From: a virus | Length of the DNA stretch: 64,000 bases | Virus record (IMG/VR): IMGVR_UViG_3300042731_007310 | Location: 20,479 to 84,478 of that record | Strand: one strand, 5' to 3' | In this document: positions 1 to 64,000 of the stretch, piece after piece | How the letters are laid out: each line of letters begins with the position of its first letter | Numbering within the stretch: position 1 is the first letter of the stretch | The notes under the pieces: model-generated | What the model was told of the DNA's origin: nothing | Seen by the model: only the letters and a program-made list of their open reading frames with translations | Databases searched by the model: none | Translations under genes and position numbers: made by a program

Positions 1-126
1 GGTAAGGGAAAGTCTGAAGGTTTCAAAATACAAAAAGCAGATCAACACAAGAAAAAGGTTGATAAAAATCGGAAGCGTAGAAAGATTTCTAAGGCTTCAA
101 ATAAAAAGAATAGAAAAAATAAATAA
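1..126 (+). CDS. 3' end of a Lys/Arg-rich hypothetical protein (partial)
   Basis: Frame 1 is open from the window edge (GKGKSEGFKIQKADQHKKKVDKNRKRRK...NK) to TAA at 124-126, followed by an RBS-like GAAAGG before the next gene. Not in the ORF track. Confidence 0.55.
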   Translation, partial: GKGKSEGFKIQKADQHKKKVDKNRKRRKISKASNKKNRKNK

Positions 127-150
127 CTTACAAAGAAAGGTATCGGTGAA

Positions 151-579
151 ATGATGGATCCACGAAAGGGTAGGCATATGAAATATCTTCTTACTGGCGA
201 TCCTGATTTTTTGAATGATGTAGGGGTGGTGAGAAGTTTTCTTGAAGACTTGGTCGAAGCAATAGGTATGGAAGCTGTAGATGAACCAAAGGTGTATTGG
301 CTACCACCAATTCCAGAAAACATGTCACTAGACTGCCCTAATGACGCTGGTGGTGTGACCGGTATTGTTGTATTGAGTACGTCACACGCGTCAATTCACA
401 CCTTCCCTGAATGCCACTATGCGGTATGTGACGTTTATTCGTGTAAGGACTACGATCCGCAAATACCGCCTGATGTAATGTCAGCTCATTTCGGAATAAA
501 AACTGTTTTCGCTACAGATCTTTCATTTTCGTTGAAGTATCCATACCCACTTCCAAAACCAAATCATCGAAACGGGTAG
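151..579 (+). CDS. speD: S-adenosylmethionine decarboxylase-family pyruvoyl proenzyme (SpeD/SpeH-like)
   Basis: Class 1b AdoMetDC signature GGVTGIVVLSTSHASIHTFPE...AVCDVYSCK; 142 aa is typical for the family. Confidence 0.85.
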   Translation: MMDPRKGRHMKYLLTGDPDFLNDVGVVRSFLEDLVEAIGMEAVDEPKVYWLPPIPENMSLDCPNDAGGVTGIVVLSTSHASIHTFPECHYAVCDVYSCKDYDPQIPPDVMSAHFGIKTVFATDLSFSLKYPYPLPKPNHRNG

Positions 580-598
580 GTTTCCGGTATATAGGTAC

Positions 599-1054
599 AT
601 GTCTATAACACTGGAAAAAGCCAAAAAACGTTTTGAATCTAAGTTACATGATAGAAGGAAGTGTAAATGTCCTTTGTGTGGTCGTACTTCGATTGTGTAT
701 CTTAGGACGGTAGATAAGACTATGGCTACAACACTTCAACTATGGGCTAAAGAATACGGTGATTCATTCGTTCATGTGAGAAAGTTCTTAGAGAGAAGGG
801 GTTTAGATTCACAAGCCCGTGGTGGTAGCTTTACAAAATTGCGCCATTGGGGATTGATAGAATCAAAGGGGCGCCAAACTGGATACTGGCGTATTACGGA
901 AAAAGGTTTTCGATATTTGAATGGAAAAAAGAAAATCCATAAAACAGCATTAGTTGCAAACCAAGATGGTAAAGTGATCGGGTATTTAGTTGAAGACGGA
1001 AAGGTCACTATACATGATGCTCTAAACACTAAATTTGATAGGAATAAGATATGA
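599..1054 (+). CDS. Hypothetical protein with CxC-P-x-C zinc knuckle and probable winged-helix domain
   Basis: KCKCPLCG followed by 'KLRHWGLIES...GYWRITEKG', a typical wHTH wing pattern. Confidence 0.55.
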   Translation: MSITLEKAKKRFESKLHDRRKCKCPLCGRTSIVYLRTVDKTMATTLQLWAKEYGDSFVHVRKFLERRGLDSQARGGSFTKLRHWGLIESKGRQTGYWRITEKGFRYLNGKKKIHKTALVANQDGKVIGYLVEDGKVTIHDALNTKFDRNKI

Positions 1055-1380
1055 ACGACAAAATTCTATACGCTATAAACGACAATAAAGTAACTAGGGA
1101 AAATAGAAGTGATGTAGAAGAATTTTGTAAACTCGAAAAGTTACATAAACAAGGTAAGTTGAGTGAATCAAAAAAGAAGAGACGTAGTAGAATTATGGTT
1201 CGTCTAATGAAGGGTGGTATTCTAAAACAAATGAGTCGAAAGGCCTTAGAAGAAGCCGCACAAATCATGTATGACAACTTTCCTTGGCACAAGAAGGTAA
1301 AACTAAGATTCCAATTCTTGTATAGGAAATTCAAGAATTGGTTTTCTTCAAAATTTCTCAAAAACAGAAAGGTGAAATAA
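1051..1380 (+). CDS. Hypothetical basic protein
   Basis: ATGA overlap with the upstream stop; 109-aa ORF in operon orientation. Confidence 0.6.
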   Translation: MNDKILYAINDNKVTRENRSDVEEFCKLEKLHKQGKLSESKKKRRSRIMVRLMKGGILKQMSRKALEEAAQIMYDNFPWHKKVKLRFQFLYRKFKNWFSSKFLKNRKVK

Positions 1381-1382
1381 TC

Positions 1383-1967
1383 ATGTCAGTAGGAGCGATT
1401 GTAACATTGGTTTTGTCCATACTCGGTTTTGTCGGAATCGCAATATGGGCTTTTACTTTAGGTAGAAAATATCGGTGGCCAAAAGGTGTACTAAGAAGTC
1501 GTAAGACAAAGGGTGGTATTGAAGTAGTAGTTATAAATGCACCAGGTTCGTCATTAGAAAAGGAGTTAGACGTAACTGATGCCTGTTGTCGTGCCGTACA
1601 AGCGTGTTTTACAGCATGGGATAGACTTCATCCGGACAATAAGGCCAAAAGTGAAATTGACGTTGTTGGTGTTTCATTTATTTCTGATATCGAAATGGAC
1701 AAGATACAAGAAAAAATGCCGTACGAACGTGTAGCAGCATATTTGTGTTTCACTTCAAGGTCGGTTGGTTCTAGCGCTCCTACTGCGGTTGTTAGAAGTA
1801 GTTTGATTTTGAATGTGGTTTCCAAAGGTGAACCGGTGATTCACGAGATGATTCACGCGCTTTTACATCGGTGTTCTAATGTTGGATTTGACTATGAACA
1901 CAAAGACGAATCGTGGATTATCGTTAGTAGAAGCGCAAGGGCAGAATATCAAAACTTGTCTTCTTAG
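1383..1967 (+). CDS. Membrane-anchored putative zinc metallopeptidase (HExxH)
   Basis: N-terminal TM helix (GAIVTLVLSILGFVGIAIWAF); IHEMIHALLH motif plus downstream EH. Start placed at ATG 1383 behind AAGGTG. Confidence 0.55.
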   Translation: MSVGAIVTLVLSILGFVGIAIWAFTLGRKYRWPKGVLRSRKTKGGIEVVVINAPGSSLEKELDVTDACCRAVQACFTAWDRLHPDNKAKSEIDVVGVSFISDIEMDKIQEKMPYERVAAYLCFTSRSVGSSAPTAVVRSSLILNVVSKGEPVIHEMIHALLHRCSNVGFDYEHKDESWIIVSRSARAEYQNLSS

Positions 1968-2027
1968 CCGATCTAAGGACTTCGGTTTTACCAGGTAATA
2001 AGATTTAAGTTTGTTTGGTGGTGACAT

Positions 2028-2072
2028 TATGGCCGTGATTCTGGTGGATCACGGCCATATTTTCATTCTTTT
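2028..2072 (+). terminator. Rho-independent terminator
   Basis: Perfect 12-bp stem TATGGCCGTGAT (2028-2039) / ATCACGGCCATA (2048-2059) followed by TTTTCATTCTTTT, in an intergenic gap. Confidence 0.75.
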
Positions 2073-2158
2073 GGTGGTGTACCATTCCAAGAACAATAAT
2101 AGTTGAAGCGATATAGAAACAATTCATCGTTACACTGTATCCTTGTTACGTATATTGT

Positions 2159-2365
2159 ATGACAAAGAAATCCGCTGACAGAATCATGTTTTGGGTGTAT
2201 ATGGCGTACATCATATTTTTCTTCTTTTGGTGCCTATTCGCTTGGGTAGGTTGTAATGGTGAAGAAGACAATTATCCATCTATGCTATGGCAAATTTTGT
2301 TCGGAATTTTTCTAGGAAGAATAAACGATAGACACTTCATTCCATGGATTAGTGGAAAGGGATAA
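2159..2365 (+). CDS. Small membrane protein (2 TM)
   Basis: Two hydrophobic stretches in 68 aa. Confidence 0.55.
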   Translation: MTKKSADRIMFWVYMAYIIFFFFWCLFAWVGCNGEEDNYPSMLWQILFGIFLGRINDRHFIPWISGKG

Positions 2366-2366
2366 T

Positions 2367-2732
2367 ATGAAAAATAAAAACACTAAAGTTCAAAGTCTAT
2401 TCTCTTTGACCAAACAAGATTTGATATCGAAGATATTAGGTCTTCAAGATTCGATGACCAAATTACAAAATGAAATGTTGAAGGCACAAATAATAGCTGC
2501 TACTCGACTTGATGTAATCCGTTTACTAGGGTTTATAATGAACAGAGATCCATCACCAGATCCAACTAAGGTATCACCAGCGGTTCCGGAAGTGAAAAAA
2601 ATAATGGCTGGTGAATTGAAAGATTTAGCGATTCATCTTCGCGGTAGAGCTGATGAATTTGAAAATGTATCTAAACGTTTATTGAGTGAAATTGAAAATA
2701 AAGAAGATACTGATAAGCAAGTGAAAGAATGA
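2367..2732 (+). CDS. Hypothetical coiled-coil protein
   Basis: Helical, heptad-like composition; start moved to ATG 2367, just after the upstream stop. Confidence 0.55.
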   Translation: MKNKNTKVQSLFSLTKQDLISKILGLQDSMTKLQNEMLKAQIIAATRLDVIRLLGFIMNRDPSPDPTKVSPAVPEVKKIMAGELKDLAIHLRGRADEFENVSKRLLSEIENKEDTDKQVKE

Positions 2733-2772
2733 AAAATTCATCGGATATTTTCTAATAATGTAAATATATGTT

Positions 2773-3288
2773 GTGGCGAGCGTAACCAAAAAACTTCGCA
2801 AGAAACAAGTAAAAAAGATCAAGCTACTAATCTTATCCGGAAAAGGCCTAAACAATGTAGCTGAACTTTACGGTGTTTCTTACATCACGATCTATAAGAT
2901 CGCGGCTGGAATAACTTGGAGAAAAGTAAAACCAACCGGGAAACTTATAGGTAAAAGAGATTATGTTTCTAAGCGTGTTTTTTCTCTGAATGATTGTCAG
3001 ATTATCGCTTTGAAGAAAATGAAAAAACGTTTTTCAAATGATGTTCTGTCAAAGCAGTATGATACTTCTGAATCTACTATTCAAAGGGCGATAGAAGACG
3101 GTAAAGCAGCGCTAGGGTTTCGATTTCATAAGATGACTCTAAATGGTGGTGTTTCAAAGGCACAACAGAAGTGTCACCTAACAGACGATGAAGTTCAATC
3201 TTTGGTAAACATAAGTGTTTCTGGTGAAGTTCCGGAATGGATACGTAGGGAGTTCAAAAAATGTCAGAAGAGAAAAAAGTTGATATGA
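2773..3288 (+). CDS. Tandem helix-turn-helix DNA-binding protein
   Basis: Two HTH-like units: 'LNNVAELYGVSYITIYKIAAGITW' and 'NDVLSKQYDTSESTIQRAI'. Confidence 0.65.
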   Translation: MASVTKKLRKKQVKKIKLLILSGKGLNNVAELYGVSYITIYKIAAGITWRKVKPTGKLIGKRDYVSKRVFSLNDCQIIALKKMKKRFSNDVLSKQYDTSESTIQRAIEDGKAALGFRFHKMTLNGGVSKAQQKCHLTDDEVQSLVNISVSGEVPEWIRREFKKCQKRKKLI

Positions 3289-3767
3289 GTTTCATAGAAG
3301 ATATAGAAAGTGAAACGAATCAAAAAGTGTTGATGGAAAATGAAATAAAGCTACAAAAAGAAAGAGTAGTTAGTTTCGAAAAACAATTGAACGAAGAAGT
3401 AGATAAAAGGATAAAGTTAGAAAAAGAAAACAAAAGACTTGAATGTGAATTAGATAAAGTAAAGGACAAACTGTATTGTCTTGCGCCACCCTTACCTACT
3501 GATTTGTGGCAAAGATCAAAAAACGTTTGGGGCGCTGCTTTGCATTCTCATCTTTACGGTGAACATCTAGATCCGGGTCCATTGTCTATAATTGAGAGAG
3601 CACTTTTTGACGCTGAAAAACGTGGTTATTCTGGAAGAAAAGATCTGGATAAGGTACATTGTAATGGTGAATGTTCTTGTTCTTCTAACAAGGAAAGTAA
3701 GGATGAAACAAAAAAGAATAGACCTTCAAAAAAGAAAACTAAAACCGTCACAAGAAAAAAGAAGTAA
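3261..3767 (+). CDS. Hypothetical coiled-coil protein with basic C-terminus
   Basis: E/K-rich heptads; GGGGAG RBS upstream of the ATG. Confidence 0.6.
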   Translation: MSEEKKVDMSFIEDIESETNQKVLMENEIKLQKERVVSFEKQLNEEVDKRIKLEKENKRLECELDKVKDKLYCLAPPLPTDLWQRSKNVWGAALHSHLYGEHLDPGPLSIIERALFDAEKRGYSGRKDLDKVHCNGECSCSSNKESKDETKKNRPSKKKTKTVTRKKK

Positions 3768-4053
3768 TATTGGTCAAGACCAAATTGGTTATCCCATATA
3801 CAGGTGCTCTTTATGCGATGAAATGATAACACAAAATTCGGTATCACCAGTTTCGTTGTCAACACTATTTTCATTGATGAATAATCATCATTTATTTAGT
3901 ATAGGTACTCTTCAACGATTCATAATTCATGAATGTGGAAATGGATCATATGGAGTAGCAAACATAGCCGGTATAGCTTCAGAAAAAGTTTTTGTTGATT
4001 CTAAAAAAATGCCTAGTGAATTGAGAATAGAAAAACCAGTAGAGCCAAATTGA
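3592..4053 (+). CDS. Hypothetical protein with CxxC...HxC zinc-binding motif (true start uncertain, probably near 3770)
   Basis: YRCSLCDE and IHECGNG motifs fill the gap 3768-4053; the 5' part overlaps the previous gene and is probably not translated. Confidence 0.45.
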   Translation: MREHFLTLKNVVILEEKIWIRYIVMVNVLVLLTRKVRMKQKRIDLQKRKLKPSQEKRSNIGQDQIGYPIYRCSLCDEMITQNSVSPVSLSTLFSLMNNHHLFSIGTLQRFIIHECGNGSYGVANIAGIASEKVFVDSKKMPSELRIEKPVEPN

Positions 4054-4742
4054 TGAAAAAAAAGAAGAACAAAATAGTATTGAGTTATAAAAAGAAGGTT
4101 GAACTTTCCGCTGAAATATACGGTATGATGATGGAAGGTGATAGTGATGGCGAGATTATCGAAAGCTTAGACATAACACCACAAGAATATTCGATAGCAA
4201 AAAAGTTTCTTCTCGAAAGTAAGGGGAGCGAAGAAGAACTATTGTCTAGTAAAGAACGCTTTGCTAAATACGTCATTGTTCAGGACAGAAACACAAGAGC
4301 CTTAGACGAATTGATTGTGAACCTTGATCACAAAAACCAATACAACGCGCTAGTAGGTGCTATCAGATTGAGATCTGATATTGCTGATAGAGTAATCTCT
4401 ACTGGTCAAACACTTGGAATAATATCAAAAGAACCTGAAAAAAAGATGGTTATGAATGGTGTTGTTGTTGCGGAAGTAAGTGATAAGGACCTTAGAAAAG
4501 AACTAGCAAAATCGATTGTTAGTTTTGGAAAAATGATGAAGCGATATGGTGGCGGAAAAGATATTTTGGAAATCAAAACAGGTGATCTTCATTATGGTGA
4601 AGGCGTCAAAGTTCTTCCGGAAGATTTCACATCAACGGCTGCAATGGGAGCGCCACCTATGAAGCCAAAATCAAATGACAAAAAGAATCGAGCCAAGACC
4701 GGTAAAAGAGCGGCTGGACGTAGAAGGGTAAGGGAAAAATAA
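4053..4742 (+). CDS. Hypothetical protein, possible terminase small subunit
   Basis: N-terminal HTH-like segment (DGEIIESLDITPQEY), helical middle, basic tail; lies upstream of TerL. Function is inferred from architecture only. Confidence 0.4.
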   Translation: MKKKKNKIVLSYKKKVELSAEIYGMMMEGDSDGEIIESLDITPQEYSIAKKFLLESKGSEEELLSSKERFAKYVIVQDRNTRALDELIVNLDHKNQYNALVGAIRLRSDIADRVISTGQTLGIISKEPEKKMVMNGVVVAEVSDKDLRKELAKSIVSFGKMMKRYGGGKDILEIKTGDLHYGEGVKVLPEDFTSTAAMGAPPMKPKSNDKKNRAKTGKRAAGRRRVREK

Positions 4743-4743
4743 A

Positions 4744-5445
4744 ATGGCTAATGGAGTTATTATAGGCGGTAATAGTTATGAATTACTACATCCAAAAACC
4801 GGTTGTCCTATCCCTGTTTTCAATTGGAAAGATACTGGAATGGAATTCAAGATCGGTGATGGATATAATAAACGTCGTAAGGAAGACATCACACTAGGTG
4901 TTATTCACTGGACGGGTTCAGAAAATTCTGTGGAAACGATGTTCAATGTTTTGAATAAACGAAAGTTAGGCGTTGAATACTGTATAAGTCCGTATGGATC
5001 ACTTTATCAATTCTGCGATATGATTGAAGTTGATACGGCTGACGCTGGTGCGGCTAATAAAATAAGTTGGGGTGTTGAAGTGGTCAACGCTGGTATTCGT
5101 AGGGCGAATACTTTATGGCGTGAACCGCGATATCGTAAGACGAAAATGGGTCCAAGACGCGGATACGAAACGCGTATTCATGATAGAAATGTAAAGTGTT
5201 GGGATTTTTACGAAGAACAAACGATGACGTTATTAGCGTTGAATCTACTTATACACCATGTAGTACCAACGTATGGACCTAATGTTTGCGTTGCTAATGG
5301 TGAAATAAATTGGCGCGAATTCAAAGGTGCTGTAGGTCATTACCATATCACTAAGAAAAAGTTAGATCCCGGAACTGAACCAATGAAGCGACTTCATAGC
5401 TTTATGGAAAGTTCTATATTTGGTAGTGGAAGCGAATTTCGTTGA
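4744..5445 (+). CDS. N-acetylmuramoyl-L-alanine amidase (Amidase_2 / T7 lysozyme-like), probable endolysin
   Basis: VIHWTG, N..SWGVEVVN, EEQ..L..L and GHYH...KKLDPG motifs in the canonical order. Confidence 0.8.
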   Translation: MANGVIIGGNSYELLHPKTGCPIPVFNWKDTGMEFKIGDGYNKRRKEDITLGVIHWTGSENSVETMFNVLNKRKLGVEYCISPYGSLYQFCDMIEVDTADAGAANKISWGVEVVNAGIRRANTLWREPRYRKTKMGPRRGYETRIHDRNVKCWDFYEEQTMTLLALNLLIHHVVPTYGPNVCVANGEINWREFKGAVGHYHITKKKLDPGTEPMKRLHSFMESSIFGSGSEFR

Positions 5446-5527
5446 AACAGAATCCACTGAAGCTACAAAAAAAATCTGAACCCTGCCCTATCTGTAATGG
5501 GCAGGGTAACGATAACTTATTGACCAT

Positions 5528-6412
5528 TTGCTTGGACTGTTATGGGAGCGGAAAAAATATATTGTTTGTAGGGAATGTTGGAATAAAAAGTCACCATTAG
5601 AGTTTTTTGATTCGAAACGAAACAGGTTTTTGAAGACTTGCAAACAATGTAGGGAAAAGAACAGATATCGTGAAAAAATCGATCCAAGAAATGGTCTTCC
5701 GGATCGTGGTCCTATAAGGGTAAAATTCAATCTAAATTCTAACAACACAAAAACCGGAAGTATTCCGGTTAGTATGACTTCTAGTCCTACTTGTCCATTA
5801 TCTTGTTCTTTTCGTAATGGTATTTGTTATTCAGAAGGTCACTTTGTTGGTATGCACTGGAAAAGACTAAGTAATCCTGATGGTAGTGGTGGTGTTACAT
5901 GGGATAAATTTTGTGAAATGGTTTCTAAATTACCAAAGGGTCAAGTGTGGCGACACAATGAAGCTGGTGATCTACCAGGTATAGGGGATGAAATAGACGC
6001 TGTAATGTTGAAGAAATTGATCCTTGCCAATATGGGTAAGATGGGATTTACCTATACTCACAAACCAGTGTTGGAAGATTGTGGTATATCAATATTCAAC
6101 AGAGTGTGTATTTACGAATCGAACACAAAAGGTTTTTGTATCAATTTGTCTGCTAACGATTTAGAACAAGCTGACAGATTATTGAAACTAGGGATAGGTC
6201 CGGTAGTTGTTACTTTACCGGAAGATTGTCAAAAAGAACTGAAAACACCTGGTGGAAAACGTGTTACCGTATGTCCTTCTCAATGGTCGGAAGTTACCTG
6301 TAAAGAATGTAAGATTTGCGCAAACACTAAGCGTAAGTTGATAATAGGTTTTAGGGCTCATGGTTTAGGTAAAAATAAGATTGGCTCAAATTTCCAACTA
6401 TCATTGTTTTGA
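5528..6412 (+). CDS. Cys-rich Gp88-like protein with N-terminal zinc finger and C-terminal QLSLF clamp-binding motif
   Basis: N-terminal CxxC...CxxC; NTKTG; TCPLSCSF..GICY; WRHNEAGDL; FTYTH; INLSA; CP...TCKECKIC; IGFRAHG. This pattern is recurrent in phage Gp88-like proteins. Ends FQLSLF. Confidence 0.6.
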   Translation: MLGLLWERKKYIVCRECWNKKSPLEFFDSKRNRFLKTCKQCREKNRYREKIDPRNGLPDRGPIRVKFNLNSNNTKTGSIPVSMTSSPTCPLSCSFRNGICYSEGHFVGMHWKRLSNPDGSGGVTWDKFCEMVSKLPKGQVWRHNEAGDLPGIGDEIDAVMLKKLILANMGKMGFTYTHKPVLEDCGISIFNRVCIYESNTKGFCINLSANDLEQADRLLKLGIGPVVVTLPEDCQKELKTPGGKRVTVCPSQWSEVTCKECKICANTKRKLIIGFRAHGLGKNKIGSNFQLSLF

Positions 6413-6423
6413 AGGGATATCAT

Positions 6424-6957
6424 ATGCGAACATGGCGATCTTTATTTTTATACATCACCTGTATTGGTGCTGATATTATTGGTTTTATTGGTTTACTTTT
6501 GATTTGGTCGATATGGGGTAAGAATCTTCGATTCGAAAAGAAACCAATAGCACTTGAAGGACAAAAACCTCACCCTGGTAATTGGGCTCTTACGTGTGAT
6601 GTGAAACAAAAACATCTTTCGATTTTCAAATATAGCGGTATGACGATATCGCCACACGCGATCATTTACCGTGAAGGAAAACGTCCGGATGATCTGTATG
6701 TATGGTCAAGGATTCAAGAACATGAACACTTTCATTGTGAGCAATATGAAGCCGCTTCAATAATCGGGTTCGTAATTCTGATTCTTGGTTTCGTTGGGTG
6801 GATTGAAATACTACTGTCAATTTCTATTTTTATTGTAGCTCCTTGGTTGTATATGGGAGCGGCTTACGTGACTTCTTGGATACGTGGCGAAGATCTTTAT
6901 AGGGGCGCTCATATCGAAGAAGGTGCGTACGCAATTGATGACTTTTATGACGATTGA
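6424..6957 (+). CDS. Membrane protein with HExxH metallopeptidase-like motif
   Basis: TM helices; EHEHFHCEQYE and YRGAHIEEGAY resemble zincin HExxH plus a downstream glutamate. Confidence 0.55.
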   Translation: MRTWRSLFLYITCIGADIIGFIGLLLIWSIWGKNLRFEKKPIALEGQKPHPGNWALTCDVKQKHLSIFKYSGMTISPHAIIYREGKRPDDLYVWSRIQEHEHFHCEQYEAASIIGFVILILGFVGWIEILLSISIFIVAPWLYMGAAYVTSWIRGEDLYRGAHIEEGAYAIDDFYDD

Positions 6958-6974
6958 TCTACTTTGTTGTATGC

Positions 6975-7075
6975 TGTAGTTATGATGAAAACTACAACTT
7001 CAACCCTAGCGAAAGCAGGATTACGCGTTGAAGACGGTTCGTAATCTGTCAAGGGTTGACACTACAAAGGAGAAA
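6975..7075 (+). promoter_or_regulatory. Structured 5' leader (multi-stem RNA candidate) upstream of ORF 7081
   Basis: Stems TGTAGTT/AACTACA (6975-81/6990-96), TCAACCCT/AGGGTTGA (7000-07/7052-59), GC-GAAA-GC GNRA hairpin (7009-16) and GATTACG/CGTAATC (7019-25/7040-46); RBS AAGGAG follows. Confidence 0.45.
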
Positions 7076-7080
7076 GTGAA

Positions 7081-7377
7081 ATGTCTTCAGGTGTACAACT
7101 AAGCAAGAATGGTGCTTTCTATGGCACTGGTGCAAACATCGATGTTAGGACCGTAGGGTTTCGACCTAGAAGGGTAGAGCTTTACAACGAAGATGGTCTA
7201 GCGAAAGCCGTATGGACGGACGATATGGCTAACGCGGCTGGATTGAAGCAAATCACCGCTGGAACGATGTCAAAGATGACAGCCGGTATTACGCCCCTTT
7301 CTGATGGCTTCAGACTAGGGACTGATGCGGATATGAACGTATCCGGTGAAAAGGTTTACTGGGTAGCTCACGAATAA
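7081..7377 (+). CDS. Hypothetical beta-rich protein, possible virion (capsid decoration/cement) protein
   Basis: Strong RBS AAGGAG; 'FYGTGANIDVRTVGFRPRRVEL' and 'DGFRLG...NVSGEKVYWVA' resemble small phage structural beta-proteins. Confidence 0.55.
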   Translation: MSSGVQLSKNGAFYGTGANIDVRTVGFRPRRVELYNEDGLAKAVWTDDMANAAGLKQITAGTMSKMTAGITPLSDGFRLGTDADMNVSGEKVYWVAHE

Positions 7378-7395
7378 ACCCTTTGCCTATATACC

Positions 7396-7421
7396 GCTAG
7401 GCGCTCTTAGGGGCGCCTAGC
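7396..7421. other. GC-rich intergenic hairpin
   Basis: GCTAGGCGCTC-TTAG-GGGCGCCTAGC, an 11-bp stem with one G-U pair and no U-tract. Confidence 0.55.
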
Positions 7422-7453
7422 AATTCGATCCACTTCAACTAGGAGAGTTTTTC

Positions 7454-7909
7454 ATGGGCTACTTTGATCCAAGAGACGGTAGAAGAAAATCGGATCCATT
7501 GAGATCGTTAGATAGAGCACCAGCATACGCGCCAGACTGGCAACTTCACCGGGTAACGAATGCTCAAGATACGGTTTTTACAGAAAAGAAACATGGCGTA
7601 AATTGTGGTCATTATAAATCTGTAAGATTTGCTATTGTTCCATACGACAATGATCCTACAAGGGTTCCTGGTGCCACACCTGGTGGTTCGGCAAATCCAA
7701 ATGTTGAGGTTATGATTTGGTCTGAAAGTGCTGGTGAATTTCTTTCATTTCCTACCGCACTAACCGGAACTGGTGTTGGTGCTGGTGATCCGTATATGGT
7801 TGACGTTGAAAATGCAAACGGAGCAATTTTATTTGTTGCCGTAACGGCCGCACCTGGTGGTGTTGTTGCAATATCAGCACAAGGTTACGAAATCGATCAT
7901 ACGTTGTAA
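7454..7909 (+). CDS. Hypothetical protein, probable beta-sandwich virion protein
   Basis: RBS AGGAG; Gly/Ala/Thr/Val-rich beta-strand pattern. Confidence 0.6.
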   Translation: MGYFDPRDGRRKSDPLRSLDRAPAYAPDWQLHRVTNAQDTVFTEKKHGVNCGHYKSVRFAIVPYDNDPTRVPGATPGGSANPNVEVMIWSESAGEFLSFPTALTGTGVGAGDPYMVDVENANGAILFVAVTAAPGGVVAISAQGYEIDHTL

Positions 7910-8178
7910 TGCCCTTCCCCAACGAGCACGCGGCTAGACAAGCCGATCCTGATAGCTTTGATACTTTCCGTAGGGGAAAGCCGAAGGGCTTTCCCCGTGG
8001 TATATCTGTTATATTTGGTATAAAGAATGGTAAATCACGTATTCGGACCATCCGTTTCGATCGTAAACTATGGACTGTTGCGCGCGCTAGAGAGTGGCTA
8101 AAAAATCATGGTTTCAAATCAACCATAGAAGCCGCTTCGAAAAAAGTAAAAAAAGGTTTTTGGAAAGGGATAATCTAG
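7909..8178 (+). CDS. Small basic phage head-associated domain protein with C-terminal KGFWKGII tag
   Basis: PFPNEHAAR..DP..F..FRR...GISVIFG...IRFD...WT...AREWLKNH, a domain I recall fused to phage head proteins; C-terminus matches the scaffold tail. Confidence 0.65.
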   Translation: MPFPNEHAARQADPDSFDTFRRGKPKGFPRGISVIFGIKNGKSRIRTIRFDRKLWTVARAREWLKNHGFKSTIEAASKKVKKGFWKGII

Positions 8179-8217
8179 TATCGTTATGTTCAACTTCAAA
8201 TTTACAAGGGACTTCTA

Positions 8218-9690
8218 ATGTCCCTTGCACTATCCATACCGACTGAAAAACAGATTCGTAAGGCCGATAGGGTCCAATTGGAAACTTACTATCGCGATAC
8301 GTATCAGACTAGGGATGGATGGATTAGAAAACAAGTTTTAGAAAACAACAGGATTGACATACTGGCTATTGAAGTTCTTGGAAAGCAAATAGAACCTTTT
8401 CATTTGTCACTTCTGAAATATCAATTTGCTCATCCAGAAAATTTACAATTGTGTTTCCGTGGCGCTGGTAAATCAACCGTTTGTACTGAAATAAAAACGA
8501 TACACTTACTTCTGAAAAATCCAAACCTAAGAATATTGATTGCTTCTAAAACTATAGCTAATGCTAAAGGATTTTTAAAAAATATAAAATCTCATTTTGA
8601 AACTAACCAAAGGTTAGAAGAGATATTTGGTCAATACTATGATCCACGTCGAGTAGGAAAATGGGATGAAGTAGAAATAGAAGTGTTGCCAAGGACAATA
8701 GTTGCCAAAGAAGCATCAGTTACTTGTGTTGGTGTTGAAGGTACTGTTGTTTCTAAACACTACGATATAATAATATCTGATGATTTGATTGATGAAGAAA
8801 ACAGTAGAAGTAAGCTTCAAAGGGACAAAACACGTACGTGGTTTTACAACACGTTGATGCCAACGTTAGAACCGCCAGATCCGGAAGTGGAACACCGTGG
8901 TGAACATCATATGTTAGGGACTCGCTATCATTATGACGATTTATATGGTCATCTAATAGATAACGAATTGAAGGAACACCACCAAATAATTCCAGCGCTT
9001 GATAATAACGGCCGTAGTCCATGGCCTAAAAAGTTTTCGCCTAAGTGGTTTGCGGAAAAACGTAAGCGTTCCGGACTAATCATCTTCAACTGTCAATATC
9101 AGTGTGACACCGAAGCGATGAAGGGCGAGATCTTCCAATATGATCAGTGTCAACAAATATCTGAAGAAGAATGGCCAGATCACAAGAATCTTCGCGTTTT
9201 TATGGGTGTTGATCTTGCTATTAGCGAAAGTGAATCAGCCGATAAATTCGCTATAGTAGTCATAGGAATAAATAGAGACAGAAGTGCTTACTACGTTCTA
9301 GATTATTATGAAAATCAATTGAGATTCAAAGAACAGACAAAAAAGATACTGGAATACTATCGAAGATGGCGACCTATTAGGTGTGCAATCGAGACAAATC
9401 AATATCAAGCCGCACAATATCAAACCTTGAAGGAAAAGAATCCAGATATTCGACTGAAGAAGGTTCAAACTGACAAAGACAAAATAACGAGAGCTTGGAA
9501 ATTGTCGTCAATTTTTGAAGACAATAGAGTGTTTTTTAGGAAGGGAATACAGGCATTATTGATAGAGCATATGGTTCTATTCCCAAACCATAGGTATAAA
9601 GATCTCTTTGATGCTTTCGATTTATCGGTACAAGCGAGTAAAATGAAACGAAAAAGGCGTAGAAGAGAAACGGAACCGGGAGTAATGTAA
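8218..9690 (+). CDS. terL: Terminase large subunit
   Basis: Walker A-like FRGAGKST, HYDIIISDDLID Walker B, GTRYHYDDLYG motif III, FNCQYQC, nuclease GVDLAIS, IETNQYQ, FPN..YKDLFDA. Confidence 0.93.
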   Translation: MSLALSIPTEKQIRKADRVQLETYYRDTYQTRDGWIRKQVLENNRIDILAIEVLGKQIEPFHLSLLKYQFAHPENLQLCFRGAGKSTVCTEIKTIHLLLKNPNLRILIASKTIANAKGFLKNIKSHFETNQRLEEIFGQYYDPRRVGKWDEVEIEVLPRTIVAKEASVTCVGVEGTVVSKHYDIIISDDLIDEENSRSKLQRDKTRTWFYNTLMPTLEPPDPEVEHRGEHHMLGTRYHYDDLYGHLIDNELKEHHQIIPALDNNGRSPWPKKFSPKWFAEKRKRSGLIIFNCQYQCDTEAMKGEIFQYDQCQQISEEEWPDHKNLRVFMGVDLAISESESADKFAIVVIGINRDRSAYYVLDYYENQLRFKEQTKKILEYYRRWRPIRCAIETNQYQAAQYQTLKEKNPDIRLKKVQTDKDKITRAWKLSSIFEDNRVFFRKGIQALLIEHMVLFPNHRYKDLFDAFDLSVQASKMKRKRRRRETEPGVM

Positions 9691-9691
9691 A

Positions 9692-11542
9692 ATGGACAAA
9701 TCAGAACAACATAAGGCTACTATTTCGTCCAATAAAGCAAACAAGAAAGCGCTTCAGAAGGTTCGCGCTTTAGTAATAGACGTAAGTAAATCTGGTGCGG
9801 CTAATGGTTTGACAAGTAGTAATGCTGAACCTGGTAGATCTGAAGCTTTACCTGAAGAACCGTTTCACGCATTAGGGCATATGGGGAAAATACTTCTTCC
9901 GCCTTTCGATATGCTTACGTTGTCAATGTTGGTTGAGAATAATAGCGAGCTAAATCAGTGTATAGAAGCGATGGAAACCAATATTGACGCAACCGGTCAT
10001 AGGTTCATTTCTAGGCTAAGAATGGATGATATAACACCTACAAGTAATGATTCGGGTGAATCACAAGGAGAGCTTACACCGGAACAAGAAAAACTTATCT
10101 TGAACGCAAAGAAAGAAAAGGTTGGTTTGATCAATTTCTTTACCTATGCGACTTCAGAAAGTTTCGTTTCTTTTCGTAGAAAGTTGAGAAAAGATATTGA
10201 GTCAACAGGAAATTGTTACTTTGAAATAATCCGGAATGACGCTGGACAGATTCAGGGTTTTACTCATTTGCCTAGCTATCAAATGAGAATAGGTAAATTA
10301 GAAGAAGAACCCGTTGAATCTGAAAGGAGTATTCTAGAACTTCAAATAGACGGATCTGTGAAAATAAAAAAGCAAAAAGTAATTCGAAGATTCAGAAACT
10401 ATGTTCAAAGTAGATCTATTCATCAGGGAAGGGCTCAATCATCCATTACTGGTCATAAGGTTGTTTGGTTCAAAGAATTTGGTGATCCAAGATTCTACAG
10501 TAAAAGAGATGGTAAAGAAAGGAAGAGAATACAAAAAGAAGATAGGGCTACTGAAGTAATGCATCTAAAAATTTATAGCCCTAGAAGTGCTTACGGATTA
10601 CCGCGATACATTGGTAATCTACTTTCAATATTTGGTGATCGTGCGGCTGAAGAAATAAATTGGATAACCTTCAAGAACAACAACATACCTAGTATGGTTA
10701 TTGCTGTATCAAATGGGCAATTGACACAAGCAAGCGTAGAAAGAATTCAATCATTTGTTGAGTCTCAAATACAAGGATCTGACAACTATTCAAAGTTTCT
10801 TTTGGTTGAAGCTGAATCGTTGGGTGAAGAAGAAGGTGAAGATGGTGGTCAGGTAAAGATAGATATAAAGCCATTGACAGATAACCAACATAATGACGCA
10901 CTATTTCAAAATTATAGTGAAAATAATCAAGATAAAATTAGGCGTGCTTTTAGACTTCCACCTATTTTCGTTGGAAAAGCAAAGGACTATACGCGCGCTA
11001 CCGCTGAATCTTCAAGACGATTAGCTGATGAACAAATATTCAAACCAGAAAGAGACGAATTCGACGAATGTATAAACAGAATGTTGTTTCCAGAAATGGG
11101 TATAATTTATCATAAGTATAGGAGTAATACGCCAAACACCACGGATAACGCTCAATTAGTGAAGATTCTTGGTGGTGCCGAAAAGACTGGTGGTATAACT
11201 CCGCGAATTGCAAGGTTCATAATCGAAGATATTTTAGGTATAGACCTTCCGGACTTTCCGGATGATTTCCCCGCTGATGTTCCATTCTCTATGACTATGG
11301 CGCAAGCCGTAAAGAACAAGGCCGATCCGACTGAACCCGGTCAACAGGTCACAGCATTGAAGACATTGAAGTCACTTGGAATAATCGACGATGACGGTGA
11401 TTTTGATTTGGCAAGTCTTGAACTTGAGGATCTGGATGAGAGTGATCCTGAAAGTGTAATGGACGTTGCTAAAAAATTGTTGTCATTGAACAGAGCGGCT
11501 GAAATTTTGTGGCGTCAAAAAGTTATGGAAGAAGTTGAATGA
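9692..11542 (+). CDS. Portal protein (PBSX family)
   Basis: Follows TerL; DIESTGNCYFEIIRN, EVMHLKIYSP...YGLPRYIG, FKNNNIPS, AFRLPPIFVG...YTRATAE. Confidence 0.9.
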   Translation: MDKSEQHKATISSNKANKKALQKVRALVIDVSKSGAANGLTSSNAEPGRSEALPEEPFHALGHMGKILLPPFDMLTLSMLVENNSELNQCIEAMETNIDATGHRFISRLRMDDITPTSNDSGESQGELTPEQEKLILNAKKEKVGLINFFTYATSESFVSFRRKLRKDIESTGNCYFEIIRNDAGQIQGFTHLPSYQMRIGKLEEEPVESERSILELQIDGSVKIKKQKVIRRFRNYVQSRSIHQGRAQSSITGHKVVWFKEFGDPRFYSKRDGKERKRIQKEDRATEVMHLKIYSPRSAYGLPRYIGNLLSIFGDRAAEEINWITFKNNNIPSMVIAVSNGQLTQASVERIQSFVESQIQGSDNYSKFLLVEAESLGEEEGEDGGQVKIDIKPLTDNQHNDALFQNYSENNQDKIRRAFRLPPIFVGKAKDYTRATAESSRRLADEQIFKPERDEFDECINRMLFPEMGIIYHKYRSNTPNTTDNAQLVKILGGAEKTGGITPRIARFIIEDILGIDLPDFPDDFPADVPFSMTMAQAVKNKADPTEPGQQVTALKTLKSLGIIDDDGDFDLASLELEDLDESDPESVMDVAKKLLSLNRAAEILWRQKVMEEVE

Positions 11543-12771
11543 AAACGGTCGATTTATACCACGGACTTCATTGTGAATGTTGTTCTAGTCGTATCAATAT
11601 TCTTCATGATGTTTTAGCGTATTCTGATGAAGCCATAGCTAAGGCGTTGATGATAAGCGACGTTGCACATATGGCAAGGATTGAAGTGCGTATGCGCGAA
11701 TACCTTTTGTCAAAATGGAGATTACGCGCAGATCAAGCGGCTAAAAAGGCTGGTGGTGTATACGCGAGTACGGGATCTTTGAAAACGTCTTTCGCGGCTG
11801 TAGACAAAATAATGGATAAATGGGATGAAGAAGTAGCCGTTCGTTTTGGTAAAGATATAGGAGAAATTTACAAGTTAGCTAGAAATGCCGGTTGGAAAAA
11901 AGCAAACGGTCAAACTTCAGCTTCACTACAATATATTGTTCCTAACTTCACCGAAGAACTGGAAGAAAAGGTGAAGAAGGCAAAAAAAATAAAAAGAAGG
12001 GTTGCCGCTGTAAAACCTTCTTTCGACTTGTTTGATGAACAAGCCGTGATGCAACTACAAGACGATCAAATGTTATGGATAGGAGTTCATTACAATAAGA
12101 ATGTAAGAGACACTGTAAGGGAATCGGTAAAACCTAGTGTAGTAGAAGGGGTAAGTAGAACTGAAGCCGGAAGGCGTGTGGCTGAAGCCGTTGGAAAACA
12201 ACTGAGAAAAATAACGGTCCCTGGTGGATTCAACGGATCTGATGCAAAGTATTTTGAAGGTTTAGCCGCTAATACGGCTACCAATAGTCGCGTTCGTGGT
12301 CAATTACGAAGCTTCGTTGATGTAGGGGTTACCAGATATGAAATAATGAATCCAATGGATAACAGAACTTCACCCATTTGTGCTTATATGAATGGAAAGG
12401 TTTTTACTATTAGAGAAGGGGCCTCACTAATCGCTAAAGTTTCTGGTGCTACTAATCCAGATCAGGTAAAAGAAGCTCACCCATGGGTATCAACAACGGA
12501 AGCAAAAAGAATAGGTAGTGGTGGTGAAAGAGCCCTTGCTAAAGCTGGTTTATCACTTCCACCATATCATTTTCGTTGTAGAAGCACGGTAGACATATCT
12601 ACTGAATCTGTTTCATTTGGTTCGTTATCGAAAGCCGAAATGATAGACGTTCCTAGTCGTAAACAACCGACTAGACAAAATACTCCAAAGAATAGAAAGC
12701 CTACTTCAAAACCAAAGCAATCCAAACCTACCAAACGTCCTGCAACACTTCCGGAAATTGGTAAAGTTTGA
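11539..12771 (+). CDS. Minor head morphogenesis protein (MuF / SPP1 gp7-like)
   Basis: DNRTSPICAYMNGKVF and LPPYHFRCRST MuF signature; lies after the portal gene. Confidence 0.88.
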   Translation: MKTVDLYHGLHCECCSSRINILHDVLAYSDEAIAKALMISDVAHMARIEVRMREYLLSKWRLRADQAAKKAGGVYASTGSLKTSFAAVDKIMDKWDEEVAVRFGKDIGEIYKLARNAGWKKANGQTSASLQYIVPNFTEELEEKVKKAKKIKRRVAAVKPSFDLFDEQAVMQLQDDQMLWIGVHYNKNVRDTVRESVKPSVVEGVSRTEAGRRVAEAVGKQLRKITVPGGFNGSDAKYFEGLAANTATNSRVRGQLRSFVDVGVTRYEIMNPMDNRTSPICAYMNGKVFTIREGASLIAKVSGATNPDQVKEAHPWVSTTEAKRIGSGGERALAKAGLSLPPYHFRCRSTVDISTESVSFGSLSKAEMIDVPSRKQPTRQNTPKNRKPTSKPKQSKPTKRPATLPEIGKV

Positions 12772-12803
12772 AGGTCTAGCGGATATCACGCTATCATAAA
12801 AAT
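12768..12803 (+). promoter_or_regulatory. Putative sigma70-type promoter giving a leaderless transcript of the protease gene
   Basis: TTGAAG (12768-73), N18, TATCAT (12792-97), then 6 nt to ATG 12804 with no Shine-Dalgarno. Confidence 0.4.
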
Positions 12804-13343
12804 ATGAACGATATTGCGCGCCACATTGAAGGCATAGCTGAATGTGTCAGAAAAACAACCGTTCCAGCGCTTAGAGAAGAAGCGCGAAAAGAAATGGTTG
12901 TTGATACAGAAAAAGATACGTCTACAGAAAATTCACCAGATGAACAGAAGTCCGTAAAAAAGCAGATAGAAGTTTCGATCGCTAAAGCAGACGAAGAACA
13001 ACAGACGGTTACTGGTATTGTACTTCAGCCTGAAGTGGTGGATGGTCAAGGCGATATCATGTCTGAAGAAGTTATTAGAGATAGCGCTTATGCTTTTCTG
13101 ATGAACTTCAATAAGGCAACCAAATTAGGCATTCAGCACAATAAATTCCCTGTTGGAAAACTTGCGTTGGTTGAAAGTTGGCTTTCTCCTATGGAAATGG
13201 CAATAGGTACTAAGACGGTCAAACAGGGTTCTTGGATTATGACCGTAAAAATACTGGACAAAAAACTTTGGGAGAAAGTAAAGAAGGGTGAAATAACCGG
13301 CTTTAGTATTGGTGGTAAGGCCAAGGTTGTTGCATCAACATAG
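12804..13343 (+). CDS. xkdF: XkdF-like prohead (serine) protease domain
   Basis: KADEEQQTVTGIVLQPEVVDGQGD, IQH, LVESWLSP, KQGSWIMTVKI...LWEKVKKGEITGFSIGG. Confidence 0.88.
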   Translation: MNDIARHIEGIAECVRKTTVPALREEARKEMVVDTEKDTSTENSPDEQKSVKKQIEVSIAKADEEQQTVTGIVLQPEVVDGQGDIMSEEVIRDSAYAFLMNFNKATKLGIQHNKFPVGKLALVESWLSPMEMAIGTKTVKQGSWIMTVKILDKKLWEKVKKGEITGFSIGGKAKVVAST

Positions 13344-13359
13344 CAAGGAAACCAAAATC

Positions 13360-14319
13360 ATGCCTAAGAAACCTACGAGAAGATTTCTAAAATTAGATAC
13401 CAATGAGGTATCGTTAGTTGATGTTCCAGCAAACGAAGTTCCGTTTCTGGTTACTAAAAATCAAGATCAAATGGAGAATGATAACATGAGTGCACAAGCC
13501 GGAAATCAAAACATCGACGGTGAAAGTGTTCAAGTGCAAGTTGACGGTTCCGAAAGTTCCGTTCAAAAGGCAATAGAACATGTTAATTCTATCGTCGAAA
13601 ATATCACGAAAGTTGTCACCGTAAAAAACCAGGGAGCGGAAGGAAACGAACAAGATAACGCTCAATCGGCCGATTCCGGTGATACCACAGATGTTAGCAA
13701 GGCTACGATCAAGTCCGTACTTTCTGCTTTAGGAATGAGCGGAGATGATATGAAAAAGGCTTGCGACAAATTGAAGGCGGCTGGATTCAATCCAAATCAG
13801 CAATTCCCTTCAGCACAACCACCTGTCAAAAAGGATGCAAAGGGTGAAGGTTCTGAAGGTGAAACGGAAACACAAAAGTCTGATACCGATTCTGTCGTAC
13901 AGGATCAACCGCTTACCATGCAATCGCTAGCTGAAGCTGTTCAAAAAGCAGCGGCTTTTACGCCTAGCAGAATAGAACAACTGAAGAATGCTCAGGAAAT
14001 CTTGAAGCTTGTTCTTGAAGCGGTTGCTCCCAATACATCACCCAAAACAAAAGTTCCGGGTGTTGAGAGTCATAGCAATCCGAGTGCCGTAAGCGATCTT
14101 TCTCAACCGACCAAGAAGCCGGTTATGAAGAATGCTGATGATAACGGAGAATTTGTTACAGCACTCAAAGCGCTAGCTGATGGCGTAAAGACCCTAACGG
14201 AACGTGTCGAGAATATCGAAAAGACTCGTAACGCTAGCAATAGCGTAGAAGATGACGGTGACACTGACACCAATACGGATACACAAAAGAGTAAAGGCCT
14301 TTGGAACGGACTTCTGTAG
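13360..14319 (+). CDS. Capsid scaffolding protein carrying the 'EVSLVDxPAN' protease strand at its N-terminus
   Basis: Between protease and MCP; RBS AAGGA before ATG 13360; low-complexity body, C-terminal coiled coil (LKALADGVKTLTERVENIEKTR) and tail KSKGLWNGLL. Confidence 0.8.
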   Translation: MPKKPTRRFLKLDTNEVSLVDVPANEVPFLVTKNQDQMENDNMSAQAGNQNIDGESVQVQVDGSESSVQKAIEHVNSIVENITKVVTVKNQGAEGNEQDNAQSADSGDTTDVSKATIKSVLSALGMSGDDMKKACDKLKAAGFNPNQQFPSAQPPVKKDAKGEGSEGETETQKSDTDSVVQDQPLTMQSLAEAVQKAAAFTPSRIEQLKNAQEILKLVLEAVAPNTSPKTKVPGVESHSNPSAVSDLSQPTKKPVMKNADDNGEFVTALKALADGVKTLTERVENIEKTRNASNSVEDDGDTDTNTDTQKSKGLWNGLL

Positions 14320-14371
14320 AGAATAACGGTCACAAGGCGCAAACAAAAGAAACTTTCAAGGAGAAACAGAA

Positions 14372-15574
14372 ATGACTATTTCAAATGAGGACATTGTCAG
14401 CAAGGCGGCAATCACCGCTGATGCAATAGCGGCAAGCGGAAAGTTGAACAATGCGCAATCAGATCGTTTCATCGATTTTGTTATTGATGAGACCGTTCTA
14501 AAGGACAACGCGCGTATCGTTCGGTTCCGAAACGAAAATCTAGAAATCGATAAAATCGGTGTTGGCCGACGTGTGGCCGTACCGAAGTCTGAAGCGGTTG
14601 ACCCACAGGTTAGACGCGGAATCACGACTTCAAAAGTTACTTTGACTCCGCACGAATTATGCGTTCCGTTCGAGATCGGTGATAGCTTCAGAGAGCTGAA
14701 TATCGAAGGTGATAGCATCGAAGAAACAATTATCCGATTGATGGCTACGCAACTTGCAAACGATCTGGAAGATCTATACATCAATGGTAACGAACTAGGT
14801 CCAGCGGTTCCACAATCCGATATTTTGGAAAATGGAAGTTCAGACGAAGTCAAAGATGCATACTTGGCACTCTGTGACGGTTGGTCTATTCTCGCTGATG
14901 GTTCGAACATCGTTGACGCGCAAGGCCAAAATATCGGTCTATCGATTTTCAGCAAAGCAATCCGAGCCATGCCGACCAAATTTAGACGGAATCGATCGGC
15001 TCTACGGTGGTTTATCAGTCCGGACCTTTGGCAGCTATACCTAGAGAAGTTGTCAACGCGCGCTACCGCGTTGGGTGATGACGCTGCTAGGGGTGGTGGT
15101 GGAATGCCTGGACCTTTCGGAATTACCGCTGTTCCAGTTCCGTTGTGGGAGTTTGAACCGCTTACGGTTGAACATGTGACCTTGACCGGAACAACCGCTG
15201 TAGCTCTAGCTAACGCCCCTGTAGTTGACGTTGTAGTTCATCCGGAAACGTTGGATAAGGTTCCTACCGTTGCTTATGTTGAAGGCGCTGGTAATGACTA
15301 TATCCTTGACGCAACCAACGGAACGATAGCTCGTGACGGTGCTAGTACAATTGGTAGTGGCGATACGGTCAAAGTAACCTACCGTTCGAATCCACAGATT
15401 CTATTGACCCATATGAATAACATGATCATTGGTATCGGACGTGATATCAGAATCGAAAAGGATCGTGATATCTATAAGGGCGTGAATCAGTATGCGATTA
15501 CCGCGAAAGTTGACGTAGAATATGAGGAACTTACGGCAATCGTGAAGGTTAGAAACATCGGAAAGGGTGTATAA
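14372..15574 (+). CDS. Major capsid protein (HK97 fold, XkdG/P2-like) with an inserted beta domain
   Basis: RBS AAGGAG; GKLNNAQSDRFID, NIEG, ANDLEDLYINGN, MPTKFRRN, NMIIGIGRDIRIEKDRD. Confidence 0.92.
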   Translation: MTISNEDIVSKAAITADAIAASGKLNNAQSDRFIDFVIDETVLKDNARIVRFRNENLEIDKIGVGRRVAVPKSEAVDPQVRRGITTSKVTLTPHELCVPFEIGDSFRELNIEGDSIEETIIRLMATQLANDLEDLYINGNELGPAVPQSDILENGSSDEVKDAYLALCDGWSILADGSNIVDAQGQNIGLSIFSKAIRAMPTKFRRNRSALRWFISPDLWQLYLEKLSTRATALGDDAARGGGGMPGPFGITAVPVPLWEFEPLTVEHVTLTGTTAVALANAPVVDVVVHPETLDKVPTVAYVEGAGNDYILDATNGTIARDGASTIGSGDTVKVTYRSNPQILLTHMNNMIIGIGRDIRIEKDRDIYKGVNQYAITAKVDVEYEELTAIVKVRNIGKGV

Positions 15575-15658
15575 TTACTACCCAAAAATAAGCTTGTGAT
15601 GTATTTTCACTAAGCAACAACGATCATTTTGATTGATCCAAACAAGGAGATTCAAGAA

Positions 15659-16147
15659 ATGGCAAAAGGTTTTCAAGCAAAAATACAGTTATCTAAGACA
15701 AAACGCGCCCCCGTATCCCACACGGGATTTAGGGGGCGTTTCGTCAAAAAGGGCGATAGCTTCATCACAACGGATCCCGTTGAAGTTCGGTATTATCAGT
15801 CTCAACCTGGTTTTAGCATAGCGATCTTATCGGGAAAGTTTACGGCTAAACCGGTTCAAGAAGAAGAGATTGATGAAGATATCGACGAACGGGATGACGA
15901 AGATGAAGTTGAAGAAGAAGACGAAGAACGTAACGAAGAAGTAGATGGTCTTTACGAAAAAGCAGACCTGAAAAAAATGAGTCAAAAGGATTTGAAAAAA
16001 CTCATAAAAGACGATGACGAACTTCCGTTGACGTTGAAGGATATTCCGAAGAAGGCGAGCAAAAACGAAATAATCGATTTGATTTTGGAAGCACAAAATC
16101 AATCGGACGATGACGACGAAGAAGACGACGAAGAAGACGACGAATAA
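15659..16147 (+). CDS. Acidic head-associated protein with HeH/Rho-N-like domain
   Basis: RBS AAGGAG; LKKMSQKDLKKLI...KASKNEIIDLIL; two D/E tracts; position right after MCP is typical for HeH/LEM proteins. Confidence 0.65.
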   Translation: MAKGFQAKIQLSKTKRAPVSHTGFRGRFVKKGDSFITTDPVEVRYYQSQPGFSIAILSGKFTAKPVQEEEIDEDIDERDDEDEVEEEDEERNEEVDGLYEKADLKKMSQKDLKKLIKDDDELPLTLKDIPKKASKNEIIDLILEAQNQSDDDDEEDDEEDDE

Positions 16148-16180
16148 GCCGTATCATTGTCGCTTCAGGGAGATTGAACC

Positions 16181-16561
16181 ATGTTTTTTATCAAATTCGG
16201 ACATAACGCTTCAATCCAACAGGTTGAAGGATTTCCGAAAGATTGTGAGCGTTCGTGTGAAGGCGCTCTACATGTGAGACCAGGGGCGACAAAAAATGTC
16301 ACAAAATCCGAATTGGAACGACTTCAAGAATTGAAAATTCCCCTGATGGTTATACGCGAGCCAGTAAAAGTCAAAGTGGTCGAATCAGAATCAACAGAAT
16401 TGCCCAGTGACGATGTTGAAATCATACTTTCTACGCCATACGACGAAAATTCTGATCTATCGGTCGTAGAAAACTTTGACGCCTTAGAAGGGCATTCTGT
16501 GGACTCTGAAGAAGATTCAGACCAAAAAGAGAAAAAGGGGAAAAAGCGAAAGAAGTACTAG
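16181..16561 (+). CDS. Hypothetical protein
   Basis: GGGAG RBS; operon orientation. Confidence 0.65.
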   Translation: MFFIKFGHNASIQQVEGFPKDCERSCEGALHVRPGATKNVTKSELERLQELKIPLMVIREPVKVKVVESESTELPSDDVEIILSTPYDENSDLSVVENFDALEGHSVDSEEDSDQKEKKGKKRKKY

Positions 16562-16591
16562 TTCCGATCGGCTCCAACCGAAAGAACTGTT

Positions 16592-17005
16592 GTGCTGAAG
16601 ATACACACATGTGACGGCCAAACACTTAGGGTTGATTTGGCTGATGAAGAACAAGCGCGCTTTTGGCTTGAACGTTTGGGTAAAGAAGAGTTTCAAGCTA
16701 CAATCAATGGTGTGTCATTGGTGGAACGACATAACGTTGGAAGGTGTTCTGAATGTGGTAGAAAATACGGTAAAGAGATCGGTGTTCAGTATTCGATTAC
16801 AAGACCGGATGATTTCCGAAAAGTGTTTTTCCATATCGAAAATATTCCAGCTAACGGAAAGATAAAGGGTGGTGAAAGGGTAACCGTGTTTTCTGATGAA
16901 ATACGCCTTGTCCTTATGGCTCATCGTTCACAACCAGCGGCTAGAATAACAGTATCAAAAACCGGAAAGCAGAAATACAATCCATTTCAGGGAGCGAAAA
17001 AATGA
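16592..17005 (+). CDS. Hypothetical protein (CxxC insert)
   Basis: GTG start; ATGA overlap with the next gene. Confidence 0.6.
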   Translation: MLKIHTCDGQTLRVDLADEEQARFWLERLGKEEFQATINGVSLVERHNVGRCSECGRKYGKEIGVQYSITRPDDFRKVFFHIENIPANGKIKGGERVTVFSDEIRLVLMAHRSQPAARITVSKTGKQKYNPFQGAKK

Positions 17006-17790
17006 GTAATCCCATTACACAAAATATTTTTGTTCGTAAAGATATCAAATTGGCAACTGGCGAAAGTGTCAGTGACTTCACTAAAAAGTTGCGTGAAAGT
17101 TGCGTGAAATGGGCTAGACAGAAATTGGCGCTTGATGTGAAGAAGGGAGATATCTATCCGGTTGAGATTTTCAGTTCAGCCGTTGTTTTTGATGTCTATA
17201 AATACGACTCTGAACCCGGAAACAGACAACAGTATTTCGCTTGTAAATACAAGCGTCAAGATACTGGTGGGTTTGAATTTGAAAGTCTAATGGAAGTCGA
17301 AAGGGTTGTTTCATTTCAACAGAAACAAAATGCCCCTGTTATGAAGTCCAAAGGAATCGAAGTAGACGTTGAAAAGGCGCCATTGTCTACGGCTACAATC
17401 AACGATTTACCAGATGCGGCTTTCGCGATTATTCTACCTGGTGGAAAAAAAGACGCGAGCGGAAAAACTACACCACGTAATCTTCGAATGTTGCCGCATC
17501 ATACGCGCAATGTTCAGAGTGCTAGCGAAGATAGTACGATTGATATGCCACGTTTGAGGAATGCATTAGCAAGATTGAATCAAGCTAAGTTGAGTCAGGA
17601 ACAAAGAAGTAGGGCTAGTAATCATTTGGATAAACACGCTAATGCGGTTTTGGCTAGCCGTGGTGGTGATCCAGGGAAGATCGATGCTACCCGTGGAAAT
17701 CGCGCTGGTGCTAAACCAGTAAAGAAGGCACTTGACGTTTGTGATGGTTGGATAGAAACGTCAAAATCATTTTGGAATGGAGTGATCTGA
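17002..17790 (+). CDS. Two-domain head-associated protein with C-terminal KSFWNGVI tag
   Basis: Second domain INDLPDAAFA..PGG.KD..GKT.PR.LR.LPHH...ID.PRLRNALARL.Q is one I recall in phage head/protease proteins; tail matches the scaffold tail. Confidence 0.75.
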   Translation: MSNPITQNIFVRKDIKLATGESVSDFTKKLRESCVKWARQKLALDVKKGDIYPVEIFSSAVVFDVYKYDSEPGNRQQYFACKYKRQDTGGFEFESLMEVERVVSFQQKQNAPVMKSKGIEVDVEKAPLSTATINDLPDAAFAIILPGGKKDASGKTTPRNLRMLPHHTRNVQSASEDSTIDMPRLRNALARLNQAKLSQEQRSRASNHLDKHANAVLASRGGDPGKIDATRGNRAGAKPVKKALDVCDGWIETSKSFWNGVI

Positions 17791-17836
17791 AAACATCTTT
17801 GGTATGGGAAACCATCACCATTTATAGTGAGGAATT

Positions 17837-19738
17837 ATGGTAGACACCATTGTCCAAAAAACAGAAAAAGATATAGTTGAAGCAAAGGCAAGAAGGGCTA
17901 ATAATTCTGATCTTTGGAATAAACTTTGGAGCGAAGAAGGGGATGATACGTGGAGAAAGGAAGCTCTTACGCGCGTGTACGCGCGAATATGCGCACTCAT
18001 AAAGAGACTTCCACCGTTATCGCCTAAAGGAAACGTAGTAGTTGATATAGGTGGTGGTCGCGGAATACTAGCGAAACAGATTGTAGATGAATGTCATTTA
18101 GTTGGTCAGAATCCTTCTGAAAACATGTATGTTGTTGATCACAGCGATTCCGCTCTAGAAGGTGTTACAGAAAAGGGTATGACTGGAATAAAGTGTGATT
18201 TGGAAGCTATCAGTGACGTTGATGATTTTCCAAGTGCAACAGTATATGTGTCTACTGAATGCTTGGAACACCTTTCTACTATCACTCGTAATAGATTACT
18301 AAAGACTATAAAAAGAAATTCTAATTATGGTGCGTTGATATCAGTACCCAACAATCGATTAGGTCCGGAAGAAGAACCACAACACACAATAAAATTCAAT
18401 GCTATGTCATTCAAAAAGACCCTTGAAAGTCATTTCGAACACGTAAGGATTGAAGTGATGGGTCCATTTTTGTTAGGCGTGTGTGGTCAATTAGCAAAGA
18501 AAGATTTCACGTTATCAGCTACGCTTCCGGTTCGAGACGAAGAACACGATTTAGAACCGACCTTAGCAAGTTTGCGCGGTATAGCCGATCAACTTGTAGT
18601 AGGTATAGATCCAAGAACTAAAGATAAAACGTGGGAGATAGCAGAGCTATATGCTGATAAAGTTTTTTACTTACGCGATCCAATGGGTCCACCAGATAAT
18701 CATAGCCTAAACGATTGTCTTGTTTGTGAAGGTGGTGAATGCAGAGAATATATGGGCGAAAATGGTGTGAATTTCTCATGGATAAGAAATCAGTGTATCG
18801 CTGAATGTGATGGTGAATGGATCTTTATGACTGAAGGTCATGAAAGATTAGTTGGTGGACAAGACGTTTTGCTTCAACTAGATAGAATAGTTCCTAAACC
18901 AGCAAGGATAGGATTAGTTCTAAGACAAGGTAACGGGCAACAATGGTCATTTCCGTGGTTGTTTCGGAATGCTAAAGATATTTTCTTTACTCGTCCGGTT
19001 CACAATACTTTGGATTATCCTGATGGAACTTACGTTGTAAAATTACCTCAAATAAAAATGCTTCATGATAGGCATGAAGAACGTGGAAAAAGTCGCGCCA
19101 AACAACGCAAGGCACAGAACAGAAACGCGCTACTAGATGACTGGCTAGCGCGCAAATCTGAAGCCAGTCTTTTCTATTTGGGTCAAGAGTGGCGTGATAT
19201 CGATCCAAATAAAGCGATAGAAAGGCTTGAACAATTTTTAGTTGTTTCAAATAATGGTGTTCAACGCTATCAGGCTAGGCTTATCTTGGCCAAAGAATAT
19301 ATGAGAAAAGGAAACGTGAAAGATGCTTTTAGAGTGCTACATGGCTGTACTTCTGATGATTGGACGCGTTGTGAACACTTTCTTTGGTTAGGTGATATTG
19401 CCTTTCTTCAAGAAGACTTTGAGAAGGCACATAGATTTTATACGTACGCTGCAACAGGCATAGGAGATCCACCTTTTACGGTGTGGTGGATCGACCTGAT
19501 ATACTATGGTCATCTTCCCGCGCAAAGGTTAGCACAAGTTTGCGCTCATATGGGTCGCATAGAAGAATCTTTGATGTGGGCTAAAAAGGTTATCGAACTT
19601 CTTCCGGGTGATTCACCTACGGAAGCTTTTACGGAAGCACAAGAAAACGTTACAATACTGGAAGAAGCATTGTCACAATGTAACGGAGAGAAAAGTCATG
19701 ACACCAAAACAACTAATCAAAGACATTCTGCAAAGTAA
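17837..19738 (+). CDS. SAM-dependent methyltransferase + GT2 glycosyltransferase + TPR fusion protein
   Basis: VVDIGGGRG SAM motif and ECLEHL...LISVPN; GT-A start LSATLPVRDEE..L, NFSWIRN, GEWIFMTEGHE, FTRPVHN; C-terminal TPR-like helices (LFYLGQEW, FLWLGDIAF). Confidence 0.8.
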   Translation: MVDTIVQKTEKDIVEAKARRANNSDLWNKLWSEEGDDTWRKEALTRVYARICALIKRLPPLSPKGNVVVDIGGGRGILAKQIVDECHLVGQNPSENMYVVDHSDSALEGVTEKGMTGIKCDLEAISDVDDFPSATVYVSTECLEHLSTITRNRLLKTIKRNSNYGALISVPNNRLGPEEEPQHTIKFNAMSFKKTLESHFEHVRIEVMGPFLLGVCGQLAKKDFTLSATLPVRDEEHDLEPTLASLRGIADQLVVGIDPRTKDKTWEIAELYADKVFYLRDPMGPPDNHSLNDCLVCEGGECREYMGENGVNFSWIRNQCIAECDGEWIFMTEGHERLVGGQDVLLQLDRIVPKPARIGLVLRQGNGQQWSFPWLFRNAKDIFFTRPVHNTLDYPDGTYVVKLPQIKMLHDRHEERGKSRAKQRKAQNRNALLDDWLARKSEASLFYLGQEWRDIDPNKAIERLEQFLVVSNNGVQRYQARLILAKEYMRKGNVKDAFRVLHGCTSDDWTRCEHFLWLGDIAFLQEDFEKAHRFYTYAATGIGDPPFTVWWIDLIYYGHLPAQRLAQVCAHMGRIEESLMWAKKVIELLPGDSPTEAFTEAQENVTILEEALSQCNGEKSHDTKTTNQRHSAK

Positions 19739-20198
19739 AAAATTTGGCGGTTTCGTCGATATCGAAGTAATCCGCGATAGTGGTGACGGACCAAAAGTTA
19801 TTCGTAGGGTAAGGACTCATAATCTGGTAGTCAATACCGGTAAACGTCAAACGTGGCGTCAAGCTTGTGGTTTGAACCCTAATGACTGGGATCAATTCCG
19901 GGTTGGAACGTGTGGTGTAGCCGCTAACAGCGCGCAAACTAACGTTGTGTCGCCCGTAACCGGAACCCTGAATACGGCTGACTCGAAAACGCTTTTGGCT
20001 GGTACAAGAACGTTTCAGTTGGTTATCAGCTATCCTTCAGGTGCGGGTTCGAAGTCCGCAACCAACATTCAAGAAGTCGTTGTGTTGAATCAAAATACTT
20101 CACCTGGTGGATCGGCTCTTATGCGCGCCATATTTACGCCAGTAAATAAAACGACTGCCGATAAGTTGAAGCTCACCTACAACGTTCGAATCGTGTAA
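19698..20198 (+). CDS. Phage structural protein (collar/fibre-attachment-like beta protein)
   Basis: HNLVVNTG ... IQEVVVLN...GGSALMRAIFTPVNKTTADKLKLTYNV is a widespread phage virion motif; start placed at ATG 19698. Confidence 0.65.
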   Translation: MTPKQLIKDILQSKKFGGFVDIEVIRDSGDGPKVIRRVRTHNLVVNTGKRQTWRQACGLNPNDWDQFRVGTCGVAANSAQTNVVSPVTGTLNTADSKTLLAGTRTFQLVISYPSGAGSKSATNIQEVVVLNQNTSPGGSALMRAIFTPVNKTTADKLKLTYNVRIV

Positions 20199-20200
20199 TC

Positions 20201-20545
20201 ATGGGTATTACGGATAAACCGCAAATTGTTGATTCAGTCTTGGCCACAATTGAGACTGAACCAACAGATCCAATTTTTCCTTGTCCTGAATGCGGTTCAG
20301 AAACTAAACCCTATGGTGAAGCCGAAAGAGAAAATAGCGGTCAACGAATTTGTTCTTCAACGGTATGTAGAAAAGTTCAACCCAAAATAAAAGAAACGTT
20401 GAAGCAAATAAACGGTAGGATCGTGAGGTTTCCGTGTAGGGATTGTGGTTGCGAAACTAAAGTCTATAAGGACGGAAAAGTAGACGTAGTAAAATCAAGG
20501 ATTTGTTCTAACAAGTCCTGTAAACACATTATTGAAGCGACATAG
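20201..20545 (+). CDS. Double zinc-ribbon protein
   Basis: Internal duplication FPCPECGSETKPY...RICSSTVC / FPCRDCGCETKVY...RICSNKSC. Confidence 0.7.
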   Translation: MGITDKPQIVDSVLATIETEPTDPIFPCPECGSETKPYGEAERENSGQRICSSTVCRKVQPKIKETLKQINGRIVRFPCRDCGCETKVYKDGKVDVVKSRICSNKSCKHIIEAT

Positions 20546-20592
20546 CCTAGATCCACGTCGGATCGGGCTATGCCCGAAAAGGAGAGTGGATC

Positions 20593-21024
20593 ATGGCTGA
20601 ACGAAGAATAGCTAACGCTTCAGATTTCACAAGCGCAATACGCTCTAATAGCGGAGCAATATTAGGCGATCTAGCTACCAACCCCGGAAGTACGGCGGCT
20701 GAAGTCGCTTCTAGTACGTCGATAAACCAAATCATTGTCGATCAAGTCTTGGCCTTTGGCGTGAAGGCTGGTGTGATAATCGCTAGGGCAAACTTCAGCG
20801 GTATAATCCGATTTTGGCGCGCTAACGACTGGTTTGAAATGATGCTTGACCATATCAGTACGGCGCGAACGTGGCTTTCTGGTGTTGGTTCTAATGGAGC
20901 ATTAGAAGGAAATTTGGCTAGTGCGTTGGTAACCGCTGGTGTGAGTACCAACGAATCGGAAGCGCTCGCTACAGCGCTAGCGAACGTCTTGATAAATGAA
21001 GGCGCTGGTGAAACGGCTGGATGA
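20593..21024 (+). CDS. Hypothetical protein (winged-helix-like)
   Basis: RBS AAGGAG; 'LATNPGSTAAEVASSTSI' resembles MarR/wHTH helices. Confidence 0.6.
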   Translation: MAERRIANASDFTSAIRSNSGAILGDLATNPGSTAAEVASSTSINQIIVDQVLAFGVKAGVIIARANFSGIIRFWRANDWFEMMLDHISTARTWLSGVGSNGALEGNLASALVTAGVSTNESEALATALANVLINEGAGETAG

Positions 21025-21025
21025 T

Positions 21026-21736
21026 ATGACACAAGTTCTCTATCCCATTGGTGACGGAATATTTGTAGGTGATTGGAAGTCAATCGGTGGAATAGAGAAG
21101 TCTTATGTTATGAATCCATTATTAGGTGATGACGCATACGTGTACATCAAAGAAGGTATGGTTGGAAATTTCTTTGATGTACATGTAGAGTCAAAAGGAC
21201 CTATAGAATTTGGAAATTCACAACTTCATGTAAGGGCTAATCGAATTGACGGTGGAAATGAATCCCAAATTTCAGCTTCGATATGGGGTGAAAATCCGCA
21301 AAGAACAAATAGCCCTAGACTGATATCTACGATCGATCCGATATTCATAACATTTGAAGACTGGAACGATTATGTAAAGGTGATAGAAGGAAGAGATAGT
21401 GATTATATATCTAGTTATATGGGTGACCTTTGGATTAGAATTTGGATTTCTGCGATCATAAATGGTTCCGGATTTTATCCAAAGATAGGTATTTCTTCAG
21501 TTTGGATAGAAACACCGGAATCACCGAAAGTTGTTTTCAATGATCTTTCAACTAAACCAACTGAAGGTATTTTGGTTTACGTTAGAACTTACAGTGGAAG
21601 GACTGGTGTAGCGAAATACTATAAAGGTGAATGGCTAGACGAATCAGATCAACCATTTGAAAAAATGGAAAACGGAAGTGGACCTGATGGTAGATTGAAT
21701 TTTCCGATAGCTGTAAACGGATGGTCATACATGTAA
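21026..21736 (+). CDS. Hypothetical beta-rich protein, possible virion component
   Basis: ORF fills the gap between 20593-21024 and the fibre gene. Confidence 0.6.
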   Translation: MTQVLYPIGDGIFVGDWKSIGGIEKSYVMNPLLGDDAYVYIKEGMVGNFFDVHVESKGPIEFGNSQLHVRANRIDGGNESQISASIWGENPQRTNSPRLISTIDPIFITFEDWNDYVKVIEGRDSDYISSYMGDLWIRIWISAIINGSGFYPKIGISSVWIETPESPKVVFNDLSTKPTEGILVYVRTYSGRTGVAKYYKGEWLDESDQPFEKMENGSGPDGRLNFPIAVNGWSYM

Positions 21737-21749
21737 AAGAGAAGAGATA

Positions 21750-24700
21750 ATGGCTATTCCATCTTATGAAGGTATTGCATCTAATACGGCGTTTGCTTCA
21801 TCAATCACCGTAGATATATCTGGTATAGATGGTGGGAGTCCACCTACTGTTGGTGATTTACTAATTGCTAATGTTTCTGTAGTAAATATATCAGCTCCAA
21901 CAAATGAACTTATAACCGCACCTGATGGATGGCACAAACTTGGAAAGGTACTTTTAGGTCACCGTGATGCTTTATTTTGGAAGATAAGGGAAAGCGGAGA
22001 TAGCAACAGTGTTCAATTTGGTCATGCTGGAATAGGTGTACTAAACACAATAGCATATATCCATTGTATACGTGGCGCTGATAAAGCAAGGCCAATAGTA
22101 AGGCAATCAATAAATTATGAAGATTCTGGAACCTATAATTGGGATGCAGAAACAACACCTGTAGCAGATTGTTTAGCGATAGCTTCAGTAAATTTAGCTG
22201 AAGGAAATAATACTGGTGCTAGTCCGGCTAGCGGTTGGACAGAAAGACTAGACATTGGAATTGGAATTTTGATTGATGAGCTTACTTCTTACGTTCAAAC
22301 AAGGGGATTTGCAACGCAAGGAAGTAGTACTGGAAATCCATCAACTGATATTCCGGGTATAGTTTCGTATCAATATATTGCACGTATGATATTGGTTCAA
22401 CCGCCACAAACGGCTACACCAAAAGATATTCGTGTTGCAACTGGAACATTTGCTAGTCCTACTTCAACAGGTAATCAAGATTTTACAAATCTAGGATTTG
22501 ACTGCAAAGCGTTGATAATTTACGGAATAAGGAACTCCGATCAATCAGCGGTGACGGATATAGAATACACACACGGAATAGGTGCCGACGACGGTGTGAC
22601 CAGCGCGGCACAAAGATGCTTTGGAGTTTGGCATGATTCCGGATCTGGTGCGGCTGGATATAGTAGAAATGGAGAAATAATCGCGCTCTACATCGCCGGC
22701 AACTCTACGTTGGGCAGTCCGGATTTATTGGCTACGTACAGCAGAATCACAGGCGGATTCAGATTGAATTGGACTTCCGTAATGGGAAGCGGTTATGCGT
22801 TTAGTTACATGGCTTTCGGAGGAGCCGATTTCCAAGCAGCTTGCGGAGCCGTTCAAGCCAGCGCAGGTTCAGTTAGTGGCTTGAATTTCAGACCTGAAGC
22901 TGTTCATATAATAGGTCAATGCCTTGATTCTGATTCAGATCAATTGAGGACCGTTTACGGTTTAGGAGCTTGCGGATGGTTAGATTGCCAAACCGGCGCC
23001 CAATTCTATTCTTTCATCGACACACAAGAAACCGGAAACGGGGAATTCATATTCAGGGATTCTGGATTGTACGGTCAATCGGTCGGAGGAACTCCGGGTT
23101 GGGAGATAGAATTCGCAAAAACCAATTCAGACGGTTGGAACTGGGCAGGGACCGATTCAGATTACTTCTTCTATTTGGCCATGTATTTCGGCGGAACCAC
23201 GTATTTCCCGTATCAAGTTGAGTATATTGAATCAGATGATTCCGGAACTGGTGGGGCCGATCAATATCTACCTTCATTTGCGCTAGATCAGACATATGCA
23301 ACCAAAAAATTAATTCATGCTTTAGGAAATAGGGACGGAACAGATGTGGGTTTAGAAGCTGGTGGATGTTCTGAAGGTCACGTAAAATTTTCGTATGAAG
23401 CGGTTGATCAAGATGGTATGGCAATAGCCAAAATCGGAAGTACATCAGAGAGAAGAAGGGCTACATTTCAAGCGATACTGATGCACTCTTCTGGTGATTT
23501 AGATTCGATTGGAAAATTAGGTAGATTTTATTATCCAGATTATATCGACTGGCAAGTAAATAATACCGTAGATCATTTGATAGGTTTATTTACTTTAGGA
23601 TTTATAGGTCAAGTCTATACGAGAATAATCAATGATACAATATCCGTATCAGATAATCTTGACGTTGAAATGTTTTATGGAAGGACTACTGTTTCAGACA
23701 ATGTTTCAGTAACAGATTCCATTCAACGTGTTCATGATGCTCACCGGATTATAAACGACACTATTTCAGTCACAGATCAAATTCAACGCGAACATGACGC
23801 TGTTAGAATCATCAACGATACAGTAAACGTATCAGATCAAGTATATACTAATCTAGAATATGAAAGATCAATAAACGACACTGTTTCTATTTCAGATCAG
23901 ATTCAAAGCGAACATGACGCTGTTAGAATCATCAACGATACTGTTTCTGTTTCTGATTCTTTATCCACAGAACTTTCATATGGAAGAACGCTTTCTGACA
24001 CTGTTTCGGTTACAGATTCTATTCAACGTGAACATGATGCTCACCGAATAGTAGGCGACGCTATTTCAATAACAGATCAAGCTTCTACCGAATTAGAGTA
24101 TGGAAGGGCGGTAGGCGACACTGTTTCGGTAACCGATCAAATTCAAAGGGAACATGACGCTGTAAGAACGATTGATGACACCGTTTCAGTAACCGATCAG
24201 ATTCAACGTGTTCATGATGCTCACCGGATTATAAGCGATTCGATATCTGTTACAGATCAAATTCAGCGAGCCCATGACGCAAGTAGGATAATAGACGATT
24301 CGATATCTGTTACAGATCAAATTCAGCGAGCCCATGAATCACATAGAATTATAAATGATAATATAAGTATTTCTGATTCGATAAATGTGAATACAGCTTT
24401 TTGTTTTTGTTTTAGCGATCCTATAAACGTCATCGATCAGATTTTACGTGCTCATGACGCGGTTAGAACAATAAACGATCAAATTGCCGTTATTGATTCT
24501 GTCGTTAGAAACATGTATTTTGAAAGATCTGTAAATGATACGGTAAACATAACCGATCAACTTGTAGTAGAATTCTTTATAGAGAGAACTGTTAGTGACA
24601 CCATAAGCGTATCTGATCAACTATCAAGGGATCACGATTCTTCAAGAACGTTTGATGACAACGTATCAGTAGTTGATCAAATAGCGATAGAAGTATTTAT

Positions 24701-26660
24701 AAAAAATGTCGATTCCATATCTGTCATTGATCAAGTGGTGGTCTCACTTGAATACGAAAGAAGTTTTTCAGATTCCGTTTCTGTAACTGATTCCGTAAAA
24801 GCAACATTGGAATTCGAAAGAAGTTTTTCAGATTCCGTTTCGTTATCAGATTCTTTATCTATTGAACTTGAATACGGAAGAATCATCAGTGATTCCATTT
24901 CTGTTGTTGATTCAATCCAATACGTTCATGATGCTCATAGAATAATAAGTGATACCGTTTCAACTACTGACCAAATCGTTCCGGAAGTCTTTAGGGACTA
25001 TGGTGATATGGTTGGTATTATTGATGAGTTGAAAGTATCGCTGGTATATGGTCGTATCATTTCTGATTACGTAGTAACTTATGACACGTTTAGTAGGGGA
25101 AAAGAGATCGGGTATGCAATATCCGATAGCGTAAATATCATTGATCAAATTTCTACTGAAATGAATTTTGGTAGAGTGATAAATGATTCAACAAATGTTT
25201 CAGATCAGTTGATTGCAGAGTTCATAGAAGGACAAATAAAAAGAGAGTTTTATGAAACTATAGGTGTTACAGATTCTTTGTCCATTGAAATGGAGTACGG
25301 AAGGACTGTAAGCGATTCCGTGAATGTTTTAGATCAAATACTTACTGGTTATGCGCAAGGAATAACGATAAACGATTCTGTTTCAGTTTCAGATCAACTT
25401 ATCAGATCTCAAGATGTAAATATAGAAATCAACGATTCGATAAACGTATCCGATCAAGCTTCAGCCGGAATCTTCGATTATGCATTTTTTGATTCAGTTA
25501 GTTTGTCTGATTCTTTGTCCATTGAAATGGAGTACGGAAGGTTAATAAGTGACACCGTTTCAACTGTTGACCAAATCGTATCACAAATAACTGGTGAAAT
25601 AAATATAACGATAAATGATACTATTTCGGTAGCAGATTCAATTCAAAGGGAACATGACGCTGTAAGAAACATCAGCGACAGTGTTTCTGTTTCTGACTTA
25701 TTAGGTGCGACTAGCGAGAGAGAAATATCTGATTCAATAAATGTGTCAGATCAACTGATAGCAGAAACTTCTTATAATAGATCTATTAGCGACACAATAA
25801 ATGTAACAGATTCCATTCAACGTGAACATGACGCGGTTAGATCAATCACTGATTCGATACAGGTTGATGATACGATATCTGTTTCTACTGGTGGAATTAT
25901 TCTTCTTTCTGATTCCGTAAACGTAGTAGAACAACTTTCGATCGAAATGGAATATGGAAGAACGATAAGTGAAACCATTTCTGTTACAGATCAGACTTCA
26001 GCTTTAGCAGAAAGAATTTTTGATATTGCAATTGGTGATTCGATAAACGTTTCTGAAACGTTTATCAGTGAAGTCGAATATCACAGAATTATTTCTGATT
26101 CAGTAAGTGTCACAGATCAACTTTCTGTTTTCACTCCTAGTTTTGACGTTGAAATAGATGACTCAATATCAGTAGAAGATTTGATAATCGTTTCACTCGA
26201 AAAAGCGAAAACGATTTTCGATTCTATTCAGGTTTCAGATTCAATAGAATCAGAGTTGACTTTAGGTGCTTATGTATCTGATAACGTATTTGTTACAGAT
26301 CAGATTTTAGCAGACTTGATTTTCACAACACCGGATGAACTTGAAGTGGTTGATCTGTTGTTGGTAGAAGTGAACTATTCAAGGTCAACAAATGATAGTG
26401 TAGAAATTGAAGATTCAATAATAGAAGGTGCTCAAATTTTACTTATTCATGGTATTGAAGACGGGATAAATTATGGTCCATTGAAAATTTATACCGTTTC
26501 TCCTACTGGACCTTTGAGTATTTCTGGTGGTAGAGACTGTTATCCAATTCCAACAGGATTTGTCATAATCAAGGGTGATTATGTAGAATGTAATGATAGG
26601 TTGGATTCAGGAATGATTTTCGAACAAACAATAGATGATTCTGTTCAAGTAACGGGGTGA
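21750..26660 (+). CDS. Giant fibre-like virion protein: N-terminal beta-sandwich/adhesin domains plus about 1000 aa of 20-aa repeats
   Basis: 1636 aa; N-terminal GDLLIA..APDGW...FWKI lectin-like domain; C-terminal repeats such as RIINDTISVTDQIQREHDAV. Confidence 0.8.
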   Translation: MAIPSYEGIASNTAFASSITVDISGIDGGSPPTVGDLLIANVSVVNISAPTNELITAPDGWHKLGKVLLGHRDALFWKIRESGDSNSVQFGHAGIGVLNTIAYIHCIRGADKARPIVRQSINYEDSGTYNWDAETTPVADCLAIASVNLAEGNNTGASPASGWTERLDIGIGILIDELTSYVQTRGFATQGSSTGNPSTDIPGIVSYQYIARMILVQPPQTATPKDIRVATGTFASPTSTGNQDFTNLGFDCKALIIYGIRNSDQSAVTDIEYTHGIGADDGVTSAAQRCFGVWHDSGSGAAGYSRNGEIIALYIAGNSTLGSPDLLATYSRITGGFRLNWTSVMGSGYAFSYMAFGGADFQAACGAVQASAGSVSGLNFRPEAVHIIGQCLDSDSDQLRTVYGLGACGWLDCQTGAQFYSFIDTQETGNGEFIFRDSGLYGQSVGGTPGWEIEFAKTNSDGWNWAGTDSDYFFYLAMYFGGTTYFPYQVEYIESDDSGTGGADQYLPSFALDQTYATKKLIHALGNRDGTDVGLEAGGCSEGHVKFSYEAVDQDGMAIAKIGSTSERRRATFQAILMHSSGDLDSIGKLGRFYYPDYIDWQVNNTVDHLIGLFTLGFIGQVYTRIINDTISVSDNLDVEMFYGRTTVSDNVSVTDSIQRVHDAHRIINDTISVTDQIQREHDAVRIINDTVNVSDQVYTNLEYERSINDTVSISDQIQSEHDAVRIINDTVSVSDSLSTELSYGRTLSDTVSVTDSIQREHDAHRIVGDAISITDQASTELEYGRAVGDTVSVTDQIQREHDAVRTIDDTVSVTDQIQRVHDAHRIISDSISVTDQIQRAHDASRIIDDSISVTDQIQRAHESHRIINDNISISDSINVNTAFCFCFSDPINVIDQILRAHDAVRTINDQIAVIDSVVRNMYFERSVNDTVNITDQLVVEFFIERTVSDTISVSDQLSRDHDSSRTFDDNVSVVDQIAIEVFIKNVDSISVIDQVVVSLEYERSFSDSVSVTDSVKATLEFERSFSDSVSLSDSLSIELEYGRIISDSISVVDSIQYVHDAHRIISDTVSTTDQIVPEVFRDYGDMVGIIDELKVSLVYGRIISDYVVTYDTFSRGKEIGYAISDSVNIIDQISTEMNFGRVINDSTNVSDQLIAEFIEGQIKREFYETIGVTDSLSIEMEYGRTVSDSVNVLDQILTGYAQGITINDSVSVSDQLIRSQDVNIEINDSINVSDQASAGIFDYAFFDSVSLSDSLSIEMEYGRLISDTVSTVDQIVSQITGEINITINDTISVADSIQREHDAVRNISDSVSVSDLLGATSEREISDSINVSDQLIAETSYNRSISDTINVTDSIQREHDAVRSITDSIQVDDTISVSTGGIILLSDSVNVVEQLSIEMEYGRTISETISVTDQTSALAERIFDIAIGDSINVSETFISEVEYHRIISDSVSVTDQLSVFTPSFDVEIDDSISVEDLIIVSLEKAKTIFDSIQVSDSIESELTLGAYVSDNVFVTDQILADLIFTTPDELEVVDLLLVEVNYSRSTNDSVEIEDSIIEGAQILLIHGIEDGINYGPLKIYTVSPTGPLSISGGRDCYPIPTGFVIIKGDYVECNDRLDSGMIFEQTIDDSVQVTG
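23620..26655 (+). repeat. Degenerate 60-bp (20-aa) tandem coding repeat, about 50 units
   Basis: Consensus R-x-[IVF]-[SND]-D-[ST]-[IV]-[SN]-[VI]-[ST]-D-[QS]; a 42-bp exact copy at 24236-24277 and 24296-24337. Confidence 0.9.
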
Positions 26661-26663
26661 GTT

Positions 26664-27767
26664 ATGCCAGCTTTAGTACGCGGTGAAGTCAGCAATTGTA
26701 GCAATCCAAAACTTGACGTTTTTATGAGAGATCAATACGGACAACTTATAAATGTTTCCGAATTATCTTTTCAGATTTTTGACAAGGTTACAACTCCCGG
26801 AACACCAATTCAAATTTATCCGCTTACAGGTCGTCAAAGTGTTGATTTGAATCCTTGTCCGGTTGGTGGTCGATTAGAGACTGGTAGATATGTTGCTACA
26901 TACACCATTCCATTTACGATACCTATAGGTACTCATGAAATTAGGTGGTTTACAAAATTGAGTTCAACAGATCCGGAACAAGATTTTGCAGAAGAATTTC
27001 AGGTCCTATCTGAAGCAACAATTTTACCTGGTGATTATTATGTTAGTGTATCAGAAGTAAGAGCGGCTGGATTGAATTCACAACCACCTGATGACGCTGA
27101 AATTCAAGCTTCAATTTGTTTATGGCAACAGGTTCTAGAAAGAGCAACTAGACAGTGGTTTAGGCCAATAGAGATAGAAATGTATTTGGATGGAACCGAT
27201 AGCGACGCGCTTCATTTTGCTATTCCAATAATCTCTATAGAAGAATTAAAAATCAATGACGAAGATTCTGCATTGGATACTGATCGTTATAAAGTTTATA
27301 ATAGCGTAAGGTATCCTGATGATAGAAAGAATCCAAGAATAAAATTGATAGATCAATGGGGTTACAAAAGAGATATCTATAGCTCACAAGATAGAACTAG
27401 TAGAAGTCGCTTTTTCAAGGGTCGTCAAAATCAATACGTGAAAGGTGTTTTTGGATACGTTGAAGCTGATGGTTCTACGCCATTATTGATCAAACAGGCT
27501 ATGATTAGATTGGTTGTGAAGGATCTGACAACACCACTGATAGAAGATCCTGAAAGTGATATTTCACCACCCCCGTTAGTAACCGGAAATGTTTCTGAAG
27601 AATGGACTGATGGTCACAAAATAAAGTATCAAATTAGTGGTGGTGAATTGAAGCCGCGCGCCCCTGGTTTATCTGGTTTGATTGACGATCCATTTGTTCA
27701 GAGAGTAATAACGTTATACAAGGCTCCTATAGGAATGGAAACACCCCCTAATCCAACATGGTCATAA
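26664..27767 (+). CDS. Head-tail adaptor with N-terminal Ig/BppU-like domain
   Basis: YVSVSEVRAAG, LERATRQWF, LDGTDSDAL..PIISIEEL, FFKGRQNQYVKGVFGY..TPLLIKQA, EEWTDGHKIKY. Confidence 0.75.
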   Translation: MPALVRGEVSNCSNPKLDVFMRDQYGQLINVSELSFQIFDKVTTPGTPIQIYPLTGRQSVDLNPCPVGGRLETGRYVATYTIPFTIPIGTHEIRWFTKLSSTDPEQDFAEEFQVLSEATILPGDYYVSVSEVRAAGLNSQPPDDAEIQASICLWQQVLERATRQWFRPIEIEMYLDGTDSDALHFAIPIISIEELKINDEDSALDTDRYKVYNSVRYPDDRKNPRIKLIDQWGYKRDIYSSQDRTSRSRFFKGRQNQYVKGVFGYVEADGSTPLLIKQAMIRLVVKDLTTPLIEDPESDISPPPLVTGNVSEEWTDGHKIKYQISGGELKPRAPGLSGLIDDPFVQRVITLYKAPIGMETPPNPTWS

Positions 27768-27768
27768 A

Positions 27769-28191
27769 ATGGTTTTACCTAGACTCATACATCCGATACC
27801 AACACAAATTCAACCGTTTCTTCCACAAGATACGATTCAGGACGATGGTTATAATGAGCCCGTTCAAACTGTTGAATATGGTGAAACATACACAATAAAA
27901 GGTCAATGGAAATGGTATTCTGAAAAAGAACTTAGGCAAATGAGGTCCGGAACTGAAGAAGGTTCAGACGGATATGTATTGCTTAGGATGAAAGATTTGA
28001 AAGCGTTAGGAAAAACGCTTTCACGTGGTGATAGAATTGCTGGTTATGGATCTGGAACTGGAAGAGTAGAACTTGATGTATACGTGGTAAAAATAAGGTA
28101 TGAAGGACATTATCCGGATCAAGGTGGACCTGCACTTGTGAAAGCATTTTTCTTAGATAGACAACCAGATAGACAAACACCTGGTATTTGA
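27769..28191 (+). CDS. Head closure / head-tail joining protein
   Basis: Position after the adaptor; DDGYNEP and LSRGDRI motifs. Confidence 0.65.
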   Translation: MVLPRLIHPIPTQIQPFLPQDTIQDDGYNEPVQTVEYGETYTIKGQWKWYSEKELRQMRSGTEEGSDGYVLLRMKDLKALGKTLSRGDRIAGYGSGTGRVELDVYVVKIRYEGHYPDQGGPALVKAFFLDRQPDRQTPGI

Positions 28192-28814
28192 TGCCTACCC
28201 AATTCAAAATAAAAGGACTAAAAAAATGGCAACAAGCTATTGATGCACGCGGTTTTGATAGGGCGTCTAGAATACATATGAGACAAGCCACAAAACTAAA
28301 TGGTTTGATGGCTACAAAATTACAAAGACAGGTTATTCAAAGCGGAAAAAGTCTAAATAGAAACGCTACTCTTACACAAGCAATAAAGGGTGATGACAAG
28401 GCTTTAGTAGATGATGCAACTTTGTTTCAAAGTATAACGCATAAAGTTATTGATGACTTCACTGTTTTTGCTGGTGTTCTTAGATCTGATCGATCGTTTG
28501 AAGTTGCATCGATGATTCATCATGGAGCTGAAGCAAGAGTCAGCAAAAAGATGCGTGGTTTATTCTATGTATTATGGAGGGCTAGCACTGGAAAAATGGA
28601 TCCAAACAGACTAACCGGAAGGGCTAAGGATCTGTATGAGAGAATGCAAACTGGTTGGCTACCACTAAGTAACGATACTGAAGTTATCGTGATTCCGCCT
28701 AGACAATGGATTATAATTGCATTTAGAAATACTCAAATGATCAAACAAGCGCGCGACAATTGGAAGATGGCCTTACAGCGTGCTTTCGCTGATAGAGCAA
28801 AGGGTGGTAAATAA
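28191..28814 (+). CDS. Neck / virion morphogenesis protein (Mu gpG / HK97 gp10-like)
   Basis: NATLT..KG.DKALVDDATLFQSI, IHHGA, IPPRQWI. Confidence 0.7.
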   Translation: MPTQFKIKGLKKWQQAIDARGFDRASRIHMRQATKLNGLMATKLQRQVIQSGKSLNRNATLTQAIKGDDKALVDDATLFQSITHKVIDDFTVFAGVLRSDRSFEVASMIHHGAEARVSKKMRGLFYVLWRASTGKMDPNRLTGRAKDLYERMQTGWLPLSNDTEVIVIPPRQWIIIAFRNTQMIKQARDNWKMALQRAFADRAKGGK

Positions 28815-30061
28815 TGCCTAGATTTAGAAAAATGATGAAAAGCTTTTTGTTCGAAGAGTCATTTAGAAGAGATATGGCCGATCTAAATTCTGGCGTAAGG
28901 CTGAATCCACAAACTAATAGATTAGAAATAATGCCTGTTAGTGGCGGTTCCTATCCAACTACCCTAGATTTATTCGCAAGAACAAGATTGACAACACCGG
29001 AAGCCCTTAGAAAATGGTCTGGATTTTTTGTCATATTGAATAATGCTAAAATTGCCGGTGACGTGGTTACTGATGTTAGGTTTAGAATTAGTGATGGGGT
29101 AAATGATTATTATTGGAATACTGGTGCTAATGACTGGGTTGTGGCCGCTCCAAACAATTGGAATACAGAACAAGAAGTAGCAGATAATATAGATAAGTGG
29201 TTGAATCAATCTATACAGGTTGTGATAAATCTGTCTACTCAAAATGAACGTGTAACGCCATACGTAAATGAAGTGAGGTTGTTATATGAAACCGATCTTG
29301 TTTTTCTTGAAGACTACGTTGTTAGATCATTCAAAGAAGATCTTTTGGACAATGTTAGGCCGATTTCTGTTATCGCGTTTAATTCAAGCGGTGAAACACA
29401 AAAAGATTTGAGTGTTATAAAAACACCGTACGATATCGTAGACGTTGACGCGGTATATAACAACACGGTTGACGAAAAACATCTTTCACCACTTTCCGGT
29501 GTATCGTTCAATCCGACTTCGAAAACTGTTTTCTTTCCAGCGCAAACGGTAGGTGACCGAATTGAAATAAGATTTATTTGGCGCCCCTACGTTGTTTTGA
29601 CGCAATCGCAAGATTATACAGAAGTCCGGAAAATTCCTGTCATAGTAATCGACGATGTTTCTATCGAAAATGAAAGTGTGATTAGAAATAGGCCGTACGT
29701 AATAAACAAAGGAACCGGTCATGGTTTTGTTTTCGAAGAAGGTTTTCAAGCCGATATAAGGACACCGTTACGTATTATCACAAGCTCTAGAAGGGATTTG
29801 GATATATTATCTGATGAGTTGAAGCGGTACTTTGCTAACACCACATTTCTTAGATCTCGTGGTCAGGATGAAAATTACACATACCGTGTTTTGGAAGTTT
29901 TCAACGATAGTTCAACACCGTCACAAAAGGAACTGTACACTGGTAGACTTACCGTTTTGATCGAAAAAGCTGTATTCTATAGTGAAGACGCTAAGCCGAT
30001 AACTGGTGTCAAGCGCTTTAGCGTGACTGGTGGAAACATTACAATAGAAGTCACGAATTAG
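28814..30061 (+). CDS. Tail terminator / tail completion protein with N-terminal extension
   Basis: Directly before the sheath gene; C-terminal IPVIVIDD...DIRTPLRII..RRDLDILSDEL fits a terminator fold. Confidence 0.55.
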   Translation: MPRFRKMMKSFLFEESFRRDMADLNSGVRLNPQTNRLEIMPVSGGSYPTTLDLFARTRLTTPEALRKWSGFFVILNNAKIAGDVVTDVRFRISDGVNDYYWNTGANDWVVAAPNNWNTEQEVADNIDKWLNQSIQVVINLSTQNERVTPYVNEVRLLYETDLVFLEDYVVRSFKEDLLDNVRPISVIAFNSSGETQKDLSVIKTPYDIVDVDAVYNNTVDEKHLSPLSGVSFNPTSKTVFFPAQTVGDRIEIRFIWRPYVVLTQSQDYTEVRKIPVIVIDDVSIENESVIRNRPYVINKGTGHGFVFEEGFQADIRTPLRIITSSRRDLDILSDELKRYFANTTFLRSRGQDENYTYRVLEVFNDSSTPSQKELYTGRLTVLIEKAVFYSEDAKPITGVKRFSVTGGNITIEVTN

Positions 30062-30072
30062 GAGGTTTTCCC

Positions 30073-32397
30073 ATGACAAGAAGATTTGGACCTACGCGAG
30101 CCGCTGGCACGGTGATCGAAGAACAAGAAGGCGACAAGAGTATAAGTCCTGGTGCTTTAGGGTGGGCCGGATATGCTGGCATTATGGAAAAGGGACCTGT
30201 CGGTGAGCTTATGCTGGTTTCGTCAAAAACCGAATTGCTGGCAATGACAGGCGGTATTTTATCCGATAGTTTGTTACCCGATTGCGCGCAAGATTTTTTC
30301 AGTGTGGCTAATGGCGCTGGTGGACTTGCGCTTGTTCGTGTTACTGATGGTAACGAATTGCAATCAGAACGTACGTTATACGCGCGTATCGGAAGCCTTT
30401 TGACGCCTATGGGTACATTGAAAGCCGCAAATGGCGGAAGGTGGGGTGGTAAGAAAGATAATAGATCTTACGATCTAGATGCGGCTGGTGATCTTGCAAA
30501 CACAACGCTTCAACTTCCCGCTGCTATAGCAAGTTCTTTAGTAACCGACCAATTAAAGGGTGGCTGGATTGAATTGGACGCTGTAGCGAATACAAGATAT
30601 CCGATCATAGGAAATAGTAATACTGGATTGATAACGGTTGCAGCCGATCAAACCATGAAAGATGACTGGACGGCCGCTGCGGTTCCTACAAATCTTCGAT
30701 TCTACCTGATTTTGGAGAATGAAGGAAAATCAGTCTCTTTCAAAATTGGTGACGGTGAAGAAAATCCTGATACGGAATTCTCAATCGAATTCTTTGTTGA
30801 TGGTGCAACGGTGAAGAAGTACGGAAATCTTCATACGGATCCTAACAACGCGCGTTATTGGGTAAATGTAATCAATAACGACACTTCAAATTTTGTAGCT
30901 GAAGCCGTGGATCTTTGGACTGGTGCTCATGTGGCAAACGTAAGGCCAGCAAATTATTACGGGATAATCAAGACTGTAACGGCTACAGTTCTAACCGCTG
31001 AAATTCACGACTTTACAATCAATAGCCCTAGTGGTGGTAATCCTACGTTTGCATTAGGGACTACAACCGACGAAATGATCGAACAACAAATCACCATTAC
31101 GATGACAGCGCCTACCACTGGCGACGTAGTTTCTGACAAGTTTGGTGCATTGGGTACGGTTACGTTAGGTACTCTATTTGATCCGGTGAATGGTGCTGGT
31201 GGCGCGAACATAAACAAGTGGTGTCCACCGTTTACTGTAACGACTGGTGCCACTCCGTTAGTAGCTACTGACACGTTGGTTGTAAACTATAAGCCGTTTG
31301 TGGCTGATGAGTTGATCGGTGGTTATCTCTATCCTGACAAAGTGAATTACAAACTGGATAACTATAGGATCGTAGACAACGATCACAAATCCATCACTAT
31401 CGCAAGTGGTAATGATATGACGACGATAGCCGCTATAGCAGACGAATTCATGGTATCCGCTGCTATCGAAATGGCTTTCGGTAGAGACGGAAATGCAGAC
31501 GTTGTTGACGCGGATTATGAACTTCAAGCTTGGGATGTAGACACAAGCCCGTTCAACGATGTAGCTGGACTGAATCTAGGCCTAATCAAATTCGCTACCC
31601 CTGGTGTGAATTCAACGGCCGTTCAAAAAGCTGGTGTTGCGTACGCTGAAGCAAAGAATCATCAGTATCGATATGAAGCGGCTTCAACCGTACTAACCGA
31701 AAACAGCGCGTTGTCTCTCGTAAATGACACGCTAGGGCGTTCCGATTATGCCGTGATGGCTTGGCCGTCTTACGGATATGTTCCGGATCCTGACCCGAAT
31801 TTCGCTCGTGAAGGCCGTTTGAAGCTCATACCGATGACTGGTATGATTCATGGTCGTGAAGCTTCAATAGCCCGTAATTGGAACGGTTATCACAAGGCTG
31901 AAGCCGGTGTTGATGCAACACTACCACGTGTACTAAAACTTCCGACCTTGGATAGGCGACTGAATGAAGAACTGTTGAACCCTGCCGGAATCGCTGTTAT
32001 CAAGAAGAAGCAAGGCAATTTCGTGATATGGGGTGATCGTACTCTACATAGAGATCCGTCTTGGAAATGGAAGCACCAACGCGAACAAATGTGTTATTAC
32101 GAACAAGTTCTTCAAGAATCGTTTGATTTCATTATTTTCGCTATCAATGATGCAATAAGCGATAAACTAGCGGAAACAGCGCTAATCACTTTCTTCCTTC
32201 CGGAATTTGTGAAAAGAGCGCTACGTGGTAAAACGTTCCAAGAAGCCGCGATCATCAAAGTAGATGAAGAGTTGAACACCGATGTCACGAGAGACGCTGG
32301 TGATAAGATCGCTTCAGTAAGTTTGCGTTTAGCCGATACGGTTGAACGGTTTATAATCAAAATCGGTAAACAAGGAATTTTTGAATCAGTAGCATAA
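30073..32397 (+). CDS. Contractile tail sheath protein
   Basis: GTVIEE, EKGPVGE, AANGGRWG, SDYAVMAWP, LNPAGI..IKK..G..IWGDRTL, FAIND, ADTVERFII. Confidence 0.92.
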   Translation: MTRRFGPTRAAGTVIEEQEGDKSISPGALGWAGYAGIMEKGPVGELMLVSSKTELLAMTGGILSDSLLPDCAQDFFSVANGAGGLALVRVTDGNELQSERTLYARIGSLLTPMGTLKAANGGRWGGKKDNRSYDLDAAGDLANTTLQLPAAIASSLVTDQLKGGWIELDAVANTRYPIIGNSNTGLITVAADQTMKDDWTAAAVPTNLRFYLILENEGKSVSFKIGDGEENPDTEFSIEFFVDGATVKKYGNLHTDPNNARYWVNVINNDTSNFVAEAVDLWTGAHVANVRPANYYGIIKTVTATVLTAEIHDFTINSPSGGNPTFALGTTTDEMIEQQITITMTAPTTGDVVSDKFGALGTVTLGTLFDPVNGAGGANINKWCPPFTVTTGATPLVATDTLVVNYKPFVADELIGGYLYPDKVNYKLDNYRIVDNDHKSITIASGNDMTTIAAIADEFMVSAAIEMAFGRDGNADVVDADYELQAWDVDTSPFNDVAGLNLGLIKFATPGVNSTAVQKAGVAYAEAKNHQYRYEAASTVLTENSALSLVNDTLGRSDYAVMAWPSYGYVPDPDPNFAREGRLKLIPMTGMIHGREASIARNWNGYHKAEAGVDATLPRVLKLPTLDRRLNEELLNPAGIAVIKKKQGNFVIWGDRTLHRDPSWKWKHQREQMCYYEQVLQESFDFIIFAINDAISDKLAETALITFFLPEFVKRALRGKTFQEAAIIKVDEELNTDVTRDAGDKIASVSLRLADTVERFIIKIGKQGIFESVA

Positions 32398-32451
32398 GGC
32401 CAAAGTCGAAAAACGTTTTAGGCGCTTAGCGCTAAATTGGAGGTAAGGAAA

Positions 32452-32895
32452 ATGTCAAGAGCCACACTAAAAAGGTCGCTAGGCGAAGCTGGTGCATTTT
32501 TTGACGATTCGCACGGCGAAGATAATCTGTTAGCAGTGCTAACGTCTATGGCTAACGTAGGCGAAAGTCTAAGTGTCAAAGAAGCGAGTCCATCAACAGG
32601 GATAAAAGCTTCAATGGTGATGGATGGCGCTTCAAGGATTGGAACGCTATACACGAAAATAGGCACTACCGGAACAGCGCTTCAAACAGACGTACGCGTA
32701 CGCGTGAATGGAACCTTGATTACCGGAACGCTTTCTACTCTCAATACGGAAGCTGATGGTACTTATAAGGGTCTAGCGTACAACTACAATCTTGCGGCTG
32801 GTGATTTGGTAGAAATCGATTTTACAGCCGTTGCTACTGGTGCGGCAAACGTCGCGGCTACCCTAAGAATGAAGCCTGTAACGGTTGAGACTTGA
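32452..32895 (+). CDS. Hypothetical structural protein between sheath and tube genes
   Basis: GGAGG RBS; C-terminal jelly-roll-like LAAGDLVEIDFTAVATGAAN. Confidence 0.65.
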   Translation: MSRATLKRSLGEAGAFFDDSHGEDNLLAVLTSMANVGESLSVKEASPSTGIKASMVMDGASRIGTLYTKIGTTGTALQTDVRVRVNGTLITGTLSTLNTEADGTYKGLAYNYNLAAGDLVEIDFTAVATGAANVAATLRMKPVTVET

Positions 32896-32945
32896 TTTCT
32901 CAATAACGTCTAATTTCTACTTCATCCAATGCAAGGAGGATCAAA

Positions 32946-33383
32946 GTGAAAGGCGAAATTTTAGCAGACCATATGTCGGTCAATAAGTATACACTTCAAA
33001 TTGTCGGATTGATTCCGATAACAGCCGTTGAAATGTCGGGTATCGAAGATGAACTTGAAACCACAGAACTTCCGGATCGGACTGTTGCGAGTGGTGGTAA
33101 TCGAAAGGCTACGGAATTCACAATGATGGTTCCCGCCCACCATGCCGCTGAACAAGCCGCTTTAGAGTTATGGTATAGAGAGTCTCAAGATCCCGTTTCA
33201 CCAACGTACAAAAAGCCGTGTACCTTGACCTTGGAGTCAATATCTGGAAATGCAACACGCGGTTATACGCTTTCTGGCGTTTTTCCAAAAGGTAGAAATA
33301 CCCCTGATTTGGAAAAGAAAAATGAAGGCGAAATAGCCCTAATAGAATGGGTGATGTCAGTAGACGACATTATCCCAATATAA
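32946..33383 (+). CDS. Tail tube protein (T4 gp19-like)
   Basis: AGGAGG RBS with GTG start; SGIEDE, WY...DP....YKKPCTL, YTLSGVFP, DLEK..GEIALIE. Confidence 0.85.
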   Translation: MKGEILADHMSVNKYTLQIVGLIPITAVEMSGIEDELETTELPDRTVASGGNRKATEFTMMVPAHHAAEQAALELWYRESQDPVSPTYKKPCTLTLESISGNATRGYTLSGVFPKGRNTPDLEKKNEGEIALIEWVMSVDDIIPI

Positions 33384-33481
33384 TTCTTGGAACCTGGTGG
33401 TTCCTAAATTGCGATACAATCGCTTTCTGAAAACCTGTTGGTTTGACCTATCAAGGCTATTAGCCGATTGGAGGTAACCCG

Positions 33482-34360
33482 ATGAAAAAAGTAGGTACAA
33501 AAGAGATAAAAGAAGACGATCCGAAAGTCAAAGAAACACCGGGTCGAATGACTATAACGTTAGGGGAATACCGCGATAGATTACCTGTTGGTATATTGCA
33601 AGGCGGTAAACTCTATAAAGACGTTATTTTGAAGCCATGGCGTACTAAAGACGAACGTGAATTAGGGAAGAAATTTCCTAATGACGCTGGTATGGCTGAA
33701 CATGTTTCGATAGTAGTAGCCAATATGTGTTCTAAATTAGGCCCTCATGATATGGACAGTATGAAGGACGCTGAAAAATCATTGGTTGTTTCTACTATGT
33801 ATATGGCCGATGTTTTTTATGTCTATACGTTATTGAGATTGAAATCTATGGGCAAGGATTTGAAGCTTACAATTACCTGCCCTACACCTGGTTGTGGTGT
33901 TGAATTCCCATATGTTGGAAATCTTGAAACCATAGAAGTATCGTACGTTGAAGATCTTGACGATATTTTGTGGAACTATGACCTTCACGATCCTATCGAC
34001 ATAAGAAAACAGAAAGTCGAAAAATTTAGGATGGCATATCCCAAATGGTCGGTAATGGAAGAAGGACGTGGAAACACAAACGAAGCTGAAGTGAAAGCTA
34101 TGACTCTTCTTGGTTCAATCGTTGGTCTAAACGATGTAAATGAGCCCGTATCATTGACTATGTCTGAAATTGATGAGTTATCAAAAGTTGATTTTGAATG
34201 TCTCATTCAAGGAATAAATGATCATTTTTTAGGCCCTAAAATGGGCATAGAAGGCGAGTGTACACCGGAAATTTGTACTAAGCTGAAGCGCGGTGGTCAT
34301 AAATTTATCTTTCCGATAGATTGGAGGTATAAGAATTTTTTCGGTTCTTCTTCCCGATAA
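33482..34360 (+). CDS. Tail assembly chaperone / baseplate-hub assembly protein (T4 gp26-like, Zn ribbons)
   Basis: Between tube and tape measure; LKPWRTKDE, LR.KSMG...LTITCP..GC, second C..C and a terminal NFF motif. Confidence 0.7.
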   Translation: MKKVGTKEIKEDDPKVKETPGRMTITLGEYRDRLPVGILQGGKLYKDVILKPWRTKDERELGKKFPNDAGMAEHVSIVVANMCSKLGPHDMDSMKDAEKSLVVSTMYMADVFYVYTLLRLKSMGKDLKLTITCPTPGCGVEFPYVGNLETIEVSYVEDLDDILWNYDLHDPIDIRKQKVEKFRMAYPKWSVMEEGRGNTNEAEVKAMTLLGSIVGLNDVNEPVSLTMSEIDELSKVDFECLIQGINDHFLGPKMGIEGECTPEICTKLKRGGHKFIFPIDWRYKNFFGSSSR

Positions 34361-34578
34361 CTAGTGTAGACGAGTTACGGGAAGAAACTTTTGGTCTATA
34401 TTATTTTTCTGAAGGTGGAATCAATTACGACAATATAGATAATATGGATTCAGAAGAAAGAGCGTGGCATCTAAGACGAATTTATGATCAAAAGAAAAAA
34501 GAAAGTGACGCGGTAAAAAAGGCTCAAGGAGGTACGAATAAACCGGCTGGTGGTAGAATAAGAAGAAAACGGAGATAG
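34336..34578 (+). CDS. -1 frameshift extension of the tail assembly chaperone (gpGT-like), unannotated
   Basis: Slippery T TTT TTC at 34336-34342; the -1 frame is open to TAG 34576-78 (RFFFPITSVDELREETFGLYYFSEGG...MDSEERAWHLRRI...), ending 4 nt before the tape measure start. Confidence 0.75.
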   Translation, partial: FFRFFFPITSVDELREETFGLYYFSEGGINYDNIDNMDSEERAWHLRRIYDQKKKESDAVKKAQGGTNKPAGGRIRRKRR

Positions 34579-34582
34579 AAAA

Positions 34583-36964
34583 GTGGCGTTAGAAAAAGTC
34601 GGTTTAGGTGGTGTTCTTCAGTTTGATGAAAAACAAGCCGTTCGCGGTATGGGTAACGCCACACGCGCTTCAAAACTGTTTTCAAAATCATTCAATCAAA
34701 TCACGAATGTAGCTAGGGCGGTTGGTCAAGGTATGGGTCAACTAGCCGGTTCAATGCGATCATTCGGTGTTGCCGCGCTTCCGGTGTCCGCTGCTATGGG
34801 GTTTGGAACCAAGCAAGCGATAGACTTCGAAAAGCAAATGTCAGCCGTTCGTGCTATTACTGGTGCGACTTCTGAAGAAATGGCAATGCTTGAAAAAGAA
34901 GCGAAGAAACAAGGCGCTACTACGGCTTATAGCGCTACACAAGCTGGTGAAGGAATGGAATTCCTTTCACGTGCTGGTTTTTCTGTAAATGAACAAATGG
35001 CTGCAATAGGACCTTTATTGAATGCGGCTGCGGCTGATGGTATTGGGTTAGGTGAAACGGCTAATATAGTTGCTAACTCTTTACGTTCTATGAATCTTCC
35101 AGCTAGTGATGCGGCTAGGGTAGCTGATGTATTAGCGCTTACTTCAGCAAAAACAAATACGAATATCCTTCAAATGGGTGAAGCTATGCGTTATGCGGCT
35201 CCACAAGCGAAGGCTATGAATGTTGAATTTGAACAGTTATCAGCCGTATTAGGTGCGGCGGCTGACGCTGGTTTACAAGGTTCTATTGGTGGTACTTCAT
35301 TTACTCAAGCAATGGTAAAACTTTTGAAGCCAAGTGAAGAAGGAAGTAGGCTTCTACAACAATACAACGTTCAGGTTCATAAAACTGCAACTGGATACAC
35401 TGATGTAATTGATCTATTTGGACAAGTATCTAAGGGAATAAAATCAATAAGCGATCCTTTGGATCAAGCTAGAGCTGTAACAGAACTTTTCGGTGTACGT
35501 GGTCAAAAGGCAATAAATGCAGTTCTAACAGCTATAGAGTCCGGAAAGATGGAAGGTTTAGCTGAACAACTTTATAATGCTGAAGGTTCAGCTAAACGTA
35601 TGGCTGATATACGTTTAGATAATGTAGCTGGTGCTTTTACCCTTTTGAAATCGGCCGCTGAAGGTTTCGCGCTAGAGACTGCCGGATTGTTCTTAGGTCC
35701 AATGAAGGAAGGCGTTCAGGGATTCACAAATAATCTTTCAAATGTTGTTCTTGTTCTTCAGGAATTGAATAGCGAAGAAGGTCTAACAGATGAAACTTCA
35801 AAGAAAGTTGGATCAACAATTGTTGAAGTAGCAAAGGGGATAAAAGAAGGTATAGACACTGTAATAGAAGCATGGACTACATTTAGAAAATCTGTTACTG
35901 ATTTCATAGCAAAATTCACTGGAAGTCAGTCACCAGGTATGATCAAGCAATTTACAAAGATAGCTACTATTGCGCTGGTGGTAGCTGGTGCTATTGCTCC
36001 CATACTGTTAGCCGTTGGTGGTCTAGCGTTCTTTATTTCAACCGCCTTAGTTCCGGTTTTTAGTGTTATCGGATCTGTTGTTGGTGCTGTATTTGGTGGC
36101 GTTGTACTTCCTATTTTGGCGGTTTTAGCTGGTGCTTTTTTGATTATCAGAAGAGACGGTGAGAGTGTAGGGGAAACTTTCACTAGAATATGGGAAGGTA
36201 TAAAACAAGGTTTTGATTTCGTAATGGAAACCGCGATAAATCCTTTTATTGCTGGTTTTCAGTACATACCTGATGTGTTTGGTTATGTACAAGAAAAATT
36301 TTGGGAATTTGTCGATTCATTGAGGACAGATTTTTATGATGTTATAAACGCTATAACACAAGCGGCTTCCGCATTGATGCCATTTTTTGAAGTAGTTTGG
36401 ACTTTCCTAGGAAATATCGTAGGTACTGCCGTTGCTGGTATGGGGTTAGCATTCACTACGATGTTTGATATTGTAAAATGGGTAGTACGAGAATTGAAAT
36501 TCTTGGTTGTATCGCTAATAGAAAGTATAGTAAACTTAGTAAAAAATGTTTCATGGGGTATAGGTAAACTTGGAGAGTTAGCCGGTTTTGACTGGGGTAA
36601 AAAAATGGTCGAATTCGGCAAGGATAAATTTCAAGTTGAATTAGGAACAAAACAACGCGGATTACAACCACCAGAAAAGCCTTCTGAAATATCGAAAAAG
36701 ATAGGTGAAGAACAAGCTAAGGCTAAGGGTGATGAAAAAAGTGGAGATATGAAAGCGTTGGCTGATGAATTGGCTAAAGCAACAAAAGACGCACAACCTA
36801 AATGTGTTGAAGTAAATAATAAAATGTCGGTAGATGGTAAGACGCTTGCAAAATCTAGTAGTAGACATAGGATTGAACTTCAAGAACGATCTGGCTTCAA
36901 ATCTACACCTTGGCAAAGAAGATCCGCTGTAGAACATGGCGCAACACCGGTAGGGGGTGCATGA
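34583..36964 (+). CDS. Tail tape measure protein (TP901 family)
   Basis: FEKQMSAVRAITGAT, GATTAYSATQAGEGMEFLSRAG, KTNTNILQMGEAMRYAAP, GLQGSIGGT, GSAKRMADIRLDN; hydrophobic C-terminal helices. Confidence 0.95.
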   Translation: MALEKVGLGGVLQFDEKQAVRGMGNATRASKLFSKSFNQITNVARAVGQGMGQLAGSMRSFGVAALPVSAAMGFGTKQAIDFEKQMSAVRAITGATSEEMAMLEKEAKKQGATTAYSATQAGEGMEFLSRAGFSVNEQMAAIGPLLNAAAADGIGLGETANIVANSLRSMNLPASDAARVADVLALTSAKTNTNILQMGEAMRYAAPQAKAMNVEFEQLSAVLGAAADAGLQGSIGGTSFTQAMVKLLKPSEEGSRLLQQYNVQVHKTATGYTDVIDLFGQVSKGIKSISDPLDQARAVTELFGVRGQKAINAVLTAIESGKMEGLAEQLYNAEGSAKRMADIRLDNVAGAFTLLKSAAEGFALETAGLFLGPMKEGVQGFTNNLSNVVLVLQELNSEEGLTDETSKKVGSTIVEVAKGIKEGIDTVIEAWTTFRKSVTDFIAKFTGSQSPGMIKQFTKIATIALVVAGAIAPILLAVGGLAFFISTALVPVFSVIGSVVGAVFGGVVLPILAVLAGAFLIIRRDGESVGETFTRIWEGIKQGFDFVMETAINPFIAGFQYIPDVFGYVQEKFWEFVDSLRTDFYDVINAITQAASALMPFFEVVWTFLGNIVGTAVAGMGLAFTTMFDIVKWVVRELKFLVVSLIESIVNLVKNVSWGIGKLGELAGFDWGKKMVEFGKDKFQVELGTKQRGLQPPEKPSEISKKIGEEQAKAKGDEKSGDMKALADELAKATKDAQPKCVEVNNKMSVDGKTLAKSSSRHRIELQERSGFKSTPWQRRSAVEHGATPVGGA

Positions 36965-37779
36965 TGGTATCACCGCTTTTAGAAGTCGGAGCTTCATTAG
37001 CGTCGCAACTTATTCCAAACATGAAGGTTTGGCGATTATCTAATTTAGATTCAAGTGAAGTACTTGAAGGTCAATTTGAAGCTGAAGGATTATCTGAAGA
37101 AGTAAGTACGTCATGGGCTCAATTTACGTCTTTGAATAGACAGAATCCAATACTTCAATTTGTACATGGAAACGCTGATACATTATCCTTTACTGGTAGG
37201 CTATTTAGAAACAATGCATTAGACACAAACCCAAAAGAAAAATTAGATAAGTTGAAATCGTGGGCTAGGATAGACACTAGTGTTAGAAGACCACCTATTC
37301 TACAATTTTCGGTTGGTGATGGTCATGTATCGGTCAATTGTGTAATTGTTGGATTGTCAATTAAATATTCTAGACCTGATTTTTTTGGTGGATTGAGAGA
37401 TGTTACCTTTGATGTTTCTCTTCTTCAATTTTCAACATTCAGTTTAGATGATGAAGAACAAACAGATACCAGATATGCGCGCGCTAGCGAGCGCGACTAC
37501 TATGAAATGTTAGCTTATAAAGAGTATGGAAATCCTATTTTGGGTGATATCATAAGAAAAGACCATCCCGATAAACAAAGACTTCAACCTGGTGATATAG
37601 TGAAACTTCCGTCAATAGAAGGGATACGCGAAAAAGAAGTCACTCAAACTTCAACTACTTTGAAAACAGCTTTCGGAAAAAGAGATACAGCGCAAAAACG
37701 TTTACGATTATCGTTTTTTGATAAACGATCAAAAAGTTATGTTTCTCATTTATTGCAAGCGCAAACAACCCCGGTGTAA
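36961..37779 (+). CDS. Tail tube initiator (P2 gpU/CIS-tube-like) plus LysM/gpX-like domain
   Basis: PILQFVHG..DTLSF, RPPILQF; C-terminal LAYKEYGNP...I...P...LQPGDIVKLP. Confidence 0.75.
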   Translation: MMVSPLLEVGASLASQLIPNMKVWRLSNLDSSEVLEGQFEAEGLSEEVSTSWAQFTSLNRQNPILQFVHGNADTLSFTGRLFRNNALDTNPKEKLDKLKSWARIDTSVRRPPILQFSVGDGHVSVNCVIVGLSIKYSRPDFFGGLRDVTFDVSLLQFSTFSLDDEEQTDTRYARASERDYYEMLAYKEYGNPILGDIIRKDHPDKQRLQPGDIVKLPSIEGIREKEVTQTSTTLKTAFGKRDTAQKRLRLSFFDKRSKSYVSHLLQAQTTPV

Positions 37780-37781
37780 AA

Positions 37782-39077
37782 ATGGTTATAGGAATTTCCA
37801 CGGTAGACAATCCATTTTCTAATGACGTTGGGTTCAATGCGCCTAATTTTATGTTGAAAATTCAAGGTGCAAATGTACCGATCGGAATACGTCGATTGAT
37901 CAGTAAAATAGAGTATGAATCTTCTGATGGTATGGCTGATATGATGCGGATAACCTTTGTTGATCCGGGTCTTATACCACCAAAAGGATTGAATGCTATT
38001 GGTCCTATAGGTGGATTTGGTGGTTTGGGCGGTGGAAGTGGTAGTTCTGTATCGTTGAGAGATACAAAAATAATACAACCTGGAAATGAAATAAGTTTAT
38101 GGTTAGGATATGGAACACAATTAAAACACGTTGGTAGAACTATTATTAGAAAAATAAGGCCTAGATATCCACGTGAAGAAATACCAAGTCTTGAGGTAAT
38201 AGGGTATACAAAAGATTCTGTTATGATGGATCACGCCCCTGAAAAATCGAAGAAGAAAAAGGGAAAAGGTGGAAGAATATTCAAACAAACTACGTTCGCT
38301 AATGCAGTTAGAGAAAGAGCACAAGATTATAATTTTTCATTAGATGTAGATGATACTTCTGATTCACCACACAACTTCATTCAAAAAGTTGGTTTGACAG
38401 ATTATGACTTTATAAATGGTTTAGCAAATCTAACGGGTTATTATTTTTGGGTTGATGGTGATTCAAGTGGAAAATGGACGCTTCATTTCAAAAATCCAGA
38501 AACATTATCTAGAGATGTTTTACAAGATAAAATATATACATTTATTTATGATAGAAGTGACTATAGTTCTTTACTGGAATTCGAGCCTGAATTAGCTATT
38601 CAAGGGGCAACAACCAAACTTCAAGCTAAAGTAAAGGATCCTAAAACCGGAAAGGTTTTGGATGCCGACTTTGAAGAAGAAAACGATCAATCGCCTGATA
38701 TTACCGTTGAAGCCGGAACCGATATACGGGCTTCAAGAAATGAACTCGAAGGTAATCATACTACGGCAAGCGATATAAAGATATTTATAGATGATTATAG
38801 TTTTGAAGTAAGGTCAAATAGGCGTTTTAAAACTGAAGCTGAATTGATTGCATGGGCTAAACAATGGTTTCGAAGAAACAGAGAGAACTTTGTTTTGTCC
38901 AGTGGAACCATAATAGGTGTAGAATCTGTTATGGCAAGGCAAATACATAAACTATCTGGGTTAGGCGCTGGTTTGAATGGAGAATATTTTTTTAGCAATG
39001 TAACTCATACAATGGACAAAGAAGGCGGTTATGAAATTGAGTGTAATATGAGAAAGGTGGTTCCGAGTTTAGCATGA
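37782..39077 (+). CDS. Baseplate hub / late control D-like protein
   Basis: PGNEISLWLGY, Q...TDYDFI..LA...GYYFWVD, GLGAGLNGEYF..VTH....GGY. Confidence 0.85.
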   Translation: MVIGISTVDNPFSNDVGFNAPNFMLKIQGANVPIGIRRLISKIEYESSDGMADMMRITFVDPGLIPPKGLNAIGPIGGFGGLGGGSGSSVSLRDTKIIQPGNEISLWLGYGTQLKHVGRTIIRKIRPRYPREEIPSLEVIGYTKDSVMMDHAPEKSKKKKGKGGRIFKQTTFANAVRERAQDYNFSLDVDDTSDSPHNFIQKVGLTDYDFINGLANLTGYYFWVDGDSSGKWTLHFKNPETLSRDVLQDKIYTFIYDRSDYSSLLEFEPELAIQGATTKLQAKVKDPKTGKVLDADFEEENDQSPDITVEAGTDIRASRNELEGNHTTASDIKIFIDDYSFEVRSNRRFKTEAELIAWAKQWFRRNRENFVLSSGTIIGVESVMARQIHKLSGLGAGLNGEYFFSNVTHTMDKEGGYEIECNMRKVVPSLA

Positions 39078-39928
39078 TAAATACAGCTACATATTACGCT
39101 ACTGTGACATTCAATGAAGATCCTGATAAGTTAGGAAGGATCCGTGTTGCGTGTGTTGGTTTATTAGGTGATGAAGAGACAGAAATACCTATAGACATTG
39201 AGCCCGTTCATGACTGGGGGTGGTTCTACATTCCGGATATAGGTGAAATAGTCGAAATAGAAGTGACTGAAGGTTCTTCTGAAGACGAGCAACACGGACA
39301 AATGTCAATAGACAATTTAGACATAAAGTGGCGTTCAGCGCGCGCTTACGGAAATGAAGAAGGTGACACACCAACACCCATCAATGAAGATTTCACGTCA
39401 ACCAATTATGGAAAAAGACGCGGGTTCGCTACTCCTATGGGTCACGTGTTTTTGTTTGATGACAAAGAAGGTTCAGAACAAGTTTCTTTGAAGTGGCAAA
39501 ATAAGGCTGGTGAAAACTGTTTTTTCGCAATGGATAAAGATGGTTCGATAGTCATGAGTAACAAGACTGGAACCACTTTATTTTTCAATGCTAAAGACGG
39601 TCAAATGTCGATTATCGATCAACACGGAAACGTTTTTTCATCCGATAGCACTGGATTGAAATTGATTGACGCTAGCGGAAATTCTGTAGAGTTGAAGAGT
39701 GGCGCTATAATCGTGTTGGGTCAAAGTGGTGTAACCATCAGTTGTAAAGACGCTGTTATTGACGCTGGAAATGTTGAAATAACAGGTAATGTTGAAGCGG
39801 CTGTATTGGGAACTACGTTTCTTCCGCTCCTAAACGCACATGTACATCCAACTGGTGTAGGTCCGAGTGGAACGCCTACACCACCGTTTGCACCTACAAT
39901 TCTTTCAACCAAGGTAAAGGTGGGTTGA
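39074..39928 (+). CDS. Baseplate central spike (P2 gpV / gp5 OB-fold)
   Basis: DPDKLGRIRV, GWFYIPDIGE.V, TPMGHVFLFDD; C-terminal NAHVHPTG HxH metal-binding apex. Confidence 0.88.
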   Translation: MINTATYYATVTFNEDPDKLGRIRVACVGLLGDEETEIPIDIEPVHDWGWFYIPDIGEIVEIEVTEGSSEDEQHGQMSIDNLDIKWRSARAYGNEEGDTPTPINEDFTSTNYGKRRGFATPMGHVFLFDDKEGSEQVSLKWQNKAGENCFFAMDKDGSIVMSNKTGTTLFFNAKDGQMSIIDQHGNVFSSDSTGLKLIDASGNSVELKSGAIIVLGQSGVTISCKDAVIDAGNVEITGNVEAAVLGTTFLPLLNAHVHPTGVGPSGTPTPPFAPTILSTKVKVG

Positions 39929-39929
39929 T

Positions 39930-40283
39930 ATGTCAAAATGTAACTTTCAAGCGCCACCTTCTATAAGCCTTCCAGTGCCATTTCCACCAGGTGTTCCGGT
40001 AATCCCTGCCGTTCCAGCGGTTCCGATACTTGCGAGCCTTTCAAGTGTCAATATACCCGTTCCAACGCCACCAACGCCATCACTTCCAGTGCCATTTCCA
40101 CCAGGTGTTCCGGTAATCCCCGGATTGCCTTCTACACCTACCTTATTTGTTATGCCTACAGGTGTAAATATACAGGTTGGACAACCACCTTCACTTACAT
40201 TGCCAGTTCCATTCCCACCTGGTATACCGGTGTTACCGGCTTTACCAAGTGTACCTACAACGCCACCTTGTCCATTAGATTAG
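39930..40283 (+). CDS. Proline-rich repeat protein
   Basis: About one third Pro; three copies of LPVPFPPG[VI]PV; exact 38-bp repeat at 39969-40006 and 40083-40120. Confidence 0.7.
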   Translation: MSKCNFQAPPSISLPVPFPPGVPVIPAVPAVPILASLSSVNIPVPTPPTPSLPVPFPPGVPVIPGLPSTPTLFVMPTGVNIQVGQPPSLTLPVPFPPGIPVLPALPSVPTTPPCPLD

Positions 40284-40290
40284 GTGAATC

Positions 40291-40575
40291 ATGTCTTTGG
40301 ATAAATCAGGATTACAATCAGCTCTAGAAACAGTTTTCAGTGATGTTTCTTCGGAATCTACAGCGGCCACCAAAGCGGCTGCAATGGCAGATCTAATTGA
40401 TGCATACGTAAAAACCGCGTTGGTGAATTGTAGTATTCCAGCGGGTTCAGTTATCATTAGCGTTTCTGGTGGTAGTGGTGCCCCCGCTGTAGGTGTTCCA
40501 AATCCAACACCGATAAGTTTGACAGGTGATCCTAATGCAGCACCAGGATCGGATAATGAAGGGGGGTTATCATAA
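40291..40575 (+). CDS. Small baseplate/spike-associated hypothetical protein
   Basis: MSLDKSGL...MADLIDAYVKTA pattern, often seen downstream of spike genes. Confidence 0.6.
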   Translation: MSLDKSGLQSALETVFSDVSSESTAATKAAAMADLIDAYVKTALVNCSIPAGSVIISVSGGSGAPAVGVPNPTPISLTGDPNAAPGSDNEGGLS

Positions 40576-40985
40576 TGGCTACTGGTTTAGCTCTCCCTGT
40601 AGGTGTTGACAATCAAGGTGGCGCAAAGATTGTTAGTGGTGATGAGAACGACAGCAAAATAATTCGCTGTGCGTTAGGTGATGACGATAATGAAAACGCT
40701 TTTCAGCAAAATATAGGTTTAGGCGTTGGATCAATATTTGGAGTTTCAGACGAATTAATTAGATCGAAAATTCTAAGAAGACTAAACGAAGTATTCAGAA
40801 GGTTTCAAGCTCAAAAAAGATTCATATTGAGACCAAATACGATAAAATGGGTTAGAGATGAAAATCAAAGTCAAGAATTAACGTTAGAATTTCGCTATGT
40901 GAGCATAGAAAGCGATGAAGAAAAATTGTTTCGACAAAACTTTGATTCTTCAAGTGGATCACTAACAGGTAATACGGGTGGATAA
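40575..40985 (+). CDS. Baseplate wedge protein gp25/gpW-like
   Basis: GLALP...GG..I.SG..., placed immediately before baseplate J. Confidence 0.7.
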   Translation: MATGLALPVGVDNQGGAKIVSGDENDSKIIRCALGDDDNENAFQQNIGLGVGSIFGVSDELIRSKILRRLNEVFRRFQAQKRFILRPNTIKWVRDENQSQELTLEFRYVSIESDEEKLFRQNFDSSSGSLTGNTGG

Positions 40986-40987
40986 TC

Positions 40988-43159
40988 ATGCCTTCAAGAG
41001 AAATAATAGTACCATCATTTGATTTTAGCGCTTTCTATTATCCGCAAATATTAGAAGCACTGATTATTAGAAAAAGAATCGATGTTCCGGAACTAACCGA
41101 TGAAAGTGATTTTGAACCATTTATCCAATTACTTCGATCGTTTGCGCTAGTTGGTCATCTAAATAACGTTTTATTAGATATGGTAGCGAACGAAAATACG
41201 CTTCCCACTTCTAGTCTCGTTCAGACCGTTAGAGATATGCTTAATTTGATAGACTACAAATTGGCTTCAGCTTCACCAGCTACTACGGAATTGGTATATG
41301 AACTAAGTAAAGTTTTTACTTCAAGTTTTCAGATCGTTTCTGAAAATGCACAAGCGGCAACAGAGATAGAAGGTGATAATCCTGTTATCTATTTTGAATC
41401 ACTTTTAGGAATCACAATAGATAGAACGGATCAATTTACTTCTGTTCAATCTGTTGACGGTGGAACGTTTAGCGATCACACAACGCAAGCAAATTCAGGA
41501 TCAAATTTCACACCTTGGCCTAGTCCGGTAACTGGTGATGCATTGTATTTTGGTCATTCAAGCGTAATGTGGGATAAGTTGAATATAGACGTTGTAACAG
41601 CAATGTCTAATATCGTTGGTATTTGGGAATACTACGAAAATGATCTTTATGACATTCAACCAACTTCTGTTACTGATATAGGTGGTGGTAATCTAGAATT
41701 TGATTTGACTAGTCTATTAGGCACAAGCGATAGACGTGGTACTGTTGTAAGGGTTTCATTGAATGAAACTGGCGTTTATGAAGATGTAACATCAACTTGG
41801 AGCGGTAGTAAAAACATAGCTACTACTGGATTATTAGGTCAAACAAGTCCCTCAACAGATGAAGAAGATTATACGATAGGATCTGAATGGACTGAATTTG
41901 CTTTGGAATCACAACTTAGTTTCAGTGACGGAACGGCAGATTTGATTCAGGACGGTGATGTAGAATTTGTATTACCGCAAAACGAATTGAACAACTGGCA
42001 AAAAACAGAAATAAATTCAATAGAAGCCTTTTGGATTAGGTACAGAATCATAACTGTTAGTGGTCCTTCTTCGCCTACCTTGAATAGGTGTAGAATGGAT
42101 ACCGGAAAACAGTATGCTATATCAGACGTTGTTCAAGGAAGAACGGTTAGTGATGATCCACTTGGTTCTTCAAATGGCGCGCAAAATCAATCGTTCGAAA
42201 CTACACGCGATTATTTTATAGATGGTAGCGAAACAGTAACGATAGATTCTGAAGAATGGACGCGAGTTGACAATTTTCTATCTTCAGGTCCACAAGATAA
42301 GCACTATATTTTAAAATTAGGGGATAATGATCGAGCAACTATTAGAACCGGTGATGGTGTAAATGGTAGAATACCATCAATCGGTCAAGGAAATATTTCT
42401 ATAGAGTATAGATATAATGCTGAAGAAGACGGAAACGTAGGCGCAAACACCGTAACGGTAGACAAAACAGGTTTGACGTATGTGAATTCTATATTCAATC
42501 CACGTCAAGCTGGTGGGTGGGCTCAAGCTGAAGGTGCAACCGATGAAAGCCTAGAAAGAGCAAAGCTAACAGGTCCGGCTAGTCTGAGAGTAAAAGAAGT
42601 TGCATTGAATGGTGATGACGCGATTGTTTTGACACAATCGTTTGTTGCGTCTGATGGTTCTTCGCCATTCAGTAGAGCAACATTTATAGAAGAAGGTTTT
42701 GGAGAAAAAACTTTAGAATTGATAGTGGTTGGATCTGGTGGTGTTATTCCTACCGGAAATCAACTTGAAGAATTGGCATTGTATTTCAATGGAGACAAAT
42801 TTGCTAATCCACAGATTCCAAAAAGATATGTAGCAAACAACGAAGTTGTTCCAGTTGCCTTTGAACCTAAAACGATAGATGTAACCGCTGTAGTTACCGC
42901 ACCTGAAGGCGTTACAGCACAAGCTATAATAAACGGTCTAAACCAGGTTGTTCAACCTGAAGCATTGAAGAGTGACGGTGTTACATATGAATGGAGTTTT
43001 GGTGATAGCGTTCCGGTTTCTAGGCTTATACACGAAATATTTAGTGTAGATGATAGAATAGAAGACGTTGATATATCGGTTCCGTCTTCTGATGTAGCGC
43101 TAGGAATAAGAGAGTTACCGGTATCTGGTACGTTTTCGATAACGATTCAGGAATCATAA
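40988..43159 (+). CDS. Baseplate J-like wedge protein
   Basis: PELTD..DFEP, DYKLASASPA, LGSSNGAQNQ.F, GDGVNGRIP, GNVGANT, G..DESLE. Confidence 0.88.
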   Translation: MPSREIIVPSFDFSAFYYPQILEALIIRKRIDVPELTDESDFEPFIQLLRSFALVGHLNNVLLDMVANENTLPTSSLVQTVRDMLNLIDYKLASASPATTELVYELSKVFTSSFQIVSENAQAATEIEGDNPVIYFESLLGITIDRTDQFTSVQSVDGGTFSDHTTQANSGSNFTPWPSPVTGDALYFGHSSVMWDKLNIDVVTAMSNIVGIWEYYENDLYDIQPTSVTDIGGGNLEFDLTSLLGTSDRRGTVVRVSLNETGVYEDVTSTWSGSKNIATTGLLGQTSPSTDEEDYTIGSEWTEFALESQLSFSDGTADLIQDGDVEFVLPQNELNNWQKTEINSIEAFWIRYRIITVSGPSSPTLNRCRMDTGKQYAISDVVQGRTVSDDPLGSSNGAQNQSFETTRDYFIDGSETVTIDSEEWTRVDNFLSSGPQDKHYILKLGDNDRATIRTGDGVNGRIPSIGQGNISIEYRYNAEEDGNVGANTVTVDKTGLTYVNSIFNPRQAGGWAQAEGATDESLERAKLTGPASLRVKEVALNGDDAIVLTQSFVASDGSSPFSRATFIEEGFGEKTLELIVVGSGGVIPTGNQLEELALYFNGDKFANPQIPKRYVANNEVVPVAFEPKTIDVTAVVTAPEGVTAQAIINGLNQVVQPEALKSDGVTYEWSFGDSVPVSRLIHEIFSVDDRIEDVDISVPSSDVALGIRELPVSGTFSITIQES

Positions 43160-43162
43160 AAA

Positions 43163-43882
43163 ATGGCCTTATATGAAAGAACAATTGATGATAGCGTAAG
43201 CGTTTACGATGCTATTACACAAGAACGTATTATAGCTGATTCTGTATCGGTCAATGACTCTATCATTGCGCAAAAAATAGAAACTCTAGAAATATCCAAT
43301 GCTCGCGTTTTGACACCAACAAAAGTAAGAATAGATTTTTCGGCACCAGCGGTTATTAATTCAGCCTTGCAAGATCCGAATAGTTACACGTTCAATGCTG
43401 TTTCGGCTGGTGCGATTGATGTTATACCTCAATCCGTAGATTTGCCACCAGGTCAAACAAATCCTTCTTTCGTTGAAGTCAACGTCACAGAACATACTGA
43501 TGGATCAATTTATTCTGTAGAAATTTCCAGCGACATTAGGGGTGCAAACGGCGAAGTTGGTGGTGGTCCGGCTAAACAATATGCTGGTTCTGGTGAACCA
43601 CCTACAGTTATACTTGTTCTTGCAACTAACAAAAATCATGTTCAAGTATATTTTAGTGAAACTATACTAAATAATACTTCTGCTAATGACATAAACAATT
43701 ATGTTTGGGATAATGGACTTCAAACATTAGAAGTTGAAAGTGTTATTGAAAATGTAGTTACTCTGAAAACTAATAATCAAACAGAAGGCGATATCTATAA
43801 CCTTACAGTAAAAGGAATATTGTCTACGATACTATATGATTCAATTGGAACATCAGACCAAATAAGCGTGAGTTTACTATGA
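43163..43882 (+). CDS. Tandem Ig-like domain baseplate protein flanked by fibre-type repeats
   Basis: Two bacterial Ig-like units (VRIDFS...DPNSY; VQVYFSE...DINNY...YNLTVKG); both termini carry D-S-[VI]-x-x-x-D repeats. Confidence 0.65.
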   Translation: MALYERTIDDSVSVYDAITQERIIADSVSVNDSIIAQKIETLEISNARVLTPTKVRIDFSAPAVINSALQDPNSYTFNAVSAGAIDVIPQSVDLPPGQTNPSFVEVNVTEHTDGSIYSVEISSDIRGANGEVGGGPAKQYAGSGEPPTVILVLATNKNHVQVYFSETILNNTSANDINNYVWDNGLQTLEVESVIENVVTLKTNNQTEGDIYNLTVKGILSTILYDSIGTSDQISVSLL

Positions 43883-45105
43883 CAATTCAAGATACCGCTG
43901 GAAATCTGTTTGTAACCCAAACATCACCGATGATCGGGTATATACCGTTATCTACGCTTACGGGTCAAGAATTAACGCTAAAAATCTATCCGTTTATATT
44001 AGAAGTAATAAGACAAGAAGATCAAGATAATGGCGCTCAATTTTTGGAAAGATTTTTAGAAGGTCCACAAGAAATGTGGTCTACTATAGACCAAAAGATA
44101 AAAAGCCTTCCGAATTTATGGTCTATAACAAAAGTAGAAGATAGGTTCCTTCCGTATCTAAAATGGATAGTTGGGTGGACTTCTGTACTAGATTATATAA
44201 CAGATGAATTGGATTCAGATACGCTAAGACGCTTGATAGCGGCTTCAGTTCCATTTTGGAAGGAACGTGGTACAGAAAATTCGATTATAGACATTCTTCG
44301 TCTAACAACGGCTGCAAGGCTAAGAGTATGGAATTGGTTTGATCTAAGATATATTGTTGGTGACATTGCAATGGGAGAAGAACATAAGGGGTACGATCCT
44401 TGGATGTTATCGCTTCCGGGTCCACCAAACTATGAAGAAAACAGATACAATGTAAGGATAGTTGATAACGGAAGTTTGAACAGAAAATTGGTTAGAGATT
44501 TGGTTAGACTGACAAGACCTGGAGGTGAACGCGTTACGATAAGCTATATTGGTTTTCTAGATATGTTTCTAGTTGACGACGATGATAGCCAATGGGATCA
44601 CAATGGTGTTGGAACAACAGTTGTAGAAGACGGATTGATGAAGCTTAGTAGTGGTGAAGACGCGGTTGTAAGCTTAGACGGATCCGATAATTGGTCCAAT
44701 TATGTTGTGACAACGCGTGTTAGGGGTGAATGTTTTTATCATTTCTACAGAACCGCTTCAACAGATTATTATTATATTCATTTAGATATAGCAAACAACG
44801 CGCTTCGTGTTGGTGTAAATCTAGCCGGAACACCAACAGTTTTGTCATCAATAGACATGTACACAACTTTCGGTGTATACTTAGATCCCGATTTATTTTA
44901 TTCTTTGAGAGTTGAAGCAACACCGGAAGGAAGTGCGACACGAATAAAAGTTTATTTTGATGCAAATCAAGCTTTCAGTTTGTCAGATTCAACACACGTT
45001 CAAGGGTCCGTTGGATTGTTATCGGGTTCCGGAACATTGGAAATAGATGAAGTTGAACTTTTCTTCAATCCACTAGAAACGGATGAGATAGACATCAACA
45101 GTTAG
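43879..45105 (+). CDS. Baseplate wedge protein (P2 gpI-like) with C-terminal concanavalin-like domain
   Basis: FLPYLKWIVGW...LRRLI...FWKERGT; C-terminal WSNY...IKVYFD....GSVGL. Confidence 0.75.
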   Translation: MTIQDTAGNLFVTQTSPMIGYIPLSTLTGQELTLKIYPFILEVIRQEDQDNGAQFLERFLEGPQEMWSTIDQKIKSLPNLWSITKVEDRFLPYLKWIVGWTSVLDYITDELDSDTLRRLIAASVPFWKERGTENSIIDILRLTTAARLRVWNWFDLRYIVGDIAMGEEHKGYDPWMLSLPGPPNYEENRYNVRIVDNGSLNRKLVRDLVRLTRPGGERVTISYIGFLDMFLVDDDDSQWDHNGVGTTVVEDGLMKLSSGEDAVVSLDGSDNWSNYVVTTRVRGECFYHFYRTASTDYYYIHLDIANNALRVGVNLAGTPTVLSSIDMYTTFGVYLDPDLFYSLRVEATPEGSATRIKVYFDANQAFSLSDSTHVQGSVGLLSGSGTLEIDEVELFFNPLETDEIDINS

Positions 45106-45114
45106 GAATTGGCC

Positions 45115-48100
45115 ATGACAACAGGTTCAGAATTTGTAAGTATCACAAATAAAAAACTTTTGGGTTTTCAAGACTTTGGATCTCGATTTTTTGATTACCT
45201 AAACGAAAATATCCGTGAAGCGATAGATAGGCTTTTCATTCAGGGAAGCTTCACAGAAAAGGTTCCATTATCCAGTTCCGGAACCGATCAAGTTCAAATC
45301 GATTTGAAACCTACTGAAGGTGATGGCGTTGTTCATGATGGAAATGGACACATTATCGATTTAGAACAAATCGATAGAACGGCGATTTTTGACAACTTGA
45401 CCGGAACAACCTATGAAGTTGGTGCGGCTTATCTCGGATATCCTGAAGAGATTCGAATCAATCCAAATACCGGTAAACCAGAATATGATAGGTATGTTGA
45501 CGGTGTTGGTGTTGAAGCTGAACCTGATTCAGTTACAGATAACGGATCAAACATAACTTTCAGAGTTGATTCATTGTTTGAACAAGGTGTTTCGGTGGCA
45601 GATCACACCGGAAGAATTGTAAGAGTATTCAAAAAACAATTGGCTGATGGCGCTACCAGTGCGGCTATTGCAATTGAGACCTGTACGGTGTTTTATGGTG
45701 GTGGACAAAACCAAATTACAACCACTGGATTACTAGGCCAAACAAGTGTATCAACAACCGCTTCTGACTATTATGTTCAACTAGTAGGAATTATAGTTCT
45801 AAAAAATACGGCTACAAATAGACCTACTCAATCACCGGATAGTGTTTTCTTCGCTGGAACAGTGGCCGGTAATACTGGTGCAACACCTACGGTTTTTGAT
45901 ATAACAAATCAAAATCGTATTGATGCTCAATCGGCTTCTTCTATGGCATTTACGCCTTATACTGGTGCGGCTCCTATTTCATGGGCTCTTTCTGCTACTG
46001 ATGTTCAATCGGCATTAGAAGAAATAGTTGACGATCTAACTAGTACGGCTGGTGGTGCAAATTTGATTCGTATATCTTCAGCCGCATTCACACAAAGTAA
46101 TCCTTCTTCATCTCTATCATGGGGTGGATTAGGAACAAGTGGTGATGAATTGTTTACCAAATTGACGGACGCTGATCGTCAAATAGTTCGATCTCGATTT
46201 GGAATAACTCATTCTGCTAATACCGGAACCATGCAAGCGGATATACAAGGCGTCAATGACATTATCACTTCGTGGGGTATTGAAAAACATTTTTTGAAAG
46301 GCGCTGGTGCTCTTAGTTTTACTTCGTCCAATATGGATAAGACGAAGATTCCGTCAATCGAAGGTGAAACTCCACTAAAAACAAAATTGAATGCACCTTC
46401 AGGGGTTTCAGCATTCAATTGGTATGGTGTTTTCAGAGATATGCAACTTGGAACAACATTATATTCTATATTAGGTGAGGATGGACCATTCCACGCTCAA
46501 AATTGTTTGATCGCTCCAAATGCATTTCAACATTATGGTGGTGGAAACGCTACTGGTGGTGGTGCTTTAGGCGGAAACGAAGCTAGTTCAATGAGAAGTT
46601 GCCACGTTCCTGATGTTCTTTCTGGATCTGGAACGCCGTTATCAAACGGAACATTTCAGGTGATTACTAACAATGCTGGTGTTAGCGTTGAATATTTTTC
46701 GAATTGTGTTTTTATAAACGAAACTAACGGATCGCCTGTTCTTTACACAGACGGATCACCATATCAAAATAGTTATGCTGTTTCTAGAAAAAAGGTTTTC
46801 ATAAATTGTGCGTTCATTCAAAAAGAAGGCGATCAGTATTGTCTAAATATCGACGGTGATGATATTCATTTTATTGGTTGTGTAATAGCAATTGACGCTG
46901 GTGATTCTGGAAATTATACAGAAGCAATAAGACTTACGAGTGGTAATCGAAAAGTTTCTTTCACTGATTGTTACATCTATTCCGATAGTGGAAAACTCGT
47001 TTCTTCCCCTGCTATTTCAAGCAGAACACTACAAAGAACGTTTACGCGTTGTCACTTTTCCGGTGTTGAGGCAGATAGGGATAATACCGATCAACCTTGT
47101 ATGATTGATACCGAAGGTGTTGATTACATTGATTGTAGTTTCAATTTGAATGCTACGTTTATGAGGTTCACTGGTGCAACTAATCAAACAATTCAAATAA
47201 AAGAAGGCACTCTGAGAAATTGTAAGTTTAGAAAAGCAAGTGGAACTACTGATGAAGCAACCATGCATAGCTACGAATGGATTTTGTTTCAAGACTGCAA
47301 AATTCAAAATCTCCTTGTAGATCTTAGAAATTTTGATGCAGATAGAGATCTTTCTGGTTCCGATTCATACCCTTCGTTTGTAAATTTTACAGATTGTGAA
47401 GTAAGGGGATTTGAATTTAATTGCATACCAGATTCATATATTACTACCACACCGACATGGAATTTTATCAATCTAAGGGGTAGGACTAGTATATCTGATA
47501 TGTTATTTGCTACTGATTTCGACACATCATTAGGTAGTCAAAATCCAGATGAATGTATTGTTATAACCGGTGATGATTGTAAAATAGAACATGCTAGATT
47601 TGAATTTGTAAATTCCGCTAGACCACCTGAACCTACTGCTAATGGATATATATTGGTTATAGGTGAAAGATGCGTATTAGACGATCTTTATTTATATGGC
47701 TATGGTGGTCAATGGTATTTTACTAGCACAACACCAAACTATACTAGTTATGCTCGTTGGTTTATATATCAATCTCCAAGAGCCCATAATTTACAGATTA
47801 GCAGAATTAGAAGCGCACAAGGTTCTAGTGGAATGTTCAATACTAAACTTGTACAATTCAATGGAACTACTGGAATACCTACTAATGGTGGATCAGTAAA
47901 GAATTGTGATGTTTATTTTGAGGGCGAATGTATGTTTATAGACGCTGATACATATTGTCAAGCCTTGCAAATAGTATGTAATAGGGTTTATGCTTCTACC
48001 GCAGCCGCTATGCCAAATAACCAATGGGTTGATTTGAATGCGGCTGATTATTCTATCGTTGCAGACAATATCTTTTTGAGTGAATACACAACTACACCAG

Positions 48101-48171
48101 CTATTCAAAATACTGGAACGGCGGCTATAAACCATGATAACATTTTACAGGCTAGTGTGACCCTTCCGTAA
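45115..48171 (+). CDS. Tail fibre/tailspike with parallel beta-helix (pectin-lyase-like) domain
   Basis: ATDVQSALEEI fibre motif, then repeated F-x-[ND]-C-x-[FI] beta-helix rungs; last tail gene. Confidence 0.78.
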   Translation: MTTGSEFVSITNKKLLGFQDFGSRFFDYLNENIREAIDRLFIQGSFTEKVPLSSSGTDQVQIDLKPTEGDGVVHDGNGHIIDLEQIDRTAIFDNLTGTTYEVGAAYLGYPEEIRINPNTGKPEYDRYVDGVGVEAEPDSVTDNGSNITFRVDSLFEQGVSVADHTGRIVRVFKKQLADGATSAAIAIETCTVFYGGGQNQITTTGLLGQTSVSTTASDYYVQLVGIIVLKNTATNRPTQSPDSVFFAGTVAGNTGATPTVFDITNQNRIDAQSASSMAFTPYTGAAPISWALSATDVQSALEEIVDDLTSTAGGANLIRISSAAFTQSNPSSSLSWGGLGTSGDELFTKLTDADRQIVRSRFGITHSANTGTMQADIQGVNDIITSWGIEKHFLKGAGALSFTSSNMDKTKIPSIEGETPLKTKLNAPSGVSAFNWYGVFRDMQLGTTLYSILGEDGPFHAQNCLIAPNAFQHYGGGNATGGGALGGNEASSMRSCHVPDVLSGSGTPLSNGTFQVITNNAGVSVEYFSNCVFINETNGSPVLYTDGSPYQNSYAVSRKKVFINCAFIQKEGDQYCLNIDGDDIHFIGCVIAIDAGDSGNYTEAIRLTSGNRKVSFTDCYIYSDSGKLVSSPAISSRTLQRTFTRCHFSGVEADRDNTDQPCMIDTEGVDYIDCSFNLNATFMRFTGATNQTIQIKEGTLRNCKFRKASGTTDEATMHSYEWILFQDCKIQNLLVDLRNFDADRDLSGSDSYPSFVNFTDCEVRGFEFNCIPDSYITTTPTWNFINLRGRTSISDMLFATDFDTSLGSQNPDECIVITGDDCKIEHARFEFVNSARPPEPTANGYILVIGERCVLDDLYLYGYGGQWYFTSTTPNYTSYARWFIYQSPRAHNLQISRIRSAQGSSGMFNTKLVQFNGTTGIPTNGGSVKNCDVYFEGECMFIDADTYCQALQIVCNRVYASTAAAMPNNQWVDLNAADYSIVADNIFLSEYTTTPAIQNTGTAAINHDNILQASVTLP

Positions 48172-48187
48172 CCAATAAAAAGGAGAT

Positions 48188-48544
48188 ATGAAAATGGAAA
48201 TGGTTCAACAATATGTATTGCCTCATTGGCCATTCCTTGTAATGGCCTTGATATTGGCAAGTGTTGGAAAAGTGATGAAGGAAAAGGTTTGGACAAAAGA
48301 GAAAGCCGCTAAAGGTAAATTCTTTTGGTGTATGCGCGCATTCCTTCCGTTACATGCCCCTATAACCGGTGTTGTGGTGGCCCTAATCGGCCACTTATTT
48401 GGAGATATGCCGGTTTCCCCTGGTGTAGAAGGACTTCCAGCTATCATGCTTTATTATGCCGGTTCCGGTTGGTTATCATCTTACATCTATTCACTTGGAA
48501 AACATTTTTTGAAATCGCGCGGAATCAAAATAAATTCAGCGTAA
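48188..48544 (+). CDS. Putative holin
   Basis: 118 aa, about three TM segments, basic C-terminus, AGGAG RBS, dual-start-like MKM; directly after the tail genes. Confidence 0.6.
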   Translation: MKMEMVQQYVLPHWPFLVMALILASVGKVMKEKVWTKEKAAKGKFFWCMRAFLPLHAPITGVVVALIGHLFGDMPVSPGVEGLPAIMLYYAGSGWLSSYIYSLGKHFLKSRGIKINSA

Positions 48545-48603
48545 ACCTTGGTGGTGTGGTATATTACTAATTGAAGTGACCGAAGGGTCGAGATTGATTG
48601 GTA

Positions 48604-48975
48604 ATGTCGATACTCCTAAAAATCGGGTCTTGGATCAAAACCGCTGCTAAGTGGATTTGGTCCAGACCTGTTGTCTTAGCGTCTATTATTGGTGCGATCG
48701 TCGGTGGATTCTTCATTTATAAGTCGAATAAGAACACAATCGACAATCTAAAAGACGCGGTTGAAGTTCATAAAGCAAAGTCGAAGATTGCGAAGAATAC
48801 AGCTAAAGTCGAATCCCTTGAAGCGCGCGCTAACGAAAAGGCACAAAAAGCCAAAGAGTTGAAGCTAGAAATAGCGGCTAGTAAAAGACGCGTTGTTGAA
48901 ATCAACGAAAAAAAGCCTGTAGAAGGGATGAACGACGATGAAGTTGCGAAACTTTTTAGCGATTCTGGTTTGTAG
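48604..48975 (+). CDS. Membrane-anchored coiled-coil protein (i-spanin-like)
   Basis: Single N-terminal TM followed by coiled coil; next to the holin. Confidence 0.5.
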   Translation: MSILLKIGSWIKTAAKWIWSRPVVLASIIGAIVGGFFIYKSNKNTIDNLKDAVEVHKAKSKIAKNTAKVESLEARANEKAQKAKELKLEIAASKRRVVEINEKKPVEGMNDDEVAKLFSDSGL

Positions 48976-49417
48976 TCTATCATTGTTTATCGTGTCAAAC
49001 TGGCCTTCTAAGGCGTTCGCTTGTGACACGATCGAGAATGCGACTTTGGAATCTAGTTGCGTTGTGATGGCAAGGGAAGGCCAAAGGGGTGTATGGTTTT
49101 CGTTTTCGGAAGCTGAACGACTTCGGAAGGCAAGTTTGATAGTTCCTGAACTTCAACTTCAGATAAAAAAGTTTGAACAATCTGAAATTGAGAAGAATTC
49201 GGAAGTATCAAATTTACGTGAAGCGTTGAAGCTACAGAAGGAATCAACAACCACTCTAGAATCTACGGTAGAGACCTATGTCAAACAGACACGTGAAGCG
49301 AAAGAAGATGCGGCTGAAGCCCGTGAAGCGCTTGACGCTTGGTATCGATCATGGTGGTTTCTAACGGGCTTAGGAGCCGTTTTAGGCACTGGCGTTACAC
49401 TTGCGATTGTACTGTAA
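48938..49417 (+). CDS. Secreted coiled-coil protein with C-terminal TM (spanin-like)
   Basis: Signal peptide ending AFA-C, coiled coil, WYRSWW plus TM tail; overlaps the previous gene as spanin pairs do. Confidence 0.45.
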   Translation: MKLRNFLAILVCSLSLFIVSNWPSKAFACDTIENATLESSCVVMAREGQRGVWFSFSEAERLRKASLIVPELQLQIKKFEQSEIEKNSEVSNLREALKLQKESTTTLESTVETYVKQTREAKEDAAEAREALDAWYRSWWFLTGLGAVLGTGVTLAIVL

Positions 49418-49453
49418 TTCATCGACGATAAAAGATATCGGATACATCTAGTT

Positions 49454-50911
49454 GTGTCCGTAATTCTTACAATCGATAACACCTTTGTTTATATCGATGG
49501 CGCTGATTTGAAAACTACGCGCGCTATCGATAACAAGTGTTCTTACAAGATAGCTGGTTACTTCTTCAGTCCAGCTTACAAATCCCGTAGATGGGATGGA
49601 AAAGAGCACCTATTCAAATTCACCAAGACTAACGGATATCACGCCCCTGTTGGTATGCTAACCGACATTGTTGACGTGTTGAATAAGAAGAAGGTCAAGT
49701 ATTCTGTTTCCTTCAAGACAAATCTGAAACACGATAAAGTGGATCTTGAATGGAATAATGAAATACAACTAAGAGACTACCAAAATGAAGCTGTAAAGGC
49801 GATGTTTGACAAGCCCTTTCCGGGTAGGGGTGTTTTAAAGATGCCAATACGTTCCGGAAAAACAAAGACAGTAGCCAAGATAATTCAGAAGATAGGTAGG
49901 CCTTCAATATTTGTTGTTCCTTCAAAGTGGCTTCTTTACCAAACAATAAATAGCGTAAAGGAGTGCATACCTAACGTAGAAGTAGGTCAGATTGGTGATA
50001 GCGTATATGATCCAAAATTTGTGACAGTAGCTACCATTCAATCGCTTGCTAAAATGGCTCCTATTCGTGGTACAAAAAAACGAGAAAGTAGACAAGCTCA
50101 TCCAGACTACTTCGGATTGATGACACGATTTGACTTAGGTATTTTTGATGAGTGTCATCATATACGTGGACAAGGTGACTGGCATAGAGTTTTTCTTGAT
50201 CTTGAAGCGAGATTCAAAATAGGTATTTCGGCTACTGTATTTTTCGACAACACCAAAGAACAGGAAGCTGGTATTATTTGGTTACGCGGAAATTGTGGAC
50301 CTATCAAGTGTGATATTCCGACTTCGCGATTGATCAAAGAAGGGTTTCTTTTACCTCAACACGTGAAAATCTACAAAGTTGAAGAACCAAATCTTCAAAA
50401 TTCAAGATACAGTGCAACACTAAAGAAGCGTTGTATCACCGAAAACCAATATCGAAACAAGATGATTGCTTCATTGGTTGAAGAACACCTACCAATGAAG
50501 ACGATTATAATAGCTAATGAACACAATCATATAGCTCGAATTTGTAATGAGCTTTTAGAGCTTGATATCGACTTTAGAACCCTAACAGGTAGAGACAAAC
50601 AGAGTAGAAGAGATAGTGTTGTTGAAGACTTCGTTAGTGGTAGATTCAACGTTATCATCGGAAATGTCTTAGGTGAAGGTGTTGATATTCCTGAAGTTGA
50701 ATGTGTGATAAACGCTGAAGGCGGTAAAGACGAAAAGAAGACTTGGCAAAGACAAAGAAATCTAACCATCGTAGAAGGTAGTGATAAGGTCCCTGTAATG
50801 ATAGATTTCTACGATGACACATGTTCATATTTTAGAAGGCATAGTAAGGCTAGATTGAAGGTCTATAAAAGCGAACCAGAATTCAAAACGGAGATCCTTG
50901 AATGGCGATAG
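49454..50911 (+). CDS. SF2 DEAD/DEAH helicase (UvsW/ResIII-like)
   Basis: LRDYQ, MPIRSGKT, DECHH, GISAT, LGEGVDIP. Confidence 0.92.
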   Translation: MSVILTIDNTFVYIDGADLKTTRAIDNKCSYKIAGYFFSPAYKSRRWDGKEHLFKFTKTNGYHAPVGMLTDIVDVLNKKKVKYSVSFKTNLKHDKVDLEWNNEIQLRDYQNEAVKAMFDKPFPGRGVLKMPIRSGKTKTVAKIIQKIGRPSIFVVPSKWLLYQTINSVKECIPNVEVGQIGDSVYDPKFVTVATIQSLAKMAPIRGTKKRESRQAHPDYFGLMTRFDLGIFDECHHIRGQGDWHRVFLDLEARFKIGISATVFFDNTKEQEAGIIWLRGNCGPIKCDIPTSRLIKEGFLLPQHVKIYKVEEPNLQNSRYSATLKKRCITENQYRNKMIASLVEEHLPMKTIIIANEHNHIARICNELLELDIDFRTLTGRDKQSRRDSVVEDFVSGRFNVIIGNVLGEGVDIPEVECVINAEGGKDEKKTWQRQRNLTIVEGSDKVPVMIDFYDDTCSYFRRHSKARLKVYKSEPEFKTEILEWR

Positions 50912-51516
50912 GCAAGAAAAGCAAAAAGGGCGAAAGAATCAAAGCGCTTCCGGATCGTTTTGAGAATGAAGGACCTATCGAACTTCCGGAAGCATACGAG
51001 AAATTGTCTCATGTTGCTTTTGCTGTTTGGATTCGATTATCGGTAGCTTCAAGAGAAGATCTTCACGGTGGTAGACAATACATTGCTGATATTCTTGGTT
51101 ACTCTCAACGGCGATCAAATGAAATCCTTTTAGAGTTAGAAAGAAAAGGATTCATCATATTTATGCCTGAAGGACCTTGGCAAAAAACAGCGATCGCAAT
51201 CATGAGAAAACCACTTTTGAGAAGGGGTGCAAACTTCACTAAATTTTCCGGATTTCTGTCAAAAGTCGATTTCACAATTAACAGAAGTCCGGAAAATTTC
51301 GATCTGAGAGCTAAAATTCACACTGTTATTGTTGGAACCGGTCAGTATAAATCTATACCTGAATCTAGTGATTTTTTTGATCATTCACGAACTTGCACGG
51401 ATCCGTCACACACTTGCACGAATTCGTCACACACTTGCACGAATTCGTCACACACTTGCTTAGCCAAAAAAACGAATCCTATAAATTTATGCCGTTTGAA
51501 GAAGGAAAAAAAATGA
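50902..51516 (+). CDS. Winged-helix protein, possible replication initiator N-terminal domain, with internal 7-aa repeats
   Basis: RQYIADILGYSQRRSNEILLELERKGFI wHTH; SHTCTNS repeats. Confidence 0.65.
   Translation: MAIGKKSKKGERIKALPDRFENEGPIELPEAYEKLSHVAFAVWIRLSVASREDLHGGRQYIADILGYSQRRSNEILLELERKGFIIFMPEGPWQKTAIAIMRKPLLRRGANFTKFSGFLSKVDFTINRSPENFDLRAKIHTVIVGTGQYKSIPESSDFFDHSRTCTDPSHTCTNSSHTCTNSSHTCLAKKTNPINLCRLKKEKK
51391..51459. repeat. 21-bp tandem repeat (3.3 copies), iteron/origin candidate
   Basis: ACTTGCACGGATCCGTCACAC, then ACTTGCACGAATTCGTCACAC twice, then ACTTGC; each unit has a 10-bp palindrome. Confidence 0.85.
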
Positions 51517-52415
51517 AATTGGTCGAAAAAAAGTCCGCTTCAACTAGCAGAAATTATAGGCGTAAATTTGTACAAGAAAACGGCTATCTAAAAGAATCGG
51601 ACGTCTATAGTAATATATGTAGTAATTTAAGATCTTATAAAGAACAAGATAAAATTAATAGACGAGCTTTACGTAGTAAAGCGAGTCATATTAGAAAAGT
51701 AAGAAACCAGAATAATCGTTCTCGCGGAATTGAAGTCATTGAATGGGATGATTTAGAAATCATCACCTTCAATCCAATAAATAAGAAACACAAAAAACAT
51801 CTTCAAATACTTCGTCTCAATCCCCGGAATTCTAAAAGACAAAAATTGGTGTCAAGATTAGAAACAGAATTTTGTAGATTGTATTCGAGATATAGAAGAG
51901 CGGCTGAAAGAGCACTTGATAGAACCACGGTTGTTTATGATGTACATGAGAACGAAAGAAAGTATGCTGCACTTGCCGCGATCACATGTCTTCAGAAGGG
52001 AGTAACACCTAGACAGGTTTTTGAATACTGGCACAAAAACATAAAACACTTCAAAGGTGCTAACACAATGACAATACCTTCTTTATCTTTTATATCAAGC
52101 GCTGCAAACATAGATACAGTAGCTTGTTCATTGGTTCCGGATAAGGACGATCCAAAAAAGAAACGAGTAAAAACAAAGGAACCTGAATTTAGGCCTTCGT
52201 TTGGAAATAGTTTCAGTGACACTTCCGGATTAGACATTCGTCTTAGAGAACGACTAACAAAGGCTGGTTATGATACTACAAAATATAATGACCGTTATTT
52301 GATGACAGTTCAAAAAACGGCTTTAGCTATTGCAATGGGTAGAGATATCTTTGTGCCAGAAAGCGAAATAGGTGAGATGTCTAGATGGGTAGCGGAGAAT
52401 TTATATGCGACGTGA
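51513..52415 (+). CDS. Hypothetical basic protein, probable replication initiator component
   Basis: Between the wHTH gene and the DnaC-like loader; start placed at ATG 51513 (ATGA overlap, AAGGA RBS). Confidence 0.6.
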   Translation: MKLVEKKSASTSRNYRRKFVQENGYLKESDVYSNICSNLRSYKEQDKINRRALRSKASHIRKVRNQNNRSRGIEVIEWDDLEIITFNPINKKHKKHLQILRLNPRNSKRQKLVSRLETEFCRLYSRYRRAAERALDRTTVVYDVHENERKYAALAAITCLQKGVTPRQVFEYWHKNIKHFKGANTMTIPSLSFISSAANIDTVACSLVPDKDDPKKKRVKTKEPEFRPSFGNSFSDTSGLDIRLRERLTKAGYDTTKYNDRYLMTVQKTALAIAMGRDIFVPESEIGEMSRWVAENLYAT

Positions 52416-53079
52416 AAATGAAGTTCATGATTTTACATCGGTTATGTACGATGAATATGGTGAAGAAGATCCAGTAGCCGAGTATCGTATAGCTTGCTAC
52501 GAAGCTTGTATTCCAAAAACGTTTTGGGATGTATCATCAAAACATGTTTCTCACAACGAAGAAGTTTTCAATAAAGTGGTTGTGTCGTATCGAAAGCATT
52601 GGAAGAAAGCGATAAGGAAGGGGTATTCTTTATTATTCGTAGGAGATAACGGAAGTGGGAAAACCATGTTTATCAGTTATCTGTTGACTCAAATGATAAA
52701 ACGTGGATTGACAGCTTACTACACTACTCTTACTCAACTTGACATAGATATCAAAATGGGTTTCAGGGATAACGATTTAGCGTTGAGACTTGAATATATG
52801 TTGGAAAGTGATTTTGTTGCTATCGACGAGATAGGGAAAGAATCTTTCAAAACAGACGGGTATCTAACCACTCGACTAGAGCACTATTTGAAAAAGCGAT
52901 ATGATGATGGTGAACCAATGTTGTTATCTTCGAATATTGATATTGAATCATTGTGTAAGATGTATGGTTCGACTATTGAATCTATGCTTGACGGAAAATA
53001 CAGAACAGTCTCATTAGAGCCCGGTGATTTTAGGAAGTCAACTAAGGCTAGGATGAAGAAGGATATGAACTACAAATGA
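52405..53079 (+). CDS. DnaC/IstB-like AAA+ helicase loader
   Basis: GDNGSGKT Walker A, FVAIDEIGKE Walker B, LKKRYD...SSN. Confidence 0.88.
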   Translation: MRRENEVHDFTSVMYDEYGEEDPVAEYRIACYEACIPKTFWDVSSKHVSHNEEVFNKVVVSYRKHWKKAIRKGYSLLFVGDNGSGKTMFISYLLTQMIKRGLTAYYTTLTQLDIDIKMGFRDNDLALRLEYMLESDFVAIDEIGKESFKTDGYLTTRLEHYLKKRYDDGEPMLLSSNIDIESLCKMYGSTIESMLDGKYRTVSLEPGDFRKSTKARMKKDMNYK

Positions 53080-54506
53080 AATTCGATCAAAAATATGAGG
53101 ATCAAGTTTTATCTCAGTGTTTGAGAGATGAGAATTTCTTGAAACGTGCTAGCCGTGTTTGTGAAGCTCATATTTTTTCTACCAAAGAAAGATCATGGTT
53201 GTGGAATATTATTCATGATAATTGGAAAAGTTATCGTGAAAGGACCACACCAAATATCATAAAGTCGCGAGCGAAAAATGATTTTGATAAAAAAGACAAA
53301 AGGAAGCCATATTTAGTTTTAGCCAAAAGAATAATTCAAACAAAACCGCGTAATCCGAAAACTGTTTTAGACGAGCTTGACAAGTTTGTTCGTCACGTAA
53401 ACGTTCAGATAGCAATTGAAAAAGGCGCTGAACTTCTAGAGAAGAACAAAGTAGAAGAAGCCGAAAGGGTAATAGCTAAAAGTTCAAGGTCTATTGTTAG
53501 ACAAAGAAACTATACTCACATACCTTGGATAGAAAATTTTGATTCACGTCAAGAACAAAGAAAATACGAAAGAGATCATCCTGAAGAGTACGTTACGATA
53601 CCATTTGGATTTCCTAAGATAGACAAGGTTTTATCTGGTGGTGGAAGAAAGGGTGAACTTGGACTTATTATTGGTACTACAGGAAGGGGTAAATCTGTTT
53701 TTCTGACAAACGTAGCTATGGCGTGTGTAGCGCGCGGATTCAACGCTATCTATTTTGGTTTCGAAATGCCAGCGCGCCAATTAGCAACACGTCAAGATTC
53801 AAGGTGGTCAGGTATAAAGTATAACAAGTTCAAGGCGTATGATTTTGATCCTTCAGAAATGAGATTATTAGCTAGGCGATTGAAGAAAGCAAAAAAGAAA
53901 TTCAAAAACAGACTTCATATAGTTTCTATGCCAGTTAGATCGGCGAATATGTTAGACGTAAGGAATGCAATAGATGATATAAGACAGGATTTTGGATTTG
54001 AAGCTGATGCAATATTTTTAGATTCAGCGGACCATCTTCGATCGCTTGAAGGTTATGGAAGTAATTATCGCCTTCAACAGGCTGAAGTATATTGGTCATG
54101 TAAAGAACTAGCTGAAGAAGATGGTTACTTTGTTATGTCTTCAACACAAGCCGGTAAAGAATGGGTGAAGAGAATAGCTACCGCTGAAGCTTCTTCTGAA
54201 TCTTATGACAAGAGTAGGATCGCGGATTTGGTTTTATCACTAAATGATCCGTTTGAGATGAGAAAAAAGGGTAGAAAAACAATCGTTCAAGACGATGACG
54301 ACGATGACGACGATTTTGAAAAAGACGAAGAAATAGATACGCCTACGGTGAAAGAAGGTTCTAAGTTACTAGAGCTTTACATGAGTAAGTATCGTGATGG
54401 CGATTCAAAATTCAAGGTTGACCTTGAATGTGATTTTTCAACAATCACAATGAAAGAAATTTCTAAAGACGATGACGATGACGAAGGTGATGACGATGAC
54501 GATTGA
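53076..54506 (+). CDS. dnaB: Replicative DNA helicase (DnaB-like)
   Basis: GGGRKGEL, GTTGRGKS, FEMP, FLDSADHL, STQ, ESYDKSRIADLV, KYRDG. Confidence 0.9.
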   Translation: MKFDQKYEDQVLSQCLRDENFLKRASRVCEAHIFSTKERSWLWNIIHDNWKSYRERTTPNIIKSRAKNDFDKKDKRKPYLVLAKRIIQTKPRNPKTVLDELDKFVRHVNVQIAIEKGAELLEKNKVEEAERVIAKSSRSIVRQRNYTHIPWIENFDSRQEQRKYERDHPEEYVTIPFGFPKIDKVLSGGGRKGELGLIIGTTGRGKSVFLTNVAMACVARGFNAIYFGFEMPARQLATRQDSRWSGIKYNKFKAYDFDPSEMRLLARRLKKAKKKFKNRLHIVSMPVRSANMLDVRNAIDDIRQDFGFEADAIFLDSADHLRSLEGYGSNYRLQQAEVYWSCKELAEEDGYFVMSSTQAGKEWVKRIATAEASSESYDKSRIADLVLSLNDPFEMRKKGRKTIVQDDDDDDDDFEKDEEIDTPTVKEGSKLLELYMSKYRDGDSKFKVDLECDFSTITMKEISKDDDDDEGDDDDD

Positions 54507-55278
54507 GAGAAGATGGCAAATAGCTAATCAGTGGCTTGAAGATTCAAAATCAAATTGGATGGTTTTCTTGTGTGATGCCTTTGAAGGAATGAGGTTGATT
54601 CCTTCCGGAAGTATAGATTTGATAGTTACCGATCCGGCTTATGAATCGCTCGAAAAATATCGTGACAGTAAAGCTAGAATCAAGAAGTATGAAAGAGAAA
54701 AAGCGGCTGGTAAGTTGAAGGGTACGCGTATACCACGATTACGTGACTGGTTTGAGATAATGCCTAATGATAGGTTTCCGGAATTGTTGGATCAATACTA
54801 TAGAATCATGTCTGAAAATTCGCACTGTTACATTTTCTGTGATGACGAAACTTCCGATGTGATCAAGAAGTATGTTGATGAACAAGGTAAGTTCAAATGG
54901 TGGAAGCGTATTGTTTGGGATAAGCTACACCGTGGTCAAGGTTATCACTATCCAAACCAACATGAATTTATTATCTTCTTGGAAAAGGGAAAGCGTAAAC
55001 TAAACACTTTCGATTATGCTTCAGTGATTCAGTGTAAACGTGTTTCGAAAAAGTCGTTAGGTGGAAGGGATCCGGGTCCTACTGAAAAACCGGTTAGCCT
55101 AATTGAAAAATTTGTTTTGAACAGTAGTAACCCTGGTGAAATCGTTTTCGATTCGTTTTTAGGACGTGGTCCTACCGGTGTAGCAGCGGTGAGTAATGGC
55201 CGTGAATTCCTTGGTTTTGATTTGGACAAGAAAGCTGTTAGAATATCACGTGATAGATTGAGAAATATTGAGTTATGA
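54496..55278 (+). CDS. Site-specific DNA methyltransferase (N6-adenine/N4-cytosine, beta class)
   Basis: IDLIVTDPAY catalytic motif, PTEKP, VFDSFLGRGPTG SAM motif; start uncertain (54472-54496). Confidence 0.9.
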   Translation: MTIERRWQIANQWLEDSKSNWMVFLCDAFEGMRLIPSGSIDLIVTDPAYESLEKYRDSKARIKKYEREKAAGKLKGTRIPRLRDWFEIMPNDRFPELLDQYYRIMSENSHCYIFCDDETSDVIKKYVDEQGKFKWWKRIVWDKLHRGQGYHYPNQHEFIIFLEKGKRKLNTFDYASVIQCKRVSKKSLGGRDPGPTEKPVSLIEKFVLNSSNPGEIVFDSFLGRGPTGVAAVSNGREFLGFDLDKKAVRISRDRLRNIEL

Positions 55279-56312
55279 GATTTGATATAGAAGAATACAT
55301 TTTATCTAATCTAGCAAGGCCAAAACCTGTTCAGTCAAAGAATGGTCAAGAGATGACAGCCGTTTGTCCATCTTGCGAAAAATATGGTGGATTTTATATA
55401 AATAAAGAAACAGGTGCTTATCTTTGTAATAAGTGTGGCTTTAGGGCTATGACGGTTGTTGGATTGGTTGCTAAAGTTGAAGATATATCTTGGTCTGAAG
55501 CGCGCGCTTACATCTTCCAAAAATCGGTGAAGTTGAGAAGGAAGTCAGATGTTTTTTCACTTATCGACAGAATAAGATCCTTACGTCCGGAAGCGGTGAA
55601 GGACGATGAAAAACGTGAAAATGTAGACGTTGATTTACCAGAATATTTCGTTCCTATTTTCGATCCAAAAAGAACACCGAATTGGAAAATACCTCATTAC
55701 TTGAAGCAACGTAAGATAAAGTCTTACACTGTGAAAGATTGGGGTTTAGGATACTGTCGGAAGGGGAAATATTCGGATAGGTTGATTATCCCGATTGAAT
55801 GCCCTAATGGAGTTTCTTGGACTGCTAGGGCTATGTCTGATGACGTGTATGGCCCGAAGTATCTAAACCCACCAGGTGCGGACCATTCTAGGCTTCTAAT
55901 CGGCTGGAATGTTTCAAGGATTACTGGCGACTTGGTTTTGGTTGAAGGTCCCTTAGACGCTGTTAGGCTGTATCAAAACGATATTTCAGCTCTAGCGTTG
56001 GGTGGTAAAGAAATTCATGACGAACAATTGGGTTTATTGATGAAGCTGAACAAATCATCAGCGATAACAATTATGCTTGATCCAACCGAAGATATAGCGC
56101 CATACGACATAGCCGCTCGTTTATCTGTACATTTTGATTACATCTATATAGCAAGATTGCCGAAAGTGAAAATTAATGGAGAAATGGTAGATCCTGGTAG
56201 CGCTCCTAAAAAAATGTCGCATAGGGCTATCGAAAACGCTGAAAGGTGGACTGGTTCGAGATCTCCAAGGTTGAAGGCGATTATTTCAAGAAGTCGTGAA
56301 AAATTGCGGTAA
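55275..56312 (+). CDS. dnaG: DNA primase (Zn finger + TOPRIM)
   Basis: CPSC...CNKC, DRLIIPI, ARA, PKYLNP, LVEGPLDA, IMLDPTE, DPG. Confidence 0.88.
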   Translation: MRFDIEEYILSNLARPKPVQSKNGQEMTAVCPSCEKYGGFYINKETGAYLCNKCGFRAMTVVGLVAKVEDISWSEARAYIFQKSVKLRRKSDVFSLIDRIRSLRPEAVKDDEKRENVDVDLPEYFVPIFDPKRTPNWKIPHYLKQRKIKSYTVKDWGLGYCRKGKYSDRLIIPIECPNGVSWTARAMSDDVYGPKYLNPPGADHSRLLIGWNVSRITGDLVLVEGPLDAVRLYQNDISALALGGKEIHDEQLGLLMKLNKSSAITIMLDPTEDIAPYDIAARLSVHFDYIYIARLPKVKINGEMVDPGSAPKKMSHRAIENAERWTGSRSPRLKAIISRSREKLR

Positions 56313-56328
56313 ATATTACCACAATACC

Positions 56329-56363
56329 TTGACTGTTGAAGCAAGTTGGTATATAAGTATACT
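56329..56363 (+). promoter_or_regulatory. Putative sigma70-like promoter for the AAA+/VWA operon
   Basis: TTGACT (56329-34), N17, TATAAG; overlapping TTGAAG (56336-41), N16, TATACT; AT-rich intergenic gap. Confidence 0.45.
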
Positions 56364-56443
56364 TATATATTGGTTTTTTTTACTTGACCAAATTGTGTTT
56401 TTCGATAACAACTACATGATGACAAAAAAAGGAGATCGACAAA

Positions 56444-57562
56444 ATGGGGAAAGCAAAGGAGCCTACCGATCATAAGGGTAGGGAAAAGGTACAATGTCGT
56501 GAATGTGGCTTGTGGTTTCATAGGCTTGACGTTCATATTGGTTCTAAGCACGGTGGTGTAGAAGATTATAAGAAAAAACACCCTGGTGCTCCTTTACTTT
56601 CGGAAACAGCAAGAAGAAGGGTTGGAAGTCACGACGATTCAGAAGATGTTTTCAAGTTTGGTGTAGCGCGCCTAACTATGAGAGACGATCTTGACGAATA
56701 CGATGAACAATTCGTGGCTAAACATGATGAGCAATGGGAATTAGGTGTAGATGAACGTGAAGCGCTTGAAGCCCTATCGTTAGCAGTTGAAGATGACGAA
56801 AACGTTTTGATAGTTGGTCCACCAGGTATAGGTAAATCAACACTTGTAAAAGAACTATCGGCTATCTGTAATCATCCACTTCGAAGAACTTCATTCCGTG
56901 GTGATATGAGGGCTAGCGATCTCGTTGGTAAGGGAGTGCTGAAGGTCGATAACGATAGTGGTCAATCGATTACTGATTATATGGGTGGAATACTACCCGA
57001 TTCCGCTGAACGTGGTCATTGGCTGATGATAGACGAATTCGATTCAGGTCCAGCGGAAATTATGTTCATACTATTTCCAGTGTTAGAAGACGAAAGATCT
57101 TTGATGTTATTGGGTAAAGACGGTGGTGTGAATGTTTCTTTTGACGATAACTTTCGGTTTATCGCCACTGCTAACACATTAGGTTTTGGTGATGAAAGCG
57201 GATTGTATGCCGGAACCGCTCCTATCAATGAAGCGCTACTTGATCGTTTCCATACCGTGATTACAATGAACTATCCGGAAGCTAATAACGAAGTAAATCG
57301 GATAGTGAAGAAAAGTAGTATCGAAAAGGGCGACGCTGAAAAGATGGTTGCGATTGCTACTAAGGTTCGTGAAGCACAAACAAGGGATGAAACAACGGCA
57401 AGCCTTTCGCCTAGAAGGTTGATTATGTGGGCGAAAAAAGCTGTACGTATGGGAGATATAAGAAGGGCGGCGAAATATACAATTACTAATCGATTGCCTT
57501 CTGATGAAAGTGTTTTTGTTGAAGGTATTATTCAACGTTATTTCGGTGGAACCGTTACATAA
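56444..57562 (+). CDS. cobS: CobS/CbbQ/NorQ-family AAA+ ATPase with N-terminal C2H2-like zinc finger
   Basis: AGGAG RBS; CRECG..FHRLDVHI..KH; GPPGIGKST; IDEFD; FRFIATANTLG.GD..G.YAGT...NEALLDRF; SPRRLI.W. Confidence 0.85.
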   Translation: MGKAKEPTDHKGREKVQCRECGLWFHRLDVHIGSKHGGVEDYKKKHPGAPLLSETARRRVGSHDDSEDVFKFGVARLTMRDDLDEYDEQFVAKHDEQWELGVDEREALEALSLAVEDDENVLIVGPPGIGKSTLVKELSAICNHPLRRTSFRGDMRASDLVGKGVLKVDNDSGQSITDYMGGILPDSAERGHWLMIDEFDSGPAEIMFILFPVLEDERSLMLLGKDGGVNVSFDDNFRFIATANTLGFGDESGLYAGTAPINEALLDRFHTVITMNYPEANNEVNRIVKKSSIEKGDAEKMVAIATKVREAQTRDETTASLSPRRLIMWAKKAVRMGDIRRAAKYTITNRLPSDESVFVEGIIQRYFGGTVT

Positions 57563-59352
57563 TGAATAAGCTTCAAAAAGGTGTATGCGAAGATTTGATA
57601 GGCCTATCAGGACCATTCACAAAAATAGCGCGTATTATGTCAGCACAATGGAGTGTTAGGATAGTTCCTTCAGGTGCGGAGTGTAAAACCGATGGCGAAA
57701 CGATTGCTATACCATTTACCGCCGATTATCTCCCACTTGAAAAAAGACAAGAGTTACACGGAATGTTAGATCATGAAGTGTGTCATGTGGCAGAAGAAAG
57801 GCGACATAAGGAAAACGGAAAAGAAACACCGGTAAAACTTCTTCAAAAAGAAAAGAATCCGGTGATTCAAATGTTGATGAATGTATTCGAAGATATTCGG
57901 ATAGAAATTCTGTATGAAGGTATTTACAAAGGTGTTGCAGAAAATTTGCGTGTAAATAATATCAGTGCGGCTAAGAAGTGGGCGGAAGAACATGAAGAAA
58001 GAATTTCTAATGATTGGTGGTCTGCTTTTGGCGCTGCTTTGATATTGCGAGCCCGTGATTTAGAATGTGAATGGACAGAAGAAGGTGATATAGGCGAGTA
58101 TCTTGATATTTGCGCTGAAGAAATAGAAGATTCAAAACACACAAGTTGGGTTGATGATTCTATAGAGCTTTCGAAAAGAGTTTTCGAAAAAGTAAAGAAA
58201 CATCATAAGAAAAAGGGTAAGAAAGCTTCCGGAAATGGAAAAGGTCTTTTTGGTAAGGGTAAAAATGGTAAGGGTGACGGAAAAGGAGAGAAAGTAGAAG
58301 GTGATTTTGGACCTGGTAAATTTGGACCTGGTACTACTGATTTTTCCGAAGTGAATAAAAAGTCAATGGCGGAATATGTTATTCATGATGCTAAAGCTAA
58401 TAATAGATATACTCCACACCCTAAAGCGGTGAAGAGAGATTATATAGAAGTTAGTAAACCTGGTGATATCGGATATTATTCAACCGCTAAAGCTGAAGTG
58501 TCATCGCAAATATCAGGTCTTAGGGGTAAGCAACGAATGTTGATTATGTCATGGTCAAGGCGTCGCGTTGTTGGTAATCTCGAAAGTGGTTTTGTTGACG
58601 ATGACGTTCTATCAGAAGTTAGGACGGGAAATAAAAGAGTCTTTTGTGATATCACTAAAAAGAAATACTTGAATACCGCGATACTAGCGCTTGTCGATTG
58701 TTCCGGATCAATGGCTGGAAATAGATATCCCGGAAGTGGCGCTTACTATGCTTTTAGAACAGCTATAGGTTTAGCTGAATCATGGGAATTGTTAGGTATA
58801 CCTCATGAATGGTTAGGTTTTAGTGCTAACGATTCTATGTCTACTGGTATCACCGAAGAAGATCTAAAAGGGCCTTATTTCTGTAGACCACCATTGAATC
58901 ATATAATATTCAAACGTTTTTCTGAATCGTTGAAATCTACAAGATCCAAGTTTACCGGAATAACTGGACGCGGAAGTAATGTTGACGGTGAATCTGTTTC
59001 ATGGGCGGCTAGACGATTAGCGGCTAGAAAAGAAGTGAGAAAGATTTTAGTCGTCATTTCTGATGGTATGCCTTCAACGTCTAATGGAACCGCTTGTGGA
59101 CCTGGTCTTTTTTGTGGAATGGCAGATCATAGTAGAATGCAAGAACACTTACGCTACGTAGTAAAGCAAATCACTTCTTCCGGAATTGAGGTTATCGGAA
59201 TTGGTGCTGGAACTGAAGGACCTAAGTATTTTTACAATAAAGATACTGGTGCCAAATTTGTTTATATAAGAGAATTAAACACTATGGCAACAGACATATA
59301 TAGGGTGATGAAACAAAAGGTCACAAAGGGGATGTCAGTATGTCGAGTATAG
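57562..59352 (+). CDS. cobT: CobT-like VWA domain protein with N-terminal HExxH domain
   Basis: A.CKTDG..I..P, GMLDHEVCH, NVFEDIRIE; MIDAS DCSGSM; NVDGES; RKILVVISDGMP; GIEVIGIG. Confidence 0.85.
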   Translation: MNKLQKGVCEDLIGLSGPFTKIARIMSAQWSVRIVPSGAECKTDGETIAIPFTADYLPLEKRQELHGMLDHEVCHVAEERRHKENGKETPVKLLQKEKNPVIQMLMNVFEDIRIEILYEGIYKGVAENLRVNNISAAKKWAEEHEERISNDWWSAFGAALILRARDLECEWTEEGDIGEYLDICAEEIEDSKHTSWVDDSIELSKRVFEKVKKHHKKKGKKASGNGKGLFGKGKNGKGDGKGEKVEGDFGPGKFGPGTTDFSEVNKKSMAEYVIHDAKANNRYTPHPKAVKRDYIEVSKPGDIGYYSTAKAEVSSQISGLRGKQRMLIMSWSRRRVVGNLESGFVDDDVLSEVRTGNKRVFCDITKKKYLNTAILALVDCSGSMAGNRYPGSGAYYAFRTAIGLAESWELLGIPHEWLGFSANDSMSTGITEEDLKGPYFCRPPLNHIIFKRFSESLKSTRSKFTGITGRGSNVDGESVSWAARRLAARKEVRKILVVISDGMPSTSNGTACGPGLFCGMADHSRMQEHLRYVVKQITSSGIEVIGIGAGTEGPKYFYNKDTGAKFVYIRELNTMATDIYRVMKQKVTKGMSVCRV

Positions 59353-60023
59353 AGAACGATATCTATAATCAGGTTGAAAAGATGGTTTCTCCGATTATTC
59401 ATTCTAATGCAAAGAAATTTTGTAGAACTTTGTCTATGACTATCGAAGAAGCAAAGCAAGAAGCGCGTATCGCGCTAATGCTAGCATTGAGAAAATACGA
59501 TTACAATGATAGCCGTGGTGGTATCTATAACTTTGCTTCTATTTCTGTTAGAAGACATTTTTTGAAAATGGTTTCTGCTAGTCAAGCTCAAAAACGAAAA
59601 CCACATATTAGGGTAAAGGGTTGTGATAAATTAGAAATTAGTTTTTTTCATAATACTCCATTGCCACGTGATGAGTGCATTCAAAGCGACATGCCAAATC
59701 CGGAAGAACAAGGTATTATAAGTGATAGTAAAAGGGTTGCAGGGATACTTGAAGAATCATTGATGGAAGCGCTTGAAGAAAGAGAGAAAAACGTTTTTCG
59801 TTGTAAGATAAATCCACCACGTGAATTACGTATGTTGATGGTTGAAGAGTGTGAAGAAACACCTACAATACCAACGATAGGAAAACATCTTTCGTTATCA
59901 AAAAATTCTGTTGATTGGTCGATAAGAAAAATTAGAGAAACGGCAGAAACGATTATTAGAAGAAAATTCAGCTATCTATCAGATTATGATGTAGTTAAAG
60001 AGTATATGGAAAAAGACTTGTGA
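59340..60023 (+). CDS. Sigma70-family-like factor
   Basis: EEAKQEARIALMLALRKYD..RG..NFA region 2; C-terminal HTH TIPTIGKHLSLSKNSVDWSIRKIR region 4. Confidence 0.7.
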   Translation: MSSIENDIYNQVEKMVSPIIHSNAKKFCRTLSMTIEEAKQEARIALMLALRKYDYNDSRGGIYNFASISVRRHFLKMVSASQAQKRKPHIRVKGCDKLEISFFHNTPLPRDECIQSDMPNPEEQGIISDSKRVAGILEESLMEALEEREKNVFRCKINPPRELRMLMVEECEETPTIPTIGKHLSLSKNSVDWSIRKIRETAETIIRRKFSYLSDYDVVKEYMEKDL

Positions 60024-60979
60024 GTGAAAAAGAATTAGATCATGGGCGTAGACTCCCTATTTGTCTTAGAAAGTATTCACGTGGTGACGTTGAATGTGAT
60101 GGAAGGCCACGTGCTAAAATCGAACGTGACCGGATACCGTGTGTTTACCGCGATAGGTGTGTAGCGCTTCAACGTTTCATAAAAATAAATGGTAAACAAC
60201 GTCGCGAATTATTGAAGTTACGTAAGGTTAGAGATGTTGACGGTAAACGTCGCGTATATGCTTTTTCAATCGAAGATAGTGAGAAATTTCAACAGAGATT
60301 AGTTCGTATAATTGATAAATATGGAATACGGAATGGTAGGATTACCATTAGTCACCCACAAGAAGAACGGCGTAAGCCGCGAAAGATGGTAGAGAGATCT
60401 GAAGAAGCAAAAGAGAAGTCAAGAAAAGCTCTCATAAAGGCCAGAAAAGAAGCTTCAAGGGTTATCAGTGAAAAAGCAGATAAAGACGTTAGGGAAACAA
60501 ATAAGCTTGTTCATTGGTTTATTTCACGGTTTGAGAAGAAGGTAGGACGTAAGGTACACGATAGTCGTGATGGTATTGACATAGGTGAGTTATTCGTTGT
60601 TGATCGTGTTGAATCAAATAGGTATGTCGTTGTTTATGCAAAGACATACAAAATAAGAGACGGAAAGGGGAAGAAAAAAACAACCATAGTCGAGACAAGA
60701 ACGCCAGTTGTTAGGATCAATCTGGCTACTCGAACGCATACTCTACAATTCAGGGTGACTATTCCGCCTAATAAACTAAAAAAGGTTTTATCAAAAAGTT
60801 CTTCTGTGAAGGTTGGTGTTATCCCCTTTAGATGGGGTAGGTTTAGAGCAAAAACATTTCCGGTTGATATTGAAGGTTGTTCAATCGTAGCTGATGGTAT
60901 TGCGAAAGCTGTTTTGAATGGAACCATAAAGCTTCCTGATATCTGTAGCATAGATGATATAGATATTGAAAATTTTTAG
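60020..60979 (+). CDS. Hypothetical basic protein (N-terminal 4-Cys motif)
   Basis: GTGA overlap; C..C..C..C near the N-terminus. Confidence 0.6.
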   Translation: MSEKELDHGRRLPICLRKYSRGDVECDGRPRAKIERDRIPCVYRDRCVALQRFIKINGKQRRELLKLRKVRDVDGKRRVYAFSIEDSEKFQQRLVRIIDKYGIRNGRITISHPQEERRKPRKMVERSEEAKEKSRKALIKARKEASRVISEKADKDVRETNKLVHWFISRFEKKVGRKVHDSRDGIDIGELFVVDRVESNRYVVVYAKTYKIRDGKGKKKTTIVETRTPVVRINLATRTHTLQFRVTIPPNKLKKVLSKSSSVKVGVIPFRWGRFRAKTFPVDIEGCSIVADGIAKAVLNGTIKLPDICSIDDIDIENF

Positions 60980-60986
60980 GTGTAAT

Positions 60987-61874
60987 ATGCGCGTTGTTAT
61001 TACTGGTGCCGATATTTCTGGATTGATAGCAAATTACATAATGAAGTCTGTTGGTAATGACGTTATTGTGGTAGACAAAGAAGAACCGGGTAAAAGTATA
61101 TCTATGCCTATCTTCAAATACATTGAAGGTATTGAAGAAGTAATAGTGATGCTTGAAGATATGGATATTTTATTTGGTGATTATTCTATCAAGTGCGGAA
61201 TCTTAGTTCATGGTAAGGTTGTACCATGCAAAAACAACATTACTGAAGCTATTCATCATGCCTATTGGAATAAGACGAGGTTGACGGTTCCATACATAGA
61301 AGACATAAAGGGTATAACCGATCCTGAATTATATCCAAGGAGAAAATGTGTTACTTTCTACTGGAAAGATTTTTTGAATACACTTGTGAAGAATGCAAGA
61401 ATTCAACCCAATATGGTTGATGATTTTGATTTGCATATAGCAACAAATCCCCTTTGGACCTATCCTGAAGCTGGAAGGGTTGATGCAATGGCGGTAAAGG
61501 TGAATTTGATTCAGGTTATATCAAAAAGGGAGCGTTACATAAAATGGGATGTAGTTTATACTCCATTTACACCAGGTAATGTTATTCATAAAATCTACCA
61601 TAATAGTGAAAGTAATATCTGTGAATTCAGTGGTGAACTAGATGAAGACAGATTGTCTTCTGACTTGAATTTTTTATTTCCTGAAGGGTGGCATCAGGAC
61701 GGTGAAATAGAGACAACTCACGGTCATCTTTTACCCTTGCCTGAAGATCCCGTATGGCCTTCAAATGTTGTTCCAATTGGAAGAATTGCTAAATGGAATG
61801 AAAGGGTTACAATCATGAATGTTATTTGTGATTGTATTGATTTAGCGCGTAATGGCAAAGTTGGAAGAAATTAG
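60987..61874 (+). CDS. FAD/NAD(P)-binding oxidoreductase-like protein
   Basis: MRVVITGADISGL..Y......DVIVVDK Rossmann start; C-terminal PIGRIAKW. Confidence 0.6.
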   Translation: MRVVITGADISGLIANYIMKSVGNDVIVVDKEEPGKSISMPIFKYIEGIEEVIVMLEDMDILFGDYSIKCGILVHGKVVPCKNNITEAIHHAYWNKTRLTVPYIEDIKGITDPELYPRRKCVTFYWKDFLNTLVKNARIQPNMVDDFDLHIATNPLWTYPEAGRVDAMAVKVNLIQVISKRERYIKWDVVYTPFTPGNVIHKIYHNSESNICEFSGELDEDRLSSDLNFLFPEGWHQDGEIETTHGHLLPLPEDPVWPSNVVPIGRIAKWNERVTIMNVICDCIDLARNGKVGRN

Positions 61875-62181
61875 GAAATGGGCTCGCGGAAAAAAGGTCA
61901 AAGGACTTCCGGAACCAATAAGAAGAAATCCGGTGAGAAAACCGGAATTAGAAAATGGTTTTGTTCCGATTTGGGTAAGTGCGAAATATTCTATAAGCTC
62001 TAATGGTGAAGATGCTTTACTTCTATTTGGAAAATTTAGGGGTAGTAGGGTTAGTGAATTAGTGAATAAGGCCAGGGGTAGGAGTTATTTGAAATGGATC
62101 ATAAAACATGAATTTCAAAATGATCTAAAAGAAGTTTGTCGATATAGATTAGAATTGAGGCAACGTGAAAAAAGACGCTGA
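61852..62181 (+). CDS. Small protein with FGK..G...YL.W motif (ExoX C-terminal/DUF3820-like)
   Basis: LLFGKFRGSRVSEL....GRSYLKWI. Confidence 0.65.
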   Translation: MAKLEEIRKWARGKKVKGLPEPIRRNPVRKPELENGFVPIWVSAKYSISSNGEDALLLFGKFRGSRVSELVNKARGRSYLKWIIKHEFQNDLKEVCRYRLELRQREKRR

Positions 62182-64000
62182 GAATTTTGTACATATGCAC
62201 ACGCACAGCGATTTATCACAATTGGATGGTTGTGGCAAGATTGCTGATTATGCTAAAGAAGCCGCTAAAAGGGGTAATCCGGCTTTATCCGTCACAGAAC
62301 ACGGATCTATGAGAAGTTACCTTCAACTAAAAAAGGAGTGTGAGAAGAACAATATAAAGCCCGTATACGGTGTTGAGTTTTACGTTGCTAGAAATATGAA
62401 TCGTAAGGGTATAACGAAAGAAGAAAAAGAAGAATTGACAAAAGGTGTTGGTAGATATGAACAAAGAAAGGTTATAAAGGAGTACGAAGAAAAAGAAGGT
62501 ATTCGCGATAGATGGCATACTACCGTGTGGGCTATGAATCAAGTTGGAATGAAGAATTTACAACGTCTATCATCATTGGCGTACATTGATGGATTTTATT
62601 ATAAGCCACGTGTTGATTTGAAGGCGTTTTGTAAATACAATGAAGGATTAGCCATTTCTACCGGTTGTGTTGGTGGTCCGGCTTACGATACGTATATGAG
62701 TGGTCAAAAACGTTTTTCGTTAGACTTCGTAGATACTCTTTTTGAAACTTTCGGTGATAGGTTCTTTTTAGAAATTCAACCGCACCCATTGAAGGAACAA
62801 GCTTTCGCAAATAAAATAGCTATGAAGTTGAAAGATCGCACTGGTGCCAAGCTAATAGCTGGACAAGATTCACATTATCTTCACCCTGAAGACTGGCGAT
62901 CTCATGATGTATTATTGTGTATCGGAACCAATTCGTATATGAATCAAGAAGATAGGTTTCGCTTTCCGGGTCATGACTTTTATTTCAAGACTCGTAGGGA
63001 AATGAGAAATTCGTTTCTTAGACACCATAGTTTCCTTGGAAAGAGCGCCATAAAAGAATCTCTAAATACGACTGTTGAATTGGCTGAAAGATGTAATGTA
63101 AGTGTTGAAATCGATTATTTGAAAGCACTTCTTCCTAATCCTGGTATCCCTAAGAAATATAAGGGTGACGAATTTGCTTATCTAAAAGATCTTTGTTTAG
63201 AAGGGTGGACTTGGCGATCGATTCCTTCAAGGGCTAGAGAATTTTCTAGAAAAAAGGGTATCTCTTCACGTGAAGCTATCGGAGTGTATAGCGATAGACT
63301 GAAATTGGAATTACGCGCGTTGAAGAAGCAAAGGATAATTCTGTATTTCTTGATTGTTTATGATCTGTACAAGTTTGTTAGAAGCGAAAAGATCTTTTGT
63401 GGACCTGGTAGGGGTAGCGCTGGTGGTTCTTTGATAGCCTACCTGTTGGGTATTACTTCGGTTGATCCGATAGAGTATGGATTACTGTTTGAACGTTTTA
63501 TCAATCCAGATAGAAATGATTTGCCTGATATCGATATGGACTTTGAAGACGCAAGGCGTAGAGAAGTTATTGATTATCTGATTAGAAAATATGGTCAGGA
63601 TAAGGTGTGTCAAATATCTACCGCTGGAAAATTATCTGGAAAAAGCGTTTTGAGAGACGTTTCTAGGGTTCTAAGTGTTCCGTTGCAAGAAGTTAGCGCT
63701 ATTACTCAATCTATAATAGAACGACCTGATGGTCATCCACGTCAATACAATACGATAGAAGACTCATTCAAGGAATTTGATATTTGTAGGGCATTCGATA
63801 AAAGACACCCTGATGTAAAGGGGTATGCTATGCGTCTTGAAGGTATGACTAAGACATTGGGTATTCATGCCGCTGGTGTAGTAGCTAGTCCGGTTCCTAT
63901 TGTAGATGTTACACCTATTGAAACAAGGAATCATAAGGGTGAACAATTGGTTGTTAGCGCCGTTGATATGAATGAAATATCATCAATAGGACTTGTAAAG
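62165..64000 (+). CDS. dnaE: DNA polymerase III alpha subunit (DnaE), 3'-truncated by the window edge
   Basis: Not in the ORF track. GTG at 62165 after GAGG gives MKKDAENFVHMHTHSDLSQLDG (PHP domain), VTEHG, GVEFY, DSHY, GPGRGSAGGSLIAYLLGIT, LLFERFINPDR..LPDIDMDF, GIHAAGVV. Confidence 0.95.
   Translation, partial: MKKDAENFVHMHTHSDLSQLDGCGKIADYAKEAAKRGNPALSVTEHGSMRSYLQLKKECEKNNIKPVYGVEFYVARNMNRKGITKEEKEELTKGVGRYEQRKVIKEYEEKEGIRDRWHTTVWAMNQVGMKNLQRLSSLAYIDGFYYKPRVDLKAFCKYNEGLAISTGCVGGPAYDTYMSGQKRFSLDFVDTLFETFGDRFFLEIQPHPLKEQAFANKIAMKLKDRTGAKLIAGQDSHYLHPEDWRSHDVLLCIGTNSYMNQEDRFRFPGHDFYFKTRREMRNSFLRHHSFLGKSAIKESLNTTVELAERCNVSVEIDYLKALLPNPGIPKKYKGDEFAYLKDLCLEGWTWRSIPSRAREFSRKKGISSREAIGVYSDRLKLELRALKKQRIILYFLIVYDLYKFVRSEKIFCGPGRGSAGGSLIAYLLGITSVDPIEYGLLFERFINPDRNDLPDIDMDFEDARRREVIDYLIRKYGQDKVCQISTAGKLSGKSVLRDVSRVLSVPLQEVSAITQSIIERPDGHPRQYNTIEDSFKEFDICRAFDKRHPDVKGYAMRLEGMTKTLGIHAAGVVASPVPIVDVTPIETRNHKGEQLVVSAVDMNEISSIGLVK

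What the first reader, a model, noticed from the sequence alone, without database searches (positions are those of the whole stretch)
7909..17790. Shared C-terminal W-x-G tag on the scaffold and two unrelated proteins: candidate capsid cargo-loading system
Seen: three proteins with unrelated bodies end in the same octapeptide pattern exactly at the C-terminus. These are ORF 7909-8178 (KKVKKGFWKGII*), the scaffold 13360-14319 (TQKSKGLWNGLL*) and ORF 17002-17790 (ETSKSFWNGVI*). I saw no other ORF in the window ending this way. Established: phage scaffolds (P22, herpes, 80alpha) bind coat protein through their extreme C-terminus, and encapsulins load cargo through short terminal peptides. Inference: the phage copied the scaffold's coat-binding tail onto passenger domains so they are co-packaged into the prohead as internal or ejected proteins. 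One passenger gene lies outside the head module, upstream of TerL, so the tag behaves as a portable address label.
Basis: partly seen in the sequence, partly recalled or inferred. Interest (0 to 1): 0.9.

Follow-up and report, generated by a model that had tools for sequence, protein, structure and literature searches.

The report
Shared capsid-address tail on phage proteins
In this uncultured tailed phage and its relatives, the scaffolding protein and two unrelated small head-module proteins end in the same conserved eight-residue tail, which most likely addresses them to the inside of the assembling capsid, though binding is not yet shown.

Summary
Exactly three ORFs of the whole 84-kb phage record end in Phi-W-x-G-Phi-Phi-stop. 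About 0.075 (loose pattern) or 0.0005 (strict pattern) were expected among 83 + strand ORFs.

- **Bodies:** they are unrelated. BLASTP aligns only the tails.
- **Conservation:** across 23 non-redundant related IMG/VR loci plus the window, the tail sits on 18 of 20 BLAST-recognised scaffolds, 7 of 7 homologues of the 89-aa protein and 11 of 14 homologues of the 262-aa protein. It is on no other + strand ORF except one further scaffold identified by position only, and on none of 1561 - strand ORFs.
- **Structure:** AlphaFold2 places both passenger tails on floppy ends.
- **Fusions elsewhere:** both passenger domains occur fused to prohead proteases, scaffolds or capsid proteins in other phages. 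They also occur joined to each other ahead of one tail.
- **Cleavage motif:** a [VIT]-x-K-[ASGN] motif precedes most tails. It is enriched in the scaffold and in the 262-aa protein.

Docking on the capsid protein and actual packaging remain inferred. I rate this a new variant of known capsid-targeting signals.

The parts
7909..8178 (+). Passenger 1: an 89-aa protein. It has a compact domain (residues about 5-75) that begins with the nearly invariant motif MPFPNEHAARQ, followed by a floppy tail.
   Evidence: Translation. AF2 gives pLDDT above 90 for 68 of 89 residues, and the last block averages 52. In 23 homologues W85 is nearly invariant. In other phages the domain sits at the N-terminus of protease polyproteins.
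8152..8175 (+). Tail of passenger 1 (last 8 codons, KGFWKGII).
12804..13343 (+). XkdF-type prohead protease. It carries no tail of its own and ends shortly after the GFSIGG strand.
   Evidence: Pfam PF14550 at 8.7e-33; phrog_3017 at 1.2e-35.
13360..14319 (+). Scaffolding protein. Its N-terminal strand motif (EVSLVD.PAN) follows the protease domain in fused relatives. The middle is acidic and helical, and a polar linker leads to the tail.
   Evidence: It holds 9 [VIT]-x-K-[ASGN] sites against 1.8 expected.
14293..14316 (+). Tail of the scaffold (last 8 codons, KGLWNGLL).
   Evidence: The tail is kept on 18 of 20 BLAST-recognised scaffolds of relatives.
14372..15574 (+). Major capsid protein, the presumed receptor of the tail. 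It has a conserved V-x-K-A at residues 9-12.
   Evidence: phrog_1623 at 1.2e-72; tblastn to annotated capsid proteins; alignment A2.
17002..17790 (+). Passenger 2: a 262-aa protein. It comprises an N-domain (about 10-100), a linker, a DUF6582-like domain (about 125-220) and a disordered tail (228-262).
   Evidence: Translation. AF2 model. Alignment A3. Homologues and fusions. It holds 5 [VIT]-x-K-[ASGN] sites against 1.2 expected.
17764..17787 (+). Tail of passenger 2 (last 8 codons, KSFWNGVI).
   Evidence: In alignment A3, W258 is invariant across the 29 sequences.

Best explanation
The C-terminal peptide has the consensus K-[SG]-x(0-3)-Phi-W-x-G-[VIL]-[VIL]-COOH. I read it as the scaffolding protein's docking peptide for the inner face of the assembling capsid shell.

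In this phage clade the same peptide, on a flexible linker, has been placed on two families of small accessory proteins. As a result they are recruited into the procapsid alongside the scaffold. In most other phages the same accessory domains get there by being covalently fused to the prohead protease, scaffold or capsid protein.

A [VIT]-x-K-[SGAN] site lies just upstream of most tails. It probably lets the XkdF protease cut the tail off after assembly, which would release the scaffold for exit and free the passengers in the capsid lumen.

Shown here:
- The motif exists, is exclusive to these proteins, is conserved and is modular.
- The tails are predicted to be disordered.
- The passenger domains occur in protease polyproteins elsewhere.
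- The candidate site motif is enriched.

Inferred:
- That the capsid protein is the receptor.
- That the proteins are actually packaged.
- That the tail is cleaved.
- That the passengers are later ejected into the host.
For: 1. Exclusivity. 3 of 797 frames in the whole record carry the tail. Across the window plus 23 non-redundant related loci, 37 of 1161 + strand ORFs carry it against 0 of 1561 - strand ORFs, with about 1 expected. All 37 are scaffolds (18 by BLAST and 1 by position), passenger-1 homologues (7) or passenger-2 homologues (11).

2. A scan of IMG/VR with a degenerate pattern for K-[S/T/R]-[F/L]-W-x-G-V-[L/F]-TAA gave 26 matches. Sixteen lie in ORFs of 93-329 aa, and all 16 are scaffold-like (11), passenger 2 (4) or passenger 1 (1). 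The other 10 lie in frames of 2-47 aa that are not genes. At least three of the 16 lie on contigs already held.

3. In five complete related genomes of 104-114 kb, 9 of 10 W-x-G-Phi-Phi-stop matches fall in the three families and 1 falls in a 16-aa frame. The backwards control pattern gave 2 matches.

4. In protein databases, 28 of the 31 best passenger-2 homologues match the relaxed pattern [WF]-x-x-[VILMA]-[LIVMF]-stop. W85 is nearly invariant in the passenger-1 family; by my reading of the alignment 21 of 23 keep it.

5. Tails are floppy in the AF2 models. pLDDT is under 50 for residues 228-262 of passenger 2, and the last block of passenger 1 averages 52.

6. Fusions elsewhere.
- The passenger-1 domain lies inside the protease-capsid fusion proteins of Synechococcus phage S-CBS3 and Roseobacter phage CRP-821.
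- Of 114 longer cluster representatives scanned (118 existed; 4 were left out for the size limit), 34 carry XkdF, 10 Mu-like protease I, 10 Peptidase_S78, 10 DUF2213 and 1 ClpP.
- The passenger-2 central domain lies in the 661-aa protein Tsac_2860, encoded directly downstream of a large gene that follows the terminase in Thermoanaerobacterium phage THSA-485A. I read that large gene as the portal and the gene after Tsac_2860 as the capsid gene from gene order; both are annotated as hypothetical. Tsac_2860 matches a head-maturation-protease family.
- The same central domain is fused to Peptidase_S78 (10) or XkdF (4) among the 120 listed hits.

7. Modularity. Some members of the passenger-2 family carry the passenger-1 domain in the middle, ahead of the same tail. 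Others carry nothing there.

8. [VIT]-x-K-[ASGN] lies within the 12 residues ending just before the W in 17 of 18 scaffolds, 10 of 11 passenger-2 homologues and 3 of 7 passenger-1 homologues. The background is 5.8% of 12-residue windows. In the window it is enriched in the scaffold (9 against 1.8 expected, 0 of 2000 shuffles reach 9), in passenger 2 (5 against 1.2, P = 0.0045) and in the capsid protein (4 against 1.2, P = 0.026). It is not enriched in 15 other proteins.

9. Precedent. The 80alpha scaffold and SaPI1 CpmB share a C-terminal motif that binds the capsid protein's N-arm (PMC5644958, passages read).
Against: - No test here shows binding of the tail to the capsid protein or to anything else.
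- No virion or prohead proteome exists for these uncultured phages.
- Of 32 standalone representatives of the passenger-1 domain across all lineages, 24 lack the tail and mostly end right after the domain. The domain therefore does not always need this address.
- The tail need not be strictly terminal. Distant scaffolds (L026, L027, L029, Streptomyces phage Wofford) carry the W-x-G core followed by 2 to about 17 more residues, and by my reading of the tails printed a few passenger tails carry one extra residue.
- In 3 of 14 passenger-2 homologues the loose pattern fails. One of these keeps the W and two lack the tail altogether.
- The own-genome co-variation test was mixed. Passenger 1 against passenger 2 tails gave P of about 0.005-0.01 (6 genomes). 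Passenger 2 against scaffold gave 0.03-0.33 (12 genomes). Passenger 1 against scaffold gave 0.48-0.98 (7 genomes).
- The site motif was defined on these same proteins, by an earlier AI note and by me, so its enrichment is not an independent test.
- Fold searches gave no function for either passenger.
Confidence: 0.6

Rival explanations
1. The tail is a prohead address, but its receptor is not the capsid protein. It could dock on the XkdF protease, which has no tail of its own, on the portal, or on another scaffold molecule.
For: The protease here is a separate gene without the tail. A candidate cleavage motif lies next to the tail, so the tail could act as a substrate-docking element. Nothing here tests which partner it binds.
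Against: The scaffold already carries, at its N-terminus, the strand that follows the protease domain in fused relatives. That gives a separate route to the protease. In the systems I could read about, the scaffold C-terminus binds the capsid protein (PMC5644958). The portal offers only 12 sites for hundreds of scaffold copies (general knowledge).
Confidence: 0.15
2. The tail does bind the capsid protein, but the two small proteins are not cargo. They would be auxiliary or competing assembly factors, as CpmB is for 80alpha, that tune nucleation, size or timing and then leave with the scaffold.
For: The closest documented case of a shared scaffold tail, CpmB, is a competing scaffold (PMC5644958). 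Passenger 1 is only a 75-residue domain, and neither passenger matched any enzyme family in Pfam, PHROGs or the fold searches.
Against: The same domains travel in polyproteins together with cargo-type enzymes: Dam-type methyltransferase, 2H phosphoesterase, a Tad3-like Thoeris-inhibitor domain, and pyrophosphatase. That is the architecture of packaged 'polyvalent' proteins (PMC5512222, passages read). Neither passenger is predicted to have long coiled coils.
Confidence: 0.12
3. The tail is a signal unrelated to the capsid. It could be a C-terminal degron for a host protease, or a membrane or chaperone contact, shared by proteins that must be removed or localised late in infection.
For: Short hydrophobic C-termini are classic degradation tags (general knowledge). 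Scaffolds must be removed after assembly.
Against: The tail is found only on the scaffold and on proteins whose domains are head-associated elsewhere. The invariant residue is a Trp followed by a small residue, not a generic non-polar end. The phage encodes its own prohead protease.
Confidence: 0.05
4. The likeness is a relic of common descent or recombination of gene 3' ends, with no shared function.
For: Passenger 1 and passenger 2 tails resemble each other more within a genome than between genomes. That pattern could reflect exchange of gene ends.
Against: The tail is kept while the rest of the scaffold falls to 26-45% identity. W is invariant or nearly so in all three families. A relic would decay.
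Confidence: 0.03

Closest known systems
80alpha scaffolding protein and SaPI1 CpmB (shared C-terminal 'helix-and-hook' with an RIIK motif)
   Same: Two proteins with different bodies end in the same conserved peptide. In that system the peptide binds the capsid protein's N-arm inside the procapsid (PMC5644958, passages read).
   Different: That motif is a helix plus an RIIK hook. Here the tail is a W-x-G peptide on a disordered linker. CpmB is a rival scaffold encoded by a satellite, whereas here the phage itself encodes the extra tagged proteins and their domains are cargo-like. Binding is solved there and only inferred here.
Encapsulin cargo-loading peptides
   Same: A short terminal peptide on a flexible linker addresses unrelated cargo to the inside of an HK97-fold shell. 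The peptide is portable between cargo domains (recalled; search listing and abstracts only).
   Different: Encapsulins have no scaffold, portal or terminase, and their peptide consensus differs (recalled). Here the peptide is also the scaffold's own end, and it is probably removable by a prohead protease.
Capsid targeting sequences of T4 internal proteins and of P1 DarB
   Same: A short peptide suffices to load unrelated proteins into a phage head. In T4 it is later cut off by the prohead protease (as described in PMC9024508, passages read).
   Different: Those signals are N-terminal. Here the signal is C-terminal and identical in kind to the scaffold's end.
Protease and scaffold sharing one C-terminus (HK97 protease C-terminal targeting; nested lambda C/Nu3 and Mu I/Z genes; herpesvirus protease-scaffold with a release site near the capsid-binding end)
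   Same: The scaffold's capsid-binding end carries another protein into the procapsid, and a protease site next to it releases the load. This is recalled. For Duda, Oh and Hendrix 2013 I saw only the title in a reference list, and the paper is not held.
   Different: In those cases the shared end arises from one gene or from nested translation. Here three separate, non-overlapping genes with unrelated bodies carry it.
Polyvalent proteins with a C-terminal assemblin-like peptidase (Iyer et al. 2017)
   Same: The same accessory domains, with counter-defence enzymes, are strung in front of a prohead protease and are thought to be packaged (PMC5512222, passages read; P0150 and P0153).
   Different: In the window the modules are free-standing genes that carry an address peptide instead of a covalent link to the protease.

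Membership tests
Scaffold-type C-terminal capsid-binding peptide shared with a second protein (80alpha SP / CpmB kind) | The peptide lies at the extreme C-terminus of the scaffolding protein and is conserved among relatives. | tested here: met
   18 of 20 BLAST-recognised scaffolds end in the tail, plus one scaffold identified by position.
Scaffold-type C-terminal capsid-binding peptide shared with a second protein (80alpha SP / CpmB kind) | The same peptide ends a protein whose body is otherwise unrelated. | tested here: met
   BLASTP aligns only the tails. Two such families were found.
Scaffold-type C-terminal capsid-binding peptide shared with a second protein (80alpha SP / CpmB kind) | Helix-and-hook structure with the RIIK motif. 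| tested here: not met
   The tails read Phi-W-x-G-Phi-Phi with no RIIK, and AF2 gives them low confidence.
Scaffold-type C-terminal capsid-binding peptide shared with a second protein (80alpha SP / CpmB kind) | The peptide binds the capsid protein inside the procapsid. | not testable with these tools
   This needs co-assembly or a procapsid structure.
Encapsulin cargo-loading system | A short terminal peptide on a flexible linker, shared by unrelated cargo. | tested here: met
Encapsulin cargo-loading system | The shell gene stands without portal, terminase or tail genes. | tested here: not met
   Terminase, portal, MuF-like, protease and sheath genes surround it.
T4-type capsid targeting sequence | The signal lies at the N-terminus of the internal protein. 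| tested here: not met
   The shared peptide is C-terminal.
T4-type capsid targeting sequence | The signal is removed by the prohead protease after assembly. | tested here: inconclusive
   A candidate site precedes most tails and is enriched in the scaffold and in passenger 2. No cleavage data exist.
Polyvalent protein with C-terminal assemblin-like peptidase | Accessory domains and protease lie in one polypeptide. | tested here: not met
   In the window the passengers and the protease are separate genes. Relatives of the domains in other phages do meet this feature.
Peptidase_S78_2 (XkdF) prohead protease, for 12804-13343 | Pfam model matched above its gathering score. | tested here: met
   113.4 bits against a cut-off of 24, covering model positions 4-125 of 126.
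DUF6582 (PF20223), for residues about 125-220 of the 262-aa protein | Pfam model matched above its gathering score. | tested here: not met
   The protein itself has no Pfam hit at E of 0.01 or below. The link is through homologues that do carry PF20223. I therefore write 'DUF6582-like'.

The most novel reading that the evidence does not exclude
A tailed phage clade uses an encapsulin-style cargo-loading peptide that is the scaffold's own capsid-docking end. The tag is about eight residues long, transferable and protease-releasable. It loads interchangeable small modules into the procapsid for delivery with the DNA. That would link phage scaffolds, protease-fused 'polyvalent' cargo and encapsulin cargo peptides as variants of one loading principle, and it would offer a minimal natural tag for loading proteins into phage heads.
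Probability: 0.35. Interest if true: 0.75.

Novelty: new variant of a known kind. Interest (0 to 1): 0.6.

Why it matters
How proteins that are not fused to a protease or scaffold get inside HK97-type phage heads is known for only a few model phages, such as T4 and P1. If this reading holds, it gives four things:
- a short natural C-terminal address, readable from sequence alone, for finding packaged proteins in metagenomic phages;
- a natural example of the same cargo domains switching between covalent fusion and peptide addressing;
- a plausible evolutionary bridge between scaffold ends and encapsulin cargo peptides;
- a candidate eight-residue tag for loading foreign proteins into capsids.

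The function of the two passenger domains is still unknown. One of them has 3479 cluster representatives in public data. That limits the immediate biological pay-off.

Tried and rejected
- **Complex prediction.** Capsid protein (alignment A2) with the 89-aa protein (alignment A1) returned 'no answer', score 0.08 against a mark of 0.32. I draw nothing from it either way.
- **Function of the passengers.** Sequence search of solved structures found nothing for the passengers or the capsid protein. Foldseek and VIA-align gave only weak look-alikes. For the 89-aa protein this was a plant BRX domain (Z 5.1, 50 residues aligned, rmsd 2.4 A). For the N-domain of the 262-aa protein it was cystatin-like folds at E of 0.09 or worse. 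No function follows from these. ESM Atlas neighbours of that N-domain by structure were clusters bearing prohead proteases (TM 0.56-0.64), which I treat as a lead only. The Atlas gave nothing useful for the 89-aa protein.
- **Scaffold in cultured phages.** tblastn of the scaffold against 50,697 phage records found no match. No cultured close relative was found.
- **Recoding.** I considered a frameshift or read-through that would fuse protease and scaffold. The frame offset between the two genes is 0, 1 or 2 in 6, 9 and 9 of 24 sources, so I rejected it.
- **Apparent fusion in L028.** An apparent scaffold-capsid fusion of 644 aa is an arginine-rich upstream extension of the reading frame, not a fusion.
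- **Own-genome co-variation of tails.** The result was mixed. For that test I dropped L013, a duplicate of L012. I also dropped L006, L008 and L009, which are near-identical to L007 and L010, and L029, whose motif is not terminal. The two passenger-2 homologues without W or F at position -5 (L016, L021) were dropped as well.
- **L042.** One pattern match in a 47-aa frame lies out of frame in a replication region and is a chance match.
- **Literature.** Searches found no paper describing this W-x-G tail, or a scaffold tail shared with phage-encoded passenger proteins. This covers only the held library. PMC12991175 and PMC13669383 held nothing on the point in the passages I read. PMC12749128 gave only background on HK97 and D3 assembly.

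Full report
**What is there**

The window is part of an 84,478-base viral record with 39% G+C. It holds a late gene string on the + strand:
- the 89-aa gene (7909-8178)
- large terminase (8218-9690)
- portal (9692-11542)
- a MuF-like protein (11539-12771)
- an XkdF-type prohead protease (12804-13343; Pfam PF14550, E = 8.7e-33)
- a 319-aa acidic protein (13360-14319)
- the major capsid protein (14372-15574; phrog_1623, E = 1.2e-72)
- three small genes
- the 262-aa gene (17002-17790)

Tail genes follow, including a sheath. The 319-aa protein is a scaffold by position and composition. Its residues 197-319 also match the C-terminal end of phrog_3017, a family in which the XkdF domain and this region lie in one protein.

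**The observation**

The three ORFs end in KGFWKGII, KGLWNGLL and KSFWNGVI directly before the stop. No other frame ends this way: 3 of 563 frames in the window and 3 of 797 in the whole record, even with a loose pattern. From composition, 0.075 loose or 0.0005 strict matches are expected among 83 + strand ORFs (P = 6.6e-5 and 2.6e-11). BLASTP of each pair aligns only the tails.

**Conservation**

A scan of IMG/VR with the capsid protein gave 27 related loci at 51-98% capsid identity. I dropped one duplicate and three near-identical loci, then added the window.
- The loose tail pattern is found on 37 of 1161 + strand ORFs and 0 of 1561 - strand ORFs, with about 1 expected.
- All 37 are scaffolds (18 of the 20 that BLAST recognises, plus one identified by position), homologues of the 89-aa protein (7 of 7) or homologues of the 262-aa protein (11 of 14).
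- Of the three passenger-2 exceptions, one keeps the W and two lack the tail.
- One scaffold has F in place of W, and one has the motif short of the end.
- The scaffolds' bodies have fallen to 26-45% identity while the tail stays.

In protein collections, 28 of the 31 best homologues of the 262-aa protein match a relaxed pattern that also allows F in place of W. In the 89-aa family W85 is nearly invariant; by my reading of the alignment 21 of 23 keep it.

A degenerate DNA pattern for one common form of the tail matched 26 places in 2.9 million viral contigs. The 16 that lie in ORFs of 93 aa or more are all from the three families, and the other 10 lie in frames of 2-47 aa that are not genes. 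Some of these contigs were already held.

Five complete related genomes hold 10 matches to W-x-G-Phi-Phi-stop. Nine are in the three families and one is in a 16-aa frame. The backwards control pattern gave 2. The system therefore has a scaffold and at most two passenger families per genome.

**Anatomy of the passengers**

AlphaFold2 with family alignments gives these models:
- The 89-aa protein has a compact domain (68 of 89 residues at pLDDT 90 or above) and a floppy end.
- The 262-aa protein has two folded domains (about 10-100 and 125-220), a disordered linker (105-122) and a disordered end (228-262).

The tails are thus short peptides on flexible linkers. Fold and sequence searches of solved structures gave no convincing function.

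**Where the same domains occur elsewhere**

The domain of the 89-aa protein begins with the nearly invariant MPFPNEHAARQ.
- It lies inside the giant protease-capsid fusion proteins of Synechococcus phage S-CBS3 and Roseobacter phage CRP-821.
- A profile search of 1.84 billion representatives found 3479 matches.
- Among the best 150, the script's classes give the domain at the N-terminus of a longer protein in 54 and at an internal or unclassified position in 54.
- Of 114 longer ones scanned (4 of 118 were left out for the size limit), 34 carry XkdF, 10 Mu-like protease I, 10 Peptidase_S78, 10 DUF2213 and 1 ClpP. Cargo-type enzymes accompany them, such as 2H phosphoesterases, Dam-type methyltransferases and a pyrophosphatase.
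- One protein strings this domain, a LigT-like phosphoesterase, a Tad3-like Thoeris-inhibitor domain and XkdF together.

The central domain of the 262-aa protein (LPDAAFA motif, DUF6582-like) also travels with head genes.
- It lies in the 661-aa protein Tsac_2860 of Thermoanaerobacterium phage THSA-485A. That gene follows a large gene downstream of the terminase, which I read as the portal, and precedes what I read as the capsid gene. Both readings rest on gene order, because both neighbours are annotated as hypothetical.
- Tsac_2860 matches a head-maturation-protease family (phrog_80, E = 1e-6).
- Among the 120 listed hits the domain is fused to Peptidase_S78 in 10 and to XkdF in 4.

This is the architecture that Iyer and colleagues call polyvalent proteins with a C-terminal assemblin-like peptidase, which they take to be packaged (PMC5512222, passages read). 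These fusions place both passenger domains inside proheads in other phages.

**Modularity**

Within the family of the 262-aa protein, the N-domain and the tail are constant and the middle varies. It is DUF6582-like in the window, absent in short members, or a copy of the 89-aa protein's domain. The tail thus ends strings of interchangeable modules.

**A candidate release site**

I tested a slightly narrower form, [VIT]-x-K-[ASGN].
- It lies within the 12 residues ending just before the W in 17 of 18 scaffolds, 10 of 11 homologues of the 262-aa protein and 3 of 7 homologues of the 89-aa protein. The background is 5.8% of 12-residue windows.
- V/I-x-K-A/G stands near residue 10 of the capsid protein in 22 of 23 sources.
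- In the window it is enriched in the scaffold (9 against 1.8 expected; 0 of 2000 shuffles reach 9), in the 262-aa protein (5 against 1.2; P = 0.0045) and in the capsid protein (4 against 1.2; P = 0.026). It is not enriched in 15 other proteins.
- In the 262-aa family, K125, which precedes the central domain, is nearly invariant, and it lies just after the low-confidence segment 105-122 of the model.

The motif was defined on these same proteins, so this is support and not proof. The layout resembles what I recall of herpesvirus scaffolds, where a protease site next to the capsid-binding end releases the scaffold.

**Mechanism proposed**

1. The tail docks on the inner face of the shell during assembly. 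This is inferred from the rule, seen for the 80alpha scaffold and CpmB, that the scaffold's C-terminal end binds the capsid protein (PMC5644958).
2. The two passengers ride in by the same contact.
3. XkdF then cuts at the site before the tail. That frees the scaffold to leave and leaves the passengers in the lumen.

The receptor, the uptake, the cleavage and any ejection are all inferred. The one complex prediction I could run gave no answer and counts for nothing.

**What speaks against it or limits it**

- Of 32 standalone representatives of the 89-aa protein's domain across all lineages, 24 lack the tail.
- The W-x-G core is not strictly terminal in distant scaffolds.
- Own-genome co-variation of tails was clear only between the two passengers.
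- No cultured close relative exists.
- The passengers' functions are unknown.

**Comparison and novelty**

The closest documented case is the RIIK end shared by the 80alpha scaffold and the satellite protein CpmB. Here the motif and its predicted structure differ, and the extra tagged proteins are the phage's own. In working principle it is closest to encapsulin cargo peptides and, with the opposite polarity, to the T4 and P1 capsid targeting sequences (PMC9024508).

My eight literature searches found no description of this tail, or of a scaffold end shared with phage-encoded passengers, in the held library. I rate it a new variant of a known kind. Interest is 0.6: it is a clean, testable, sequence-readable address signal, but it rests on inference for the key binding step.

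Noticed in passing
12804-13460 (+): The protease gene stops about 9 residues after its GFSIGG strand. The next gene, the scaffold, opens with the strand motif EVSLVD.PAN. In fused relatives (Streptomyces phage Wofford, Thermoanaerobacterium phage THSA-485A) that motif follows GFSIGG in the same chain at similar spacing. The split is present in all 24 sources where both genes were recognised, with frame offsets of 0, 1 or 2 in 6, 9 and 9 of them, so no recoding joins them. The scaffold's N-terminus may complete or tether the protease, which would explain how a tail-less protease enters the prohead.
   Followed up: partly
13360-14319, 14372-15574, 17002-17790 (+): [VIT]-x-K-[ASGN] is enriched in the scaffold, the capsid protein and the 262-aa protein. 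It is conserved at residues 9-12 of the capsid protein, where it is probably the maturation cut.
   Followed up: partly
P0150 and P0153 (database proteins): These polyproteins begin with the 89-aa protein's domain and end in XkdF. Between those ends they carry a LigT-like 2H phosphoesterase plus a Tad3-like Thoeris-inhibitor domain, or a Dam-type methyltransferase. They look like counter-defence cargo carried into capsids by the protease.
   Followed up: partly
L019, L025, L026, L027 (XkdF genes): In more distant relatives the XkdF domain is the C-terminal end of proteins of 673, 1118, 950 and 799 aa. The MuF-like protein ranges from about 360 to 938 aa among relatives. The cargo load on both carriers is therefore variable.
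   Followed up: no
L004:2811-5327: In the closest relative (capsid protein 98% identical) the large terminase ORF is 838 aa against 490 aa in the window, and only its first 316 residues align to the first 326 of the window's protein in the top hit. An insertion such as an intein or a homing element is possible.
   Followed up: no
5528-6412 (+): This Cys-rich 294-aa protein ends in QLSLF, which resembles a sliding-clamp-binding motif (recalled). The ending is kept in L004.
   Followed up: no
17002-17340 (+), residues about 10-100 of the 262-aa protein: The N-domain is a helix packed on a four-stranded sheet, with weak cystatin-like matches (Foldseek E of 0.09 or worse). Its structural neighbours in the ESM Atlas are clusters that bear prohead proteases (TM 0.56-0.64). 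It may be a third protease-associated module.
   Followed up: partly

Follow-up and report, generated by a model that had tools for sequence, protein, structure and literature searches.

In the 64,000 nt stretch of viral DNA analysed here (the window), which comes from an uncultivated phage, and in many related phages, the prohead protease, the enzyme responsible for trimming the assembling head, is split over two consecutive genes, with a strand module of the enzyme at the start of the scaffold gene, a layout by which the enzyme is probably hooked to the scaffold. We consider it fairly probable that this arrangement is a natural fission of a prohead protease, in which the module is supplied by the scaffold and serves to attach the enzyme to it. 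The protease gene would contribute the XkdF-type catalytic core with His112 and Ser168, and the module, encoded 16 nt downstream, would be contributed by the first ~35 residues of the scaffold. The features of the region are:

12804..13343, + strand: prohead protease gene, 179 aa (PF14550 match, partial phrog_3017 match, AlphaFold model)
12975..13331, + strand: XkdF (Peptidase_S78_2) domain, protease residues 58-176 (PF14550; model core pLDDT 80-96)
13137..13139, + strand: His112 codon, presumed catalytic His (invariant column, role taken from the family)
13305..13307, + strand: Ser168 codon in GFSIGG, presumed nucleophile (invariant column, role taken from the family)
13344..13359, + strand: 16-nt spacer with ribosome-binding site AAGGAA at 13345-13350 (sequence)
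13360..14319, + strand: scaffold gene, long form of 319 aa, with strand module, scaffold body and C-terminal W-x-G tail
13369..13467, + strand: strand module (hook), scaffold residues 4-36 (invariant columns, single-chain alignment, model)
13473..13488, + strand: candidate internal start, GGAG at 13473-13476, 9 nt, ATG at 13486 (Met43)
14296..14316, + strand: scaffold C-terminal tail GLWNGLL (W315 and G317 nearly invariant in alignment A3)
14372..15574, + strand: major capsid protein gene, given as context (phrog_1623, E 1.2e-72)

The protease and scaffold genes

The protease consists of an N-terminal helix region (residues 1-45) followed by the XkdF-type domain, and its chain ends eight residues past GFSIGG with ...GEITGFSIGGKAKVVAST, directly before the TAG stop codon at 13341-13343, as described in the first-pass annotation. 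It matched PF14550 (Peptidase_S78_2) with an E value of 8.7e-33 and 113.4 bits (cut-off 24) over profile positions 4-125 of 126, and covered only positions 32-156 of the 402 positions of phrog_3017, with both the strand module and the scaffold part absent from the ORF. Residues H112 and S168 (the Ser of G-x-S-x-G-G) are invariant across the 112-sequence alignment A2, and their catalytic role is presumed from that of the family. Neither the protease nor the scaffold ORF gave a match to PF04586 (Peptidase_S78, the HK97 gp4 type) at E values up to 1, and a sequence search of solved structures with the protease profile returned nothing relevant (best E 0.52, VPS9-like).

The module opens the next ORF, which starts at ATG 13360 behind its own AAGGAA and in the +1 frame relative to the protease ORF, in agreement with the earlier description. 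Scaffold residues 1-35 contain the pattern RRF..L...EVSLVD.PAN..F.V.K, in which Glu16 is invariant, and eight of the nine invariant columns of the 48-sequence scaffold alignment fall in residues 1-33, which, with the PF14550 match of the first ORF, places the observation beyond chance. Profile-profile comparison of the module on the scaffold with the N-terminal module of the single-chain forms gave an E value of 4.5e-5, which identifies the two, at the level of sequence, as the same element. A hidden Markov model built from eight single-chain forms alone recognised the scaffold start of many split loci (E <0.01), and reached only E 0.018 on the scaffold of the window itself. No Pfam family was found with the first 47 scaffold residues alone at E values up to 10, and tblastn of the scaffold against phage records gave no match. 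The C-terminal part of the scaffold matched phrog_3017 at positions 298-401 only; it ends in the tail GLWNGLL, which is presumed to bind the capsid interior, and similar C-terminal tails are present on the single-chain forms.

Conservation of the split among related phages

The split is conserved in homologous loci, being shared by 57 distinct related loci in which the frame offset between the two ORFs is +2 in 25, +1 in 22 and 0 in 10; distinct loci are reported where relevant because the loci are not independent, many of them being near-duplicates. The module is located at the start of the downstream ORF in 84 of 117 loci, and there is a single copy per head module in 107 of the 117, none in ten and two in none. 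Its position varies, as it can precede the protease, follow it or be carried by the scaffold; in single-chain forms it is placed before the protease in 22 loci, and after it in one locus and seven proteins. The 120 listed protease homologues of near-equal length all terminate 7-19 residues past GFSIGG and lack the module, 48 of the 56 scaffold homologues begin with it, and a fusion was absent from all 56 (proteins up to 559 aa searched).

At a threshold of E 1e-3, the domain search returned 4186 representative proteins. Among 136 further representatives inspected, the domain is at the extreme C-terminus in 124, with a median of seven residues after the domain; 86 of these 124 are >300 aa in length, the longest being 2016 aa. 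Natural fused forms are represented by P0196, P0321, P0343 and L108. Two further candidates for clean natural fusions (P0297 and P0202) were dropped, their Arg/Pro-rich tails looking out of frame. A literature search found no paper describing a prohead protease completed by its scaffold.

The junction between the two genes

The scaffold frame, measured from stop to stop, is open from position 13297 and shares 47 nt with the end of the protease gene, with TTG 13309 as the first start-type codon, which matches the position from which the first-pass annotation had given the downstream frame as open, and which it had used to put forward a frameshift fusion as the alternative. A programmed +1 ribosomal frameshift or read-through, fusing the protease to the scaffold, would also agree with the same +1 relation in the related locus L004 and with the natural fused forms. 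We nevertheless reject this fusion as extremely unlikely, since the offset varies among the 57 distinct relatives, and since the contigs X3 and X5 (~93% identical) have a 17-nt spacer, in which the one additional base alters the frame offset. L004, with a protease 83% identical, contains the same two ORFs with a 13-nt spacer carrying AGGA, yet its junction bases differ and a TAG closes its downstream frame 17 nt ahead of the protease stop. The junction of the window shows no slippery word, and the scaffold has a ribosome site and an ATG of its own, with Met-Pro or Val-Pro starts in 40 of the 48 scaffold homologues whose N-terminus is complete.

An indel introduced by sequencing or assembly, or a gene broken in this record, could produce the same picture, as the record is a metagenome assembly (82% complete) and the contigs of run X1, which is identical in sequence, are interrupted between 13326 and 13445, leaving the junction unconfirmed by X1. 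The same split is however present in independent assemblies at 93%, 83% and 30-60% identity, which makes the chance of such an error practically negligible. Scanning of positions 12600-14500 revealed no promoter-like or terminator-like site at the split; the single promoter-like site (12768-12797) precedes the protease gene, the single terminator-like site is on the minus strand, and shuffles gave higher counts of both.

Structure models of the protease and of the predicted complex

The first-pass annotation had held that complete folding of the protease without the scaffold peptide would speak against a split fold. AlphaFold modelling of the protease alone gave a confident core (mean pLDDT 77, pTM 0.62) in which most of the core forms, with the loop containing the presumed catalytic His (residues 106-113) at pLDDT <50. 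Since a confident core is already obtained with the protease alone, the module is possibly dispensable for folding. The best structural match of this model was T4 gp21 (5jbl_A; Z 7.4, rmsd 4.5, 117 aligned), the next-best having Z 4.0, and the alignment covers gp21 chain positions 2-151, ending at residue 151; Foldseek against the PDB gave no match at E 1e-3 or better, with gp21 at rank 7.

The natural single-chain form P0321 was folded by AlphaFold from alignment A6 without scaffold rows, and in this model the module has a pLDDT of 81-95 and the His loop of 86-96, a difference in the His loop which is only suggestive, because the two models are of different proteins with different alignments. 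Residues 116-264 of the P0321 model align with gp21 chain positions 26-172 (Z 10.8, rmsd 3.0, 124 aligned), passing through the module to reach gp21 residue 172, and the matches to herpesvirus proteases had Z 6.1 (VZV) and 5.0 (HCMV). The strands after the Ser strand are missing from the chain of the window's protease, and the module is modelled as part of the conserved protease fold; the DSSP strands and pLDDT values used here are silent on which strands pair.

These models also bear on a rather unlikely reading, in which the protease is complete and active alone and the scaffold N-terminus is a separate element, such as a site for recognition or cleavage, a pro-peptide that occupies the substrate groove and inhibits the enzyme, or a contact with portal or coat. 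The confident core of the protease-alone model fits this reading, as do the boundary of PF14550, which stops before the module, and the end of the module in a V-T-K|N-like site, a candidate cleavage site; furthermore, a hairpin formed by the module strands could bind the way a substrate or an inhibitory peptide does. A separate element does not, on the other hand, account well for a module that occurs exactly once per head module and travels with the protease in single-chain forms, nor for the position of the P0321 module inside the alignments to T4 gp21 and the herpesvirus proteases, with the Z score to gp21 rising from 7.4 to 10.8 when the module is included.

Fission of the protease predicts binding of the module by the protease chain, and ESMFold2 prediction of the protease together with scaffold residues 1-50 gave ipSAE values of 0.58, 0.51 and 0.46 (median 0.51), with a partner pLDDT of 48-52 and at least 80% of contacts agreeing between runs, against a best of three of 0.00 for the controls. 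Of 80 solved complexes, 58 attained the pass mark, as did 2 of 110 mismatched pairs, and passes at a score of 0.60 or lower comprised seven of the 80 solved complexes plus both passing mismatches, so that the values obtained here weakly suggest docking of the module onto the protease in trans. The earlier proposal that the module is supplied in trans is thus borne out for the split, for the identity of the module and, in the model, for its membership of the fold, and is tentative for the docking itself.

We also considered that the N-terminal 45 residues of the protease may stand in for the missing module, as MAFFT set residues 14-38 opposite the single-chain module with weak likeness, and the model has a helix at residues 4-16 with pLDDT 71-81. 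This substitution is highly unlikely, as the segment is modelled as helix and not as strands, is unconserved in the family, with many relatives beginning directly at the domain, and is matched by neither motif HMM.

A candidate internal start in the scaffold gene

Translation from Met43 should yield a 277-aa scaffold without the hook. An ATG at most 25 residues past the module is present in 52 of 54 distinct related scaffolds, every one of these with a Shine-Dalgarno-like word 5-16 nt upstream, compared with 0.53 Met per 25 aa, and 29% with such a word, in the controls. M43 is nearly invariant in scaffold alignment A3, and six public gene calls begin at scaffold Met43; a search for RNA runs containing the stretch found none. 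From these sequence comparisons we infer use of the internal start, giving a hooked minor form and an unhooked bulk scaffold; the start was overlooked in the first-pass annotation, and it changes the picture to one of two scaffold forms.

A model for attachment of the protease to the scaffold

Prohead proteases need delivery into the procapsid and restraint outside it. In herpesviruses and phage lambda the solution is covalent fusion of protease and scaffold, and the HK97 protease has a C-terminal targeting peptide; the XkdF fusions are the covalent solution observed here. A third solution appears to be in use in a large clade, where the scaffold gene encodes part of the fold of the enzyme, and enzyme and scaffold would consequently join by strand complementation. 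The protease and scaffold are both made together in the cytoplasm, and we propose strand complementation between them, in which the long form of the scaffold places its N-terminal module in the protease, which would hook the protease non-covalently to the scaffold N-terminus, the position that is held covalently in XkdF-type fusions. Module insertion would probably also order the region around the catalytic His; both binding in trans and an effect on activity are what we infer from the models and conservation described above. The scaffold C-terminal tail would then bring the protease-scaffold pair into the assembling prohead, and the start at Met43 would produce the bulk scaffold without hook, so that only a fraction of the scaffold molecules could carry protease, with the internal start setting the number of hook-bearing molecules.

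If this model holds, the two proteins form a natural split-protein pair of ~35 and ~130 residues, there is a reason why the domain always ends polyvalent proteins, and the annotation should be corrected, since the 'scaffold' begins with part of the protease.

A stronger version, which we regard as doubtful, is a true split enzyme, in which the His112 site is unformed without the module and proteolysis occurs only near hooked scaffold. The hook would then be a general device for loading hundreds of large polyvalent proteins into proheads, and polyvalent cargo ending in a strand-less protease domain would be cut free after loading. An inert free enzyme could also evade host defences that sense prohead protease activity, of which CBASS is an example (PMC12991175).

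Comparison with known systems

The XkdF-type fusions (PF14550; PHROG 3017) share the catalytic domain with the window's protease (33-35% identity), together with the strand module and a scaffold portion that bears a W/Y-x-G-type tail, and their genes likewise lie between those for a MuF-like protein and the major capsid protein. Examples are Bacillus phage vB_BtS_B83 gp09 (annotated xkdF-like), the Dulem virus 37 XkdF-like protein and Enterococcus phage EG-TP1 gp54, in all three of which the module is N-terminal in the same chain, as the first-pass annotation had stated for XkdF-like proteins. These fusions are one chain of 349-411 aa in the order module-protease-scaffold, whereas the window has a protease gene followed by a gene for module and scaffold; the two ORFs thus depart from the one-chain architecture of PHROG 3017 (module, protease, scaffold), and, relative to the fusions, the module lies on the opposite side of the domain, in a different chain.

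The HK97-type proteases (PF04586) have the same order on the DNA, with the Ser strand, ~25-40 residues and an E-V-S-L-V..P-A-type module, and differ from the window, where the Ser strand and the module are separated by a stop codon, a ribosome site and a start codon. The earlier statement that in HK97-type proteases both are in one chain received indirect support from the natural single-chain form P0212, of which residues 96-151 align with positions 92-156 of the 165-position PF04586 profile, colinear across GFSIGG and module, with an E value of 0.0024 and 18.5 bits, below the 21-bit cut-off. T4 gp21 and the herpesvirus assemblins (PDB 5jbl, 1vzv, 8j3s) share the fold at a sequence identity of only 12-13%, and unlike the window they have the equivalent strands in their own chain.

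In the nested gene pairs lambda C/Nu3 and herpesvirus UL26/UL26.5, the protease forms the N-terminal part of a minority form of the scaffold, and an internal in-frame start gives abundant protease-free scaffold. The window resembles these pairs in having a candidate internal start that is conserved, in frame and preceded by a ribosome site; the nested pairs have the protease covalently on the long form, whereas in the window the long form would have only the ~35-residue hook and the protease is separate. Assemblin-like peptidase domains have also been described as C-terminal parts of polyvalent proteins of phages (Iyer et al. 2017, PMC5512222), in passages of that paper which mention neither a missing strand nor a scaffold-borne module; compared with these polyvalent proteins, the protease of the window is a short stand-alone form.

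The split prohead protease

The source record is a linear uncultivated virus sequence from IMG/VR (84,478 bases, 82% complete), and the window, which is part of it, carries the following head genes.

Head genes of the window and the basis of their assignment
8218-9690, large terminase; position ahead of the portal gene only
9692-11542, portal; PF04860
11539-12771, MuF-like protein; minor-head PHROGs and PF04233, weak (20.6 bits, cut-off 29.6)
12804-13343, protease, 179 aa; PF14550
13360-14319, scaffold, 319 aa; phrog_3017, C-terminal part
14372-15574, major capsid protein; phrog_1623, E 1.2e-72

The product of the 179-aa ORF is a prohead protease of the XkdF type (PF14550, E 8.7e-33, profile positions 4-125 of 126), which stops at a TAG 8 residues past GFSIGG, the strand with the presumed nucleophile Ser168. 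This is followed by a 16-nt spacer holding AAGGAA and by the scaffold ORF, which starts at ATG 13360 in the +1 frame and contains RRF..L...EVSLVD.PAN..F.V.K within its first 35 residues (hereafter the module). On the PHROG 3017 profile (402 positions), the protease covers positions 32-156 and the C-terminal third of the scaffold positions 298-401. The ORF ends, frames and motif positions, together with the division of PHROG 3017, show that the first-pass annotation correctly described a protease ending after GFSIGG and a module opening the next ORF with its own ribosome site. Residues 1-45 of the protease (12804-12940) include a helix conserved in close relatives (M..I..H...IA.C/L..K; pLDDT 71-81 in the predicted model), while more distant relatives have in its place either L..GGKL.PA or, at the N-terminus, RRAIPA.

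Sequencing error and frameshifting

A frameshift joining the two ORFs had been put forward as the alternative to a true split, and a sequencing error would give the same appearance. The two ORFs are likewise separate in a close relative (L004) with an 83% identical protease, where the junction has different bases and a 13-nt spacer, and the downstream frame is closed by a TAG 17 nt before the protease stop. Two metagenome contigs (runs X3 and X5) are ~93% identical to the window, with 33-34 substitutions over 501 bases, and keep the protease stop, with one extra spacer base that changes the frame relation. The 57 distinct split loci use all three stop codons and differ in frame offset (25 at +2, 22 at +1, 10 at 0). 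Judged from these junctions, the split is neither an error nor a frameshift. The variable offsets, the junction differences and the lack of any promoter-like or terminator-like site at the split in a scan of 12600-14500 together indicate that the protease and scaffold genes are translated separately, probably from one transcript. The ~93%-identical contigs, one of them 33 kb long, are from mangrove and marine-sediment metagenomes, and sequence identical to the window was present in a wetland metagenome run. In the ten same-frame loci (such as L047, L057, L061 and L069), what lies between the ORFs is a stop codon followed by a short spacer that keeps the frame, and read-through of the stop could produce a fusion; the window, with its +1 offset, is not such a case.

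Module position and copy number in relatives

Three architectures of module and protease were found. In the first, a single chain of 349-411 aa runs from an N-terminal module through the protease domain to the scaffold, as in Bacillus phage B83 ('xkdF-like'), Dulem virus 37 and Enterococcus phage EG-TP1; this order was present in 22 fetched loci. In the second, also a single chain, the module lies 17-40 residues past GFSIGG (proteins P0196, P0212, P0321, P0343 and P0293, and locus L108); P0202 and P0297 share this arrangement, with tails that appear to be out of frame. In the third, which is that of the window, the protein stops with the protease domain, and a downstream ORF of scaffold size starts with the module. 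The module can be distant from the domain, since ~130-400 residues of other sequence separate the two in L016 (1739-3643) and L019 (3284-4270), both single-chain forms of the module-first order. In L008 and L013 the module-bearing scaffold gene does not adjoin the protease gene but lies 1-2 ORFs further downstream, at a distance of 0.8-1.8 kb. P0293 (592 aa) has two XkdF-like domains, the first with a divergent module in cis (VSTVPSGAN) and the second at the extreme C-terminus without one.

When the scaffold alignment was compared with the single-chain alignment, the two matched over 33 columns, all within the module (E 4.5e-5, probability 69%). An HMM built from eight single-chain N-termini alone matched the scaffold ORF start in many split loci at E <0.01, and in the window at the correct position with E 0.018. 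Among 117 protease-bearing loci, which include duplicates (the window and L036, L004 and L037, and many near-identical contigs), 107 had exactly one module (84 on a downstream ORF, 22 before the domain and 1 after), 10 had none and none had two. Of those without a module hit, L068 and L083 have almost no downstream DNA, L015, L018 and L034 are truncated or partial, L011, L012 and L017 have a recognisable but divergent module on the next ORF, L029 has a weak look-alike, and L095 is a true blank.

The module as a probable part of the protease fold

The model of the window protease alone was compared with that of P0321, a natural single-chain relative.

Predicted models of the window protease and P0321 (different proteins, with different alignments)
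Mean pLDDT / pTM: window protease alone 77.3 / 0.62; P0321 68.0 / 0.46 (whole 410-aa chain)
Protease domain pLDDT: window core strands 80-96; P0321 86-97
Presumed catalytic His loop pLDDT: window <50 (residues 106-113); P0321 86-96
Strand module: window absent; P0321 strands at 248-262, pLDDT 81-95
Best PDB match, T4 gp21 (5jbl_A): window Z 7.4, rmsd 4.5, 117 aligned; P0321 Z 10.8, rmsd 3.0, 124 aligned
Extent on gp21: window chain 2-151; P0321 chain 26-172 (model 116-264)
Herpesvirus proteases: window 1vzv_A Z 3.2 (rank 41); P0321 1vzv_A Z 6.1, 8j3s_A Z 5.0

The second-best structural match of the window protease alone had Z 4.0. Because the P0321 alignment to gp21 extends through the module and that of the window protease stops earlier, the models provide good but indirect evidence that the module is the counterpart of the strands following the Ser strand in solved relatives, which the window protease chain would lack. 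A predicted complex of the protease with the scaffold N-terminus gave a weak hint of binding, at 0.51 against 0.00 in the highest-scoring control and a partner pLDDT of 48-52. In calibration, 58 of 80 solved complexes and 2 of 110 mismatched pairs reached the pass mark; scores of 0.60 or less accounted for only 7 of those 80 solved complexes and for both passing mismatches.

Prevalence of the split form

The module was absent from all 120 near-length protease homologues listed out of 157 found, which end 7-19 residues past the hexapeptide. Among 36 longer homologues, 33 carry the domain at the extreme C-terminus, where it is preceded by LigT-like, methylase and other domains. An exhaustive search gave 4186 matches at E 1e-3 or better, of which 136 further representatives were inspected; in 124 the domain again lay at the extreme C-terminus, the motif being followed by 7 residues (median), and 86 of these 124 exceeded 300 aa (longest 2016 aa). 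Conversely, the module was at the start of 48/56 scaffold homologues, with gene calls starting inside it in 2 and at an internal Met in 6, and none of the 56 was fused to a protease (proteins up to 559 aa searched). As the first-pass annotation had asked of homologous loci, the split is conserved (84/117), and it is the rule in this clade. The long proteins ending in the strand-less XkdF domain (P0177-P0348) carry LigT-like (PF13563, PF02834), D12 methylase (PF02086) and other domains.

A candidate internal start behind the module

The window carries GGAG (13473-13476) 9 nt upstream of ATG 13486 (Met43), which is nearly invariant in the scaffold alignment and is the start site in six public gene calls. 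An ATG occurs within 25 residues past the module in 52/54 distinct related scaffolds, and each of these 52 is preceded at 5-16 nt by a Shine-Dalgarno-like word, mostly GGAGG; elsewhere in the same genes there are 0.53 Met per 25 residues, 29% with such a word. The conserved ATG and Shine-Dalgarno-like word directly behind the module suggest that the scaffold is made in two forms, one long and module-bearing, the other short and module-free. At the other end of the scaffold, the tail S-x-W-x-G-[VIL]-L (14296-14316) is nearly invariant (W315, G317), and is also found on single-chain XkdF fusions.

Proposed mechanism and comparison with known systems

We propose that strand complementation hooks the protease onto the long form of the scaffold, whose C-terminal W-x-G tail would carry it into the prohead, with the short form serving as bulk scaffold. 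Tethering of the protease to the scaffold by this hook is moderately likely, and a strict requirement of the hook for protease activation is doubtful. The earlier suggestion of activity only in the prohead is unsupported, since both proteins meet in the cytoplasm.

Neither a module encoded on the scaffold gene nor a nested start behind it was found described in the literature searched. The protease family and its fold are already known, and the HK97-type profile (PF04586) spans both GFSIGG and the module in P0212, at a score below the profile cut-off. Assemblin-like peptidase domains at the C-termini of phage polyvalent proteins are described by Iyer et al. 2017 (PMC5512222), and large polyvalent proteins ending in the strand-less domain may be loaded by the same hook.
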